Assembly (NCBI GenBank): GCA_050012755.1
Contig: JBEKGO010000011.1
Span: 1-55,907, forward strand
Length of the DNA stretch: 55,907 nt
Reading direction: 5' to 3'
DNA from: Candidatus Bathyarchaeia archaeon
Lineage (GTDB): Archaea > Thermoproteota > Bathyarchaeia > Bathyarchaeales > Bathycorpusculaceae
Shown: piece after piece, positions 1 to 55,907 of the stretch
How the letters are laid out: every line of letters starts with the position of its first letter
Position numbering within the stretch: position 1 is the first letter of the stretch
Made by a program: the position numbers and the translations under genes
Notes under the pieces: generated by a model
Databases searched by the model: none
What the model saw: only the letters and a program-made list of their open reading frames with translations
What the model was told of the DNA's origin: nothing

Positions 1-211
<211 letters not shown>

Positions 212-344
212 AAGTAAAAAGCATGAAGAGTGCTTGACTGGAGGAGCAAGGAGAACATACGAACCCACAGAGGTACGTCAAAGCCCAATTAAGCATTAGC
301 AATATAGCCAAGGGTTAATTTCTTTTCTATTTCAAAAAAATTGA

Positions 345-854
345 TTATTCAGCTAGTGTTTTAGTGTAGTCCCAGATTTTGTCGCTTACGTAATGCTGCG
401 TTTTGACAATGGGTCCTTTTTTGGTTTGTCTTGCTGCGTCAGAATCCATGAGGCTTTCTCCCATTGCCAACGCTTTGCCAAACTTCATATCAACAACAAG
501 GACCAGTTCGCCTTTGTCGAATTCTCCTTCAATCCGCACTATGCCAGGAGCCATAACAGTTGCGCCCTTGCAAACATATGGAACTGCACCCATGTCAACC
601 ACTATTTTTGGCACCTTAGCCGTGAACTCGGTAAAGTGCAAGGTAGGCAAGGTTTTGTCGCCGACTTTGTAGAGGAACGGTTTTCCACCAATAAGGTAGA
701 TTTGGCCTACGTCTGATTCAACAACTTCGACGGTCGCTTTGCCGAAGAGTGCTTCCATGTCAAGTTTTAGAGTTTTTGAGGCTTCTTCTAAAATTTGTTT
801 TGCCTCTTTTGTTTTTAGGGGGTATCTGCGTGGTTTTGTCGGCATATTAGTCAC
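345..854 (-). CDS. PUA-domain RNA-binding protein (DUF1947/pre-PUA + PUA; MCT-1/Tma20-like)
   Basis: VVDMGAVPYVCKGATVMAPGI PUA signature and C-terminal HYVSDKIW; lies near LSm-L37e as in many archaea. Confidence 0.9.
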   Translation of the reverse strand: MTNMPTKPRRYPLKTKEAKQILEEASKTLKLDMEALFGKATVEVVESDVGQIYLIGGKPFLYKVGDKTLPTLHFTEFTAKVPKIVVDMGAVPYVCKGATVMAPGIVRIEGEFDKGELVLVVDMKFGKALAMGESLMDSDAARQTKKGPIVKTQHYVSDKIWDYTKTLAE

Positions 855-1449
855 TTTTTTGTTTCTTGTTACCTTTTAGTTTTTTTACTATTTTATCCGT
901 TTCCTTACCCACGTCTATTTTAAACATTATTAAAGTTATGATAACGGTCAAGACTATGGAGATGGCCATCATTTCTAAAGGACTAAATAATCCTGAAAAG
1001 TTAGCTTCAACCCAGCTGCCCAAAAATGCGCCTGCAACCGTAATAGTGATTTTCCCGAGGAAGTATGACAAGAAGAACTTTGGTGGGCTGTACTTCATAA
1101 GTCCCAGTGGTATAACGACAGGTTCATCTGGAATTGGGGTAGCGGCGACCAAGTATAGCAGCAGAAAGGCCCATCGTCTTATCTTTCCCGCTTCGATATC
1201 AAGTCGTTTTTGGCTTTTTTCGCTCAGGTGTCCGCTTACAAAGAAGGTTATTAGGTAGTGGATGCCTTTTGCGAGGGCTGCGGCAAGGGCTATGAGAAGA
1301 GCTATTGTAAGCAGTGCGGTTGCATCGGCGTTTACCATGCCGATAACTGCGGTGGATGCGATGAGAAGGTTTGAGGGGCCAAAAAAGGGTATCAGGTTTA
1401 AGCCAAAAGCAACCAGAAATGTAATGATGAATTCGATTGTAAACAGCAT
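847..1449 (-). CDS. DedA/VTT-like membrane protein
   Basis: Multiple hydrophobic segments; ATPIPDEPVVIPLGLMKYS..FFLSYFLGK motif typical of VTT/SNARE-associated domains. Confidence 0.7.
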   Translation of the reverse strand: MLFTIEFIITFLVAFGLNLIPFFGPSNLLIASTAVIGMVNADATALLTIALLIALAAALAKGIHYLITFFVSGHLSEKSQKRLDIEAGKIRRWAFLLLYLVAATPIPDEPVVIPLGLMKYSPPKFFLSYFLGKITITVAGAFLGSWVEANFSGLFSPLEMMAISIVLTVIITLIMFKIDVGKETDKIVKKLKGNKKQKSD

Positions 1450-1521
1450 ATACCCTTACCCGTTTTCTCCAGAAAATAGTCCATCGTCCCACTTATAAGT
1501 ACAAACAACCAAAACCCAAAA

Positions 1522-1615
1522 GTTCCAGACCTAAGCGCTGCAGCCTATTTGGGTCATGTAGTGAACCATGAGGCAGGCTGTTAGAGAGAAAGAAGCGACA
1601 GAACACGTTCCTGAC
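1522..1615 (+). ncRNA. Candidate structured small RNA upstream of LSm
   Basis: TATA-like TTATAAGTA at ~1493-1501; nested helices cgct/agcg, gcagcct/aggctgt and tcatg/catga in a GC-richer island with no ORF. Confidence 0.4.
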
Positions 1616-1759
1616 ATAACTGCTCAAAACTAATTTATGGACAAACCGCTTGCAGTAACACAGTTAACTTAACCTAACCAAGGCTGATAGATTCCCAGAT
1701 AGGTTTAAATGTGGAGAGTTCGGAGTATAGAAGAGATAAAGATACATGAGGATTCCAAT

Positions 1760-1987
1760 ATGAGCGAAATGACAACCGAAATCCTTGAACAAAACCTCGG
1801 CAAAGTCGTACTTGTACGGCTCAAAGGAGGAAAAAGTCTTCGGGGAAGACTGAAGGGTTTCGACCAACACTTAAACTTGGTTCTGGAAGAAACAGAAGAC
1901 ACAACAATGGTTGATAACCAAAAGAAATTGGGACTAATCATCGTTCGAGGAGACAACGTAGTCCTCATATCGCCTCCGCCTAGGTGA
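1760..1987 (+). CDS. LSm/Sm-like RNA-binding protein (SmAP1)
   Basis: Sm1 motif GRLKGFDQHLNLVL and Sm2 motif IIVRGDNVVLISP; start moved to ATG 1760. Confidence 0.95.
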   Translation: MSEMTTEILEQNLGKVVLVRLKGGKSLRGRLKGFDQHLNLVLEETEDTTMVDNQKKLGLIIVRGDNVVLISPPPR

Positions 1988-1992
1988 GTGCC

Positions 1993-2181
1993 ATGGGAAA
2001 AGGAACTCCATCAATGGGCAAACGCCAGGGCAAAACCGTCCATATTAAATGTAGGCGCTGCGGAAGACGAGCATACCATGTACGCCACAAGCGTTGTGGA
2101 GCATGCGGTTACGGCGAAACCACAACCATGCGGCATTATACTTGGATGCGTAAGACGCTTCAAAGAGTACGCGTCGTCTAA
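1993..2181 (+). CDS. rpl37e: 50S ribosomal protein L37e
   Basis: MGKGTPSMGKR..HIKCRRCGRRAYH..CGACGY zinc finger; SD AGGTGA upstream; follows LSm. Confidence 0.97.
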   Translation: MGKGTPSMGKRQGKTVHIKCRRCGRRAYHVRHKRCGACGYGETTTMRHYTWMRKTLQRVRVV

Positions 2182-2267
2182 ACACCATCTTTAACCAACA
2201 CAACTTCTACACAATTAATTTTCACTTTTTAACAAAGAATTAGCAACCCTGAACATAGTTTTCAAGC

Positions 2268-2290
2268 TTTAAATAAAATGTTTATTTAAA
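2268..2290. terminator. AT-rich inverted repeat between convergent genes
   Basis: TTTAAATAAA-atg-TTTATTTAAA, perfect 10-bp arms. Confidence 0.3.
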
Positions 2291-2311
2291 AGAAAAGAAG
2301 AATTGATTTTT

Positions 2312-2926
2312 CTATTGGTTTGGCGCATTATAATAGCCCTTGTCAATCTTTACAAAGATTAACGGACCCTTGCTTTGAGCCATCTCACGAGCCTTCCGCA
2401 ACGCCTCATTGAGCACAATGATGACTCTTTCTTGATCGCTAACGTCTTGAACCCGTTTTTCTCCAAGCTCCATCTTCAAGAGATTTTCAGACAAAATTTC
2501 CGTACCGCAAATTTCGCCGTTCTTAACAAGTGTAGTAATTACAATTTCCTGGAGCTCTTGTTTGTGTTCCAGTCGCTTCCAAATTGGTTCAGCGTTGCTG
2601 ATGGTTTTTGAAATTTTGCTCCATCTGTTAGCGTTTTGGTCACCTATTAGCAGCTTAACTCGTTCTTTCCATTTCTTAAACCAGATGCCAATCCAAATTG
2701 TCAAAAAAGCTTCCAGCTCCGAGGAATCTTCTTTGAAAAGATTTTCAAGCTTTTCAACGAGTTCACATTGATTTGCTTCTTTTCCCATTAAATTCCAGTG
2801 GAACTTAAGGTAATTAGTGAAATCCTGACAGGCAACCTGTAAAACTTTCCGGTCTGACCCCATTATATCAAGGGCAGGATCCGCCTCTTTCAGTTTCTCC
2901 CCTATCATTAATTCTACAAAGTTCAT
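2312..2926 (-). CDS. Hypothetical protein (helical)
   Basis: Long ORF with normal composition; start set at ATG 2926 (MNFVELM) rather than 2971; no motif recognised. Confidence 0.75.
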   Translation of the reverse strand: MNFVELMIGEKLKEADPALDIMGSDRKVLQVACQDFTNYLKFHWNLMGKEANQCELVEKLENLFKEDSSELEAFLTIWIGIWFKKWKERVKLLIGDQNANRWSKISKTISNAEPIWKRLEHKQELQEIVITTLVKNGEICGTEILSENLLKMELGEKRVQDVSDQERVIIVLNEALRKAREMAQSKGPLIFVKIDKGYYNAPNQ

Positions 2927-3060
2927 ACTGATTCCCACTCGAAGCCTTCTCCAATATTGATTAAAGATCATTCTTTTAATTAAACTTTGTTTCTACGGAG
3001 ACTTATAACTCCCTAAGAAGTTTCCAGCAATATTTCGAATCCTGATACGTCCCAAAAAAC

Positions 3061-3717
3061 TTATTTAATGTACGCTGGAAGTCCAGTAACATCCTTTAGA
3101 ATTAGATCTGGGCATTCTTTCACAAGTTCTTTGCATTTATACAGCCCAGACAAAACCGCAACGGTTGCTGCTCCAGCAGCCTTTCCAGCCCGCACATCAT
3201 TAACAGAATCGCCTGCGATGATGCAAGTACACATCTCAACATCAAGAGCCTCAACACATTTTATTAACGCTTCAGGAGAAGGCTTAGGTTTAGTAGTATC
3301 CATCGCCGTTATAACATGAGTAAAATATTTTGATATGCCAAAGCACTCTAACTCTTTTATGATGGCTTCTGACGGAACATGTCGCATGGTTATCAAGGCA
3401 AGTTTAGCTTTCTGTGACAGCATCTCAAGTGTCTTTGAGACGTTAGGGATAAGTTTGGTTTTTTCTTGGCTGATTGAATAGAACGTTTGATAGTATATTT
3501 TTAGAAATTTTTTGGAGTCACTGTTAATGATATCCCCTATTGTTAGACCTTGCTCAAGTCTTTTGGGAATTTCTAAGGCAACTTTATTTTTTGGGGGTTT
3601 TTGCCCGATGGCTTGGAATGCTATTTTGGCGGCTGCTATATAGGCTACTTTGGAGTCAACTATTGTGCCGTCTAAATCCAAGAAAATGCCTTTTACTTTT
3701 AATTCGTTTACGTTCAT
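3061..3717 (-). CDS. HAD-superfamily hydrolase (phosphoglycolate phosphatase-like)
   Basis: Motif I DLDGTIVDS, KPKPSP, GDSVNDVRAGKAAG. Confidence 0.92.
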   Translation of the reverse strand: MNVNELKVKGIFLDLDGTIVDSKVAYIAAAKIAFQAIGQKPPKNKVALEIPKRLEQGLTIGDIINSDSKKFLKIYYQTFYSISQEKTKLIPNVSKTLEMLSQKAKLALITMRHVPSEAIIKELECFGISKYFTHVITAMDTTKPKPSPEALIKCVEALDVEMCTCIIAGDSVNDVRAGKAAGAATVAVLSGLYKCKELVKECPDLILKDVTGLPAYIK

Positions 3718-3802
3718 GAGATGTCTCTTGCCCTTGAGAGGCTACGTCTTATTTCATAAATGTTTCTCAAAAAATTGAAGAATTAACTTTAATGTAAGTC
3801 TT

Positions 3803-3832
3803 CTATATAGATTATGAAGAGAATCTATATAG
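3803..3832. promoter_or_regulatory. Inverted-repeat operator (two CTATATAG cores), candidate Pho box
   Basis: CTATATAGATT-N8-AATCTATATAG, perfect 11-bp arms, between the divergent HAD gene and a small ORF. Confidence 0.55.
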
Positions 3833-3882
3833 GCGCCCATGGACAATCTCTATTTTGAATATGTGGAAGAGGTGAAAAAAGA

Positions 3883-4056
3883 ATGCTCTCACGAGATTGT
3901 GACGGCTGCTCCAAACTTAAAGAATGTAGTAAACGGTACCAAAAAGCTTCGAAAGGTGACAAAGTTTACTGCCCTGACGGAACTGCTCATCTGATTGACA
4001 GTTACAGCATTAATCCGAGCCCTGAAGTAATATGTTTCTTTGAAGCGTTTCAATGA
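3883..4056 (+). CDS. Small Cys-rich putative metal-binding protein (57 aa, absent from ORF track)
   Basis: SD GAGGTGA 7 nt before ATG; MLSRDCDGCSKLKECSKRYQKASKGDKVYCPDGTAHLID...; CxxC-x5-C...C-x5-H. Confidence 0.7.
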   Translation: MLSRDCDGCSKLKECSKRYQKASKGDKVYCPDGTAHLIDSYSINPSPEVICFFEAFQ

Positions 4057-4187
4057 TCTAACTGCTTACCTAAGCTTCTCAGGCGTGGAAAAGGCCAACA
4101 AAAATAAATCGCGTTTTTTATTTTAACCCCTCAAAACAGAGTTAATTATTTTGCTGAAAGATTCAGGTCTCGATAGATGAAGAAAGA

Positions 4188-5237
4188 CTAAGTGAGAACT
4201 GAATCAACGTTTAAATTAAGCACAACTTCGGAAATGTCACTCGCGTATTCCGCTGTTCGCCTCACACTTTCAATGACTAGCCTCAAGTTGACTACTTCTT
4301 CGATTTTGACATTTTGCAAGCAAATGACGGTTTCTTTCTCTAATTTGTGGACTTGGCTGAGCTTTTCAATAACGCTTTCTGCCAGATTAAAATCATGCCT
4401 AAATAATGCATCCATTGAATTCTCAAACATTGAATTAGCCAATCCACTTAATTGTTCTATTTTCTGTAAAACGTCTTCGTTTACTAGTTCTTTTAATAGT
4501 AGCGTATTTTCAGCGATTTTAGTTGCATGGTCTGCAGTTCTTTCAACAGCTTTCCCTATAAGCCTGTAACCTAAACAGTCTTTTTGGCTGTTCAACCCGA
4601 TTTCTTTTACAATTCTTGGATTTGAAACGGCCAACTTCAATAGCCGAACGATGTAAAGTCCGAATCGGTTAACTTCACGGTCCGTTTCAATTACTGATTT
4701 AGCAGTGGAATAATCCAGTTTTTTAAGCGCAGTTATAGCTTCTTTGTGCATGGATGAAGCAATTATGGACATTCGACTTAGAGCATTTTGAACTGTGAGT
4801 TCAGGATAATTAAGCAAAACCTGCAGAGTCAAATCAGTGGGGGTGTCTATTACAATTTCTGTTCCAACTAAATAGTGCCTGGCGAAATTTTTGAGGTGAT
4901 TTCGAAGTTTTGAGGACAACACTTTTTGTCCCTGTGCTCTAATATGCAAAATGTTGTATCCGTCCAAATAAGCGGAGATTGCAGTTCGCATGATTGCGTC
5001 CGGGTTGTCATTTATTGATGATTTGATGTAGGCTTCGTCTTGTTTTTCTTTTTTTGGAAAACTTGAAGGTGCTATTGACAGTGAGCCATCGTCTTCTTCG
5101 CGGACTAGCATTGAGCTTCCTCTTTTGAGTTCGTTTCTTATAGCCCAATTTTTGGGCAGCGAAAGTATGAATGTTGATCCGCCTGTTACCTGAAGTTTGC
5201 GCTGTTCCTCGCTTACTTTTTCGACTTCCTTGGTCAC
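4188..5237 (-). CDS. phoU: Phosphate uptake regulator: AbrB-type DNA-binding domain plus two PhoU domains
   Basis: RKLQVTGGSTFILSLPKNW AbrB motif; ETDREVN, VERTADHA and RRTAEYASDISE PhoU repeats; divergent from the pst operon. Confidence 0.9.
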   Translation of the reverse strand: MTKEVEKVSEEQRKLQVTGGSTFILSLPKNWAIRNELKRGSSMLVREEDDGSLSIAPSSFPKKEKQDEAYIKSSINDNPDAIMRTAISAYLDGYNILHIRAQGQKVLSSKLRNHLKNFARHYLVGTEIVIDTPTDLTLQVLLNYPELTVQNALSRMSIIASSMHKEAITALKKLDYSTAKSVIETDREVNRFGLYIVRLLKLAVSNPRIVKEIGLNSQKDCLGYRLIGKAVERTADHATKIAENTLLLKELVNEDVLQKIEQLSGLANSMFENSMDALFRHDFNLAESVIEKLSQVHKLEKETVICLQNVKIEEVVNLRLVIESVRRTAEYASDISEVVLNLNVDSVLT

Positions 5238-5662
5238 ACACTTATCTCCCAGATAGCTTTTCTATGTGCTCTCATTATATTAGTTATATCTATATAGACT
5301 ATAAATTTTATTGAGACTTGCTATATAAAAAACATGGCATAACGATAAGACTAGAAACTTAGCTATAAAATATAAAAACTAAATAACTGAAGGATAATAT
5401 TTTATGTTCTCATCAATTCCCGATACTCTCCTTAACATATTAACCATGCTTTTTTCTTTGTGTCTGAATTTCTTGCCTCTGCATTTGTCTTTTTGGGGGT
5501 ACTTTAATGTTTACGCAATAGATGTTTTCATTGTTTTTAATCTTGCACGCTACGGGTAGTATGACTATGCATGTATTTTCCATTTTATATATAGTATATA
5601 GTGTTTATAGAGAGTACCCTCATATAACAAAACACTAAATAGCCTTTGTTGGAAGGAAAAAA

Positions 5663-6991
5663 ATGAAAAGTACATATATAATTATTGCAGCAATCGTCGT
5701 AATCATTATCGTCATAGGCGGCGTCTTTGCTTATATTTCCTTGTCATCTTCGTCGACGCCATCGCCTACTCCTACTCCAACACCAACAGCATCACCTACG
5801 TCCTCGCCAACTTCGTCTCCAACCTCGTCTCCAACCTCATCTCCAACTTCAACCCCAACTTCAACGCCTACCCCGACTGCCACCCCCACACCAACTGCAA
5901 CGCCGTCACCAACTCCAACGCCAACATTATCGCCTGCAACCCTCAATGGGGCAGGAGGCACACTTGTCGCCCCGCTAATGTCAGTTTGGCAACCAGCATA
6001 TCAACAAGTCATACCCCAAATAACAGTTAACTACAACCCAGTTGGAAGCGGAGCCGGAATTACTCAGTTCACACAGCGAATAGTTGATTTCGGCGAATCT
6101 GATGCACCAATGACCGCAGCACAGTACTCAGGGCTTCCATCAGGCACCACCGCTCTTACTATACCAATATCTGCTAGTGCAGTAGTACCAGCATACAACT
6201 TGAAACTTGTTAACGGTTCAGCTTGCCAGAATGGCCTCAATTTCACAGGGACAGTCTTAGCAAACATTTTCTTAGGCAGCATAACCACATGGAACGACCC
6301 AGCTATCCAAGCACTGCAAAGCCCATCAGTAGCAGCTCAATTGCCAAGTACAACAATAACCACAGTTCACCGATCTGACGGAAGCGGAACTATGTTCGCT
6401 TTCGTTGATTTCCTAGGTAAATCGAGCAGCACATGGCTATCCCAAGTTGGAGCACCAAGCACATCACCAAGTTGGCCATCTGCTCCAGCTCAAATAGCAG
6501 CTCCCAAAAATGCTGGTGTAGCAGGCGCCATTTCTACAAAAGATGGTGCGATCGGTCCGCTTGAAATTGCCTATATACTTGAAAACACAGGTCAAACTTC
6601 TCTCTATTACGGCACCGTTCAAAATTCCGCAGGCACCTACGTCTTAGCTAATGTGACAAACATTGCAGCCGCGCTTCAAGCAGGAGCATCTACCGGTCTT
6701 CCGGCTGGAAATGCCTCATGGACAGGTGTCTCGATAGTCGACAACGTATATGGAAATACAACAGCCACCACAGTCTACCCGATTGTAACGATGACTTACG
6801 CTTTGATATATCAAGCACAAACTAGCTTAACACAAGGTGCAGCTCTCGTCAACTTTATGTCATGGATCGTGAACTCAGGCCAAAACTTAGGAACAGGCTT
6901 AGGCTACGTCCCATTGCCCGCTAACATAGTCGCTGTTGACAACGCAACATTCAAGTTAGTAACATACAACGGAACGCCAATTCTACACTAG
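5663..6991 (+). CDS. pstS: Phosphate ABC transporter substrate-binding protein with N-terminal TM anchor and S/T/P linker
   Basis: GAGGT, YNPVGSGAG, DFGESD, HRSDGSGT motifs; first gene of the pst operon. Confidence 0.95.
   Translation: MKSTYIIIAAIVVIIIVIGGVFAYISLSSSSTPSPTPTPTPTASPTSSPTSSPTSSPTSSPTSTPTSTPTPTATPTPTATPSPTPTPTLSPATLNGAGGTLVAPLMSVWQPAYQQVIPQITVNYNPVGSGAGITQFTQRIVDFGESDAPMTAAQYSGLPSGTTALTIPISASAVVPAYNLKLVNGSACQNGLNFTGTVLANIFLGSITTWNDPAIQALQSPSVAAQLPSTTITTVHRSDGSGTMFAFVDFLGKSSSTWLSQVGAPSTSPSWPSAPAQIAAPKNAGVAGAISTKDGAIGPLEIAYILENTGQTSLYYGTVQNSAGTYVLANVTNIAAALQAGASTGLPAGNASWTGVSIVDNVYGNTTATTVYPIVTMTYALIYQAQTSLTQGAALVNFMSWIVNSGQNLGTGLGYVPLPANIVAVDNATFKLVTYNGTPILH
5750..5935 (+). repeat. 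Low-complexity coding repeats (SPTS / PT) in the PstS linker
   Basis: 12-bp and 6-bp periodic units encoding SPTSSPTS...TPTPTATPTP. Confidence 0.85.
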
Positions 6992-7051
6992 AATTTAATA
7001 GGATATTATTCCCTTATTTTTTTTTGTATTAACCAAAAATATTGAGGCACT

Positions 7052-7987
7052 ATGAAGTTGCGATTAAGACTGCCAAGAGGAGACACAGTACTAAAAATCG
7101 TTCTTGTTGCAGCTGCTCTATTCATTATAGGTATTGTTTTAGGACTTGCGGTCGAACTTTATCTTGGCTCTGCCCAGTCAATTAGTAAGTTTGGATTTAA
7201 TTTTTTGGTTGGAACGAAGTGGCGACCAACTCAGAATGTTCTTGGCGCCTTACCCTTTATCTACGGAACATTGTTAACATCGGCGATTGCTATTGTCATA
7301 GGCTTCCCTATTAGTCTGGGAGTAGCAGTCTTTATCTCTGAGAAACTAAAAAGCCACCTAACTGTTGGATATGCGTTAGGCACAATTGTTGACCTTTTAG
7401 CAGCAGTCCCTAGCGTTATTTACGGTCTATGGGGTGTGTTTGTACTAATTCCTCTTTTACGAGATCATGTTGAAGTCCCTTTGCATAAAACTCTTGGCTT
7501 CATTCCCTTATTCTCGGGGAATCCTTTTGGATACGATTTTTTTACAGCGGGAGTCATCTTAGCTATAATGATTATTCCAACAATGTCAGCAGTTACAAGA
7601 GACGTTTTAAGTGTTGTTCCCAATAGTCAGCGAGAAGCAATGTACTCGCTTGGCGCTACAGATTGGGAGGTTACCCAAAAAAGTGTCTTGCCCTATGCTC
7701 GATCAGGCATATTTGGTGCCTTCATTTTGGGGCTAGGACGCGCTTTCGGCGAAACGATGGCTGTAACAATGGTGATTGGCAACATTCCAAGCATTAGTAC
7801 CAATTTGTTCTCGGCCGGCGCCACTCTATCATCACTAATAGCAAACGAATTCGGCGAATCTTCAGGAGTTTATCAATCCGCTGTAATCGAAATAGGATTA
7901 ATATTGTTTTTTGTAGCTTTATTAGTTAACTTTCTTGCTCGATTTCTGCTTTGGAGGATGACTCGTGGAACACGAGCCAAGAGCTGA
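7052..7987 (+). CDS. pstC: Phosphate ABC transporter permease
   Basis: LAAVPSVIYGLWG, EAA loop REAMYSLGA, GRAFGETMAV. Confidence 0.96.
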   Translation: MKLRLRLPRGDTVLKIVLVAAALFIIGIVLGLAVELYLGSAQSISKFGFNFLVGTKWRPTQNVLGALPFIYGTLLTSAIAIVIGFPISLGVAVFISEKLKSHLTVGYALGTIVDLLAAVPSVIYGLWGVFVLIPLLRDHVEVPLHKTLGFIPLFSGNPFGYDFFTAGVILAIMIIPTMSAVTRDVLSVVPNSQREAMYSLGATDWEVTQKSVLPYARSGIFGAFILGLGRAFGETMAVTMVIGNIPSISTNLFSAGATLSSLIANEFGESSGVYQSAVIEIGLILFFVALLVNFLARFLLWRMTRGTRAKS

Positions 7988-8000
7988 AGGGGCTAAAGTA

Positions 8001-8876
8001 ATGATAAAATCTAATCTGCCTACGGGTATTTCACTCTGGCGAAAGATCCTTAACAAATTAATGACAATACTGATAATAGTGACCGTAGTTCTAGCTATAA
8101 TACCCCTCTTGCTCATACTTGGAGACGTTTTCATGCGAGGGGCACCAGCTATAAGCATAGGGTTCCTAACCAAATTACCTACCGCACCAAATGTTCCTGG
8201 CGGAGGAATAGCCAATGCAATAGTGGGAACTTTTACAATGGTAGGTATTGCCTCCCTTATCTCCGTACCAATTGGTATTGGAGCAGGCATTTATTTTTCA
8301 GAATGGTCTTCGTCTAAGCTTTCCACAGTTTCAGGCTTTATGAATGATGTTCTTACTGGTTTTCCTTCAATTGTGTTGGGATTGTTCGTTTTCGTTGTAA
8401 TTGTCTTAACTACCAAACAGTTTTCTGCTTTTGCAGCCGGTGTTGCACTTAGTCTTGTAATGCTTCCAATCATCGCAAGGACAACAAGCGAATCTCTAAA
8501 GCTTGTTCCTACGACCCTAAGAGAAGCCTCTCTAGCTCTCGGGATTCCCACATGGAAAACCGTACTTAGAATAGTTATCAGCACTGGGAAAAATGGGCTT
8601 TTAACTGGTATTTTGTTGGCTGTGGCGCGAGCGACAGGAGAGACAGCTCCTATTCTATTAACGGCATCAACAAGCGTTTATTTTGCAAAAAGTATTTTTC
8701 AGCCAACGGCTTCATTAACAGTCCTTATTTATAATTACGGTACTTCTGCTTCAAGAATTTGGCAAACTCAGGCATGGGGAGCGGCTTTAGTCCTGATACT
8801 TATTATGCTTGGGTTGAATCTTTTGGTTAAGCTCACAGTAGGTAGAAATCTAGCAGGAAAAAGAGTGGAGATGTAG
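8001..8876 (+). CDS. pstA: Phosphate ABC transporter permease
   Basis: GFPSIVLGLF, REASLALG, ARATGETAP; start set at ATG 8001. Confidence 0.95.
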   Translation: MIKSNLPTGISLWRKILNKLMTILIIVTVVLAIIPLLLILGDVFMRGAPAISIGFLTKLPTAPNVPGGGIANAIVGTFTMVGIASLISVPIGIGAGIYFSEWSSSKLSTVSGFMNDVLTGFPSIVLGLFVFVVIVLTTKQFSAFAAGVALSLVMLPIIARTTSESLKLVPTTLREASLALGIPTWKTVLRIVISTGKNGLLTGILLAVARATGETAPILLTASTSVYFAKSIFQPTASLTVLIYNYGTSASRIWQTQAWGAALVLILIMLGLNLLVKLTVGRNLAGKRVEM

Positions 8877-8935
8877 AGCAATGACTAAAAAATCAATAGG
8901 CTTAATACAAAAACATGTTACGAGGAACAAAAAAA

Positions 8936-9721
8936 ATGACCGACGATAAGAACTTGGATTTATCAGCGGTTAAGTTAGCAACAAAGGATTTGAAAGCCAG
9001 ATTTGGAAAACTACAGGTTCTGAAGGGCATCAACCTAACTTTCCCTGAAAATAGGGTAACAGCTATTATGGGACCTTCTGGATGTGGAAAAACCACTTTG
9101 ATAAGATGCCTCAACCGAATTCATGAGTTAACTCCAAATGCAAAAGTCGAAGGAGAGGTCATTTTGGACGGAGTAAACATTTATTCTTCCCAAGTTGATC
9201 CTGTCGCGATACGCAGAAGAATAGGCATGGTTTTCCAGAAAGCCAATCCTTTCCCTACAATGTCAATCTATGATAATGCGGTAGCGGGTTTGAAACTTGC
9301 TGGAGTGAGAAACAAAGAACTTCTAGATGGCATGACAGAAAAGAGTCTTCGAATGGCTTTCCTGTGGGATGAAGTAAAAGATGATCTTAAGAAATCAGGC
9401 ACTGACTTGTCTGGGGGACAACAACAGAGACTATGCATAGCACGTGCTCTTGCCGTTGAACCGGAAGTTCTTCTAATGGATGAACCCTGCTCAGCTCTTG
9501 ACCCCATCGCTACAGCCAAAATTGAAGAGTCTATTGCGTCGCTTAAGAAGGACTTTACGATTGTAATCGTTACCCACAATTTGCAGCAGGCTGCGCGTGT
9601 TTCTGACTACACCGCTTTCATGTATTTGGGGCAACTCATAGAGTTTGGACCGACGAAAGACATTTTTGAGCGTCCCAGTAACCCGCTAACAGAGAAATAT
9701 ATAACTGGAGAATTCGGATAA
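8936..9721 (+). CDS. pstB: Phosphate ABC transporter ATP-binding protein
   Basis: Walker [19 protein letters not shown], Walker B LLMDEP, C-terminal YITGEFG. Confidence 0.97.
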
Positions 9722-9729
9722 AGAGATGG

Positions 9730-10380
9730 ATGGCTATGAGCAGAATAATTGACCACGGACTAGAAGAACAATCAGTACTCATAACAAGAATGGCAGAGTT
9801 AACTTACGAAACGCTTGCTCTGTCAATACAAGGGTACCTTAAAGGAAAAAGCGTTCAAGAAGAAGTACGGGAAATGTCCGATACCCTAGTTGCTATGGCA
9901 GATAAAATTGAAGATAAAAGCTTTGAGTTAATTGCGCGGTTTCAACCAGTTGCAACTGATCTTAGAACCATAAAATCCTACATGAAAATCGGAAATGATT
10001 TTGCAAGGTTTGGTAGGTATGCGCTTGATATATCATTCATTAATGAAAAACTAAATGGCTTGAGAGAATGCGACACTTGGTGCAAAGATGATATTGAGGA
10101 AATGAGTAAAGAAGTCCTTTCAGCAGTCAGAATAAGCATTGATTCCCTGAGAAGACATGATGTAACTCTGGCTAAATCCATCTCCCAAACCGAACGTGAA
10201 GTTGACAAGATGTACCTTGATTACCTGCAAAAGCTCCTTGGATCCAAAGAAGGTAGCAGCAAATGCATAATTTCCAGCGTGTTAATGACTAGGTATCTTG
10301 AGCGTATAGCCGATCACGCAACTTATGTTTGTGAATCAATCGTTTACATTGTAACTGGTGAAAAAATAAGCCTAGGATAA
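9730..10380 (+). CDS. phoU: Phosphate signalling protein PhoU
   Basis: IARFQPVATDLR and YLERIADHATYVCESIVYIVTG; last gene of the pst operon. Confidence 0.95.
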   Translation: MAMSRIIDHGLEEQSVLITRMAELTYETLALSIQGYLKGKSVQEEVREMSDTLVAMADKIEDKSFELIARFQPVATDLRTIKSYMKIGNDFARFGRYALDISFINEKLNGLRECDTWCKDDIEEMSKEVLSAVRISIDSLRRHDVTLAKSISQTEREVDKMYLDYLQKLLGSKEGSSKCIISSVLMTRYLERIADHATYVCESIVYIVTGEKISLG

Positions 10381-10423
10381 CAAGCCTGGTCTTCTAGTTG
10401 CAGCATGTCGGTTTTCTTTTTCC

Positions 10424-10443
10424 ACCCCCTATATATAGGGGGT
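10424..10443. promoter_or_regulatory. Perfect 20-bp palindrome
   Basis: ACCCCCTATATATAGGGGGT is its own reverse complement; intergenic, upstream of the wHTH gene. Confidence 0.5.
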
Positions 10444-10578
10444 ATCATGGGTGAACATGGTTTCATGACCCGGGGGGTCTACGAACGCCTTCATTGCGTT
10501 GAAATCAAATCTTTCATTGTTTTTATTTTATTAATGGAGTAATGTTCAAAAGCAACTCTTCAACCTAACATTAAATTA

Positions 10579-11217
10579 ATGATCCCTATTCTGAATGTTA
10601 ATTGGCAAAGTCCACCAACCGACTACTCCCTCAGCGAACGCGATGCAGACGTGTTGGCGCTAATCGAAAACGAAGACTTAGCCATATTCACATTCGACGG
10701 CTTAAAAAGAAGAACCGGTCTCCATTCCGAAACGCTCTCCCGCATCCTCAATCGACTCGAACAAGAAGGCATAGTGAAAAAAGAAGCTGAAGGCTACCGC
10801 GTAACCCCAAAAATAACTGAATTAAAACTCCATCAACCACGCAAAGAAGAACAGGCAACACCACTTATCCAAACTTTTCTTCCATCAGACCTCATGACCC
10901 AGCAACTTATTTTATCGCTAAAAGGTAAATGGTTTGGTGTGCTCCGCTGGCTGGGAATTTCAGAAAACAACCAAGGCGTCACGTTGAAATGGATTACAGA
11001 AGATGGCGGCATCCAAATAGCTGCAAACATTCAAGGCACAGCCCTAAACATAGAAGCCAAATTCTTAACAAACAACAACTTGAATTTGGCGTTGAAAGCT
11101 TCATACCAGCTTATGGCAAACATCGGCAAGATCTGCCAAAACTCACGTGCAGTCAAAAACGCTTTAGCCCAAAATGTGGCCTACGATGGCAACTCACATT
11201 TTATGATGCCTGCCTAA
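10579..11217 (+). CDS. Winged-helix DNA-binding protein with uncharacterised C-terminal domain
   Basis: FTFDGLKRRTGLHSETLSRILNRLEQEGIV..GYRVT wHTH pattern. Confidence 0.75.
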   Translation: MIPILNVNWQSPPTDYSLSERDADVLALIENEDLAIFTFDGLKRRTGLHSETLSRILNRLEQEGIVKKEAEGYRVTPKITELKLHQPRKEEQATPLIQTFLPSDLMTQQLILSLKGKWFGVLRWLGISENNQGVTLKWITEDGGIQIAANIQGTALNIEAKFLTNNNLNLALKASYQLMANIGKICQNSRAVKNALAQNVAYDGNSHFMMPA

Positions 11218-11278
11218 TTTTTTGTGACTAACTTTTGGTGTTCCTTAGTCAACAAATACCATTTTGCCATAGTACCTT

Positions 11279-12226
11279 ATGGTGAAAAACAAAATGACTC
11301 AACTAGTTAACCCGTTAGAGGTACTCAAATCATTTTCAGAAGCAACAAGCATACTCATCAAGAAAGTCTCAGAATCTATAGTCAGCGTAAAAGCACAGAT
11401 GTCACGCGGAACAGGCGTTGTCTTAACAGAAGACGGCTACATAATCACCTGCAACCATGTCCTTCAAGGATGCAACGCAATCAAAATTGGACAAGGAGAA
11501 AAAACATTCAACGCAAAAATCGTTGGAACCGATCCATACAATGACTTAGCCTTGATTAAGGCTGAGAAAGGAGAATTTACACCTATAAAGTTGGGCGATT
11601 CAGAAAAACTAAGCGTAGGCCAATATGTTTTGGCTCTCGCTAACCCATTTAATAGGAATCAACCAACCGCAACCAGCGGCATGGTGACCAGCGTGAACAG
11701 CACCATCAGAGGCTGGCGAGGAAGCACACAAATGGAAAACGTCATCGCGACAGACGCACAGCTTAACCCCGGTTTCAGCGGCGGACCACTCGTAGACGCA
11801 GATGGCAAAATAATCGGCATAAATACAGCGTATGTTTGGCAAAGAGGCATCGCCGTCCCAATAAACAAGGTAAAAGCAGTTGCCGACAGATTAATGACTG
11901 GAAAAATAGCTCAAAAAGGCTACCTCGGCATAATCGCAAACACCGTCGCTATTCCAGAAGAAATCACTGAACAAGCAGGCTTAGAACAGGAAAGCGGAGT
12001 AATGATATTCTCTGTTGAACCAGATTCCCCGGCACGCAAAGCAGGCTTAGCCATGGGTGATGTCCTTGTTAAATTCAACGGTAAACCTGTCACTGACTTC
12101 TACGATCTCCCAAGATTGCTCGCTGAAGACGTCATCGACAAAGAAACCAAACTAACCATCATCAGACGAGAAAACCTCATAGAAGTAACAATTGTCCCAA
12201 CAGTTCATGGAGGCGAAGAAGACTGA
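11279..12226 (+). CDS. HtrA/DegP-like trypsin-type serine protease with PDZ domain, no signal peptide
   Basis: TCNHV (His), DLA (Asp), TDAQLNPGFSGGPL (Ser); PDZ GYLGI..SPARKAGL..GDV. Confidence 0.92.
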   Translation: MVKNKMTQLVNPLEVLKSFSEATSILIKKVSESIVSVKAQMSRGTGVVLTEDGYIITCNHVLQGCNAIKIGQGEKTFNAKIVGTDPYNDLALIKAEKGEFTPIKLGDSEKLSVGQYVLALANPFNRNQPTATSGMVTSVNSTIRGWRGSTQMENVIATDAQLNPGFSGGPLVDADGKIIGINTAYVWQRGIAVPINKVKAVADRLMTGKIAQKGYLGIIANTVAIPEEITEQAGLEQESGVMIFSVEPDSPARKAGLAMGDVLVKFNGKPVTDFYDLPRLLAEDVIDKETKLTIIRRENLIEVTIVPTVHGGEED

Positions 12227-12369
12227 TAAATCGGATGCCCTTAGAAATTGAACCGCCATCTCCAATGCCAAACCCGCCACTAAGACGCTCGCCCCATCCT
12301 ATTCCACAATTAAGCAATGCAAGCGCTGTTGCTTCAACGGCTCCTTTCCCATCTATTTTTGATTAGAAC

Positions 12370-12395
12370 AAGAAAAGAGGCCTCTCTCTTTTCTT
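12370..12395. terminator. Hairpin / terminator-like element
   Basis: AAGAAAAGAG-gcctct-CTCTTTTCTT, 10-bp stem. Confidence 0.45.
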
Positions 12396-12448
12396 ATTAT
12401 GAATTATTTTATAAGCAGATTCTAACTATCAACTAATCAGGTGTCTGT

Positions 12449-12844
12449 ATGCATGCTGGGTTAGCCTTCGTTATAGGAATTTTAGTAACTATTGCAGTGT
12501 TCCTTTTTTTCGCTGCAATTTCAGGAACACAGTTTTATGGCTTAGCCATTTCGGTTGAACTAACCCTTGGAGTAACACTTATTATTGTAGCCTTGATTGT
12601 TGCAGCCATATTTTATGTCGGCGTAAAAGCGCAGTTTAGACGAGTAAAAACAGGCAAAGAAGCTCTGATTGGCGCAAAAGGCGTAGCAACAACTGACCTT
12701 AAACCTAAAGGTGAAGTCAGGATCCTGGGCGAGTTTTGGGAAGCAATTGCCAAAGATACCGCAATAATTGCTGGCCAAGATGTGGAAGTTGTGGGCATGG
12801 AAGGCATGTTCCTTCTCGTAAAACCAACCGAGCAAAAAGCTTAA
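12449..12844 (+). CDS. Short NfeD-family membrane protein (no protease domain)
   Basis: Two TM segments, then TGKEALIG..LKPKGEVRILGEFWEA OB-fold; directly upstream of the SPFH gene. Confidence 0.88.
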   Translation: MHAGLAFVIGILVTIAVFLFFAAISGTQFYGLAISVELTLGVTLIIVALIVAAIFYVGVKAQFRRVKTGKEALIGAKGVATTDLKPKGEVRILGEFWEAIAKDTAIIAGQDVEVVGMEGMFLLVKPTEQKA

Positions 12845-12879
12845 TTCTCCAAACATCCGAATACCAATAGAAGGTGTAA

Positions 12880-13752
12880 ATGTTGTCAGAAGTTTTAGCT
12901 CCCGTAGTAGGATTCATAGGAATCGTAGTTGCACTTTTCCTGTTAAGCGGTATCCGTGTCCTCAAAGAATGGGAACGAATGCCCGTTTTAAGACTTGGAC
13001 GCTATGTCGGCTTGAAAGGTCCTGGAATAATCTATCTCGTTCCATTGATTGACAGAGCACCATTAAAAATTTCCACAAGACTGGACACTATACAGTTTCG
13101 CACAGAATCAACCTTAACAAAAGATAACGTTCCAGTAAATGTTGATTCAGTATTGTACATGAAACCCGTGGATTTGGAGAAAGCGGTACTTCAAGTTGAA
13201 AATTACTACCAAGCTACTCAATTGGCTTCACAAACAACTTTGCGGGAAGTCATCGGCAAAGTTAGCCTCAACGAGTTGCTGGCTGAACGGGAAAAAGTCG
13301 GTGCACACCTGCGAGAAATTATTGATGAGAAAACAGAAGCTTGGGGAATTAAAGCCACCGCCGTCGAAGTTCGAGATGTTATAATACCAAGTAACCTTCA
13401 AGACGCCATGAGCCGCCAAGCACAAGCGGAACGAGAACGAATGGCGAGAGTAACTTTAGCCACAGCTGAGTTCGAAGCGTCACAAAAAATGATTGAAGCA
13501 GCAAAAGCATACGAAGCAAGCCCCGAAGGCCTAAGACTCAGGTGGATGAACATTCTTTACGAATTAGGTCAGCAATCGCAAACAAACACAATTATGTTAG
13601 TGCCAGCGGTCATGCCGGAAGCAGGCTGGCCTCCAGTTGGAACCTACGGCTTCAAAGATTTAACCCAAGCACAACAAGCTCAGGCAGCAAGAAAGAAGCC
13701 AATTTTAAGGCCAGACATGCCTCAAGAACCACCATCTGAGGCACCTGAGTAA
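12880..13752 (+). CDS. SPFH/band-7 stomatin-like (slipin) protein
   Basis: GPGIIYLVPLID, LTKDNVPVNVDSV, QTTLREVIG, AMSRQAQAERE. Confidence 0.95.
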   Translation: MLSEVLAPVVGFIGIVVALFLLSGIRVLKEWERMPVLRLGRYVGLKGPGIIYLVPLIDRAPLKISTRLDTIQFRTESTLTKDNVPVNVDSVLYMKPVDLEKAVLQVENYYQATQLASQTTLREVIGKVSLNELLAEREKVGAHLREIIDEKTEAWGIKATAVEVRDVIIPSNLQDAMSRQAQAERERMARVTLATAEFEASQKMIEAAKAYEASPEGLRLRWMNILYELGQQSQTNTIMLVPAVMPEAGWPPVGTYGFKDLTQAQQAQAARKKPILRPDMPQEPPSEAPE

Positions 13753-13799
13753 CCAAACATTTTTTCTTTCTTTTCTTTTTTCAGCCCAAACCCAAAACA

Positions 13800-14822
13800 T
13801 CATGCTGATTTTACTGCCTTTACCGTGTGCTCCAGCAACAACGTGGCTGCTTCTTGGCTAGGCCAACCGCCTAAACCGCAGTCAGGACCCGTAAACGTCA
13901 TTCGCTCGCCATATTTTTCTTTGGCAAACTTGAACCTTTTTCTTATCACGTCTTCTGGCTCAACCAGTTGCTTCGCTGAAGGTTTAGTTATGCCTTTTTC
14001 ATAGAGTTCCGCCAAGATGGAATCAATGTCTGTTCTGGACACGCCCACCCTGATTTGTTTATCCGCTTTCTCAAGCATGCTTTTGGGAACTGAATCAATA
14101 TTGCCTGGCGACGCTGCATACTCAAACGATAAAACATCAAGGTTTTTGACACAGAGCAAATCGTGCACTCCCGCAGCTGAATGCAAGTGAATCTGCCGTG
14201 TGGCACCTTTGAAATCGAAGACTTTCTCAAGCACTCCACAAATTACGTCAGGTGAGGCTTGGATGTTGTTTAAGCCAAAGCTAGGTTCATCGATTGAAAC
14301 TACCTTGGTTTCGATGTACTTGTTGTTCAGGATGCTGTTTTTTGCAAAGCGCCTAATTGTTTCCGCCAAAGCGTCCAGCACGTCTTGGTAGGGTTTTTTT
14401 CCAACCTCAACCAAATATTGCTCTATGGGACCATACATGCAGACTCTCAGCGAGATTTTCTTTCCGTATTCCTCGCTAAGGCTTCTAGCTTGTGCTTCAA
14501 TAGCGCGCACTTCAGGTAAAAACGCATCTTTCTCATCTACTACAAAAGTGCCTTTTTCCATAACTTTGTGAACGGCGTCGCTGACTTGTCGAATGCCGTC
14601 ATAGTGCCAAGGAGAATTAACTACGTCAAGCCCTGTTTCTATTTTCCGTCTAAACGAGTATATTGTGACATCGTAGAAGTTTTTGCGTATAAACTCGTCT
14701 TCGCTGATGTCTTTGCCGTTTGTTAGGGCTTCGCGTGCTAAACGATATGCTTTGTTGTATGTTTCCCTGTCAACAGTTGTTGGTAATGGGAAACTGCCTA
14801 TGTCATCAATTAAAGTGTCCAT
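13800..14822 (-). CDS. Folate-independent core methionine synthase (MetE C-terminal domain only; MesC-like)
   Basis: DDIGSFPLP start, SIDEPS, Zn ligands H-x-H (IHLH), E (SFEY) and PDCGL; 340 aa. Confidence 0.75.
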   Translation of the reverse strand: MDTLIDDIGSFPLPTTVDRETYNKAYRLAREALTNGKDISEDEFIRKNFYDVTIYSFRRKIETGLDVVNSPWHYDGIRQVSDAVHKVMEKGTFVVDEKDAFLPEVRAIEAQARSLSEEYGKKISLRVCMYGPIEQYLVEVGKKPYQDVLDALAETIRRFAKNSILNNKYIETKVVSIDEPSFGLNNIQASPDVICGVLEKVFDFKGATRQIHLHSAAGVHDLLCVKNLDVLSFEYAASPGNIDSVPKSMLEKADKQIRVGVSRTDIDSILAELYEKGITKPSAKQLVEPEDVIRKRFKFAKEKYGERMTFTGPDCGLGGWPSQEAATLLLEHTVKAVKSA

Positions 14823-14891
14823 GACGCATTATTTACAAGGGAAATTCTATTAAAGATAATCCTACCTCTACACCGCTGAAAGGTATGAGTC

Positions 14892-15338
14892 ATGTCCACA
14901 TGCATATTCTGCCAGATAATCCGCAAAGAAGCCCATGCAAGCATAATCTACGAGGACCAGCAAGTTGCAGCTTTTTTAAGTGATCGCCCAGTGAACGAGG
15001 GGCACACACTTGTTGTTCCCAAAAAACATTATAAAAACATCTATGATATACCTGAAAAAGAAGCCGCCTACCTTTTCACGATTGTTAAGCGGATAGCTAG
15101 AGCTGTAAAAGATGCAACAGGCGCCGAAGGTATAAGAATTGTACAAAACAACGGTGAAGCTGCCGGACAAGTGATTTTTCATTTGCACGTACACATTATT
15201 CCTTTGAAACCGCATAACCAATTTACCCATGATGGTGCTTATCGTGACCCAAATCGGCATCGTAATTCAGAAGCATTAGAGACAGATGCGGAAAAAATAA
15301 GGCGGAATCTGCCCGCTCTTAAGAGTAATTTTCAATAG
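14892..15338 (+). CDS. HIT-family nucleotide hydrolase
   Basis: CIFC, GHTLVVPK, GQVIFHLHVHIIP. Confidence 0.95.
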   Translation: MSTCIFCQIIRKEAHASIIYEDQQVAAFLSDRPVNEGHTLVVPKKHYKNIYDIPEKEAAYLFTIVKRIARAVKDATGAEGIRIVQNNGEAAGQVIFHLHVHIIPLKPHNQFTHDGAYRDPNRHRNSEALETDAEKIRRNLPALKSNFQ

Positions 15339-15550
15339 GAAAAGGTAGTCATTTACCACTTTCTACACATCTCTCAACTTAGATAGTAAAATCAACATTA
15401 AATTGAGTTTCATTTCCATTTGTTAAACACGCAGTTTTTCTTGGGTGAAGTACAAACTTAACAGCCAAACATTAGTCAAAACTGGCTTTTTCAGGAACAG
15501 CTATAAAAGAGGGAAAAACAATCATTGCGTACATCACAAGCGGAATAAAC

Positions 15551-15901
15551 ATGACGGAACAACCTAGCAACGAACCAAACAGCAATGACCAACCTACCTC
15601 CAAAATCGAGAAACTTATAATCGACGACCCCTCAAACTTCCAGTTCCACGCTGCATATCTCGTTTACTCTGAGGCTTTTGACGGAGGAAATGAGGATGCA
15701 AAGAAGGAACTCAATCAGAATATTGAAGATTTAAAAGAAAACAAAATCGATGCTCAAACATTTTACGTTAACATTTCACGCTTCCGCAAACTGGATCAGC
15801 CAATGGGCAGACCAGGAAAATTCACTGTGACGACTCAGAGAAAGAAAGATTGGCGCATGAAAACTCAACGGTCTGAACGTATCAAAAGACACAAAAAATA
15901 A
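15551..15901 (+). CDS. Hypothetical protein, acidic N-half and basic C-tail
   Basis: Intact ORF with TATA-like TATAAAA upstream; no motif recognised. Confidence 0.7.
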   Translation: MTEQPSNEPNSNDQPTSKIEKLIIDDPSNFQFHAAYLVYSEAFDGGNEDAKKELNQNIEDLKENKIDAQTFYVNISRFRKLDQPMGRPGKFTVTTQRKKDWRMKTQRSERIKRHKK

Positions 15902-16054
15902 GTCCCATTAATAGGCTCAAGTTTCTTTTCTGCGGCAAGTTAAGCAAACAGTTTCTTCTTTGATGTTTAATCATGTTTAAACGTTATAAACGGAATCCTT
16001 AATTGGAGCATGATTAGCTTTTTGTAATCTAACTTGCCTTCAGAAGGGATTACA

Positions 16055-16822
16055 TTGAAAATACAATTGAAAACACAAGATATTGCCGTTATAGGTATAT
16101 GCGCTGCACTTTATGCTGTCGTTGGACGCTTAACTGCAGGTGTCACTTTTTTAGGTGTGGGATTTTTGCCAGCTGTTGTTATTCCCGCCGTTTTCGCTGT
16201 ATTGTATGGACCTTGGGTAGGAGGTATTAGTGGAGCTTTAGGCATTTTCATAAGAGATATGCTTGTCCATGGAAACGCTGCTTTAAGTCTCGCGGCGGGC
16301 GTACCTCCGAACTTCATTTTGTTCTTCCTTATCGGCTATATTGCCGCAAGAAATATCGATACTAAAAGAATCACTGTTGCGTTAGTCCTGTCTGCCGCAG
16401 TAATAATCGCTGGACTAGTTGTGCCTACTCTGATGTATCCCGCTGAGTTCTCTGCATTAACTGGCTTGACAACAACTGAAATACTTCTTGTGTTCGGTCT
16501 GACAGTGGTACTCAGCTTTGTTGTTATTAGTGTGGTCGCTATTCGTTGGAAACAATGGCGATCCTTTGCTATCGCAGCTGTCGTTGGGCAAGCGGCAGGG
16601 GCGGGCTTACTTTCCGTTACAATATGGGCGGTCAGTCCACTTTTCCTTTCTTATTTCAAATCACCTGTTGGAGCTACCTTCATTCTTCCATTGTTTGTTT
16701 GGACTTTCGCCACTGAAATCCCGTTTATTCTACTGGTTGGACCGCCAATAATCAAAGCGTGCTATAGAGCGTTTCCAAGCCTGAGGCAAAGAAGCCAACA
16801 AAAAGGCGAATTCATTGAGTAA
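16055..16822 (+). CDS. ECF transporter S component (candidate pantoate/pantothenate specificity)
   Basis: IAVIGICAALYAV, PAVVIPAVFAVLYGPWVGGISGALG pattern; overlaps pantoate kinase; start set at TTG 16055. Confidence 0.75.
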   Translation: MKIQLKTQDIAVIGICAALYAVVGRLTAGVTFLGVGFLPAVVIPAVFAVLYGPWVGGISGALGIFIRDMLVHGNAALSLAAGVPPNFILFFLIGYIAARNIDTKRITVALVLSAAVIIAGLVVPTLMYPAEFSALTGLTTTEILLVFGLTVVLSFVVISVVAIRWKQWRSFAIAAVVGQAAGAGLLSVTIWAVSPLFLSYFKSPVGATFILPLFVWTFATEIPFILLVGPPIIKACYRAFPSLRQRSQQKGEFIE

Positions 16823-17777
16823 GCATATTGCTAAAACAGCCAAAGCCTTTGCTCCAGCAGCCATTTCCAGCTTCTTTGAAATCCACGATACCGAAGGCAA
16901 AAAGCCGATCGTTGATTTAGAAAAAGTGGGAGCCAGAGGTGGCGGTTTTGGTCTGCAGAAAGGAGTTTTCACGCAAGTTACTGTTGAAGAAGCAAGAAGT
17001 TCAAACGTCACTGTGATTATTAATGGGAAGCATGCACCTGAAGCGAAAACAACAAAACTAATGATTGAAACACTGCTTAGGAACAAGCAAAAATCATACG
17101 CAATTTTCGTTAACCACAAAATTGAAGTTCCAATTGGCACAGGTTTTGGAACGAGCGCGGGTGGAGCATTAACAGCCGGATTAGCTCTCAAAGAAGCGTT
17201 AGATTTACCTTTAACTCACAACCAAATAGGTAAAATAGCGCACGCAGCAGAGATCGAATGTCGAACAGGTTTAGGTACAGTAAGTTCATTAACATCAACT
17301 GGCGGTTGCGTTCTTGTTGTTGAACCAGGTGCACCTGGCATCTGTCAAATCGACCGCATACCAATGACTCACGACTTCGTTGTAGTGGCTGGTTTTACCC
17401 AATCTAACATCCCAAATAAAACAGTGTTAGCAGATTCCGAAAAAAGGCGACTAATTAACTCCTATGGCAAGAAAACTTTGGAGGCAATTCTTGCAAAACC
17501 AAGTCTTGAAAATTTTCTAGAACGCTGCCATGAATTCTCTGAAAAGGCGGGTTTCGCAACAGAAAAAACTCGCCAACTAGTTAAATTAGCTAAGAAAGCC
17601 GGCGCAATAGGTGCAACACAAAATATGATTGGCGAAGCAGTCCACGCTCTTGTGCTCAAAGAAAACGCTAATCAGGTGGCAGAAGCTTTTAAGCAAGTCT
17701 TGCCCCCTGAAAAAGTGTTTGAGAGCAAAATTGATTTCCAAGGCGCTAGGCTGATAGGAAATGAAAAAATACAATAA
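16815..17777 (+). CDS. Pantoate kinase (GHMP family)
   Basis: AFAPAAISSFF, PIGTGFGTSAGGAL, AHAAEIECRTGLGTV, QNMIGEAV. Confidence 0.85.
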   Translation: MSKHIAKTAKAFAPAAISSFFEIHDTEGKKPIVDLEKVGARGGGFGLQKGVFTQVTVEEARSSNVTVIINGKHAPEAKTTKLMIETLLRNKQKSYAIFVNHKIEVPIGTGFGTSAGGALTAGLALKEALDLPLTHNQIGKIAHAAEIECRTGLGTVSSLTSTGGCVLVVEPGAPGICQIDRIPMTHDFVVVAGFTQSNIPNKTVLADSEKRRLINSYGKKTLEAILAKPSLENFLERCHEFSEKAGFATEKTRQLVKLAKKAGAIGATQNMIGEAVHALVLKENANQVAEAFKQVLPPEKVFESKIDFQGARLIGNEKIQ

Positions 17778-18246
17778 AGTTGCAGTTGGAGGAACCTTTG
17801 ATGAGCTCCATAGGGGGCATGAAGCCCTAATAAGCAAGGCTTTTGAAGTTGGCGAAAATGTTGTTATCGGCTTGTCCTCTGACGAATTTGTTTCAAAAAT
17901 GAGTAAAGGTCACAAAACTGCGAGTTATGCCGAGAGACTAAATGAACTGCAGACTTATTTAGAAAAGGCTGGGTTAGCAAACAGGGCAGAAATCGTTCCA
18001 TTAAACGACCCTTATGGCATCACAATATCAGGCAAGGGCTTAGACGCATTGGTTGTTAGTAAAGAGACAGAAGTTATTGCTGAAAAAATCAATGAGATCC
18101 GTAACAAAGCAGGGCTTAGCCTATTAAAAATTATTGCAGTAAATATGGTTCAAGCGGAAAACTGTGTTCCAATCTCCACAACAAGGATTAGAAAGGGAGA
18201 AATTGATCGAAATGGTCATATGATGAAGATCGGTCAAAACCAGTGA
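17761..18246 (+). CDS. coaD: Phosphopantetheine adenylyltransferase (archaeal type)
   Basis: VAVGGTFDELHRGH, LNDPYG, VVSKET, ISTTRIRKGEID. Confidence 0.93.
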   Translation: MKKYNKVAVGGTFDELHRGHEALISKAFEVGENVVIGLSSDEFVSKMSKGHKTASYAERLNELQTYLEKAGLANRAEIVPLNDPYGITISGKGLDALVVSKETEVIAEKINEIRNKAGLSLLKIIAVNMVQAENCVPISTTRIRKGEIDRNGHMMKIGQNQ

Positions 18247-18256
18247 TTTCTTACTT

Positions 18257-19186
18257 TTACAATATTTCTCCAACAACATTTATGGGTTTACAAATTAACG
18301 ATTTTGCTTCTTCAAGTTTCTCTTTATCTATTGTGGCAAGAATGACTGTGGCAGGGCCAGCCGACTTGTTCAAATCTAACCCTTTGACCTCACTCAGCTT
18401 TACTTGTCTCCCAACGCTGAAAGCCATCATTCTGGCTTCATCCGCAATGCCAAAAGTGCCTACAGCGGCAATATCATGTACGTATCTTTTTTGTGAAAGC
18501 TGAATTACATTTTTTAGGTCAGCAATTTCTCCTTTCTTCTCAGCGAAAATAACTTCATCGCCAACTTTAGGTTTGCCAATTGCAATTATTAGATCTCCGG
18601 GGCACGTTTTTCCAAGTCTTAACTCGTTTTCATTGGCAAACCCAACGACGGTTAATCCAGCACCAGTCTGTACCGTTTCAAAGTTGTCTTCTGTATTATC
18701 CATGATTACTTGATTTGGGTCAAGACCGATACTTCTGGCTTCACGTTTAATGCCCTCTATTATCTGGTTGCCTGTTGGTTCTTTCTCTACGCCTAACGTG
18801 ACTGACAAGAGAAGAGGAAAAGCGCCTGTCGAAGTAACATCCATCAAGGCAACTCGGGCCAGAAACTTTCCAAGTACCTGGCCGTCAACTTTTACTTTGT
18901 CCATTATTTTTGGACCGACAGCTCCTGATGATGTCGAACCTATTACCAACGCGTGGCCTGTTGGAACTTTGAGGATTGAGACATCGCCTCTTCTTGTGTA
19001 CGTTATTTGGGCAGGTTTTACTTGGAAAACAATGGGGCGTAGCATAGTGCCCACGTTATCTACAAGGTGTAAATAGATAGTCAATGCTTGGCGCATTACT
19101 TCTGATCGAGTGAGGTTATGCTTTTTTGCTAACTTGTCGATGTCTGAAGCTATTTTGTCGGGCAAGCGGACGTTTATAATCTCCAT
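18257..19186 (-). CDS. Ribbon-helix-helix regulator fused to an alpha-ribazole kinase (CblS)-like PurM-fold domain
   Basis: INVRLPDKIASDIDKLAKKHNLTRSEVMRQAL (RHH), then GAVGPK..D, ARVALMD, EKEPTG..II.GI, TEDNF.TVQTG, KSAGPAT (CblS-like). Confidence 0.75.
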   Translation of the reverse strand: MEIINVRLPDKIASDIDKLAKKHNLTRSEVMRQALTIYLHLVDNVGTMLRPIVFQVKPAQITYTRRGDVSILKVPTGHALVIGSTSSGAVGPKIMDKVKVDGQVLGKFLARVALMDVTSTGAFPLLLSVTLGVEKEPTGNQIIEGIKREARSIGLDPNQVIMDNTEDNFETVQTGAGLTVVGFANENELRLGKTCPGDLIIAIGKPKVGDEVIFAEKKGEIADLKNVIQLSQKRYVHDIAAVGTFGIADEARMMAFSVGRQVKLSEVKGLDLNKSAGPATVILATIDKEKLEEAKSLICKPINVVGEIL

Positions 19187-19202
19187 AGTTTACCAACCGT
19201 AT

Positions 19203-19215
19203 TACAACCGTTGTA
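19203..19215. promoter_or_regulatory. Palindromic operator candidate for the RHH regulator
   Basis: TACAAC-C-GTTGTA, 16 nt upstream of the RHH start codon, within CAACCGT direct repeats. Confidence 0.5.
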
Positions 19216-19369
19216 CGTGAAATCTCTTATCCTTTGCCCTAAACCAAACATGTTATGCGGGAATATACTAGCATAATTAGCGCTGAAAAGAGGCTATCTT
19301 TTGGTATTTTCAAGGGGTTTAGCGCAAGTGTTATATGTACTTATACTGTAAAAAGTGTGAGGAATAGCC

Positions 19370-20332
19370 ACGAATAAAAAAATCCTAGCATTAACCCTCG
19401 TATTATTATTAACCACCATCTATATTTCATCGGTGTCAATTTCACCAACTAAAGCCCAGTCAACAACCACTGGGTGGATTACAAGTTATGATATTTACGA
19501 TTACAATTCCAATCAGCATCTTGCCAGTTACAGTGCAGCAACGGGCAATCAATCATTTGCACCAATAGTGCCTGGGGCTGAAATTAAAGTAATATTCGTC
19601 ATAAACGTTTTCACTGCTGGGTCTGGCGACCTGAAGCTTTCAACTAGTTTACAAAACCCGCCTCAAGGTCAATACTGGCAACTTAACAGCGGAAGCACCT
19701 ATTCGTTGGGTAGCGATTTTAATCCAGATTCGCAGCAAGCATCATTCAATTGGGTTGTAGGAACCTTCACAATGACTGTTGCAGGTATCGTTCCATCTAG
19801 CTCCACCCAACAAACTGGAGCCCCTGTGAACTTAGTAACCCTTTATGGTCCAACCAGCGGCTTACCTCTTGATCAAATTACCGTATCATCAGTCAGCGCA
19901 GCGATGACACAATTCAATATACTATACAGCCAGAAGGCAGCACATCTAAAATCACTTGAATCAGGCGGAGTTGCACAGGGATATGTCGAGCTTTTCCAAA
20001 ATGTTCTTAATGAGTCGACAGTCGAAGCTAATTCAGGCCAAGTTACCAGCGCCATAGCCCTGTTAAACCAACTGAACATCTCAGATGAACCAGCCTCCTC
20101 AACAACGCAAGCACTCTTCATACCAATAGTCGGTGCCTTAGCTGCCGTAGCAGTTATATTTGCAGTTTTGTTCCTCAGAGTACGCGGAAAAGTTGGATAC
20201 TTCCAGCTTGTCGTTGAAGACCAAATCAAGGACTTAGAAGGTTTAACGATGAGAATTTCAAAAATCGACAGAGCAAGTTCATCAAACTTAGAATCAGTCA
20301 AAGACAGACTCAAAAGACTAGTTGGGATGTGA
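19370..20332 (+). CDS. Exported single-pass membrane protein with cytoplasmic coiled-coil tail (probable ACG start)
   Basis: Frame open upstream of GTG 19433, giving signal peptide (T)NKKILALTLVLLLTTIYISSVSISPTKA; TM ALFIPIVGALAAVAVIFAVLFL; heptad tail; in-frame stop at 19358-19360. Confidence 0.8.
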   Translation, partial: TNKKILALTLVLLLTTIYISSVSISPTKAQSTTTGWITSYDIYDYNSNQHLASYSAATGNQSFAPIVPGAEIKVIFVINVFTAGSGDLKLSTSLQNPPQGQYWQLNSGSTYSLGSDFNPDSQQASFNWVVGTFTMTVAGIVPSSSTQQTGAPVNLVTLYGPTSGLPLDQITVSSVSAAMTQFNILYSQKAAHLKSLESGGVAQGYVELFQNVLNESTVEANSGQVTSAIALLNQLNISDEPASSTTQALFIPIVGALAAVAVIFAVLFLRVRGKVGYFQLVVEDQIKDLEGLTMRISKIDRASSSNLESVKDRLKRLVGM

Positions 20333-20338
20333 TAGCAC

Positions 20339-23032
20339 ACGAAAATCTACCAGAACAGCGTTCAACTAATAGGACTTGGTTCAGCAGGAACTAACATAGT
20401 CGAAGCTTTCCTAACGAACAAAAAAACAATGGAGCTGCTTGGGAACGATATTACTCGTCTCTCCCTTTTAGCAATCGACATCGCTGACCCAGAAATCAGA
20501 AGCCTTCTAGAAGCAGACGAAAGAATTACCAAATCAATGATAAGAGCCGGTATTCCCCGAGAACGCTTGCGGGTAGTTGCTCAGTCAGTGAAGTTTCCAA
20601 CTGCCGAGGCAATGTTCGATTTCATCAACCAGAAATACAATGAGTACTTAATTGGCGAAGGCGCTAAACTTGAAGATTTCAAACCATGGCTTCAATCAAC
20701 AATGGCTATTCCACCAATGGCTGGCGGCGCAGGCAGAAGAAGAGCATTAGCCAAAGCCATTTACGCCCTAAACTATTATCAACTAGGAATAATCAAAAAC
20801 TGCATAAACGTTTTCAAAGAACAAGCACTCTCATCAATTATTACTCCAACCATTGTTCTGATCTACGGTTTAGGGGGAGGAACAGGAAGCGGCATCTTCT
20901 TTGACTTTGTCAGGCACCTGCGAAAAGTCATGGGATCAGGCATTCCCATAATAGCGTTCGTCATCACTCCCTGCGGCGGAGACGACCCTCCAGCAAAAGG
21001 GTGCTCATCATTTACCGCGATAAACGAGCTCTCTTTGATGCTAAACAAAGATTACAACCAGTATGTCATAAATGAATTCGGAGAATTGTACCGAAACCCC
21101 CTGAACGCACTTGTTTACTTGCCATTACTTCCAGCGTTCTCAAAGGTAGGCAACATAGTTTCAGCCCGCAAAGAAATGGATGACATGGTCGTAGAAATGC
21201 TCTATGTTCTGATGGATTTTGACCTAGCAGATTTAATGGGCGGAATCGGCACCGAAGTTGGACTCACCAATAACTCCTCACATACTCTAGGTATGATGAA
21301 AGTCATTTATCCAGTCGACGACTACATTGCAGCATACAAAGTCAACTTTGAAAGCCTAGAACTATTACAAGAACACCGAAGAGAAAAACTTGAGTTACTA
21401 GACGCAATGGACTGTTTAGTCAAAAACAACTTTGACACAGCAAAAGAATTCTTTAAGAGTTATCTGATAAGGACAGGCACTTATAATGATGAGCAGTTTG
21501 AAGAAAAACTCAAGGCATTAATAACAAGCAATCCACGAATGGAAGATGACTTAGCCTTACATGTAAAGGGCATCGAGATACAAGTCAGAAATTGGATGCG
21601 AGAATTAACTCGGTTCCTTTCTACAATCAAATTCATGGGGAAACCGGGACCAATTGAAGAAGCTATAGTTGATCTTACACTCAAAAAAGCAGGCACCAAA
21701 AAAATTGACAGCCTTGAAGCTCTACTAGGCAACCTAACAAAGACCTATTTAGAATTCTCAGAGCGGAAAGCAGACATTACCGAGCGATTGACACAATTAA
21801 TTCCAAGCTCACAAGTATTCACAGTACGGCAAAAAAGAATCCTAGATGATTTCGTAAACATCGCAGAGATTGCTGAGAAATCCCTTAACACTCTGAGGTT
21901 CTATGACGAAACCAGATACTTAACCGACGCACTGATCAGATTCTATGAGGTAATGCCAGAATGCACTTGCGAACAGAACGACTTAAAAGACATACAATCT
22001 GAACTCGCAACGATTTACCTCTTGGTTCAATTGATGCTTAGATCACCTCAGGACGAATCAAAAATGGCTGAGGAACACCTTGCTTACGTAAACGGCATCG
22101 TGCTTAGGCGCCAGGATAAACGGGGCGATGTAGACAATGAAGTCGTAAGGATACAAGAATCAAGGAAACGAAAAGAATTTGATAAATCCAAAATGGAAAG
22201 GCAGCTCCGTAAAACTTTCGGTTCAAAGAAATACGCTAGAGAACAACTATTGAGTTTAGATAGAGACTTAAAGAGAATGGAAACTGAAGAAGCTATGGCT
22301 CTTGAGAACCTAAGCAAAGCTGATGAGTCAATCCAATTATACGTGAATTTGGCCCAGAGGATAGAATTAATATCTGAATACCGTAAGCGTCTAAACAAAA
22401 TTGTTGATATGCAACATGATTACGAGGTAAGACTTGCTAAAATCGTCGAGCCGAAGAAGTACTTTGAAAAATCAGCCGAACTTACAGAACTTGAGCAAAG
22501 AAAGATCTTATTCAAGATACTAACTGAGCAAGAAGAAACGCTAACAAACGATGTAATATTCAAAGATATACTAGACATGGATCACTTCAAAGACTACATG
22601 AAAAGCGTCATCAGAGCATTCAAAACGCCAAGCGTTATGGGGTTCAAACCAATCTACAAAACTGACTACATCTGGGTCACAATCCAGTCCCCTCCAAACA
22701 TGTGGACGGAAGATATGTCTCAAGAAGTTTACACTGCCCTAGCAGGATACGTCACAAGCGAAGTGTCAAGAACAATCACTGTTCGAGTAACCGAATCACG
22801 AGATCCATGGACAACTCGCGTACTAGTAGTCGGTGGCAGAGGGAAAGCGTCAGACATGGAAGCATTCGATGAAATGTCGCTGCTCTACAGCAAATCAAGC
22901 GATTTCGAAAGACACCTCTCAAGATCATACCTGCTTGAACATGGCGTTTCAGCTACACAAATAATTAGAGATATCAACGGAAACGGCAACGGCGCCGAAA
23001 CTGCAAACAACGATAAAAACAATAAAAAGTAA
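20339..23032 (+). CDS. Tubulin/FtsZ-superfamily GTPase (Tubulin_2/FtsZl-like) with long coiled-coil insertion (probable ACG start)
   Basis: T1 IGLGSAGTNIV (upstream of ATG 20429), LAID, AGGAGRRRAL, signature GGGTGSG at 20873-20893, T7-like DFDLADL; ~430-aa heptad-rich segment; beta-rich C-terminal part. Confidence 0.88.
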   Translation, partial: TKIYQNSVQLIGLGSAGTNIVEAFLTNKKTMELLGNDITRLSLLAIDIADPEIRSLLEADERITKSMIRAGIPRERLRVVAQSVKFPTAEAMFDFINQKYNEYLIGEGAKLEDFKPWLQSTMAIPPMAGGAGRRRALAKAIYALNYYQLGIIKNCINVFKEQALSSIITPTIVLIYGLGGGTGSGIFFDFVRHLRKVMGSGIPIIAFVITPCGGDDPPAKGCSSFTAINELSLMLNKDYNQYVINEFGELYRNPLNALVYLPLLPAFSKVGNIVSARKEMDDMVVEMLYVLMDFDLADLMGGIGTEVGLTNNSSHTLGMMKVIYPVDDYIAAYKVNFESLELLQEHRREKLELLDAMDCLVKNNFDTAKEFFKSYLIRTGTYNDEQFEEKLKALITSNPRMEDDLALHVKGIEIQVRNWMRELTRFLSTIKFMGKPGPIEEAIVDLTLKKAGTKKIDSLEALLGNLTKTYLEFSERKADITERLTQLIPSSQVFTVRQKRILDDFVNIAEIAEKSLNTLRFYDETRYLTDALIRFYEVMPECTCEQNDLKDIQSELATIYLLVQLMLRSPQDESKMAEEHLAYVNGIVLRRQDKRGDVDNEVVRIQESRKRKEFDKSKMERQLRKTFGSKKYAREQLLSLDRDLKRMETEEAMALENLSKADESIQLYVNLAQRIELISEYRKRLNKIVDMQHDYEVRLAKIVEPKKYFEKSAELTELEQRKILFKILTEQEETLTNDVIFKDILDMDHFKDYMKSVIRAFKTPSVMGFKPIYKTDYIWVTIQSPPNMWTEDMSQEVYTALAGYVTSEVSRTITVRVTESRDPWTTRVLVVGGRGKASDMEAFDEMSLLYSKSSDFERHLSRSYLLEHGVSATQIIRDINGNGNGAETANNDKNNKK

Positions 23033-23056
23033 GGAGAGGAGCTTTAACTCCTTTTT
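23031..23056. terminator. Hairpin between the convergent tubulin-like genes
   Basis: AGGAG-ctttaa-CTCCT followed by a T-tract. Confidence 0.45.
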
Positions 23057-24798
23057 TATTCCAATAAACTTTTTGTGATTAACTGCCAGTCTTCTTCAGA
23101 TATTAAGCCTTTTTTAACGGTTTTATTCTTCATTTTTTCAACCTTTCTTTCTAATGCGGCGAAGCGTGTCGTTGTCTCGAAACCGCCAACAAATAATGCG
23201 ATGTCTATGCGATCATTAGATTCTTCTACATACATGGGGTCAGCTATGTAAATTGATTCAAGGTCTGCTTTGTTCTCGAACCAATTGGCGATTGCTAGCT
23301 CAATTTTTCCTCTAGTAAGAATATCTTTTAGGTTAAACGGCATTCGGATAAGAACATAGAGTACAGTGGATGTTGATAGGTCAAAAGTGAAAAGAGGTCT
23401 GAGCAACGTGGTGTTCAGCATATTTTCTAATGATCCGTAAATTTTCAAGCTTAAACCAGAAGCCAAAAGAACAGTGAACACTTTAGAACCGAAAGATTTT
23501 GACATCTCGATTAGTTCAGCCACAAAGGTTTCTTTCACCAACATTAAATCAAGGAGGTAATTGGTTACGCTGTTTCCATTAATGGCGTAACCGTTTCTGT
23601 CAACACCTATGTAGCTTTCAAGATTATCCCTGTCAACAAGCAAAAGAGGATCCTGTTTCGAAGCCAAAATACCCAGTGACGCAAAAGTGTTAAATTGACC
23701 ATCGAGAGGCTGGGCTTTCGAGGGCAAAAGTGGCAAAGCTATTGAGTTTATTTTCCATTCTTTGAATTGAGCATTTAAACTTGGCAATAAAGCGCTGCCG
23801 ATGCCGTTCCAAGTGGATGAAACAATTATGACTCCTTGGAGTTTCTCTATAGGCTTGCTCTTTATCTTTGCAAAGAAACTTTCGTTGCCGGCACCATTTG
23901 GGAGAACGTCATACCAGAAATGAGTATCAATATCCTCATCTAAACAGACAATGTTGTTATTGTCCAGCCGACCTTGGCTCCATTTGATTACATCTTTCGT
24001 AGATTTTTCCACGAAAACTGGCAAGATCCCTTGCTCTCTTTTTTTCTCAAATGAGCCTTTCAAAACAATGTTTATAGGGTATTCCCCGATACACACAACG
24101 GCTTTTGTGGGCAAAAGGCGTTTCAAACTGTCAGTGTATTTTTCTATGTTCTCAACACTGTCAGTTAAAGGTACTTTATCTTCAGTTTCAACGAGCACCC
24201 CCTCTTTCATACTTTCAATTGTTGAAGTCACTTGTTCAGGGTTCGGTCGGGTCAATGGATCAGCCAGTTTATCTTGGTCTTTCACCCACTTCAATTCAAC
24301 AAGTGCTTCCTTCTGCTTAGTATCTGTCGGAGCAACAATGTTATCAATTTGAGATGTTTCTTGCGTTTCTTTTTCGGTTGACTGAGGCTTGCCATCACTT
24401 GCTATCAAAGTTGGTTGAGTTTCAGTAGGCGTTGGCTGCGTCTCATTGTCAGGCCCAATCTTAACTTCATTTTCTTTGCCAGAAGTTTGTTCTTGAGTAT
24501 TAACTTGCTCAATGGGTATCTCGGCTTGTTGTTGATTGGCTATGGTATCTGATGCTTCATTGTGGGTTTCCGCTTGCGACAACTTTGTTTTGTCTTCAAC
24601 TGGTGGCGCTTCACTGTTTTCAACTGGCAAAATGTTGTTTTCAATTCCAGTAGATTCTATTTTTTCATCGTTAGAAATGGGCTCTCCTACATTGTTGGTT
24701 TGATTTGATTCGGACAGTTTCTTTTCGTTTTCTCGTTCTTTTAAGTAGTCATTTTTACTGTACCATAGTCGCTGTTTTCTTTTAGGCAAAGTTATCAC
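23056..24798 (-). CDS. Degenerate FtsZ/CetZ-like protein (pseudo-GTPase) with ~220-aa acidic disordered N-terminus
   Basis: VVCIGEYPINIV (T1-like), IVSSTWNGIGSALLP (in place of GGGTGSG), LPLLP..QFNTFASL, LLLVDRDNL, LLRPLFTFDLSTST.LYVLIRMP, IALFVGGF, in the order of the CetZ/FtsZ elements. Confidence 0.72.
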   Translation of the reverse strand: MITLPKRKQRLWYSKNDYLKERENEKKLSESNQTNNVGEPISNDEKIESTGIENNILPVENSEAPPVEDKTKLSQAETHNEASDTIANQQQAEIPIEQVNTQEQTSGKENEVKIGPDNETQPTPTETQPTLIASDGKPQSTEKETQETSQIDNIVAPTDTKQKEALVELKWVKDQDKLADPLTRPNPEQVTSTIESMKEGVLVETEDKVPLTDSVENIEKYTDSLKRLLPTKAVVCIGEYPINIVLKGSFEKKREQGILPVFVEKSTKDVIKWSQGRLDNNNIVCLDEDIDTHFWYDVLPNGAGNESFFAKIKSKPIEKLQGVIIVSSTWNGIGSALLPSLNAQFKEWKINSIALPLLPSKAQPLDGQFNTFASLGILASKQDPLLLVDRDNLESYIGVDRNGYAINGNSVTNYLLDLMLVKETFVAELIEMSKSFGSKVFTVLLASGLSLKIYGSLENMLNTTLLRPLFTFDLSTSTVLYVLIRMPFNLKDILTRGKIELAIANWFENKADLESIYIADPMYVEESNDRIDIALFVGGFETTTRFAALERKVEKMKNKTVKKGLISEEDWQLITKSLLE

Positions 24799-24896
24799 TT
24801 TCAGGGGCTTTTTCTCGATAAGCTTAAGAAGAGTATGGTAAATTAAGGCTTTAGGTAATTCACCCTTTAATGTGGGAGAGAGCGGATTAAGTAAGC

Positions 24897-27341
24897 GTGA
24901 AATGGTTTAGACTTCGTAAAAAAGTGCGAAAAGAAGAAGAGGAAACAGTAACTCCTAAGAAACCTTCACGTTTGACGGGATGGTACAGCCGCACCAAACA
25001 GAAGCGACTGGAAAAGAAAAAGAAGGAACAGGAAAAGAAAGAATCATCAACCCTCAAGATCCTCACCGTTATCGTAACGCTAATTGCAATGGCGCTGGCA
25101 ATGTCTATTTTACCCCTATTTCCCGCTCCGTTGCCTATTTTGCTTGCTGTTCTAGTCGCGTTTATTACTTTCAGGGATCCAAGGTTAGGGATGCCGATTG
25201 GCGGCGCTGTTATTGGGCTTGGATTAATCTTTCATATGGCTGATTTGTTATTTATTTCATACTTGGGCGCAGAAACTGTCCGCATAGCCGTAGTTGTTGT
25301 CTTTATGGCTTTATTTATCTCCCTGCCAATCGTATTTAAAACTTACAAAAGTGCTCTAGCTATTGACTTTGGCATATTAGCAGTCGTAAGTCTTTTTTCT
25401 TCGCAAACATATTTTTTGGCTATTCCTTTGATTTTGGCTTCCGCAGTTTTCTTTAAAAAACAAGTAGCTCTAACGATAGTCTATTATGCTTTGATTTCGG
25501 TGCCTCTCCAAATAATTCAATATTACACGTACACTGTGTTGCCCATTTCCCGTCTTGCGCCGGAGTGGTGGCTTCAACCAGGTTCAAGTCCACCTGTATT
25601 TGTTCCCTTAAACTCTATTCTAACAGACCTTGGTGCGTCGATGAGTCAGTTTCGATTATACGATGCGTCAAAAGCTGTGTATACGATTACGGGCCAGCTG
25701 ACTTGGATTCCAAACATTAATGGGATAACTCTAACCGACGCATTGAATCAATATCGAGACTCTATCCCTGGCATGCTGATGTTTGTGCTTATTGTGGCAG
25801 GGCTTTCTCTTGCGCTAATTTTCTTTGCAAGATTATTGATTTCACAAGGAAGCGGGTCACTTGCTGACAGGCTTATTCCATGTTTTGTGGCTACGTGCGC
25901 GGCTGCCTTTTTCTTTATTTTCCTAGGTGCTCTTCAAACTGGCTTAGCCTACACGGCAGATGTCGACCCAGGAACGATGGTTTTCGGCATTTTGGCTACA
26001 CTTGCGTTAACTTTTCCAGCTGTCTTTATGAGTAACACTCCTAAAGAGACAACTACGACCTCTGACATCACTGAGAGAACTCAAGCGCTATTGGACAGGC
26101 TGAAAGTTTTTGAAAAACAATTAAACATTGTTAAGGACAATATTCCTGTAAGTGTAGCATCTCCTGAAGGAAAATTGGGAGTTATCCGAGATTCACTTGA
26201 TGATACCTTAAAGAAATTGTCAGCTCACTACTATGACCCAGCTGATTTAAATCAAAAATTTCAAGAGCTCAAGAATTTAGGTTTAGCCATTGATGAGTTA
26301 GAATTAGAACTTAACACAATCCTTTCACAATATCAGATTTTCGTCACTTGCCAATTAGCTGATTGGGTAGGAAAGCTCAAAGATACAGGCTTAGACGTAA
26401 CACCCTTAGCCAACGCTGAATTCCAAAAAGAAATGACCATAGACACACGAATCGAAGCGATCAAAAAAATCTTAAATGATGGAAGAACTCTAGCAAAAAA
26501 TGTTGCAGAAGTTGCTAAACCCATTTATTCAGTAATTAGACCCTTGTACGATCCCAGTCTTCCAGAAAGAAGTGGAACAATAGAATTTGCAATGCAAAAG
26601 TTAGATCAAAAGGAACCACCTTGGATCGCAATTGAAGCATTGAACAATGGGTTGAATAATTGGAAGAAGCAGTACGGCGCTGAAGTCTCGAAATCCATAT
26701 ACTACCTCAAAAACTCTTTGACACCCATTATTAATCTGCCTGCTCAAAGCGAAAGTTTAGCTCCAGTAGTCGGCAACAAGATGCCAACAATACTTGGTCA
26801 CGCAAAAAAAGCCGCCGCAATCAAAGAAGCTGCTAACAAAAAAGCGTTAGACATCATAAACCTAATCACAGTACATGAGCTGCTTGATGCGTTCCTCGAT
26901 ATCTCAAAAGACGTATTCTCTATCCTCAACGATTCATTAAAAGATCAGGAGAAATCGATCGAGGAAATGCTGCCAACACCCGATTATTTGTGGGAGAAAA
27001 ACGTGACGTTGAAAGACAGGATGGCGGAGGCAGTAGCTTTGCTGTCTAATCCAAAAGCCAAAATGAACGAGATCATGGAGAATCTGCCCAAATTCGAAGG
27101 CTACCTTGACGAATGCATACAAACTTTGGCGCTTTATAATGAACGCAAAGAGTTCTTGCTGAACTATCCTATGGCAAAGCTGACTATCGAAGACCTTCTA
27201 AAACAGAAAAACACCTTAGTCATTCAGGACCTTCCATTCCCCACCAAATATTCGGCAGAATACCTTAGACTCTTCTATTTGCAGAACTACAATGAGTTTA
27301 ATTTTGATAAAATGACGACTGTCCTTTCAAGAAAAACATAA
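24897..27341 (+). CDS. Polytopic membrane protein with large helical/coiled-coil C-terminal domain
   Basis: Basic N-tail, about 9-10 hydrophobic segments in the first ~380 aa, then ~430 aa of heptad-rich soluble sequence; divergent from the pseudo-tubulin. Confidence 0.8.
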   Translation: MKWFRLRKKVRKEEEETVTPKKPSRLTGWYSRTKQKRLEKKKKEQEKKESSTLKILTVIVTLIAMALAMSILPLFPAPLPILLAVLVAFITFRDPRLGMPIGGAVIGLGLIFHMADLLFISYLGAETVRIAVVVVFMALFISLPIVFKTYKSALAIDFGILAVVSLFSSQTYFLAIPLILASAVFFKKQVALTIVYYALISVPLQIIQYYTYTVLPISRLAPEWWLQPGSSPPVFVPLNSILTDLGASMSQFRLYDASKAVYTITGQLTWIPNINGITLTDALNQYRDSIPGMLMFVLIVAGLSLALIFFARLLISQGSGSLADRLIPCFVATCAAAFFFIFLGALQTGLAYTADVDPGTMVFGILATLALTFPAVFMSNTPKETTTTSDITERTQALLDRLKVFEKQLNIVKDNIPVSVASPEGKLGVIRDSLDDTLKKLSAHYYDPADLNQKFQELKNLGLAIDELELELNTILSQYQIFVTCQLADWVGKLKDTGLDVTPLANAEFQKEMTIDTRIEAIKKILNDGRTLAKNVAEVAKPIYSVIRPLYDPSLPERSGTIEFAMQKLDQKEPPWIAIEALNNGLNNWKKQYGAEVSKSIYYLKNSLTPIINLPAQSESLAPVVGNKMPTILGHAKKAAAIKEAANKKALDIINLITVHELLDAFLDISKDVFSILNDSLKDQEKSIEEMLPTPDYLWEKNVTLKDRMAEAVALLSNPKAKMNEIMENLPKFEGYLDECIQTLALYNERKEFLLNYPMAKLTIEDLLKQKNTLVIQDLPFPTKYSAEYLRLFYLQNYNEFNFDKMTTVLSRKT

Positions 27342-27434
27342 GTCGATAAGTGATTGTGGTTGAGCAACATCATCAACCACTTTTTATATTACAATCCGCT
27401 AATTGTTTATTCGGTAAATTTTGAGGAATAAAAA

Positions 27435-28109
27435 ATGGCTTATTTTGCTAACAGAGTTGACGCTGGAAAACGTTTAGCCTCCGAATTGAAAAATCTAACT
27501 GGAAAAAACGCAATTGTTTTGGCTATTCCCAGAGGAGGAGTAGTTGTGGGGTATGAGATTGCTAAAGCACTTAATCTACCGCTAGATGTTATTATTCCAC
27601 GTAAAATTGGTGCACCTGATAATCCTGAATTAGCAATAGGCGCTATGACAGAGGATGGCACTATAATTCTTGATCAAAACCTTGTTTCATACCTAGGAGT
27701 TTCACAAGATTACATTAAAGAGGAGAGCGAACGGCAAAAAAAAGAAATCGAGCGTAGGCTCAACTTGTACAGGGAAAATGAACCTTACCCCAAATTGCAA
27801 GGCAAAGATGTAATTATAGTGGATGATGGAATAGCTACCGGTTCGACAATGAAAGCCGCGTTAGCCTCAGTTAGAAACAGGGGAGCAAGAACCGTCACCG
27901 TCGCTGTTCCAGTTGGTCCACCTTCAACTATTAAAGAGCTAAAAAAACAAGCTGACAAAGTCATTTGTCCCTACGCTCCTGAATATTTGCAGGCGATAGG
28001 TCAGTTTTACATAGATTTTGAGCAAACAACCGACGAAGAAGTAATCCAACTTCTGAAACAAAGTAAACAAAAAAATTCTGCTAAACCGACAGGCGTGGTG
28101 ACTGCATGA
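27435..28109 (+). CDS. Type I phosphoribosyltransferase (uncharacterised subfamily)
   Basis: FANRVDAG, LAIPRGGV, RKIGAP.NPELAIGA, PRPP loop VIIVDDGIATGST. Confidence 0.9.
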   Translation: MAYFANRVDAGKRLASELKNLTGKNAIVLAIPRGGVVVGYEIAKALNLPLDVIIPRKIGAPDNPELAIGAMTEDGTIILDQNLVSYLGVSQDYIKEESERQKKEIERRLNLYRENEPYPKLQGKDVIIVDDGIATGSTMKAALASVRNRGARTVTVAVPVGPPSTIKELKKQADKVICPYAPEYLQAIGQFYIDFEQTTDEEVIQLLKQSKQKNSAKPTGVVTA

Positions 28110-28759
28110 TTCATCGAGAAAATGCGGTAAAAATCCCATTCGGTAGCGTGGTTCTAAACGGGAATTTGAATGTGCCTTCGGGTGCCAAAGGGATTGTATT
28201 GTTTGCGCATGGAAGCGGGAGCGGCAGATTTAGCCCAAGAAACCAATATGTTGCAAAAGAATTCAACAAGGCAAAAGTTGGCACTTTGCTTTTCGATTTG
28301 CTTACTAGTGACGAGGAAGAAGAGGATATGGTAACTGCAGATTACAGATTTGACATCGGGTTACTTGCTCAGCGTCTTATAGGGGTTACCATATGGCTCA
28401 AAAAAGACCCCCTAACTAATAATTGTGCACTTGGATATTTCGGGGCAAGTACAGGAGCCGCGGCAGCTTTGATTGCAGCAGCAAAACTTCCAAACGATGT
28501 TGCAGCGGTTGTTTCGCGTGGGGGACGCCCTGACCTAGCGGCTGATTATCTTCCGAAAGTGGTGGCGCCAACTCTGTTGTTGGTTGGCGGTTGGGATACT
28601 GAGGTAATTGAGTTAAATAGGAAGGCGATGGATCAAATGTCCGCCGAAAAGAAACTCGTCATTGTTCCTGGGGCTACCCATCTTTTTGAGGAACCAGGCA
28701 CACTTGAACAAGTCGCTAAACTATCAACAGGTTGGTTTTTACATTACCTAGTAAAATGA
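28106..28759 (+). CDS. Dienelactone hydrolase-like alpha/beta hydrolase
   Basis: FAHGSGSGRFSPRN, nucleophile elbow GASTG, SRGGRPDL, GATHLFEEPG; ATGA overlap with the PRTase. Confidence 0.9.
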   Translation: MIHRENAVKIPFGSVVLNGNLNVPSGAKGIVLFAHGSGSGRFSPRNQYVAKEFNKAKVGTLLFDLLTSDEEEEDMVTADYRFDIGLLAQRLIGVTIWLKKDPLTNNCALGYFGASTGAAAALIAAAKLPNDVAAVVSRGGRPDLAADYLPKVVAPTLLLVGGWDTEVIELNRKAMDQMSAEKKLVIVPGATHLFEEPGTLEQVAKLSTGWFLHYLVK

Positions 28760-28826
28760 GAAAAATGTTTGTGGGACTTAAAATAACTACTCAGCTTTCT
28801 GCTGGCGATAAATTTTATATACTGCG

Positions 28827-28869
28827 TAGTTTTCAGTCATTTCCACCGTGTAGGGGAAACTGAAAACTA
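28827..28869. other. Intergenic hairpin
   Basis: TAGTTTTCAGT...ACTGAAAACTA, 11-bp arms with inner TTCC/GGAA pairing; adjacent to TTTATATA. Confidence 0.4.
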
Positions 28870-28914
28870 AAACATCTTCTAAAGGCACATTCATGTAAAC
28901 TTTTTCTTTTGAAA

Positions 28915-29143
28915 TTACGCTGCCTTGGATTTAGACGTTAGAATCACGGTTAAGACATCGTCCATTGCCAATTCATTGCCGATTCTATGTCCATCCTCAA
29001 AAACCTCATCAAGCGCTATCGCTGTTTTCCAAGCATCTCCCCCGCCAAAATCAACAATGACATAGGAGTGTCCTAATTGGATAAGGGATGAAATGGAGAT
29101 TGAGGGCATGCATTTTGCACATTGTCTTGGAGACTTCTTTCAT
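28915..29143 (-). pseudogene. Small CxxC protein, possibly frameshifted near its start
   Basis: The 64-aa ORF frame extends upstream as KKSPRQCAKC to a TGA at 29140-29142; removing one A after ATG 29143 gives MKKSPRQCAKCMPS... Confidence 0.35.
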
Positions 29144-29339
29144 TTCTGTGTCACTTAAGGGTACGAGCAAAGCTTTGTGTTTTACACTAGATTATTCTGT
29201 TACGGTAAAAAACTGCATAAAATCACAATTAATTACTTTTCTTTGATGCCATAACTTTTTCGATTTAAAAGATAGTGTAGATTTAAGGAATAAAAAAAAT
29301 TAGAGCAGATTTGGTTTGCTTGCTGTTTTTGGTCTGTGC

Positions 29340-29651
29340 TCAGGCCTGTGGGGCGTCTTTTTTGTCTCCGACGTTAACGGTTACGTTTTGCTGAATGTGT
29401 TGCTTGTCGTTTCTACTTCGATAAGTTACTATTGAGAATACTATCCAAACAATGACTCCGTAGACGACTGCGTTGAAGATAGCCTTTATCAGTACGTCCC
29501 CGTAGATTGCGCCACCTACTTTGTATGTGGTTGTCTCGATTGGTAACTTGAGCATATTGTACAAAGCCTGCCCTGGAGGAATCGATGTTGCACCTATGCA
29601 TATCAAGAAAACAACTACAAATACCGCTAAGAATACTATTGCTCCTTTCAT
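29340..29651 (-). CDS. Small membrane protein (2 TM)
   Basis: Two hydrophobic segments; SD-like GGAT upstream of ATG. Confidence 0.7.
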   Translation of the reverse strand: MKGAIVFLAVFVVVFLICIGATSIPPGQALYNMLKLPIETTTYKVGGAIYGDVLIKAIFNAVVYGVIVWIVFSIVTYRSRNDKQHIQQNVTVNVGDKKDAPQA

Positions 29652-29773
29652 ACTTTATCCATCTGCCTCTATTTCGACCGTTCAAAATATAAGCTTTATT
29701 TCAGTAGTCACTATATTCAGTTTTTTTCGGTAGAAAATTAACGTTCAATAAAAACAAAAGAAAAATGTTTGTT

Positions 29774-30481
29774 TTAGAATCTTATGTTAATGGTTTTTGA
29801 GACGTATCCAAACGGCGTTTTCACTCTTTCACCAAAAACTTGCTTAAGCAATTTTACATAATCATTATTTTGATCCATTATATACTCGTATTTTCCAGCG
29901 GAAGATTGAATCTGAACTTCAAACTCGTAAATCCCCTGATCTTCTCGCATGAGTTTCTCTTTCAATTTGATTTCATTTATCGTATTATTGTCCAGTGCAA
30001 AGTTGCCCGGTGTTTCAGCAAGAATAGCGGATGGCTGCATATCTAAGTATCTTCGGCTATAACCATAGACGCCTTTTAATTGATCTGTCCATTGACCAAA
30101 GAAGCCTTTCCCTTCCGCTTTTGCCTGATCTCTCGCTTGTTGCGCAGCAGCCTTTATCATTTCATTGGTCATTTGAGCAAAAATTAAACGTTGATTAGTT
30201 AATACTCCTGTGTAGGTGTCCCATCGTCCAAGAGATTTTGGCTTCTTGAGAATAATTGCTCCTATAACAAGTTCTGAATTTGTCGCTGCTGAAGGTATTG
30301 AAGGTTGCATTTGCGGTGGGGATTGAATTGTAGAGGCTACTGGCGGAGAGGGTGACGGCGGATAAAATTGCTCGGGTGGCTGTTGAGGATTAACAGGTGA
30401 CTTATTTGTGGCGGCTCCGCAGTTGCCGCAGAATTTTGCGTTTGGATTTAATTGTGTACCACAGTTTTCACAATAGGGCAT
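29774..30481 (-). CDS. Zinc-ribbon protein with Pro-rich linker and PH-like C-terminal domain
   Basis: YCENCG..NAKFCGNCG; VLTNQRLIF motif typical of PH-like domains. Confidence 0.85.
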   Translation of the reverse strand: MPYCENCGTQLNPNAKFCGNCGAATNKSPVNPQQPPEQFYPPSPSPPVASTIQSPPQMQPSIPSAATNSELVIGAIILKKPKSLGRWDTYTGVLTNQRLIFAQMTNEMIKAAAQQARDQAKAEGKGFFGQWTDQLKGVYGYSRRYLDMQPSAILAETPGNFALDNNTINEIKLKEKLMREDQGIYEFEVQIQSSAGKYEYIMDQNNDYVKLLKQVFGERVKTPFGYVSKTINIRF

Positions 30482-30663
30482 TAGATTTCCTCCGGATAAT
30501 CGCTTGATTATGGTTTAACCAATTTAAAGCTATCCTGTTTCAACACCTAATTATAATTCACAAAAGAATAGCGTCAATTTCTTTTTTCTCAATAACAAAG
30601 ACAATCAACAAGCCACAAAACTTCGTCTCTGCCCACTAAGAATAATTAAGAACAAACAGAATC

Positions 30664-30741
30664 TGGCGGGTCCGACGGGAATTGAACCCGCGACCCCCGG
30701 ATTAAAAGTCCGGTGCTCTAGCCTGACTGAGCTACGGACCC
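30664..30741 (-). tRNA. tRNA-Lys(UUU), intronless, CCA encoded
   Basis: Reverse complement GGGTCCG-TAGCTCAG...CCGGA-CTTTTAA-TCCGG...GGGTTCAATTCCC..CGGACCC-G-CCA forms a cloverleaf. Confidence 0.97.
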
Positions 30742-30823
30742 GCACTAAGATTTGTCGCGGCTATAGGAAAACAAGAAGAGGTTTTTTAGCGTTTCTATTA
30801 AAATTAAGCCAAAAGGAAATTGG

Positions 30824-31207
30824 TTATTGAATTGTTGGGGCTTTCAGGACGGTTGTCATGAAACCCTTGATTTTGTCTTGCGAGTTAAGGATGGTTTGGA
30901 TGGTTTGTGCTCCTTTTTCGGTTAGTTTGTAGATTCTTTTTCTTTCAATCCATATTCCTTCGACTAAACCGTTTCGTTCAAGCGAGTAGAGCAGAGAGTA
31001 GACTGTACCTGAACTGGCTAAGAAGCCGAATTTGGTGTGTATGTATGATATTACGTCGTAGCCGCTTATGGGTCCGTTTTGTAATTCGCCCATTATTATT
31101 GTGTCCATGAAACTCTTGATTACTCTTTCATGCATTTTTTTTATTATTCTTGCTTCTGATTTTTCACCGTTTACTGTTATTGTTAAAGCAACCATATTTT
31201 TACACAC
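30824..31207 (-). CDS. PadR-family transcriptional regulator
   Basis: SGYDVI..SSGTVYSLLYSLERNGLV..RKRIYKLTEKG. Confidence 0.9.
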   Translation of the reverse strand: MCKNMVALTITVNGEKSEARIIKKMHERVIKSFMDTIIMGELQNGPISGYDVISYIHTKFGFLASSGTVYSLLYSLERNGLVEGIWIERKRIYKLTEKGAQTIQTILNSQDKIKGFMTTVLKAPTIQ

Positions 31208-31257
31208 TCACTATTGTTTATTCGTGTTTAGATATATAAGATTTGTTCTGATTTGGA

Positions 31258-31269
31258 ATAACATGTTAT
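31258..31269. promoter_or_regulatory. 12-bp palindrome in the PadR/CdvA-like divergent region
   Basis: ATAACATGTTAT, perfect palindrome ~50 bp upstream of the PadR gene. Confidence 0.35.
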
Positions 31270-31589
31270 AACAAAACCCAAAAAGTATAAACAGAATTCA
31301 CGTGTGAAGCAGATAAGCCAATTGCATTTGACGATTTAGCACTTCCATATATTGTGCCATATCGAGGCAGCTTGATAACAAAATTTTACATGAAAATGTC
31401 ATAGAGATCCGATTATATACAAAAATCTTTCATTTTTCATATACATCCATACCTAGATCATTCAAGTAATTTTACTGCAAAAATTCGTTTTCCCCCCTCT
31501 CAAAGCCATTCTTAATAGCTACCGATATACGTGCATGTTACGAAACGTTATCTCTTCTTTTAGGCTAAAAAGGGTACGGTGCCTTTAAA

Positions 31590-32972
31590 TTGATTTCATG
31601 GAAATATACATTTAAACGATTAAATGAAGAATACGATATCGCCAAACGAAAAAAGCAAGCGTTAGATAACCTTTATGAAACCGGTAAAATTTCGCAGTCA
31701 ACACGCGATTCTTTTGACGGTGAAATCAACGCAGCAATAGCCACAATCGAAAAACAGCAAAAAGAACTAATTGACAGCATGGCAGGAAAAACTCAGGAAC
31801 TGGAAAATCAAATAAAAATGTTAGAAAATCTTCTTGCTAACTATGAGATTCAGCATGTCGTAGGCGAAATTGACGATGACATCTATCAAAGAGAAATAAG
31901 CCTACTGACAACAGGGCTGGAAACAACCAGAAACGAGCTAAACACAATAAAGCAAGTCGCAACCTCTCTATCATCCCCAGCAGTTCCAGCAATCCAAACG
32001 CCAACCGCCCCAGAACCAGCCCCAATTGTACAACCTGAAATTGCACAACCAGTCATAGCAGAACCAACACCTGTGGAAGCTCCAGTTGAAGCCGCTCCAG
32101 TAGAAACTGTAGTTGAGCCAGCTCCAATCGAAACTGCCCCAGCTGAGATTCCAATTGAAACTGCAAAAGCAGAAGCGGCTCCAGCGGAAAGCGCTCCAAT
32201 ACCAACAGCGCCCGTAGAACCAGCGCCAGTAGAAACTGTTCAAGCCCCAATCGAAGCTGCCCCAGTTGAAACAGCGCCAATAGAAGCCGCCCCAATTGTT
32301 GAAGCCCCAGTTGAAACCACAGCCGTTGAAACCCCGATTATAGAGACAGCTCCAGTCGAAGCCCCTCCAACCGAGATTACCCCTCCAGTTGAAACAGCTC
32401 CTGTCGTTGAAGCTGCCCCAATTGAAACTCCAACAGTCGAAGTTACTCCAGCTGAAACTCCAATTATCGAAGTAGCTGTGGAAACCGCTCCAGTTGAAGA
32501 AGCAACAGTCGCTCCCGCGGAGCCAGAAATCCAAATAATTAATGAGCCAACACTTGAAATTGCTCCTCAGGAACCAGCAATAACCGAGACAGCGCCACAA
32601 GAACCAATCATAAACATTGAAGCAGCCCCAGCAGAGCCAGCTGCAGTAGTTGAGCAGCCGGTGGTAGAGCAACCAGTTGAAGCCGTGGCAGAAAACATTA
32701 CACCTACTGAAGCAGCCGTTGAACCAACACTAGAGCAGCCAACAGTTGAAGTTCCCTTGCAAGATTTTGAAGTTACAGAACCAGCCCAGGTTGAAACTAC
32801 CCTTGAAAAAGTTATTGATCCAGCAATAGAAACCATTTCTCCAGTCATAGTCGAGGAGGCTATTATTCCGGCCCACCCTACGGAAGCGCCGCACGCGGCG
32901 CAGACGGAAATGGGGGCAAACGCAGAAGCCGCAGCAGAAACAGAAGACTCCAGTGAAAAAAAATCTGAATAA
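31590..32972 (+). CDS. CdvA-like coiled-coil protein with long acidic Pro-rich tail
   Basis: KKQALDNLYETGKISQST..LANYEIQHVVGEIDDDIY CdvA-like coiled coil (no PRC barrel); ~330-aa E/P/A/V/T/I tail. Confidence 0.75.
   Translation: MISWKYTFKRLNEEYDIAKRKKQALDNLYETGKISQSTRDSFDGEINAAIATIEKQQKELIDSMAGKTQELENQIKMLENLLANYEIQHVVGEIDDDIYQREISLLTTGLETTRNELNTIKQVATSLSSPAVPAIQTPTAPEPAPIVQPEIAQPVIAEPTPVEAPVEAAPVETVVEPAPIETAPAEIPIETAKAEAAPAESAPIPTAPVEPAPVETVQAPIEAAPVETAPIEAAPIVEAPVETTAVETPIIETAPVEAPPTEITPPVETAPVVEAAPIETPTVEVTPAETPIIEVAVETAPVEEATVAPAEPEIQIINEPTLEIAPQEPAITETAPQEPIINIEAAPAEPAAVVEQPVVEQPVEAVAENITPTEAAVEPTLEQPTVEVPLQDFEVTEPAQVETTLEKVIDPAIETISPVIVEEAIIPAHPTEAPHAAQTEMGANAEAAAETEDSSEKKSE
31990..32900 (+). 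repeat. Degenerate pentapeptide-type coding repeats (ETAPV/EAAPI)
   Basis: Dozens of E-[TA]-A-P-[VI] units. Confidence 0.85.
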
Positions 32973-33110
32973 TCGTATCTCTTAAATTCTTTTCTTTTTT
33001 ATTTTTTGCTATTGTCTTGACGTCAGTTTGCGTTTTTTGTGGCGCAATTTTTTTCTTTGTGTTTTGGGTTGCTTTTTTGATTTAGGGTTTGAATTAGTTG
33101 CAGGTCACGT

Positions 33111-33200
33111 ACAGAAAAGGTTAGAAAAGGCTAGAAAAGGTTTGAAACGTACCAAAAAGGTTAGGAACGTACGAAAAAGTATAAAAAAGTCCCAAAAAGG
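33111..33200. repeat. Nine tandem degenerate 10-bp units with phased A-tracts
   Basis: acagaaaagg ttagaaaagg ctagaaaagg tttgaaacgt accaaaaagg ttaggaacgt acgaaaaagt ataaaaaagt cccaaaaagg. Confidence 0.8.
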
Positions 33201-33209
33201 CTCTTGTGA

Positions 33210-33965
33210 CTAAGTTTTCAAGAGAGTCTGCAGTAATTCAATGGCTGACCACGCCGCTAACGCGCTGGTATGTGGATTATCTGGGTGAGGATCGTTTGCA
33301 AAGCGCAAAAACATTTCTCCAAATTGCCATTTTACTTGAATTTCATGTGTGTTTCGGTTAACTGCTGGATCAGAAATCACTTGGACTTTAACTTTGGTTG
33401 GTTTAACGGTTAACGCTAAGGTTGCGGCCACATTCATTTCTCGAGGGAAAAGTTTGGCTGCCTCTTCGGCATATCCTTCATAAACAATCTTTTCCTCTTT
33501 ATTGTTGGCTCCTAAGGCTTTGGGGTTTTTGCGTGAAGTCAAAATGACCTCGCTTATCCCCGTTAGAGCTGCGCTGGAGAGAGCATCTAAGCCGCCGATG
33601 GCACCTGAAGGAACATGAACCTTACTTAAGTCAACATTTAGACTTAGCAAAGCGCCTGTACTCATGACGATTAACTCAGTCTCAGATGAAACGATTTTTG
33701 GAACGTAATCTTTTGCTGCTTGCTGTGACGCCGCTTCCACAATAACCTTAGGCTTTAGCGCAAGCAGTTCATCGATGTTCTCAACAATTGTGACTGGGAA
33801 TTTGATTGTGGCTTTGAGTTTTTTTGCCTTTGAGGCTTCAAAGTCGTAAACAACCAGTTCGTCGCAGGCAACTATTTTCCTTTCGATGGCTTCTGCTAGT
33901 ACCGTGCCAATTGCGCCGCACCCTATCAAACCGACCTTTATTTTTTTTAAGTCACTGCCTATCAT
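33210..33965 (-). CDS. nadX: L-aspartate dehydrogenase
   Basis: GLIGCGAIG, VEAASQ, SGAIGGLD, RKNP, FPREMNVAATL, NPHTSALAA. Confidence 0.9.
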   Translation of the reverse strand: MIGSDLKKIKVGLIGCGAIGTVLAEAIERKIVACDELVVYDFEASKAKKLKATIKFPVTIVENIDELLALKPKVIVEAASQQAAKDYVPKIVSSETELIVMSTGALLSLNVDLSKVHVPSGAIGGLDALSSAALTGISEVILTSRKNPKALGANNKEEKIVYEGYAEEAAKLFPREMNVAATLALTVKPTKVKVQVISDPAVNRNTHEIQVKWQFGEMFLRFANDPHPDNPHTSALAAWSAIELLQTLLKT

Positions 33966-36453
33966 AATCCGAGTCCCAAGCGATTGTAACTATAACATCG
34001 GCAGGATTAATTTGTCCGCTCTCATTCTTACCGTCGTATTCAACTGTGATATTGTTCAAATCTTCAATCTTCAAAGTTCCTGCAATATCTGCCCTTCCTT
34101 CAATAATAGCCTTAACGTTTTCGCTATTAGCCGTACGGATTACCACGTTTTTAAGTGGCAAATTAAGCGGTAATTTATGCTCCGCCTTTATTTGTCGTCC
34201 CTGACTAATGACAGCAATAATTAAGTCACCTTTCTTTTCTGCTTCGTCATCCACAAGTGACGCATTGAATCTGGGCCATTGTGAAATTTGCAGGCTTAAG
34301 AAGCCTTTGTTTTCGGCAAACATGTGCTGGTAAATCTCTTCTGTTAAGTGAGGTGTTACTGGCGCAAGCAATTGTAGTATGCGGTAGAGGACTTCGTAGA
34401 GCGTTTGTTGTGCTGCTACCTTTTTTGCTTGATTTTGAGGATCTGCGTTGTAGAGTTTGTCTTTTACTGCTTCAACGTAGTAGTCGCAGAAAACATGCCA
34501 AGTGAAATTGCGCACATCTTCAACTGCCACGTTAAATTGACATTTTTCAAAGGCTTCAGTGACTTTTTTTGTGAGGTTTTCGGCTTTGCTAATTATCCAC
34601 TTGTCAAGAGGCTGAAGCTCTATATTCTTGGCTTCAACTGGCTTGTAATCTTCTAAGAGTTTGCTTGCAAAGCTTGACACGTTCCAAAGCTTATTTAGAA
34701 AACGCCTGCCATACTCAACATCCTGCGCCCGATACGGAATGTCTGAACCTGTTGCTCCTCCACATGCAGCCCACTGCCTAGTTGCATCTGCCCCACTTTT
34801 GTTTAACACTGGAGGCGCCGCGAGGTAGTTTTTGAGTGATTTGCTCATTTTTCTGCCGTCTGCCCCTAGCACCATACCGTTTATGAGGACACTGTTGAAT
34901 GGGCGTTCATCGAATAATGCCAAGTGGCGTACCATGAGGTAGTAAGCCCAAGTTCGGATGATGTCTGTACCTGATGTGTGAATACTAGCGGGGAACAGAT
35001 GTTTCCAGTCAGGGCAGTCAGGCCATCCTGCATGAACAGCACATGTTATTGAAGAATCCATCCACGTATCCAAAACGTCGGTTTCACCCGTGAACTCCGT
35101 TCCTCTGCATTTTGGACATTTGTTAATTCTGGGTTTTTCCATTCTCGGGTCAATTGGCACCCAATTTTCCTGGGCAACAATTACTCCGCCACAACTCTTG
35201 CAGTACCAAACTGGAATTGGCGTAGCAAACAATCTTTGGCGGCTAACAACCCAATCCCAATCAAGAGCCCGTGTCCAATCGATTAAGCGGTTTTTCATGT
35301 AGTCTGGGTACCATGGGATCTCGTTAGCGTTCTTTTCCACTGCCTCGGATAACGGTAAGGTTTTCATAAACCACTGTTTAACTTCTAAGATTTCGATTTG
35401 GGCTTTGCAGCGGTCGCACACGCCTACTTCCTGCTGAATCCTCTCTGTCTTCTCTAGTAAGCCTGCTGCAGTTAAGTCTGCGACGATAGCTGCGCGTGCT
35501 TGGTTAACGTATAAGCCAGCGTATTTGCAGCCTGCCTCGCTTATTCTGCCGCTTTCGGTCAATAAACGGATAACTGGAAGTTTATGTTTTATGACGGTTT
35601 TTACATCCTCTTTGTCGCCGTAAGTGCAAATTTGAACAACGCCCGTGCCAAAGCAGGGGTCTACCGATTCTTCGCTGATGATCGTTACTTCGCGGTTCAT
35701 GAGCGGGACAGAGATTTTTCTGCCAATGTACTTGCTGTAGCGTTCGTCTTTTGGGTTAACTTCCACTGCGACGCATGCAGGTATGAATTCAGGACGGGAA
35801 GTGGCTATTAGCAGGTATTCGCTGCTGCCTTCTAGTTGGAAGCGGATGTAATGAAGGGTGCCTTCTTTTTTGATATGATCGACTTCTGCGTCGGCGATAG
35901 CTGTTTCATCTCGTGGACACCAATTTACTGGGTGAGTGCCCTGATACATGTAACCTTTTTTGTAAAGAAGAACAAAACTCAGCTGGGTTCTACGCCAGTA
36001 GTCTGGATCCATCGTTTTGTATTCGGTGGTCCAATCAATGCTTGCACCCATTTTGAGTAACCCTTCCTTCATTATGGCAATGTATTTTTCAACTAGCTCA
36101 ATGCACCATGCTCGGAATTGGTCTGGAGGGACATCGCGTTTGCGGATGTTTCTTGATTTTTCAACTTGGATTTCTATGCCTAAGCCGTGGCAGTCCCAGC
36201 CTTGTGGGAAGAGCACGTTGAATCCTTGCATGCGTTTGTAGCGTGCTACCATGTCAAAATAGGTCCAGTTCAAAACGTTGCCCATGTGCAATTCGCCTGA
36301 AGGATAGGGCGGTGGAGTGTCTATGCTGAAGGGCACGCGTAGTTTGTCGTTCCAGTCGTAGTGGTAGATGCCCAGTTCTTCCCATTTCTGCTGCCACTTC
36401 TGCTCGATTTCTGCAAAGTTATATTCTTTAGGCATAGGCTGCATGCTAATCAA
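33952..36453 (-). CDS. valS: Valyl-tRNA synthetase (archaeal type)
   Basis: IDTPPPYPSG.LHMGN, QGWDCHGL, DWVVSRQR, KMSKS. Confidence 0.96.
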   Translation of the reverse strand: MISMQPMPKEYNFAEIEQKWQQKWEELGIYHYDWNDKLRVPFSIDTPPPYPSGELHMGNVLNWTYFDMVARYKRMQGFNVLFPQGWDCHGLGIEIQVEKSRNIRKRDVPPDQFRAWCIELVEKYIAIMKEGLLKMGASIDWTTEYKTMDPDYWRRTQLSFVLLYKKGYMYQGTHPVNWCPRDETAIADAEVDHIKKEGTLHYIRFQLEGSSEYLLIATSRPEFIPACVAVEVNPKDERYSKYIGRKISVPLMNREVTIISEESVDPCFGTGVVQICTYGDKEDVKTVIKHKLPVIRLLTESGRISEAGCKYAGLYVNQARAAIVADLTAAGLLEKTERIQQEVGVCDRCKAQIEILEVKQWFMKTLPLSEAVEKNANEIPWYPDYMKNRLIDWTRALDWDWVVSRQRLFATPIPVWYCKSCGGVIVAQENWVPIDPRMEKPRINKCPKCRGTEFTGETDVLDTWMDSSITCAVHAGWPDCPDWKHLFPASIHTSGTDIIRTWAYYLMVRHLALFDERPFNSVLINGMVLGADGRKMSKSLKNYLAAPPVLNKSGADATRQWAACGGATGSDIPYRAQDVEYGRRFLNKLWNVSSFASKLLEDYKPVEAKNIELQPLDKWIISKAENLTKKVTEAFEKCQFNVAVEDVRNFTWHVFCDYYVEAVKDKLYNADPQNQAKKVAAQQTLYEVLYRILQLLAPVTPHLTEEIYQHMFAENKGFLSLQISQWPRFNASLVDDEAEKKGDLIIAVISQGRQIKAEHKLPLNLPLKNVVIRTANSENVKAIIEGRADIAGTLKIEDLNNITVEYDGKNESGQINPADVIVTIAWDSDYDRQ

Positions 36454-36519
36454 TCCTACTTGTTAGTGTTGACGGTAGGAAAACTAAAATATAACCTAAA
36501 AACATTATCCCATCAGATA

Positions 36520-36617
36520 AGGTCTCGGGGAGCTGGGAGATTGACCTGGCTGAGAGGACGGCTATTTGCTGTCGACCCTTAGAACCTGAACCAGGTAATA
36601 CTGGCGGAGGGAAAAAA
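36520..36617 (+). promoter_or_regulatory. TPP riboswitch (THI element)
   Basis: CGGGGAGC..GCTGAGAG..GACCC..GAACCTGA-ACCAGGTAATACTGG-CGGAGGGA with P3, P3a (gacggc/gctgtc), P4 and P5 pairings; directly before thiT. Confidence 0.92.
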
Positions 36618-37175
36618 ATGAAAATACAAACTGAACTACCTAAGAGTAATAATATTTTTTCAACCAAGATACTTGCAGAAATAATAATATTTGTCGCAAT
36701 GGCAGGGGCATTAGCTCTTATAAGCCACTCATTCTTTGGTCTTCCACAAGGCGGCTCCATTAATCTTGGGATGGTGCCTATCTTTTGGCTTGCGTTGCGG
36801 AGAGGTCCAAAAATCGGGATATTTGCAGGCGCCGTGCTTGGCGTAGTTGACCTTGCGATTGAGCCCTTCGTTGTTAACCCTGCCCAATTTGTCCTTGATT
36901 ATCCATTGGCCTTTGCTTGCCTTGGACTTGCTGGATTCTTCAGAAAACCTGCAGTTGTCGGTCCAATTGTCGGCGTAGTGGTTGGCGGAACAGGCCGTTT
37001 CCTATCTCACTTTGTTTCAGGAGTCATCTATTTTCCTCAGTATGCACCCGCAGGCATGAGCCCGGTTGTTTACTCGGCAATATATAACGCGACTTACATG
37101 GTGCCAAGCACAATAATCTGTGCAATCGCAATTTTCCTGCTTCAAAGAAGCAAGACACTAAACATTTACCTCTAA
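36618..37175 (+). CDS. thiT: Energy-coupled thiamine transporter S component
   Basis: LPQGGSI.LGMVPI..ALRRG, QFVLDYPLAF..LGLAG, RFLSHFVSGVIYF, YSAIYNATY. Confidence 0.92.
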   Translation: MKIQTELPKSNNIFSTKILAEIIIFVAMAGALALISHSFFGLPQGGSINLGMVPIFWLALRRGPKIGIFAGAVLGVVDLAIEPFVVNPAQFVLDYPLAFACLGLAGFFRKPAVVGPIVGVVVGGTGRFLSHFVSGVIYFPQYAPAGMSPVVYSAIYNATYMVPSTIICAIAIFLLQRSKTLNIYL

Positions 37176-37187
37176 GGAGCAGAGAAC

Positions 37188-38186
37188 ATGGGAAAACTTC
37201 CGGCTGAAGAACTGAAGAAACTTTTGAGCTGCATAAAGAAGGATTCAAGAGTTATCATCCCGCCTATGGTTGGGTACGATTCAGGCGTTCACCTCTTTGA
37301 CGGTAAGTATATGGTTGTCGCTACGGACCCGTGCACAGGGGTACCTGAAGAATGGTTTGGTTGGCTGCTAATCAATTATGCCGCTTCAGACGTTGCTCTT
37401 TCTGGAGCCAAACCTGAATTCTGCACCATCAACCTGCTTGGTCCAAAATCCACTAAGCCTGAGACTTTCCAAAAAATAATGAAGCAAACCTGCACAGCAG
37501 CAGACGAATTGGGCATCGCTATCGTTCGAGGTCACACAGGCATGTACACCAGCCTCTCAGATTTACTTGGAGTCGCTACGGTTTATGGCACTGTTCAACT
37601 CGAAAAGTTGATTACCCCAGCAAATGCCAAACCAGGAGACCTAATATTTTGCACTAAGCCACTTGGTTTAGAAACAATAACAAACTTTGCAATAACTCAA
37701 AAGGCACTGGCGCAAGAACTTTTCGGGGCTGATCAACAAGAAAACGCTTCCAAGCAGGTTTACATGCAAAGCTGTGTCCATGAGGCTCTTCAGCTTGCAA
37801 GGACTTGGGTGGTCCACGCTATGCATGATGCTACTGAAGGCGGATTTGTATCGGCGTTAAATGAATTGGCTGAAGCGTCAAAAGTCGGGTTTAATTTGAA
37901 TTGGGAGAAAATACCAATAAGCAAAGAAATGTTGGCTTTGCAAAGTCACTTTAAATTAACTGATATGCAGTTGCTGGCTACGTCATCAACTGGAACAATT
38001 CTTGGGGCGGTTGATCCTCAAAATCAAGAAAAAATCAAAGACGCATTAAGTCAAAGTGGGCTTTCATCTTACTTCATAGGCGAATTTAAAGAAAATAGAG
38101 AGCGCACATTGATTAAAAATGGCAAAGAAACAGCTTTGCCACAGCGCGCAAAAGACCCTTACGACATGATTCTTTCAGGCAAATAG
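37188..38186 (+). CDS. AIR synthase-related (PurM/HypE/ThiL-fold) protein
   Basis: MGKLP, GYDSG, ATDP, AASDV, RGHT, AMHDATEGG; 12 nt downstream of thiT. Confidence 0.85.
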   Translation: MGKLPAEELKKLLSCIKKDSRVIIPPMVGYDSGVHLFDGKYMVVATDPCTGVPEEWFGWLLINYAASDVALSGAKPEFCTINLLGPKSTKPETFQKIMKQTCTAADELGIAIVRGHTGMYTSLSDLLGVATVYGTVQLEKLITPANAKPGDLIFCTKPLGLETITNFAITQKALAQELFGADQQENASKQVYMQSCVHEALQLARTWVVHAMHDATEGGFVSALNELAEASKVGFNLNWEKIPISKEMLALQSHFKLTDMQLLATSSTGTILGAVDPQNQEKIKDALSQSGLSSYFIGEFKENRERTLIKNGKETALPQRAKDPYDMILSGK

Positions 38187-38189
38187 AAT

Positions 38190-39068
38190 TTATTTTTTGA
38201 GTTCAGATAATACAAAGTTTACTATTTCTTCGGCTATGTTGACTTTTGCTACGACCTGTAAGCCTTTCCATCCTGGCTGGCTGTTTACGTCAACAATGCG
38301 TGGTCCTTGTGGTCCTTCTAAGATATCAACGCCTGCAACTTTGCATCCTACTGCTTTAGCAGATTTTACAGCTATTTCTTCGAATTCTTTGCTGATTGTC
38401 GTCGGAGCTGGTTTGGCGCCTCGGCTGTAATTTGTTTTCCAGCCTTCTGCCACTCGCCGCATTGCCGCGACTACTCTCTCGCCAATAACAAATGCGCGGA
38501 TGTCCGAGTGCCCGTGCGGTACGAATTCTTGCATGTAGATTACGCCGTGGTGGAAGGTTATGGCTTTAAAAACTGTGTCTGCGATGTCTGCGTCAACTAT
38601 GCGTGTTGCGCCTTGTCCTCTGGAACCAAATATTGGTTTAACTACCACGTCTCCGCCAAGTTCGCTAAAGGCTTTAAGCGCTTCATTCACGCTTTCCGTG
38701 GCTAATGTCCGGGGAACAGGAACACCCACATCTTCAAGGAGCGCCAAAATATCATATTTGTCGACGCAATGCTCAATGGCTGTCGGCGGGTTCACCATGT
38801 AGAAGCCTTGACGTTCAAGTTTGTAGAGCATATCCATTCTGAAAACCAGTTCCTCAAGCGAGCCACGTCCGATTGGGCGAATAATGAGTGCGTCTAAATC
38901 GTCTAGGAGGCTGGTGCTGTTAACTTTGAAGTACGGTTTGTACGCGAGCCTTGCCACCAGTTTCGGGAAAGTGAAGCATTCGTATGGAATACCTCGTTTA
39001 GTTAATGCTTCCCGAACTTGTGTGCTGCTCCAAGCTTCAGGGTTTCGCGTCATTATTCCAAATTTCAA
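38190..39068 (-). CDS. RimK-family ATP-grasp alpha-L-glutamate ligase (MptN/CofF-like)
   Basis: IRPIGRGSLEE, CVDK, VVVKPIFGSRG.G, YMQEFV, DIRAFV, WKTN..RG, GVDI, DVNSQPG. Confidence 0.88.
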   Translation of the reverse strand: MKFGIMTRNPEAWSSTQVREALTKRGIPYECFTFPKLVARLAYKPYFKVNSTSLLDDLDALIIRPIGRGSLEELVFRMDMLYKLERQGFYMVNPPTAIEHCVDKYDILALLEDVGVPVPRTLATESVNEALKAFSELGGDVVVKPIFGSRGQGATRIVDADIADTVFKAITFHHGVIYMQEFVPHGHSDIRAFVIGERVVAAMRRVAEGWKTNYSRGAKPAPTTISKEFEEIAVKSAKAVGCKVAGVDILEGPQGPRIVDVNSQPGWKGLQVVAKVNIAEEIVNFVLSELKK

Positions 39069-39174
39069 TGCAAATCTGTCCTTGCTTAATGTGTATTGAA
39101 GATGCTAAATGGATTGTGCTCTTAAAGTTTCTGGGGAAAATAGAAAAACCAAGCTTTGTTCCCAGTAAAGAAAG

Positions 39175-39669
39175 CTAGTTTCTGAATTTATCCGTAGACA
39201 AAACTATTTTTTCTCTGTTTTTGCCTATCAAGTCGCCGATGAATGCTCCCAAAGCCAAGCAGATTATTAGGCTTGTTACAGCAAAAAAGTCGAGGCCTAT
39301 TGAACCTGCAATTTGCGAGTTAATCCCTGTTCCATTAAAAGAAAGCACGATTACTGCCCAAATGCCAAAGCCGATAATGGATGCTCCAACAAAAATGAAC
39401 GTTGCTTTTTTATTGTAGCTTGAAGGTTTAAAACCGAGAGAGAATGCTAAGCCTATCACAGCAAGAATGCTGCCCAATATCATTACCTCTTTTTCGAAAG
39501 AAATATTCGTTAAAAATCCGTAAGCAAAAGTAAAAACCACCATAATCAAGGTCAAAGCTGTCCAGTAAGTTTTGCTTTTCATTAAGCTTACTGGTTTTGG
39601 TTGATCTTTAAACTTGGTTTTTTTCGACTTTGTCTTTTTAGGCTGAGTTTTTGGATAAGTCTTAGGCAT
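39175..39669 (-). CDS. Membrane protein (4 TM) with basic N-tail
   Basis: Four hydrophobic segments. Confidence 0.75.
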   Translation of the reverse strand: MPKTYPKTQPKKTKSKKTKFKDQPKPVSLMKSKTYWTALTLIMVVFTFAYGFLTNISFEKEVMILGSILAVIGLAFSLGFKPSSYNKKATFIFVGASIIGFGIWAVIVLSFNGTGINSQIAGSIGLDFFAVTSLIICLALGAFIGDLIGKNREKIVLSTDKFRN

Positions 39670-39748
39670 GACTCATCTGACTAATCTTTTCGCTTAATTA
39701 GTTTTTCATAAAATAGCCATAAAGCTCTGGGTCAACTCACGAAACATG

Positions 39749-41713
39749 CTACTTTATTCTTTCTAGCCTCAAAGAGTTCAGCAGTAGCAACATGGTAACT
39801 CCGTCGTCACCCGCAATGACGGTTGCCAACAAACCTGTTACACCGAGTACTCCTAAAGCTCCTAAAATCAGTTTAATGACAAGTGATGCTGCAATGTTTT
39901 GTTTTGCAATATTCATTGTTTTATCGCTTAATTTTATGAGGTACGGGATTTGCGCCAATTCATCCTTCACTAGCACTATATCTGCTGATTCGAGGGCCAC
40001 ATCAACCCCTGCTGCGCCCATGGCTATACCAACATCTGAAGCAGCAAGTGCAGGAGCATCATTCACGCCGTCGCCCACCATTGCCACAAGCCCACCTTTG
40101 CCTTTCATTTCTTCAATACATTTGAGTTTGTCTTCTGGAAACAGCTCTGCATAAACCTCATCAATCTTCAAAATATCTCCTGTCTCCTTAGCAATCTCTG
40201 TTCTATCGCCAGTTAACATAGCGGTTTTTATGCCAGCTTTCTTCAAGTCATTTACAGCTTTGAGCGCATCTTGTCTAACTTGGTCAACAACACAAACTGC
40301 CGCAAACCCTTCCTTACCGACAGAGACACAGATCGAAGTGTGGGTATCAGCTTCATCAATTGCGAAGGCTTCCGAACAATTACAATCGAACTGTTTCATT
40401 AACTCTAGATTTCCAACCGCGACAAAATCACCGTTAACGTTGCCTACTATGCCTTTTCCTGGGACCTCGGTGACATCGGTTATTTTGAACTTGCTTAGGT
40501 CGATGCCTCTTTCTGTGGCCCGTCGAACAATTGCTTGAGCAACAGGATGATTGGAAAACTGGTCAAGCGCAGCTGCATAAGCCAACGCTTCTTCTTCGGT
40601 TCTTTGGGTAAGCCTTACTTCATGAACCGCTGGTCTGCCCATTGTTAACGTGCCAGTTTTATCAAAAACTACTCGCTTTACCTTGGCCAATTTTTCAACG
40701 TAGATTCCGCCCTTAATTATAACACCTCTTCTAGCTGCAATTGTTATTGCTACAAAAACTGTTGCGGGAACCGAAATGATGAAGGCGCTTGGGCAGGAAA
40801 TCACAAGAAGAATTAGCGAACGGTACAGCCATGTATTGAAAGACATGCCAAAGACCAATGATGGCACGGCAGCGGTTAAAACAGCTAATGTGATAATTAT
40901 TGGCACATAAATTTTTGCGAATCGGTTTACAAGTTTTTCCATGGATGCCTTTCGTTTGCCCGATTGAGCCACAAGCACTATTATTCTTGAGACAAGAGTT
41001 TCACTAGCTCGTTTGGTGACAGTTATTTTTAGGGGGCCGCTCATGTTTAATGTGCCCGCATAAACGCAATCATTCAACCTCTTAGTCACAGGGATAGATT
41101 CCCCGGTCACAACGGCTTGATCAACATGTGAGAAACCATCGGCAACGTTGCCATCTAAAGGTATCCTCTCGCCAGGTCGGATGAGCAAAGTCATGTTCGG
41201 CTCAATCTCGTTGACCCTAACAATTTTTTCTGCCCCATCTGCTATGATTCTTGCTTGGTCGGGTATGAACTTAGATAGTTTCTCAACAGTTCGCATTGCT
41301 CTGTCCTCGATGTAGCCCTCAAAATATTCAGCGATGGAATAAAGAAACAAGACTGTTGCCGCTTCAAATCGTGCATTAAGGTAAAGGGCGCCTAAGGCTG
41401 CGGCAGACATTAGAAATTCAACAGAAAATCTTTTTTCAACAAATAGCTCTCGAAGACCCACTACGCCAATGTATATAGAAGCAGCGAGAACTGAAACATA
41501 ATATAAAATTGTAGTCAATGTCGCTGGGACATTTATTATTGGCAAGTTAAAGCCAAGGGGCACTCCTGAGAAAAGGTAGTCAAGCAAACCACCTATCAAA
41601 ACGGTTAAGCCAAGCAAAATTGCAAAGGAAATTATGACGCGTTTACTTTCATGTTCCTCTATTTCTTTCTGCTCTGGCTTTTCTACGCAGAATTTACCTT
41701 CTTCAGAAGTCAT
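39749..41713 (-). CDS. Heavy-metal-translocating P1B-type ATPase (Zn/Cd-type signature)
   Basis: TGES, SCPS, DKTGT, HP, GDGVNDAP; Lys and DDG in the last two TMs. Confidence 0.93.
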   Translation of the reverse strand: MTSEEGKFCVEKPEQKEIEEHESKRVIISFAILLGLTVLIGGLLDYLFSGVPLGFNLPIINVPATLTTILYYVSVLAASIYIGVVGLRELFVEKRFSVEFLMSAAALGALYLNARFEAATVLFLYSIAEYFEGYIEDRAMRTVEKLSKFIPDQARIIADGAEKIVRVNEIEPNMTLLIRPGERIPLDGNVADGFSHVDQAVVTGESIPVTKRLNDCVYAGTLNMSGPLKITVTKRASETLVSRIIVLVAQSGKRKASMEKLVNRFAKIYVPIIITLAVLTAAVPSLVFGMSFNTWLYRSLILLVISCPSAFIISVPATVFVAITIAARRGVIIKGGIYVEKLAKVKRVVFDKTGTLTMGRPAVHEVRLTQRTEEEALAYAAALDQFSNHPVAQAIVRRATERGIDLSKFKITDVTEVPGKGIVGNVNGDFVAVGNLELMKQFDCNCSEAFAIDEADTHTSICVSVGKEGFAAVCVVDQVRQDALKAVNDLKKAGIKTAMLTGDRTEIAKETGDILKIDEVYAELFPEDKLKCIEEMKGKGGLVAMVGDGVNDAPALAASDVGIAMGAAGVDVALESADIVLVKDELAQIPYLIKLSDKTMNIAKQNIAASLVIKLILGALGVLGVTGLLATVIAGDDGVTMLLLLNSLRLERIK

Positions 41714-41791
41714 CGTTTACCTAATAAAGAAAAAGAATTAGCAAATATTAAGCTGTTCAGGTGACTGCGTGATCTTCAACATTTGATTGGA

Positions 41792-42427
41792 TTAGTAAAA
41801 GCAAGGGATGTACTCTCTAACCCTGAAACTAACATCTAACCCATCGGCAAGGGTTTTCGCCTTTGGTACGTCAACTTCTGGCATACGCACCACTGTAACC
41901 TCAACTTCAAGCACTGATTTGGTTTTATTTATAAAATCAATCACCGCCTCAAACGTATCAGCGAAAGTTGGCTTGCAAATCTCATTGTAAGTTTCCTTGT
42001 CCCCAGCGTTCAAGCTAACACTCACTCTGTCAACGCCAGCCGTCTTCAACTCCGTCGCCACATCTCTTCCCATGTTAAGCGCATAACCATGGCCGTTTGT
42101 GTTCACCCTGATTTTCAGCGGTCTGCCATAATGCTGCCTTATCCACCGCGTAACCTCCAACAAAACATCCAACCTCTCTGTCGGCTCGCCGAAACCGCAA
42201 AAAACCACTTCATCCCAACTTCGCATATGCCAAACCTTGCCAAGCTCACATATAATTTGCTCAACGCTTGGCTCCTCAGATAGTTTAAGATTGAAGCCGC
42301 CGACTCCACGCTTAAAATTTCTAAGACAAAAAAAGCAGCAGTTTGAGCACTGATTGGTTATGTTTAGGTAAAGCTTGTTATCTAGCCAGTAGACCGTTTT
42401 TGGTGTTTCATTTTTAGCCAGTTTCAT
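41792..42427 (-). CDS. TatD-associated-family radical SAM protein
   Basis: LYLNITNQCSNCCFFC, VVFCGFGEP, RVNTNG.G, SVSLNA. Confidence 0.88.
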   Translation of the reverse strand: MKLAKNETPKTVYWLDNKLYLNITNQCSNCCFFCLRNFKRGVGGFNLKLSEEPSVEQIICELGKVWHMRSWDEVVFCGFGEPTERLDVLLEVTRWIRQHYGRPLKIRVNTNGHGYALNMGRDVATELKTAGVDRVSVSLNAGDKETYNEICKPTFADTFEAVIDFINKTKSVLEVEVTVVRMPEVDVPKAKTLADGLDVSFRVREYIPCFY

Positions 42428-42711
42428 CCGCCCGTCATCAGGGACATAAGGATAACGCTGTCGCCGTCTTTTAGCGGTGTGTTTACACCTTTAAGTTGAT
42501 CCATTAAGATGCCGTTTACCATCGCCACGAAATTTGGTTTCATTTCCTTCTTGGTTGGGTCATAAACTTCTAGGGTAAGTGGTTTTCCATATTTATCAGC
42601 AATTTTATCCAGCAGATTGGATAATGATGAGTCTGCTTTGAGGTCAAATTCTTCTTGACTTGTTTTTGTAAAGCTCTTGACTAAGCTTATGTAATGTACT
42701 TTTGCTTTCAT
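42424..42711 (-). CDS. MoaD/ThiS/SAMP ubiquitin-like sulfur carrier
   Basis: MVNG..LKDGD.V..C-terminal GG. Confidence 0.92.
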   Translation of the reverse strand: MKAKVHYISLVKSFTKTSQEEFDLKADSSLSNLLDKIADKYGKPLTLEVYDPTKKEMKPNFVAMVNGILMDQLKGVNTPLKDGDSVILMSLMTGG

Positions 42712-42943
42712 TTTTTGACCTCACCGGCGCCTTGGGATATGAAATTGATTGAAGCATCTCATATCTTTTGTCCAGCTCAAGTAGGAATTTAACAGGTGAT
42801 TTTGTTTAAAAACCGTTATTATTTTCTGTGCATCACGGTCAGGGAAAAGTTTTATCTAAGCCATGAATTTCCAAAATGGAAACCCATTAAGTTAATATAC
42901 TTTTTAACTGCCTAATAGACTGAAATAATCGGAGGAACAAGGT

Positions 42944-44800
42944 TTGTTCGGTTACGCAGGTAGAGTTTTACGAGTTGACTTAACTACAGGCAAAGTTACT
43001 TTTGAAAAATTAGACACGGAAACCGCCAAAAAATATGTAGGTGGCATAGGCTTAGGCATGAAACTTTGGCTAGACAATTCAAAAGCGGGCGTTGACGCAT
43101 TCAGCCCTGAGAACCCACTGGTTTTAGCCGTTGGGCCTGTTTCAGCAACTATGTTTCCTACAGGCGGAAATGGGCACGCCTTCATATCTAAATCACCTGC
43201 AACTCACGGTGTTGGAGAAGCAGTAAGCCACGGTACTTTTGGAGCAGAAATAAAAAGGGCAGGATACGACGCAGTTATCCTTACTGGAAGATCTGAGAAA
43301 CCAGTTTACTTATGGATTGATGATGATTCGGTTCAGCTGCTTGACGCCGAAAAGGTCTGGGGCAAATCACCTTCTGAAACTGAAGACTCAATTAAAGATG
43401 AAGTTGGCGATTACTATGTTCGGGTTGCATCAATTGGTTTAGCCGGTGAAAAACTGTCAAAAATTGCCAGCATACTAAACGAGAAAACTCGTGCTGCCGG
43501 ACGAACAGGTTTAGGCGCTGTGATGGGCTCAAAGAACCTTAAAGCAATCGCTGTCAGAGGAACCCGTGACATTGTTGTTGCTAAACCAGATGAATTCATA
43601 GAAATGGTCAAGGAATTTCATGAACGCATGAAAGGACCAGCAGCCCAAAAATACCGAACTTTGGGGACAGCAGAAAACATTATGATTCAAAATGCTTTGT
43701 ATTGCTTGCCAACCCGAAATTATAATAACGCTCATTTTGAGAATGCTGAAAAAGTTAGCGGAGAAGAATTAAACGAAAGGTACATAGCAAAAATAATTGC
43801 TTGCAACTCATGCGCCATGCGATGCGAGCATGAAGCAGTTGTCAGGGATGGACCCTACAAAGGGACAATGGCAAGAATGGAATATGACAACATTTGGGCG
43901 CTCGGACCAAACTGCGGCGTAGACAAACTTGATGCCATAATAAAAGCAGCTGAACTCTGCAACTACTACGGCTTAGACGCAACAAGTGCAGGTGTCACCG
44001 TAAGTTTTGTAATGGATTGCCATGAAAAGGGGATTCTCTCTCATGAGGAGCTCGGCGGAATTGACGCCCACTTTGGAAATGCAGAAGCCCTCATTCAACT
44101 CCTAGAGAAGATAGGTAAACGGGAAGGAATCGGCGACATGCTGGCTGACGGTGTAAAGGTGGCGGCAGAAAAAATCGGGAAGGACTCAGACAAGCTTGCC
44201 CAAAATATTAAGGGCTTGGAAGTCACAGGCTACGATTTGCGGTGTCTCAAAACAGCAGCTTTAGGTTTTGCAGTTTCTTTCCGGGGCGCAGACCATAACC
44301 GAAGCGGCGCTTATGCGTTAGACCTAACTGGCAAAGTTGACAGATTCAAAGCTGAGAAAGGACGCGGCAAACTTGTTAAGGAGTCCGAAGATGTTTACGC
44401 GCTACTTGATTCACTTATCATTTGCAAGAACGCCAAAGGCACATTATACAAGGAATTAGCTGACATGGCAAAACTGTACACGTTGGTAACTGGAACCGAA
44501 ATGACGCCCCAGGAACTCGCTATTGCAGGCGAACGAATAAACAATCTTGCGCGTTTAATCAACATCCGCGAAGGCTTAAGCCGCAAAGACGACACGTTGC
44601 CTTGGAAAGTTATGAATCAACCCATCACTGATGACGGACCAGCAAAAGGCGCAGTAGTAACTCAGGATGAACTTGACCTGTTACTTGACGATTATTACCA
44701 AGCACGCGGTTGGACTGCAGATGGTGTACCAACAAAAGCTTTACTCAGCAAGCTTGGCTTGGACGATTTATCAAATATCGTTGAAGGAAAAGAGGATTAA
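42944..44800 (+). CDS. aor: Aldehyde:ferredoxin oxidoreductase family (tungstopterin)
   Basis: GYAGRVLRVDL, KSPAT, AAGRTGLGAVMGSKNLKAI, CxxCxxxC, EYD, RGADH, DSLIIC. Confidence 0.93.
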   Translation: MFGYAGRVLRVDLTTGKVTFEKLDTETAKKYVGGIGLGMKLWLDNSKAGVDAFSPENPLVLAVGPVSATMFPTGGNGHAFISKSPATHGVGEAVSHGTFGAEIKRAGYDAVILTGRSEKPVYLWIDDDSVQLLDAEKVWGKSPSETEDSIKDEVGDYYVRVASIGLAGEKLSKIASILNEKTRAAGRTGLGAVMGSKNLKAIAVRGTRDIVVAKPDEFIEMVKEFHERMKGPAAQKYRTLGTAENIMIQNALYCLPTRNYNNAHFENAEKVSGEELNERYIAKIIACNSCAMRCEHEAVVRDGPYKGTMARMEYDNIWALGPNCGVDKLDAIIKAAELCNYYGLDATSAGVTVSFVMDCHEKGILSHEELGGIDAHFGNAEALIQLLEKIGKREGIGDMLADGVKVAAEKIGKDSDKLAQNIKGLEVTGYDLRCLKTAALGFAVSFRGADHNRSGAYALDLTGKVDRFKAEKGRGKLVKESEDVYALLDSLIICKNAKGTLYKELADMAKLYTLVTGTEMTPQELAIAGERINNLARLINIREGLSRKDDTLPWKVMNQPITDDGPAKGAVVTQDELDLLLDDYYQARGWTADGVPTKALLSKLGLDDLSNIVEGKED

Positions 44801-44801
44801 A

Positions 44802-45305
44802 ATGGTAAACGAACACGAAAGAAAATTCGTCTCTGTTGACCCCGAAAAATGCGTAGGATGCCAAGTCTGCGAATACGCTTGCTCATTTACAAAAGAGAAA
44901 GCCTTCAACCCACTCAAATCACGCATCCGCGTAGTTCGCGTTAATCAAGTAGCTAACATGGCAGTTACATGCAGACTCTGCGAAAACCCAGCATGCATAG
45001 CAGCTTGCCCAAAAGAGGCACTCACACAATCAAAAGACACAGGCAACATTGAATTGGACAAGGACAAATGCAACGGTTGCGGCTGGTGCATCGAAGCCTG
45101 CGACTACGGAGCCATAATGCTGCATCCGGAAACCAAAGTGGTCTACGTCTGCGACCTATGCAAAGACAAAGCAGACGGACCACAATGCGTTAAATGGTGC
45201 CCCGAAGAAGCATTAACACTAGTCACAAGCGATGTACTGGCGCAGAAAGCAAGAATTAACGCAATCAAAAAGCTGTTCCAAGAACCAAAAGAAAGCATGA
45301 AGTAA
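44802..45305 (+). CDS. 4Fe-4S polyferredoxin subunit (DmsB/HydN-like)
   Basis: Four Cys clusters (CVGCQVCEYAC, CRLCENPAC..CP, CNGCGWCIEAC, CDLC..C..CP); start ATG 44802 after SD GAGGA. Confidence 0.92.
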   Translation: MVNEHERKFVSVDPEKCVGCQVCEYACSFTKEKAFNPLKSRIRVVRVNQVANMAVTCRLCENPACIAACPKEALTQSKDTGNIELDKDKCNGCGWCIEACDYGAIMLHPETKVVYVCDLCKDKADGPQCVKWCPEEALTLVTSDVLAQKARINAIKKLFQEPKESMK

Positions 45306-45333
45306 AAAGGGGCAATAGTCCTCTAATTTCTAT

Positions 45334-45522
45334 TTATTTTCTCAATTGCCATTTTACTATTTGTTTGTGTGTTTCTTGGCAGTAAGCTTCATATTTTTCT
45401 TTGTTTTCATATTTCATGTTATCTTTCCGACATTTCCATTTCCTTACGCATATCCCTTCTGGCTCACGATTCAACAGTTTATGCTTGAAGAGATCCGATT
45501 TTGCAAAAGCTATTAATAACAA
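45334..45522 (-). CDS. Possible small zinc-finger-like protein (start uncertain)
   Basis: WKCRKDNMKYENKEKYEAYCQETH loosely resembles a C2H2-type finger. Confidence 0.3.
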   Translation of the reverse strand: MLLIAFAKSDLFKHKLLNREPEGICVRKWKCRKDNMKYENKEKYEAYCQETHKQIVKWQLRK

Positions 45523-45569
45523 AAAGTTAACGTTTAAAAAACATAACTAACCTTTAATGGTGCCAGTGT

Positions 45570-46370
45570 TTGCTTGCCCAAATAATAATAACAATAATTC
45601 TTGGTTTAATCCAAGGATTAGCTGAATGGCTGCCTATCTCAAGCACCGCTCATCTGCGGGTAGCCGAGCATTTTCTGGGGTTCTCTGCAACACCGCTCTT
45701 CAACGTGTTCCTGCACATTGGCACACTTGGGGTTGTAATTTTCTATTTCAGGCATGACATCAAAGTCATACTCACCGCGTTGGTTCACAGAGACTTTCAC
45801 AGCGAATATGGCAGATTCATTCCACTAATCATAGTCGCAACAATCCCCACTGGGATAATAGGAATACTCTATGACTTATACATCGGCGACACATACCAAA
45901 CAATCCTAATCATTGGCATAACCTTCCTTTTCGGCGCTGCACTACTGTTTGCATCGAAGTTCGGCAAAGAAAACCAAACCCAAATCTCATATCGCCAAGC
46001 ACTCGTCATGGGTGCAGCGCAAGGCGCCGCCAGCTTTCCAGGGCTTTCAAGAAGCGGCTCAACAATATCAAGCGGGCTATTGCAAGGCGTGAAGCGGGAA
46101 ATGGTTTTCAAATTCTCCTTTTTGCTTTCGATTCCAGCGGTAATAGGTGACTTAGGCGTCGAAGCTTATCATCAGCGTGGCACTTTTTCTCAGGGTGTCG
46201 GCGTTAGCCCAGTAAATCTTTTGATAGGCTTGGTTTTTACGGTGATTGCTGGTTACTTTGCGATAGTGCTTGTGAAAAAACTTGTGCTAACAAAGAGGTT
46301 CCATTATTTTGCTGCCTACACGTTTGCCCTCGGAGTTGCCCTCATAATTTTGACTCTTTTAGGCTTCTAG
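45570..46370 (+). CDS. uppP: Undecaprenyl/polyprenyl-diphosphate phosphatase (BacA family)
   Basis: QGLAEWLPISSTAH, HIGT, PGLSRSGST, FSFLLSIP. Confidence 0.92.
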   Translation: MLAQIIITIILGLIQGLAEWLPISSTAHLRVAEHFLGFSATPLFNVFLHIGTLGVVIFYFRHDIKVILTALVHRDFHSEYGRFIPLIIVATIPTGIIGILYDLYIGDTYQTILIIGITFLFGAALLFASKFGKENQTQISYRQALVMGAAQGAASFPGLSRSGSTISSGLLQGVKREMVFKFSFLLSIPAVIGDLGVEAYHQRGTFSQGVGVSPVNLLIGLVFTVIAGYFAIVLVKKLVLTKRFHYFAAYTFALGVALIILTLLGF

Positions 46371-46506
46371 AAAAAACCATTCGAATTGGATTTTTAACTT
46401 ATCATTTTCTCCCAACTTATTCTGAACTGCATTTCATAACAATATTAAAAAGGCAATGAAGCCTTAGTCTTAATTATGCTTTGTAGGAACAAAGCAGGAA
46501 ATTCTT

Positions 46507-47946
46507 GTGAAAGAGTCTTTAACTACAAATCAAGGTGCTCCTGTTTCAGACGACCAAAACTCCCTCACTGTTAGCAATAACGGACCAGTTTTGCTTCAGG
46601 ATGTCCATTTGATTGAAAAACTCGCCCACTTCAATCGTGAAAGAATACCTGAACGGATAGTGCATGCCAAAGGAGCTGGTGCAGGCGGCTATTTTGAAGT
46701 AACCAAAGAATTAACGAAGTACACAAAAGCGAAATTCTTATCTGAAATTGGAAAGCGCACGGAGGTTTTCGTTAGATTTTCCACGGTTGGCGGCGAAAAA
46801 GGCTCAGCGGATGCGGAACGTGATCCAAGAGGATTTGCAGTAAAATTCTACACTGAAGATGGCAACTATGATCTTGTTGGAAACAACACGCCAGTGTTCT
46901 TTATTCGTGACCCGTTGAAGTTTCCAGATTTTATTCATACACAGAAACGTAATCCTGGAACTAACCTTAAAGACGCAAACATGTTTTGGGACTTCTTGTC
47001 GTTGACTCCCGAGTCGCTTCATCAAGTGACAATTTTGTTCTCTGACAGAGGAACCCCTCGCTCCTATCGCCACATGAACGGCTATGGAAGCCACACATTC
47101 AAATGGTACAACGCTGACGGCGAAGTCTTCTGGGTTAAATACCACTTCAAAACCGACCAAGGCATCAAAAATCTTACTCGAGAAGAAGCCGAACACATGA
47201 AAGGAACCGATCCAGACCACGCCACACGCGACCTCCACGAAGCTATTAAAAGAGGCGAATACCCTTCATGGACGCTACAAATGCAAATCATGTCTGCTAA
47301 AGACGCTGAAACCTACCGCTTCGACGTATTTGACGTAACAAAAGTTTGGCCTCATGGAGATTACCCGCCAATTGATGTTGGCAAGATGGTGCTAAACCGA
47401 AATCCCTCAAACTATTTCGCTGAAGTTGAGCAGGCAGCTTTCAGCCCAGCCAATTTTGTGCCAGGCATAGGAGCTTCGCCTGACAAAATGCTTCAAGGAC
47501 GCCTCTTTGCTTATCACGACGCGCATAGATATCGTTTGGGACCGAACTACTTGTTGTTGCCAGTTAACCGGCCTAAAGGGGTTAAAGCGAAAAACTATCA
47601 GCGTGATGGATACATGCGTTTTGACGGAAACGAAGGAGATGCACCAAACTATTTCCCTAACAGCTTTGGCGGTCCAGAACCTGACGTTGAAGTTTCGGAG
47701 CCAGCCTTCGAAGTTGCAGGCAAAGCCGCTCGCCAACGATATACGCACCCTAACGATGATTTTGTACAGCCGGGAAATCTATATCGTCTCATGACCGAGG
47801 TGGACCGTGATCATCTCATCGGCAACATAGTATCTCATCTTGGAAAGGCGAACAAAGAAATCCAGCTTCGAGAGATACAGATTTTCAATAAAGCTGACCC
47901 AGAATATGGACAACGCGTAGCAGAAGGCCTAAGCATAAGACTGTAG
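46507..47946 (+). CDS. katA: Monofunctional small-subunit heme catalase
   Basis: [33 protein letters not shown], proximal [12 protein letters not shown]. Confidence 0.97.
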
Positions 47947-48073
47947 AACCCTACTTAAAACTGAAAATTGGCTCTTGCTTGCTCTTTTCTGAGAGGATTT
48001 TCTTGGGCAGACAGTCATAGCAACAGACATTACGTTTTTTTTAGAGAAATCTGATTTGTGGATGGTGTTTGGC

Positions 48074-48106
48074 GCTAGCTTGAAGCCATAGTTTAGACCG
48101 TCGTTC
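48074..48106. repeat. Dispersed intergenic repeat, degenerate copy A
   Basis: gctagcttgaagccatagtttagaccgtcgttc; 28/33 identical to the aligned part of copy C. Confidence 0.65.
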
Positions 48107-48232
48107 GAACGAAAAGTCCGTCAAACATTTTTACGTAAACCAGTCGGATTTGAACACAAAAGAAGGACGTTTGCTTCATGAAAACGTATTAAGAACCGAG
48201 TATGGTTACTTAGTTTAAGGTTTGACGAGACC

Positions 48233-48718
48233 ATGAATGATGTCACAGATCAAGAAGTTGACGAGATAGCTCAAAAAATCATTGCAGAAGTAGAACATGC
48301 AAAATCGAAAGATCTGGCAGGCTCCAACGAAATGATCAAGATTCTCCACTTGACAAACACACTTAACGCGAAAACATTGCTAGACCACGCCGAAGAAGCT
48401 CCAACAAAAGAGAAGCGAAACATAGGAAAAAAAGCGGTGGTGGAAGCATTGTTAGTTTCAACTTGGCATACGAGATTGTACTTCATTATACGATCATTCA
48501 TCATGGGGCTACTAAGCGCATCGTTAACTCTTATTTTCATCTTGATATTTCACTCAATAACTCTACTTTTGGATATTCCGCTGGGTATCCTTTCATTCAT
48601 ATTTTCGCTGGCTATTTCTAGACTACTTGACGTGCAATTAGTGAAAGCAACAAAAGCCATAACGGATTACCTGAGTAATCACAGCAGCTTGAGAAACTTT
48701 ATTCTCAGCCATTTCTGA
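48233..48718 (+). CDS. Hypothetical membrane protein (2 TM)
   Basis: Soluble N-half, hydrophobic hairpin in the C-half. Confidence 0.75.
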   Translation: MNDVTDQEVDEIAQKIIAEVEHAKSKDLAGSNEMIKILHLTNTLNAKTLLDHAEEAPTKEKRNIGKKAVVEALLVSTWHTRLYFIIRSFIMGLLSASLTLIFILIFHSITLLLDIPLGILSFIFSLAISRLLDVQLVKATKAITDYLSNHSSLRNFILSHF

Positions 48719-48805
48719 CCAGGTTGTCAGTTATCAGGAGATAACGCGGCTCTTTAAGGCGCAAATTAATTTTTAAAAAGCCTGCCTTAGATTATTTACC
48801 TGATT

Positions 48806-48870
48806 TAAGCTCAAAATAGGGCTATTTGATGCTGCGGGCTATCTTGAAGCCGTCGTTTAAACCGTAGTTG
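48806..48870. repeat. Dispersed intergenic repeat, copy B
   Basis: 33-bp core TGCTGCGGGCTATCTTGAAGCCGTCGTTTAAAC (48830-48862) identical to 55059-55091; shared upstream TAAGCTyArAATAGGGCTA. Confidence 0.9.
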
Positions 48871-48940
48871 CGTTTCTCGAGATTTTTAAGATTCGCACTT
48901 TGCTTCTACCATTTCAAAGCATAATCTGACAACAAAACAG

Positions 48941-49546
48941 CTATTTTTTGGATATTCTCGCTCTGATAACTAAAGTTGATATTAGTATTGCTACTGCAAT
49001 ATATGGAAGAATTATCCAAGGCTGTAGCTCTGGAACAGATTGCAATTGCGGAACGGTAGGCGCTAGGGTCGGAGTTGTTGATGATAGAGTTGGCAAAGGG
49101 TCAGCGATAGTAAATGACTGGGTGTTGGAACGTGCGTTAAGTTCAGCCCAATATTGGTCTGTGTCTTGCCAAACATAATAATGGCTGAAAAACTGGAATG
49201 TGTAGTTACCTGGATTTGTTATAGCTGGAATTGTTACCTGCCATGTGTACCAGTCGCGAGCTACAGAATCGCCGTTGACCACTTCATTTATTATACCTTG
49301 AAAACTCATGGGTATGAGTGTTCCATTGTCAATGCTTACTGAGACAGTTGTGTTTGTGTTAACTGCCGTAGTTTGATATGTGAAATGGTCGAGGACCGAA
49401 TATGTTCCTCCGTCTTCTGGATAGGTGTTCGCCATAGAAATTGATCCGCCACTTGCAGAAACCAAGTTGGCTGCAAACAGGGTTAAGAAAACAGAGACCA
49501 CTATGAACACTGTAGCCATTAGTTTTTTCAGGTTTCTGTCGAACAT
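48941..49546 (-). CDS. Secreted surface protein with PEF-CTERM-like C-terminal anchor
   Basis: Signal peptide MFDRNLKKLMATVFIVVSVFLTLFAANLVSA; Ig-like beta region; VPEL + TM + basic tail; start set at ATG 49546. Confidence 0.75.
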   Translation of the reverse strand: MFDRNLKKLMATVFIVVSVFLTLFAANLVSASGGSISMANTYPEDGGTYSVLDHFTYQTTAVNTNTTVSVSIDNGTLIPMSFQGIINEVVNGDSVARDWYTWQVTIPAITNPGNYTFQFFSHYYVWQDTDQYWAELNARSNTQSFTIADPLPTLSSTTPTLAPTVPQLQSVPELQPWIILPYIAVAILISTLVIRARISKK

Positions 49547-50092
49547 TTTCCTAAGTCTCTCTTTAGTTGTTCTGCGTCCGAATATTATGTGCTGCGAAAC
49601 GACATAAACTAGATTTCTAAAAGAGGAATATGTCAAAAACCGACTGTTAATATTAAATATTTCCAGCAAGCTAGTTCATCATCAAACAAAGTATCTGAGA
49701 GTGAAATGGAAAACCATTATTTATCTCCTAGTTTGTTCAGGTTTTTCATTCACTCTCTTTATTTTGTCTTCCATTTTATTGGTACTTTTACTTGAAATTT
49801 CAGCTGGAAAGGCCTTATCGTTTGTACTTACTTATTCCATTGGTCAATCTTCAAGCAATGATTCTGGATTCAACTTCAATCTTTTGCTTCTGCGTCATTG
49901 AGGTATTCATGCTTCCCTTTCTTGTTAGTTGACAGCCTCTCAATGTTGAAAGTAAAATCTCGCTTTCGAAGTGATTTGCAATATTGGATAGTGAAGTCGC
50001 GGTTGCATACTATTCCAGAAATAGAATATTCCATTGTCGAAATACGCCTTAAAAAGCAATTGCATTAGATTTCAATTGAGAAATAGAAAGAA

Positions 50093-50665
50093 ATGGCAGA
50101 GAACCCCGGCTCGAAAGATAAATCCTTAGAGATTTTAGATTTCATAATCAATGTTCTAAAAGAACATGAAATAAACTTGGACAAAACAATTGATGACTTG
50201 TCAACAATTGTCGAGCAAGTAGGGGAAACCACAGTCGGATTAAGAAGCAAAGTTGAAGAATCTGAAGAAAAAATAAACAACCTGCAAAAAGATGTAACAA
50301 ATCTGATCGGCTGCCTGTCCAGCGCACCTAAAAAAGCCTTGCCAGCCGAGGAAAGCCAGCAGGAACCTCAGATTCAACCTGCGCCCGCAGTATCCTTAGC
50401 ACCTATTCCAGGTGAGCCTACTTTGATTTTGCGTTGTAACCAGTGGAGTGATTTTCAGGACTTAGCAATGCGTGCGAAAAGGTTGTCTTTTAACTATAAA
50501 GAGGATGAAAAGATTTTCCAGGTTAATGCGTTTATGGGAGATCAAATGATTATGTATTCGGGGGCTCTTCCAAGCTTGTCAATGATTCTCAAAAAATGGT
50601 TGTCTCGACAATTAGACATAAATGAACCAGATATCTTGGAAGGCTTCTTGGACAAGCCTAAATGA
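50093..50665 (+). CDS. Hypothetical protein with N-terminal coiled coil
   Basis: LEILDFIINVLKEHE..LDK heptads, Pro-rich linker, globular C-terminal domain. Confidence 0.75.
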   Translation: MAENPGSKDKSLEILDFIINVLKEHEINLDKTIDDLSTIVEQVGETTVGLRSKVEESEEKINNLQKDVTNLIGCLSSAPKKALPAEESQQEPQIQPAPAVSLAPIPGEPTLILRCNQWSDFQDLAMRAKRLSFNYKEDEKIFQVNAFMGDQMIMYSGALPSLSMILKKWLSRQLDINEPDILEGFLDKPK

Positions 50666-50744
50666 CTATACCGCATGTTATAATATTTTATTAGCTAAGT
50701 TTTAGATTCGAAGCATTTTCGTTTTTTTTGCTTGTCTTGGCATT

Positions 50745-53700
50745 CTAAATTGTTGAAGGAGGTGAAGTCTTAGAGCGTCTCCTAAAAGTGACTGCAATAG
50801 CAACGATCACTGCTGCAACACCTATTCCGATGCCTGTGAAGGCTACGTATTCTAACGTATTTATGCTGTCTTTTAGAGTGGCAATTTGGCTGTGTAACGT
50901 ATCCAACGAAGAGTTGAGGCTATTTAATTGGTTCTGTATAGCTGACTGCGACAAGTTTAGCGTGGCCGAGTTATTTCCAAGAGCACTGAGTTGATTTTGT
51001 TGTGATGATTGTGACGATTTTAGGTTATCCAGTTGGTTCTGCAAAGCTGACTGTGAAGAACTTAGGCTGTTTAGTGTGTTTCCAAGACTATTCACTTGAT
51101 TCTGCAGAGACGCTAGCCCAGAATTCAAAGAGTTCAAGTTAGAAAGTAATGAGTCTTGTTGGTTTGTGAAATATATCGTTATTGCTGCGGATGAGTTGAT
51201 GCCATCTGTTTGAGTAGCGACTAATTGGAGGGTGTAAGTTCCGTCTGGATAGTTGGCGCTTGGCAAAGCGAAGCTGAGAGTGCCATTGTTGCTAAAGGAT
51301 TGTATTGACTGACCGTTTAGGTACGCTTTGACCGAGTTTATGTTGTCTCCTGTAACGTTGATACTTGCGGCTATGTCTCCTTTGTAGTTGCCTCCGTTTG
51401 AGGGCGACAAGATCTGAATTACTGGTGGAGTTGGAATTATGGTTTGGTAGCTTGCTGAGGATAGTGAAATATTTGAGTTTATGAGAGTGACAGAAGATAG
51501 GTTGGAGTTGACTAAGGTTATGTTACTGTTGGTGGCTACTATGTTGCTTCCGTGAACGCCTTGAATGGTAAGGTTGGAGCCTGTAACGAAGAGGGTTCCG
51601 TTTATCACTGAATCAGAAATTGTTGTTGTGCCTGATTGTATATTGTTCGATTGCAAGAAAATGTCGTTAGACAGGTTGACCGATCCATTTATTGAGACTC
51701 CGCTTAAGGCTAATCCCCAATTCTGTTGAAATGAGGTAATTACTTGATTTGCCACGTAAACGTACGGTTCTATGGAAAAGCTTTGTTGAGCCGAGAGTGA
51801 AGTGGTTGTTGGAACTCCATCGTAAGATATTCCTGTTACGTAGGCTTCATAGGGACCAGCTTGGTTGGATGAGTAACCGTTCACAGGAGAGGCAGTTCCC
51901 ACATCGTAGAGGGAAGGTAGGGTTATGTTAGCTACCCATCTGTTCAAAGTAGAGTTGTACGTTAAAGGCGTTAGTTCAGAATTCTGGTATTTGGCATAAA
52001 TAATTTGGAGGAACTGGCTTTGCTGTTGTTGCGGGTAAATCAGCGTCGTGTACTCGCCCTGAGTTACTTCTTGGTTGTTTGGGTAACGGATATCAACTGA
52101 CATTTGCGCTGTTTGTCCCATATACACTGTTGTGGGTGAAAGCGTTATTAACGGAGTAATTGTCCCGTTTGAAACCCAAATTTTTCCGTAGGACGATCCG
52201 TATATTGTGTATCCAAGAGTTTGAGAGTCAAAGCTCGCTCCAAGCAAAATCGTGTATAGTCCAGATGCAGAATTAGCAGGCACTTGAATTAAACCGCTGA
52301 TTGCTGATGCTTGGTACACAAGGTCTGAGCTCGCAACTGTGGTTCCAGCAGGATTCACTAAAGAGGCTGTAACGCTTGAGCCTGTGGCAATATCCGAACC
52401 TATTGTCTTGCCAGTATCATAAGAAGTTGTGTTAGCAATGTTGAACGGAGCCGATGGTGTGGTAATAATGGTGAGGTATTGTCCTGGACCTATTGAGCCG
52501 GGAGCTGCCGCTACTTCCGGATATGTTAAACTATTTTGTAGGTAGATCCCATTTGTAAACGGCAAAAATCCGTATGTGCTTCCCTGCAGCATCAGTGTTA
52601 ATGGGCCTGCGGGGTAAGCTTTTGTCAGGTTTGTCTCAGTGACGTTAACCAATCCTGAAATGTTCGTCGGAGCTAGGTTTACCGTGTCTACTGTGCTAAA
52701 CGAATTGCTTAGGATGGAATATGAGTAAACCTGCATCGTTAGAGATCCTACAGGCGCTGAGTTGCCCTCAAGGTCGGTTGCAGCAACAATTACCTGTAAC
52801 CCGCTTCCAGCCGTGGTCCATGGATTTGTGGGAGACGGGCTGTAGAAAATTCCGACGTAGCCTGCAAATATTTCCGTGAAGTCCTCCCCACTAAGTCCCG
52901 CTGAAGTGCCATTAACAGCGATGTAAGCAATACCCGATTGTTGACCCATTTTTAAAGCACAAGTCCAGACGCCGCTAATACTATTGAAGGTCAAAGGGGT
53001 GACGAGGAAAGTACCCGCTAATGTGACGAGCTTGGCTGTAAATTGTCCGCTTGTTACTGGGTTAAATCCGTTGTAGATATCTGCTACCACATTAATGGTC
53101 TGATTAGCTGTGAATTCGAAAGGTAATGCTCCGTTAGCGTCGGTAACCGTTATGAATATGGACAGGCTTTGCTGTGAGAGCTGAGCATTGTACAACTGAG
53201 CGATTTGGCCTATGTTTGGTGCTCCCCATCCTGTAACTAGGTTATATCCGAAAGAAGTGGTCCAAGGTATGTTGTAGCCAAAGGTAATTGGCGCATAAGC
53301 CTCAGTATACAAGCTGGCATTGTTGCCTATTGTGTAGAGAAATGGATTAACTAAACCTAAGGACCCTCCTGATGACTGAGCTATCAAAGTGAACAACCCT
53401 GACAAAAGCTGAACAGACGCTGAGGTTCCGCCTGCAACCATGGTTGAACCTGCATTTACAATGAAAATACCTGGATTAACACCAGCCTGCAAGGACAGAT
53501 CTGGTTCCATTCTTCCATTCGGATACGAAAGGGGTGTCTGTTGACTGTCTTGATACCAAGGCTTTGGCTCTAAGAAACTTACTCCGCCTCCACCTCCGCC
53601 TGCGTTGACGCCGTTTGGTACATATCCAAGGTTTGACCATCCTGTTTGAACAAATGTTTTGGTGCCGTTCGGTTGATTGTAGAGGTATGTTTGCGTTCCA

Positions 53701-54881
53701 CCTGTGCTTGTAACGTAGGGTGAATCAGAGGGATACGCTGAATTGCCTGCGGGTCCAGAGCTGTATCCGCTTCCTCCAGCATCTCCTGATCCAGCTAGAA
53801 AAGTTATTCCCTGCAAAGAACCTATCATGAAATATTCATCCGGAAGTAACATGTTGAAATAATACATTTCTCCGCCGTAAAGTGGATACGCCCATTCTTG
53901 CGCGAAAGAGAAGCTCATCGAGAGCGTTGTGATTCTGTTATCGGATATGATTGGTGCAAGGTCGGCTGCAAACGACAGTGCGGCATTGGTTACGTAGAGG
54001 TTTACTGCTGCGTTAGGAGCCATCGCATGCGCCAACTCCACGTCAATAGCTACCTCGCTGCTCCAACCGTTGGAAACACCGAGGTTGGGGTTATAGGAAG
54101 CAACAGGGATTATATTGAAAGTTGGATCAGGGAAACCAAACGTTTGGTCAAAGAGACTTAGATCCTGCTCGATTGTTGGAGAACCGTAAAAGTCAAGCAT
54201 GCCTATTGTTTGGCCTTCGCCCTGGAAACCTTGCGTGTATAGCGAGGTAGCGTTGTAAACGGTCTGGAGGTCTTTTGCTGAGATTCCTCCTTCTGTGAAA
54301 GTTACGTTTCCATCGGGCTGACTTGCGAGAGGGTTCGCGAATTGAGGCTTCACAGTTAGAGCAGTGGCGTTCGATGCAACAAAATGAGCCCCGTTAAGCA
54401 ACGAATTTCCACTTGTCATGTAATAAGAATCTGTGCCGTTAGTGTAAATGTTCACTTCGGCACCAAAATACTGACTCACCTGTGCCGCAGTAGCCTGAAC
54501 AACTATCATTGAATCCAGAGATTCCGTCACAACTGGCAAACCGACACTCTCAAGGTAAGCAAGCATTGATTCATACTCGACTTTCGGCAAGAAGTTTTGC
54601 TCAATTTGTGAGGTGGTCAAAAAGTGCCTAAACATGGGAGATGAAGGATCAGAAACTTGCTTTAAGGTCGAACATAGCAGATCCGTGTTTTTCAACGGGA
54701 TACCTATATTCACGAGGACTGTAAGATTCGGAGACGCCTGACCTTTAAGAACATAACTCGGAAGAGGGGCAACTGAGTCACCAGACGAGCCGTAAGCGGG
54801 GATGATCATTGAATGAACGCTAATAATGGGGGAAAAAAATAATAAAGCAACAACAAGGATAACAAATTTTGACTTCATCAC
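50745..54881 (-). CDS. Membrane-anchored S53 (sedolisin/kumamolisin) serine-carboxyl peptidase
   Basis: Signal peptide, pro-domain (VSDPSSPMFRHFLT), E-x3-D (EVAID), SGDAG, YPSDSPYVTSTGGT, GGTSAS, GYNLVTGWG; C-terminal heptad stalk and TM. Confidence 0.92.
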   Translation of the reverse strand: MMKSKFVILVVALLFFSPIISVHSMIIPAYGSSGDSVAPLPSYVLKGQASPNLTVLVNIGIPLKNTDLLCSTLKQVSDPSSPMFRHFLTTSQIEQNFLPKVEYESMLAYLESVGLPVVTESLDSMIVVQATAAQVSQYFGAEVNIYTNGTDSYYMTSGNSLLNGAHFVASNATALTVKPQFANPLASQPDGNVTFTEGGISAKDLQTVYNATSLYTQGFQGEGQTIGMLDFYGSPTIEQDLSLFDQTFGFPDPTFNIIPVASYNPNLGVSNGWSSEVAIDVELAHAMAPNAAVNLYVTNAALSFAADLAPIISDNRITTLSMSFSFAQEWAYPLYGGEMYYFNMLLPDEYFMIGSLQGITFLAGSGDAGGSGYSSGPAGNSAYPSDSPYVTSTGGTQTYLYNQPNGTKTFVQTGWSNLGYVPNGVNAGGGGGGVSFLEPKPWYQDSQQTPLSYPNGRMEPDLSLQAGVNPGIFIVNAGSTMVAGGTSASVQLLSGLFTLIAQSSGGSLGLVNPFLYTIGNNASLYTEAYAPITFGYNIPWTTSFGYNLVTGWGAPNIGQIAQLYNAQLSQQSLSIFITVTDANGALPFEFTANQTINVVADIYNGFNPVTSGQFTAKLVTLAGTFLVTPLTFNSISGVWTCALKMGQQSGIAYIAVNGTSAGLSGEDFTEIFAGYVGIFYSPSPTNPWTTAGSGLQVIVAATDLEGNSAPVGSLTMQVYSYSILSNSFSTVDTVNLAPTNISGLVNVTETNLTKAYPAGPLTLMLQGSTYGFLPFTNGIYLQNSLTYPEVAAAPGSIGPGQYLTIITTPSAPFNIANTTSYDTGKTIGSDIATGSSVTASLVNPAGTTVASSDLVYQASAISGLIQVPANSASGLYTILLGASFDSQTLGYTIYGSSYGKIWVSNGTITPLITLSPTTVYMGQTAQMSVDIRYPNNQEVTQGEYTTLIYPQQQQSQFLQIIYAKYQNSELTPLTYNSTLNRWVANITLPSLYDVGTASPVNGYSSNQAGPYEAYVTGISYDGVPTTTSLSAQQSFSIEPYVYVANQVITSFQQNWGLALSGVSINGSVNLSNDIFLQSNNIQSGTTTISDSVINGTLFVTGSNLTIQGVHGSNIVATNSNITLVNSNLSSVTLINSNISLSSASYQTIIPTPPVIQILSPSNGGNYKGDIAASINVTGDNINSVKAYLNGQSIQSFSNNGTLSFALPSANYPDGTYTLQLVATQTDGINSSAAITIYFTNQQDSLLSNLNSLNSGLASLQNQVNSLGNTLNSLSSSQSALQNQLDNLKSSQSSQQNQLSALGNNSATLNLSQSAIQNQLNSLNSSLDTLHSQIATLKDSINTLEYVAFTGIGIGVAAVIVAIAVTFRRRSKTSPPSTI

Positions 54882-55035
54882 AGCACAGCCATTTTTCTTT
54901 TACCATAAAAGAGCATCTTGCATCTTAGTCTGTTAATATTTAACGTTTTCGATTATCATTCAGTTCCTGGATAAGTCAATAAAATGATTTCGATTGCGAA
55001 AATACTCATCATAATTTGCGACCAATAATCAAAAA

Positions 55036-55100
55036 TAAGCTTAGAATAGGGCTAAAAGTGCTGCGGGCTATCTTGAAGCCGTCGTTTAAACAGTCGTTCA
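55036..55100. repeat. Dispersed intergenic repeat, copy C
   Basis: 33-bp core identical to copy B, followed by further 12-bp units. Confidence 0.9.
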
Positions 55101-55256
55101 AGCCGTAAATATTCTAATTATGAATTGTTAAATCGAATCTCTAGCTTTTCGCTAAAATCACCTTGAAAGAAAATTTGGAAAAAACTTTCGCAGTTTCTTT
55201 GTCTATTTTGCAACTGCATTAGAAATAGATGTTAAAATTAATCCAAATCGTGTTTA

Positions 55257-55288
55257 TTTCCATATCATTTTCCATATCATTTTATATA
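55257..55288 (+). promoter_or_regulatory. Tandem 12-bp duplication abutting a TATA box
   Basis: TTTCCATATCAT x2, then TTTATATA; palindrome ACCGCAA-T-TTGCGGT at 55304-55318. Confidence 0.45.
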
Positions 55289-55523
55289 GTAGTTCCGACA
55301 GACACCGCAATTTGCGGTAGATAATTTAGGTGAAGGGAGCGCTTCGATGGATATCGCAAGGAAGAGAATTCTTTCAGCGGTTGGTATTAACCCATTTGGT
55401 TCGAGCATCTTAAGCAGTATTATGTCTGTAATGGCGATAAGAACAGAATTGATGCTTCACAGGCCGATCGCACGTGGGCACCTCTTGCTCTAACATATTC
55501 AAAATAAAGGAGAATGAAAAAAC

Positions 55524-55676
55524 ATGAAGAAACTACAAATCCTAATAATCGAATTTTTAATTTCGTTATCAACCTGCGTATTCGCGGGTTTGCAAGCTAA
55601 AGCTTTCAATGCCTCCAGCACTGGTGGCATGTCGCTGACATCAGCGAAGGGTTTGACTGTTGAGGTGAAAGAATGA
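55524..55676 (+). CDS. Short ORF consisting mostly of a signal peptide (possible gene remnant)
   Basis: SD AAGGAG; MKKLQILIIEFLISLSTCVFAGLQAKA..., 50 aa; ATGA overlap with the next gene. Confidence 0.4.
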   Translation: MKKLQILIIEFLISLSTCVFAGLQAKAFNASSTGGMSLTSAKGLTVEVKE

Positions 55677-55907
55677 GGCTAAGGACAACAAAAACGGTTA
55701 GAGTTGGCTGCATCCTTCTCGCCATCTTCTTCTTGTTGTTCTGTGCTTTCGCATTATTGACTCAGCCAGTTCGAGCGGATTCTGTGTTGGTTTCTCCGAC
55801 TGTGACGGCTACTCCGTCTGCTGTTTTTCTGGGTCAAACTTCAGTTTTGTCTTCTACACCGGTTACGACTGGTACTGCTCCGTACACGTATAATTGGTAT
55901 GTGACGG
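55673..55907 (+). CDS. Secreted surface protein with PKD/Ig-like domain (partial, runs off window)
   Basis: SD GAGGTGA; signal peptide MRLRTTKTVRVGCILLAIFFLLFCAFALLTQPVRA, then PTVTATPS.V.LGQ..L..TGTAPYTYNW. Confidence 0.8.
   Translation, partial: MRLRTTKTVRVGCILLAIFFLLFCAFALLTQPVRADSVLVSPTVTATPSAVFLGQTSVLSSTPVTTGTAPYTYNWYVT

Follow-up and report, generated by a model that had tools for sequence, protein, structure and literature searches.

The window, by which we mean the whole stretch of 55,907 nucleotides that was analyzed, contains two consecutive genes, and all of the features described here lie on the + strand. The upstream gene (gene 1, positions 19370 to 20332) encodes a protein of 320 residues that matched no Pfam or NCBIfam family and whose translation we read as a signal peptide, an extracellular part, a C-terminal transmembrane helix and a charged tail. 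The downstream gene (gene 2, 20339 to 23032) encodes an 897-residue protein of the tubulin/FtsZ superfamily (Pfam Tubulin_2), the C-terminal part of which is long and helical. Within the window the two genes lie in one frame.

In the frame of gene 1, a TGA stop codon (19358 to 19360) is followed by the Shine-Dalgarno-like (SD-like) sequence GAGGA (19359 to 19363), a 6-nucleotide spacer, an ACG codon (19370 to 19372) and then AAT AAA AAA ATC. By our reading the SD of gene 1 is a run of only four bases, GAGG; GAGG- or GGAGG-like runs occupy the equivalent place in relatives. The first canonical start codon in the frame is GTG (19433 to 19435), 21 codons 3' of the ACG and the start used by public gene calls (299 residues). 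The signal peptide falls between the two codons, and a start at the GTG loses its N-terminal and hydrophobic parts. About 39 nucleotides 5' of the gene 1 start lies a predicted promoter-like element, GCGCAAGTGTTATATG (19322 to 19337), which includes a TATA-like TTATAT (19331 to 19336) and is kept in most orthologous loci. From general knowledge of archaeal promoters, we take this element to be a putative promoter giving a leader of about 10 nucleotides.

The start region of gene 2 has a similar layout. The SD-like sequence GGATGTGA (20325 to 20332) overlaps the TGA stop codon of gene 1 and the codons just before it, and it is followed by an in-frame TAG (20333 to 20335), CAC, an ACG codon (20339 to 20341) and AAA ATC TAC. 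The 16S rRNA 3' end within the window is GGATCACCTCC, so that GGATGTGA is, as had been proposed, one mismatch away from the SD complement. The first canonical start codon is ATG (20429 to 20431), 30 codons 3' of the ACG and the start used in the JGI and ENA calls (867 residues), whereas the call from the NCBI source begins at ATA (20369 to 20371; 887 residues). The ATA start cuts strand beta1, and the ATG start loses beta1, the T1 loop and helix H1. The first-pass annotation had placed each ACG 6 nucleotides after an SD and just past an in-frame stop codon, and every coordinate was as described; a listing of open reading frames likewise agreed that no ATG, GTG or TTG precedes GTG 19433 in gene 1 or ATG 20429 in gene 2.

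Residues 10 to 211 of the gene 2 protein matched positions 2 to 206 of the profile PF13809 (E = 2.6e-11; 43.8 bits, cut-off 27). In 30 orthologues the GGGTGSG loop was invariant, as were G12-N19, G177 and G179-G185, in the glycine-rich nucleotide loops T1 and T4. A structure model with a mean pLDDT of 63 placed beta1 at residues 7 to 13 and H1 at residues 14 to 26. The best Foldseek matches of that model were TubZ, CetZ and FtsZ (E about 5e-6), with TM scores of only 0.30 to 0.37 at this pLDDT, and a search of the PDB by sequence gave no match.

The ACG of gene 2 is deeply conserved. It was found at 154 of 160 related loci, in the same column at 145 and one codon upstream at 9, and the other 6 loci have ATG. 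These counts overstate independence, since the loci are related by descent and some genome records may recur among the metagenome contigs; after reduction to 136 distinct sequences, ACG is present in 131 and ATG in five. A single locus (L015) has TTG as the start, and in none of the 136 sequences was ACA, ACC or ACT the lone candidate. Nearly all of the 160 loci also retain GGGATGTGA/GGGATGTAA, and an in-frame stop codon lies one to three codons 5' of the ACG. Meanwhile, codons 2 to 10 vary synonymously among the 136 distinct sequences (for example, GTA 51, GTT 50, GTG 25 and GTC 9), and Q5, N6, V8 and G12-E22 do not vary at all among 30 orthologues. Judged by this pattern of substitution, codons 2 to 30 of gene 2 are under protein-level constraint.

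These observations bear on whether gene 2 starts at ATA 20369, ATC 20345 or ATG 20429, with the codons upstream left untranslated. Public calls do pick ATA 20369 or ATG 20429, and ATA, ATC and ATT are all start codons in NCBI table 11. Nevertheless, we regard such a start as very improbable, given that protein sequence is conserved across codons 2 to 10 while synonymous change is free. Moreover, codon 3 is not fixed as ATC (ATC 76, ATA 49, ATT 5, TTC 5 and GCT 1 of 136), and ATA 20369 and ATG 20429 have only coding sequence upstream, with no SD; starts at these codons would truncate beta1 or remove the T1 loop and H1 entirely, along with the Pfam profile from position 2 onward. The alternatives raised in the first-pass annotation, namely starts at ATA 19364 or ATC 20345 and a 1-nucleotide indel after GTG 20329, found no support either: the ATC varies to ATA, ATT or TTC, and the distance from stop codon to ACG is 3 to 7 nucleotides. 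That distance also speaks against a fusion of the two genes by read-through of stop codons, as might be imagined from their shared frame in the window, where they are parted by TGA TAG CAC. We find a fusion scarcely credible, as two consecutive stop codons intervene and distances of 3, 4, 5, 6 and 7 nucleotides (in 10, 12, 28, 84 and 2 of the 136 distinct sequences, respectively) mean that the frame is lost in 42 of them.

The history of the gene 1 ACG is different. Among the compared loci this ACG is present in the source genome alone, and the column holds TTG, ATG or CTG in relatives. The closest relative (L106) has ATG there and differs at just one further position within the 110 nucleotides compared, and another genome (G012, locus L007) has CTG. 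On this alignment, the gene 1 ACG is a recent ATG-to-ACG change limited to the source lineage. Thus, the two ACG codons have no common history, and the context ATAGC(A)CACGAA that they share is, on the same comparison, a matter of chance: the motif is present in the window as had been reported, but it has no support as a signal, the spacer varying freely among orthologues. Alignment of orthologues, a check that the first-pass annotation had suggested, therefore upheld the conservation of the ACG in gene 2 but neither that of the ACG in gene 1 nor that of the ATAGC motif.

Could the gene 1 ACG instead reflect a damaging mutation of recent origin, or a mistake in the assembly or consensus? The protein would then be scarce, or would be translated from GTG 19433 and lack its signal peptide, and the codon would be no evidence for a functional ACG. 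The restriction of this ACG to the source genome, the near identity of L106 and the four-base SD are in keeping with this idea. However, contigs of a DNA run (X2, which may be the source sample) covering 18800 to 20236 and 20212 to 20475 showed 0 differences; the first of these spans gene 1's ACG. In addition, the remainder of gene 1 is intact, ACG serves as a start elsewhere in the source genome and the clade, and G012 has CTG in the same column. We consider the damaging-mutation or error explanation unlikely. Rather, the gene 1 ACG may be tolerated because ACG can initiate, at the probable cost of reduced output. We note separately that the change might be a mildly harmful mutation.

Taken with the substitution of the gene 2 ACG by ATG or TTG only and with the TTG, ATG and CTG in the gene 1 column, the alignments support the original proposal that ACG is the real start codon of both genes.

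We also carried out a genome-wide comparison, using our own definitions of open reading frames and SD sequences. We took in-frame ACG codons that precede the first canonical start by 10 codons or more, and counted as an SD any run of at least five bases at the spacing typical of the genome. Upstream of confident starts in the source genome, matches to SD 5-mers lie at aligned offsets between -17 and -12, most often at -14; the gene 2 ACG lies at the mode, and that of gene 1, at about -12, lies within the range, in agreement with the claim that both have the SD spacing of canonical genes. A correctly spaced SD was found upstream of 9 of 81 in-frame ACG codons, as compared with 0 of 156 out-of-frame ACG codons (Fisher p = 4.7e-5) and 127 of 7534 in-frame codons other than ACG (p = 1.2e-5); multiplied by 61 codons, these p values become about 0.003 and 0.0008. 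The synonymous codons ACA, ACC and ACT, when pooled, had an SD upstream in 5 of 398 cases. Among SD-backed codons of the source genome ACG and CTG were enriched and AAG and AGG were not, and CTG and ATA are probably also start codons at a lower level in the source lineage. For GCG (2/69), TCG (2/63) and CCG (1/45), an SD was no commoner than upstream of out-of-frame codons. The enrichment of ACG was not replicated in another species (G003), of which the first 1.2 Mb were scanned (3/48 versus 2/109, p = 0.17); there CTG was enriched instead (7/51 versus 3/117). Finally, at two individual genes the position occupied by GTG or ATG in G003 carries GCG or TCG, and decoding with one mismatch leaves these cases unexplained.

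The use of ACG extends to other genes of the clade. In further genes with ACG (those for HflX, a DUF362 protein and a zinc ribbon protein), the Pfam domain begins 5' of the first canonical start. Across the order, ACG is present at 31 of the 36 hflX loci, including 11 of 14 loci from other families of the order. A canonical start was found at none of the 36, and where ACG is replaced, it is by ATT or ATA and never by ATG. In the DUF362 start column (20 loci), ACG occurs 8 times, ATG 5 times and TTG 3 times. As judged by sequence comparison, then, ACG is a working start codon in this uncultured Bathyarchaeia lineage from peat. From their flanks, the remaining ACG genes of the source genome appear, by our reading, to be first in their transcripts.

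In plant organelles, ACG start codons are edited from C to U to give AUG, and the first-pass annotation had offered the same explanation here as its more speculative option, with the ribosome meeting a normal start codon in the mRNA. As in organelles, there is a genomic ACG at the start position, in this case of many genes, and a T in some relatives. An RNA run (X21) also yielded one contig, from a relative, with ATG at the position of the gene 2 ACG, in its unaligned continuation, and on the sense strand of the RNA-run contigs C-to-T differences outnumbered G-to-A differences by 76 to 31, whereas the ratio in DNA of relatives was 1.07 to 1.49 (p = 0.02, from counts that are not independent). 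The two individual genes with GCG or TCG in place of the GTG or ATG of G003 could be taken in the same sense. However, the RNA contigs are only 90 to 95% alike to the window and hence derive from relatives, and their cover leaves out position 19370 of gene 1. As ATG is also present in DNA at the gene 2 position in 6 of the 160 relatives, the X21 contig may simply stem from one of that kind. Furthermore, GCG, TCG and CCG show no enrichment behind SD sequences, and the exchange of ACG for ATT or ATA in hflX fits a weak codon and not a hidden AUG. Unlike in organelles, we found neither a recognition motif common to orthologues around the gene 2 ACG nor an editing-type protein, a search with PF00383 turning up only one deaminase-fold open reading frame of 203 residues. 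Were editing neutral, one would not expect 96% of relatives to have kept the C while synonymous divergence reached saturation. Editing at these ACG codons is thus without support and, as a general explanation, is improbable. A shade less probable still is its bolder form, in which a hitherto undescribed archaeal C-to-U activity edits ACG to AUG and, if regulated, could switch the tubulin-like operon, hflX and other genes. If it were true, editing would be the first case of mRNA start-codon editing outside organelles.

We therefore favor, as quite probable, an account in which both ACG codons are real starts decoded as near-cognates by the CAU initiator tRNA, gene 2 is translationally coupled to gene 1, the weak codon is selected and the gene 1 ACG is recent. 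This account draws on the position and conservation of the codons and on what was found around them: ACG is one base off AUG, canonical starts take its place in columns of orthologues, the SD is correctly spaced, coding constraint extends upstream of the canonical starts, and SD-backed ACG is enriched across the genome. The initiator Met-tRNA would read ACG despite a single mismatch, at the middle base, presumably with methionine as the first residue and at low efficiency, and strong, well-spaced SD pairing would help. The initiator tRNA is ordinary (anticodon CAU, A1:U72), the sole tRNA with a CGU anticodon looks like an elongator, and aIF1 is encoded.

Termination-reinitiation coupling is described as requiring overlaps or very short distances between genes (PMC10666635), and genes 1 and 2 lie at such a distance, 3 to 7 nucleotides in 136 distinct sequences. 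Since the gene 2 ACG is that close to the upstream stop codon and its SD overlaps the stop, ribosomes that end translation of gene 1 probably restart at this ACG. In being co-directed, in this spacing and in having an SD that falls within the terminal part of the upstream gene, the two genes resemble the pairs treated in PMC6728339 and PMC10666635; they differ in that the restart codon would be ACG and the coupling is predicted. As for the codon itself, a single C-to-T change would give ATG, yet ACG is kept in 96% of gene 2 relatives and hflX has no canonical start, which argues that weakness itself is selected. A weak codon of this kind would hold expression low or in a fixed ratio to that of the upstream gene.

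Near-cognate initiation at ACG and CUG is known in eukaryotes and their viruses, as for VP2 of AAV and C' of Sendai virus. The archaeal starts are similar in being one base off AUG, in presumably using initiator Met-tRNA and in an expected output below that of AUG, and the preference for ACG and CTG over AAG and AGG resembles the eukaryotic near-cognate ranking. They differ in that the SD, probably together with coupling to the upstream stop codon, places the ribosome without scanning, in that ACG is the sole start of ordinary cellular genes rather than an extra upstream start, and in that it is conserved over a genus or an order. In bacteria, infC has a conserved weak start, AUU. There, as we propose here, selection keeps a non-standard codon at a given gene and the SD leads to it. 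In E. coli, low-level initiation from ACG has been measured: GFP translated from ACG yielded peptides with N-terminal Met, and one culture also yielded Thr (bioRxiv 10.1101/063800). Our case differs from the bacterial ones in being from an archaeon with aIF1 and not IF3, and any autoregulation here would be conjecture. Factors of the eIF1, eIF1A and eIF2 types are common to archaea and eukaryotes (PMC4705826).

The nearest parallel in gene content is the Asgard tubulin AtubA, for which PMC13394414 describes a rare ATT start with a plausible ribosome-binding site that was missed by the gene caller, so that the deposited protein lacks the first beta strand. A tubulin-family gene, a missed non-standard start and the loss of the first beta strand from annotation are common to both cases; the differences are that the AtubA codon is ATT and not ACG, that AtubA is a bona fide tubulin and not a Tubulin_2 protein, and that it concerns a single genome.

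Our literature searches found no archaeal ACG start. Two reviews of archaeal translation give AUG, GUG and UUG as the only start codons (PMC4705826 and PMC7531240), the latter with 0 occurrences of ACG. ACG is absent from the start codons of NCBI table 11.

With ACG a real and conserved start in this group, as the related genomes show, standard gene finders shorten the proteins of genes 1 and 2 and systematically shorten or misplace those of other ACG genes, with distortion of function prediction and structure work; here one protein loses its signal peptide, and the other, a cytoskeletal protein, loses its nucleotide-binding T1 loop. ACG is probably a selected start codon in abundant archaea of sediment and peat, kept in a tubulin-like gene across 160 related loci and in hflX across an order. 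A weak codon retained one transition away from ATG points to archaeal control of expression through the choice of start codon. Finally, as archaea share start-selection factors with eukaryotes, natural use of ACG and CUG in this lineage bears on the origin of the eukaryotic near-cognate rules.

Two consecutive genes that lie in the same reading frame within the window, one encoding a protein of 320 amino acids (gene 1) and the other a tubulin-like protein of 897 amino acids (gene 2), appear to be translated from ACG, and the coordinates that the first-pass annotation assigned to the two sites were all borne out by the sequence. On the forward strand, the frame of gene 1 follows an in-frame TGA (19358-19360), and a Shine-Dalgarno (SD)-like GAGGA (19359-19363) precedes ACG 19370 by six bases. 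Translation from this ACG yields (T/M)NKKILALTLVLLLTTIYISSVSISPTKAQS, which, judged by eye, is a putative signal peptide. The SD-like sequence of gene 2, GGATGTGA (20325-20332, forward strand), includes the last codons and the TGA stop of gene 1; on the same strand the frame of gene 2 runs through TAG (20333-20335), CAC and ACG (20339) into KIYQNSVQLIGLGSAGTN. The archaeal 16S rRNA 3' end at the start of the window (1-211, cut off by the window start) terminates in GGATCACCTCC, so that GGATGTGA departs from the SD complement by one mismatch. According to the ORF listing, the earliest canonical starts (ATG, GTG or TTG) in the two frames are GTG 19433 for gene 1 and ATG 20429 for gene 2. The window also contains a lysine tRNA with anticodon TTT (30667-30741, reverse strand; ARAGORN), a TPP riboswitch (36516-36629, forward strand) and a 580-amino-acid ORF (23056-24798, reverse strand) that is convergent with gene 2, their 3' ends being 23 nt apart, and for which no family was found in Pfam or NCBIfam. 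The stretch, from a genome of 65 contigs (2.41 Mb, 41.6% G+C), was found in sequencing runs labelled as peat and wetland metagenomes.

To keep the start codon from biasing the search, we used the peptide downstream of the ACG of gene 2 as the query and compared 80 metagenome contigs and 80 contigs of species-representative genomes, the closest of which were from Candidatus Bathyarchaeota/Bathyarchaeia metagenome-assembled genomes, including the Bathy-6 group and Candidatus Bathycorpusculum. The start column held ACG in 74 of the 80 metagenome loci and 71 of the 80 genome loci, and ATG in four and two, respectively; the remaining two metagenome and seven genome loci had ACG one codon upstream. 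Thus, the conservation of ACG that the first-pass annotation had proposed to look for among orthologues was found for gene 2 at 154 of 160 loci (ATG at 6 of 160), and it persisted when the loci were collapsed to 136 distinct 66-nt sequences (ACG 131, ATG 5). A separate set of 14 genome loci, which probably overlaps the 80 genomes, gave ACG at 11, ACG one codon upstream at two and TTG at one (L015, which is interrupted by an internal stop and located at the end of its contig). Neighboring codons vary freely at synonymous sites: among the distinct sequences, codon 8 was GTA in 51, GTT in 50, GTG in 25 and GTC in 9, and codon 7 was AGC in 82 and AGT in 51. The start ACG of gene 2 shows none of the drift among ACN that would be expected of an ordinary threonine codon. 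ATC 20345, which had been offered as an alternative start, is not conserved as such, for codon 3 was ATC in 76 of the 136 sequences, ATA in 49, ATT in 5, TTC in 5 and GCT in 1.

The distance from the stop of gene 1 to the start of gene 2 was 3 nt in 10 distinct sequences, 4 nt in 12, 5 nt in 28, 6 nt in 84 and 7 nt in 2. This variable spacing excludes a read-through fusion of the two genes, and the frame that they share in the window is thus incidental. Meanwhile, GGGATGTGA (or ..TAA) was retained nearly everywhere among the relatives of gene 2, including the wobble base of the glycine codon, which would fit a function as an SD. The ATAGC context common to the two genes, in which a signal had been suspected, did not survive the comparison: it is not conserved in gene 2 orthologues, and since the spacer sequence varies we attribute the likeness to chance.

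The product of gene 2 likewise argues for a start at ACG. Residues 10-211, counted from ACG, matched positions 2-206 of the Pfam profile Tubulin_2 (E = 2.6e-11, exceeding the cut-off), and across 30 orthologues Q5, N6, V8, G12-E22 and the GGGTGSG loop were invariant. By these similarities gene 2 is assigned to the tubulin/FtsZ superfamily, with a conserved N-terminus that lies ahead of every canonical start. In an AlphaFold2 model, whose pLDDT averages 63 but reaches 82-89 at residues 11-30, strand beta1 spans residues 7-13 and helix H1 residues 14-26; the best fold matches in the PDB were TubZ, CetZ and FtsZ, with low TM scores of 0.30-0.37. A sequence search of the PDB with the protein found no relative, and an NCBIfam profile search gave nothing useful. 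ATG 20429 corresponds to residue 31, and a start there would remove H1 and the T1 loop along with beta1. In public gene calls the ACG is overlooked for both genes: gene 2 is called from ATG 20429 (867 amino acids) in JGI and ENA and from ATA 20369, within beta1, in the NCBI-source call (887 amino acids), a Logan member of its cluster has 888 amino acids, and gene 1 is called from GTG 19433 (299 amino acids) by NCBI and JGI. Within gene 2, a contig of depth 62 from the DNA run X2 skips 79 bases at 20502-20582; its source is probably a relative or another organism.

Whereas the ACG of gene 2 is conserved, that of gene 1 is not. Across 14 loci its column held TTG at six loci, TTG one codon upstream at two, ATG at two and CTG at one, with two ambiguous. 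The closest species representative (L106; 98% identity over a 133-amino-acid query, 92.8% in DNA) has ATG exactly at the position of the ACG and differs from the window at only one other site in the 110 nt compared, and three further loci (L108-L110) have TTG at the start. The ACG of gene 1 is therefore a recent T-to-C change in this lineage and not of long standing. One DNA contig from X2, which may be the source sample, matched window positions 18800-20236 with zero differences. About 39 nt upstream of the start lies a conserved GCGCAAGTGTTATATG, which, given the usual layout of archaeal promoters, we take to be a putative TATA element that would leave a leader of about 10 nt. The CTG belongs to the orthologue in a further related genome (G012, locus L007), where two other loci (L008 and L025) carry TTG, projected one codon upstream in the alignment; this CTG is a candidate for a second near-cognate start in the gene 1 family.

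A genome scan for SD-spaced ACG codons, which the first-pass annotation had suggested in combination with the ATAGC motif, was carried out on 1984 stop-to-stop frames, each 120 codons or longer and none overlapping another. Confident starts (747 ATG, 379 TTG and 172 GTG) served for calibration and placed SD 5-mers at offsets of -17 to -12, with a mode of -14. Of the 7615 in-frame codons situated 10 or more codons ahead of the first canonical start, 136 had an SD run of 5 or longer at the right spacing, and the top codon was ACG (9 of 81), as compared with 0 of 156 for out-of-frame ACG and 5 of 398 for ACA, ACC and ACT together (Fisher p = 4.7e-5 versus out-of-frame ACG and 1.2e-5 versus other codons). 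Relaxing the SD run to 4 or longer gave 20 of 81 in frame and 17 of 156 out of frame, which suggests about ten ACG-start genes in the genome by this measure. Several candidates have a Pfam domain that starts upstream of the first canonical start: HflX (domain 14-100, canonical start 51 codons downstream of ACG), a DUF362 protein (38-233, 69 codons) and a zinc ribbon protein (3-25, 14 codons). An ABC ATPase, an Lrp-type regulator and a NuoL-like subunit are plausible further cases; TrpRS, HisH and a methyltransferase are ambiguous.

For individual genes the case is strong. One of them is hflX (G000:C8:9698, L247/L255, in the window's genome, and 35 relatives across the order, L256-L284 and L316-L321). 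ACG was present at 27 of 30 loci, and four of six additional genomes from other families also had it, or 31 of 36 in all, including 11 of 14 outside the genus. The other loci had ATT, ATA, ACC (with ATA just upstream) or ACA (with ATT just upstream), one being misaligned; a canonical start occupied the start column at 0 of 36 loci, and a GGAGG-type SD was always there. In hflX, then, it seems to be the weak start itself that is conserved. The DUF362 start column, by comparison, held ACG at 8 of 20 loci, ATG at 5 and TTG at 3, the other four being misaligned or ambiguous. The genome-wide ACG signal is not uniform among species, for when the SD test was repeated on a second species, G003, over the first 1.2 Mb of its 2.35 Mb, it gave 3/48 versus 2/109 for ACG (p = 0.17) and 7/51 versus 3/117 for CTG (p = 0.009). 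In a census of alignments between the window's genome (G000) and G003, 76 of 623 pairs were flagged because the alignment reached upstream past the first canonical start; most of them are upstream-gene overlaps or close alternative starts, so that the census serves only as a source of single cases. These cases include ACG for ATG and CTG for TTG or GTG, as well as ATA for ATG or ATA. At five sites in the window's genome (contig:position C36:8383, reverse; C13:26847, C34:2835 and C25:8633, forward; C35:15171, reverse) the start is likely to be CTG or ATA: CTG is matched by TTG or GTG in G003, and ATA is either kept in both genomes behind a 7-base SD or matched by ATG. One of the five is the gene for ribosomal protein S11, with a CTG candidate and 42 codons lacking a canonical start.

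Could ACG instead be converted to AUG by C-to-U editing of the mRNA, as had been proposed? Contigs from three RNA runs (X21, X23 and X24) come from relatives and are 90-95% alike to the window; they leave 19370-19372 uncovered, and several cover 20339-20341. One has ATG, in its continuation, at the position of the gene 2 ACG, but we do not count this as evidence of editing because DNA relatives with ATG also exist (6 of 160). Against window positions 18800-21800 these contigs showed, on the sense strand, 76 C>T and 31 G>A differences (counts that are not independent), together with 42 T>C and 46 A>G; the closest DNA relatives likewise show a C>T excess (C>T/G>A = 1.07-1.49), and that in the RNA contigs is weak and unexplained. 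Two single genes have a codon at the start column that would be compatible with editing: a LivF-like ABC ATPase gene (G000:C30, index 30973, reverse strand), with GCG where G003 has GTG, and a gene at G000:C14:27038 (forward strand), with TCG where G003 has ATG, each behind a GGAGG run and with 12 and 14 codons, respectively, lacking a canonical start. GCG and TCG are two mismatches from AUG, and one-mismatch decoding accounts for neither case; both remain unexplained. Genome-wide, however, GCG, TCG and CCG were not enriched behind SDs, the alternates to ACG in hflX are weak codons and not ATG, the orthologues have no common motif around ACG, and a PF00383 search of the genome found one small ORF only. 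We thus found no support for editing.

The simplest reading is near-cognate decoding, in which Met-tRNAi would read ACG on a ribosome placed by the strong SD. The initiator tRNA of the genome is ordinary (A1:U72, three G-C pairs in the anticodon stem, anticodon CAU), and no special initiator with anticodon CGU was found among the genome's tRNAs, the sole CGU tRNA resembling an elongator, which makes an initiator dedicated to ACG unlikely. The genome encodes aIF1 (G000:C22:54970-55188). In the case of gene 2, termination-reinitiation after the gene 1 stop may contribute; such coupling, as described in a passage of PMC10666635, requires overlaps or very short distances. An E. coli reporter started by ACG is described, in part of a preprint, as carrying Met at its N-terminus (bioRxiv 10.1101/063800).

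Finally, we note that our literature search did not find ACG starts in archaea, a report in supplements or subscription journals being possible; passages of two reviews name AUG, GUG and UUG only (PMC4705826, PMC7531240), and a section of a 2026 paper describes a rare ATT start that restores the first strand of an Asgard tubulin (PMC13394414). Near-cognate initiation is known, and what we rate as new here is its use in archaeal genes whose natural start codons are conserved. That the C is kept in 96% of the relatives of gene 2, together with the lack of a canonical start at hflX, suggests that at these two genes the weak ACG codon may itself be under selection.
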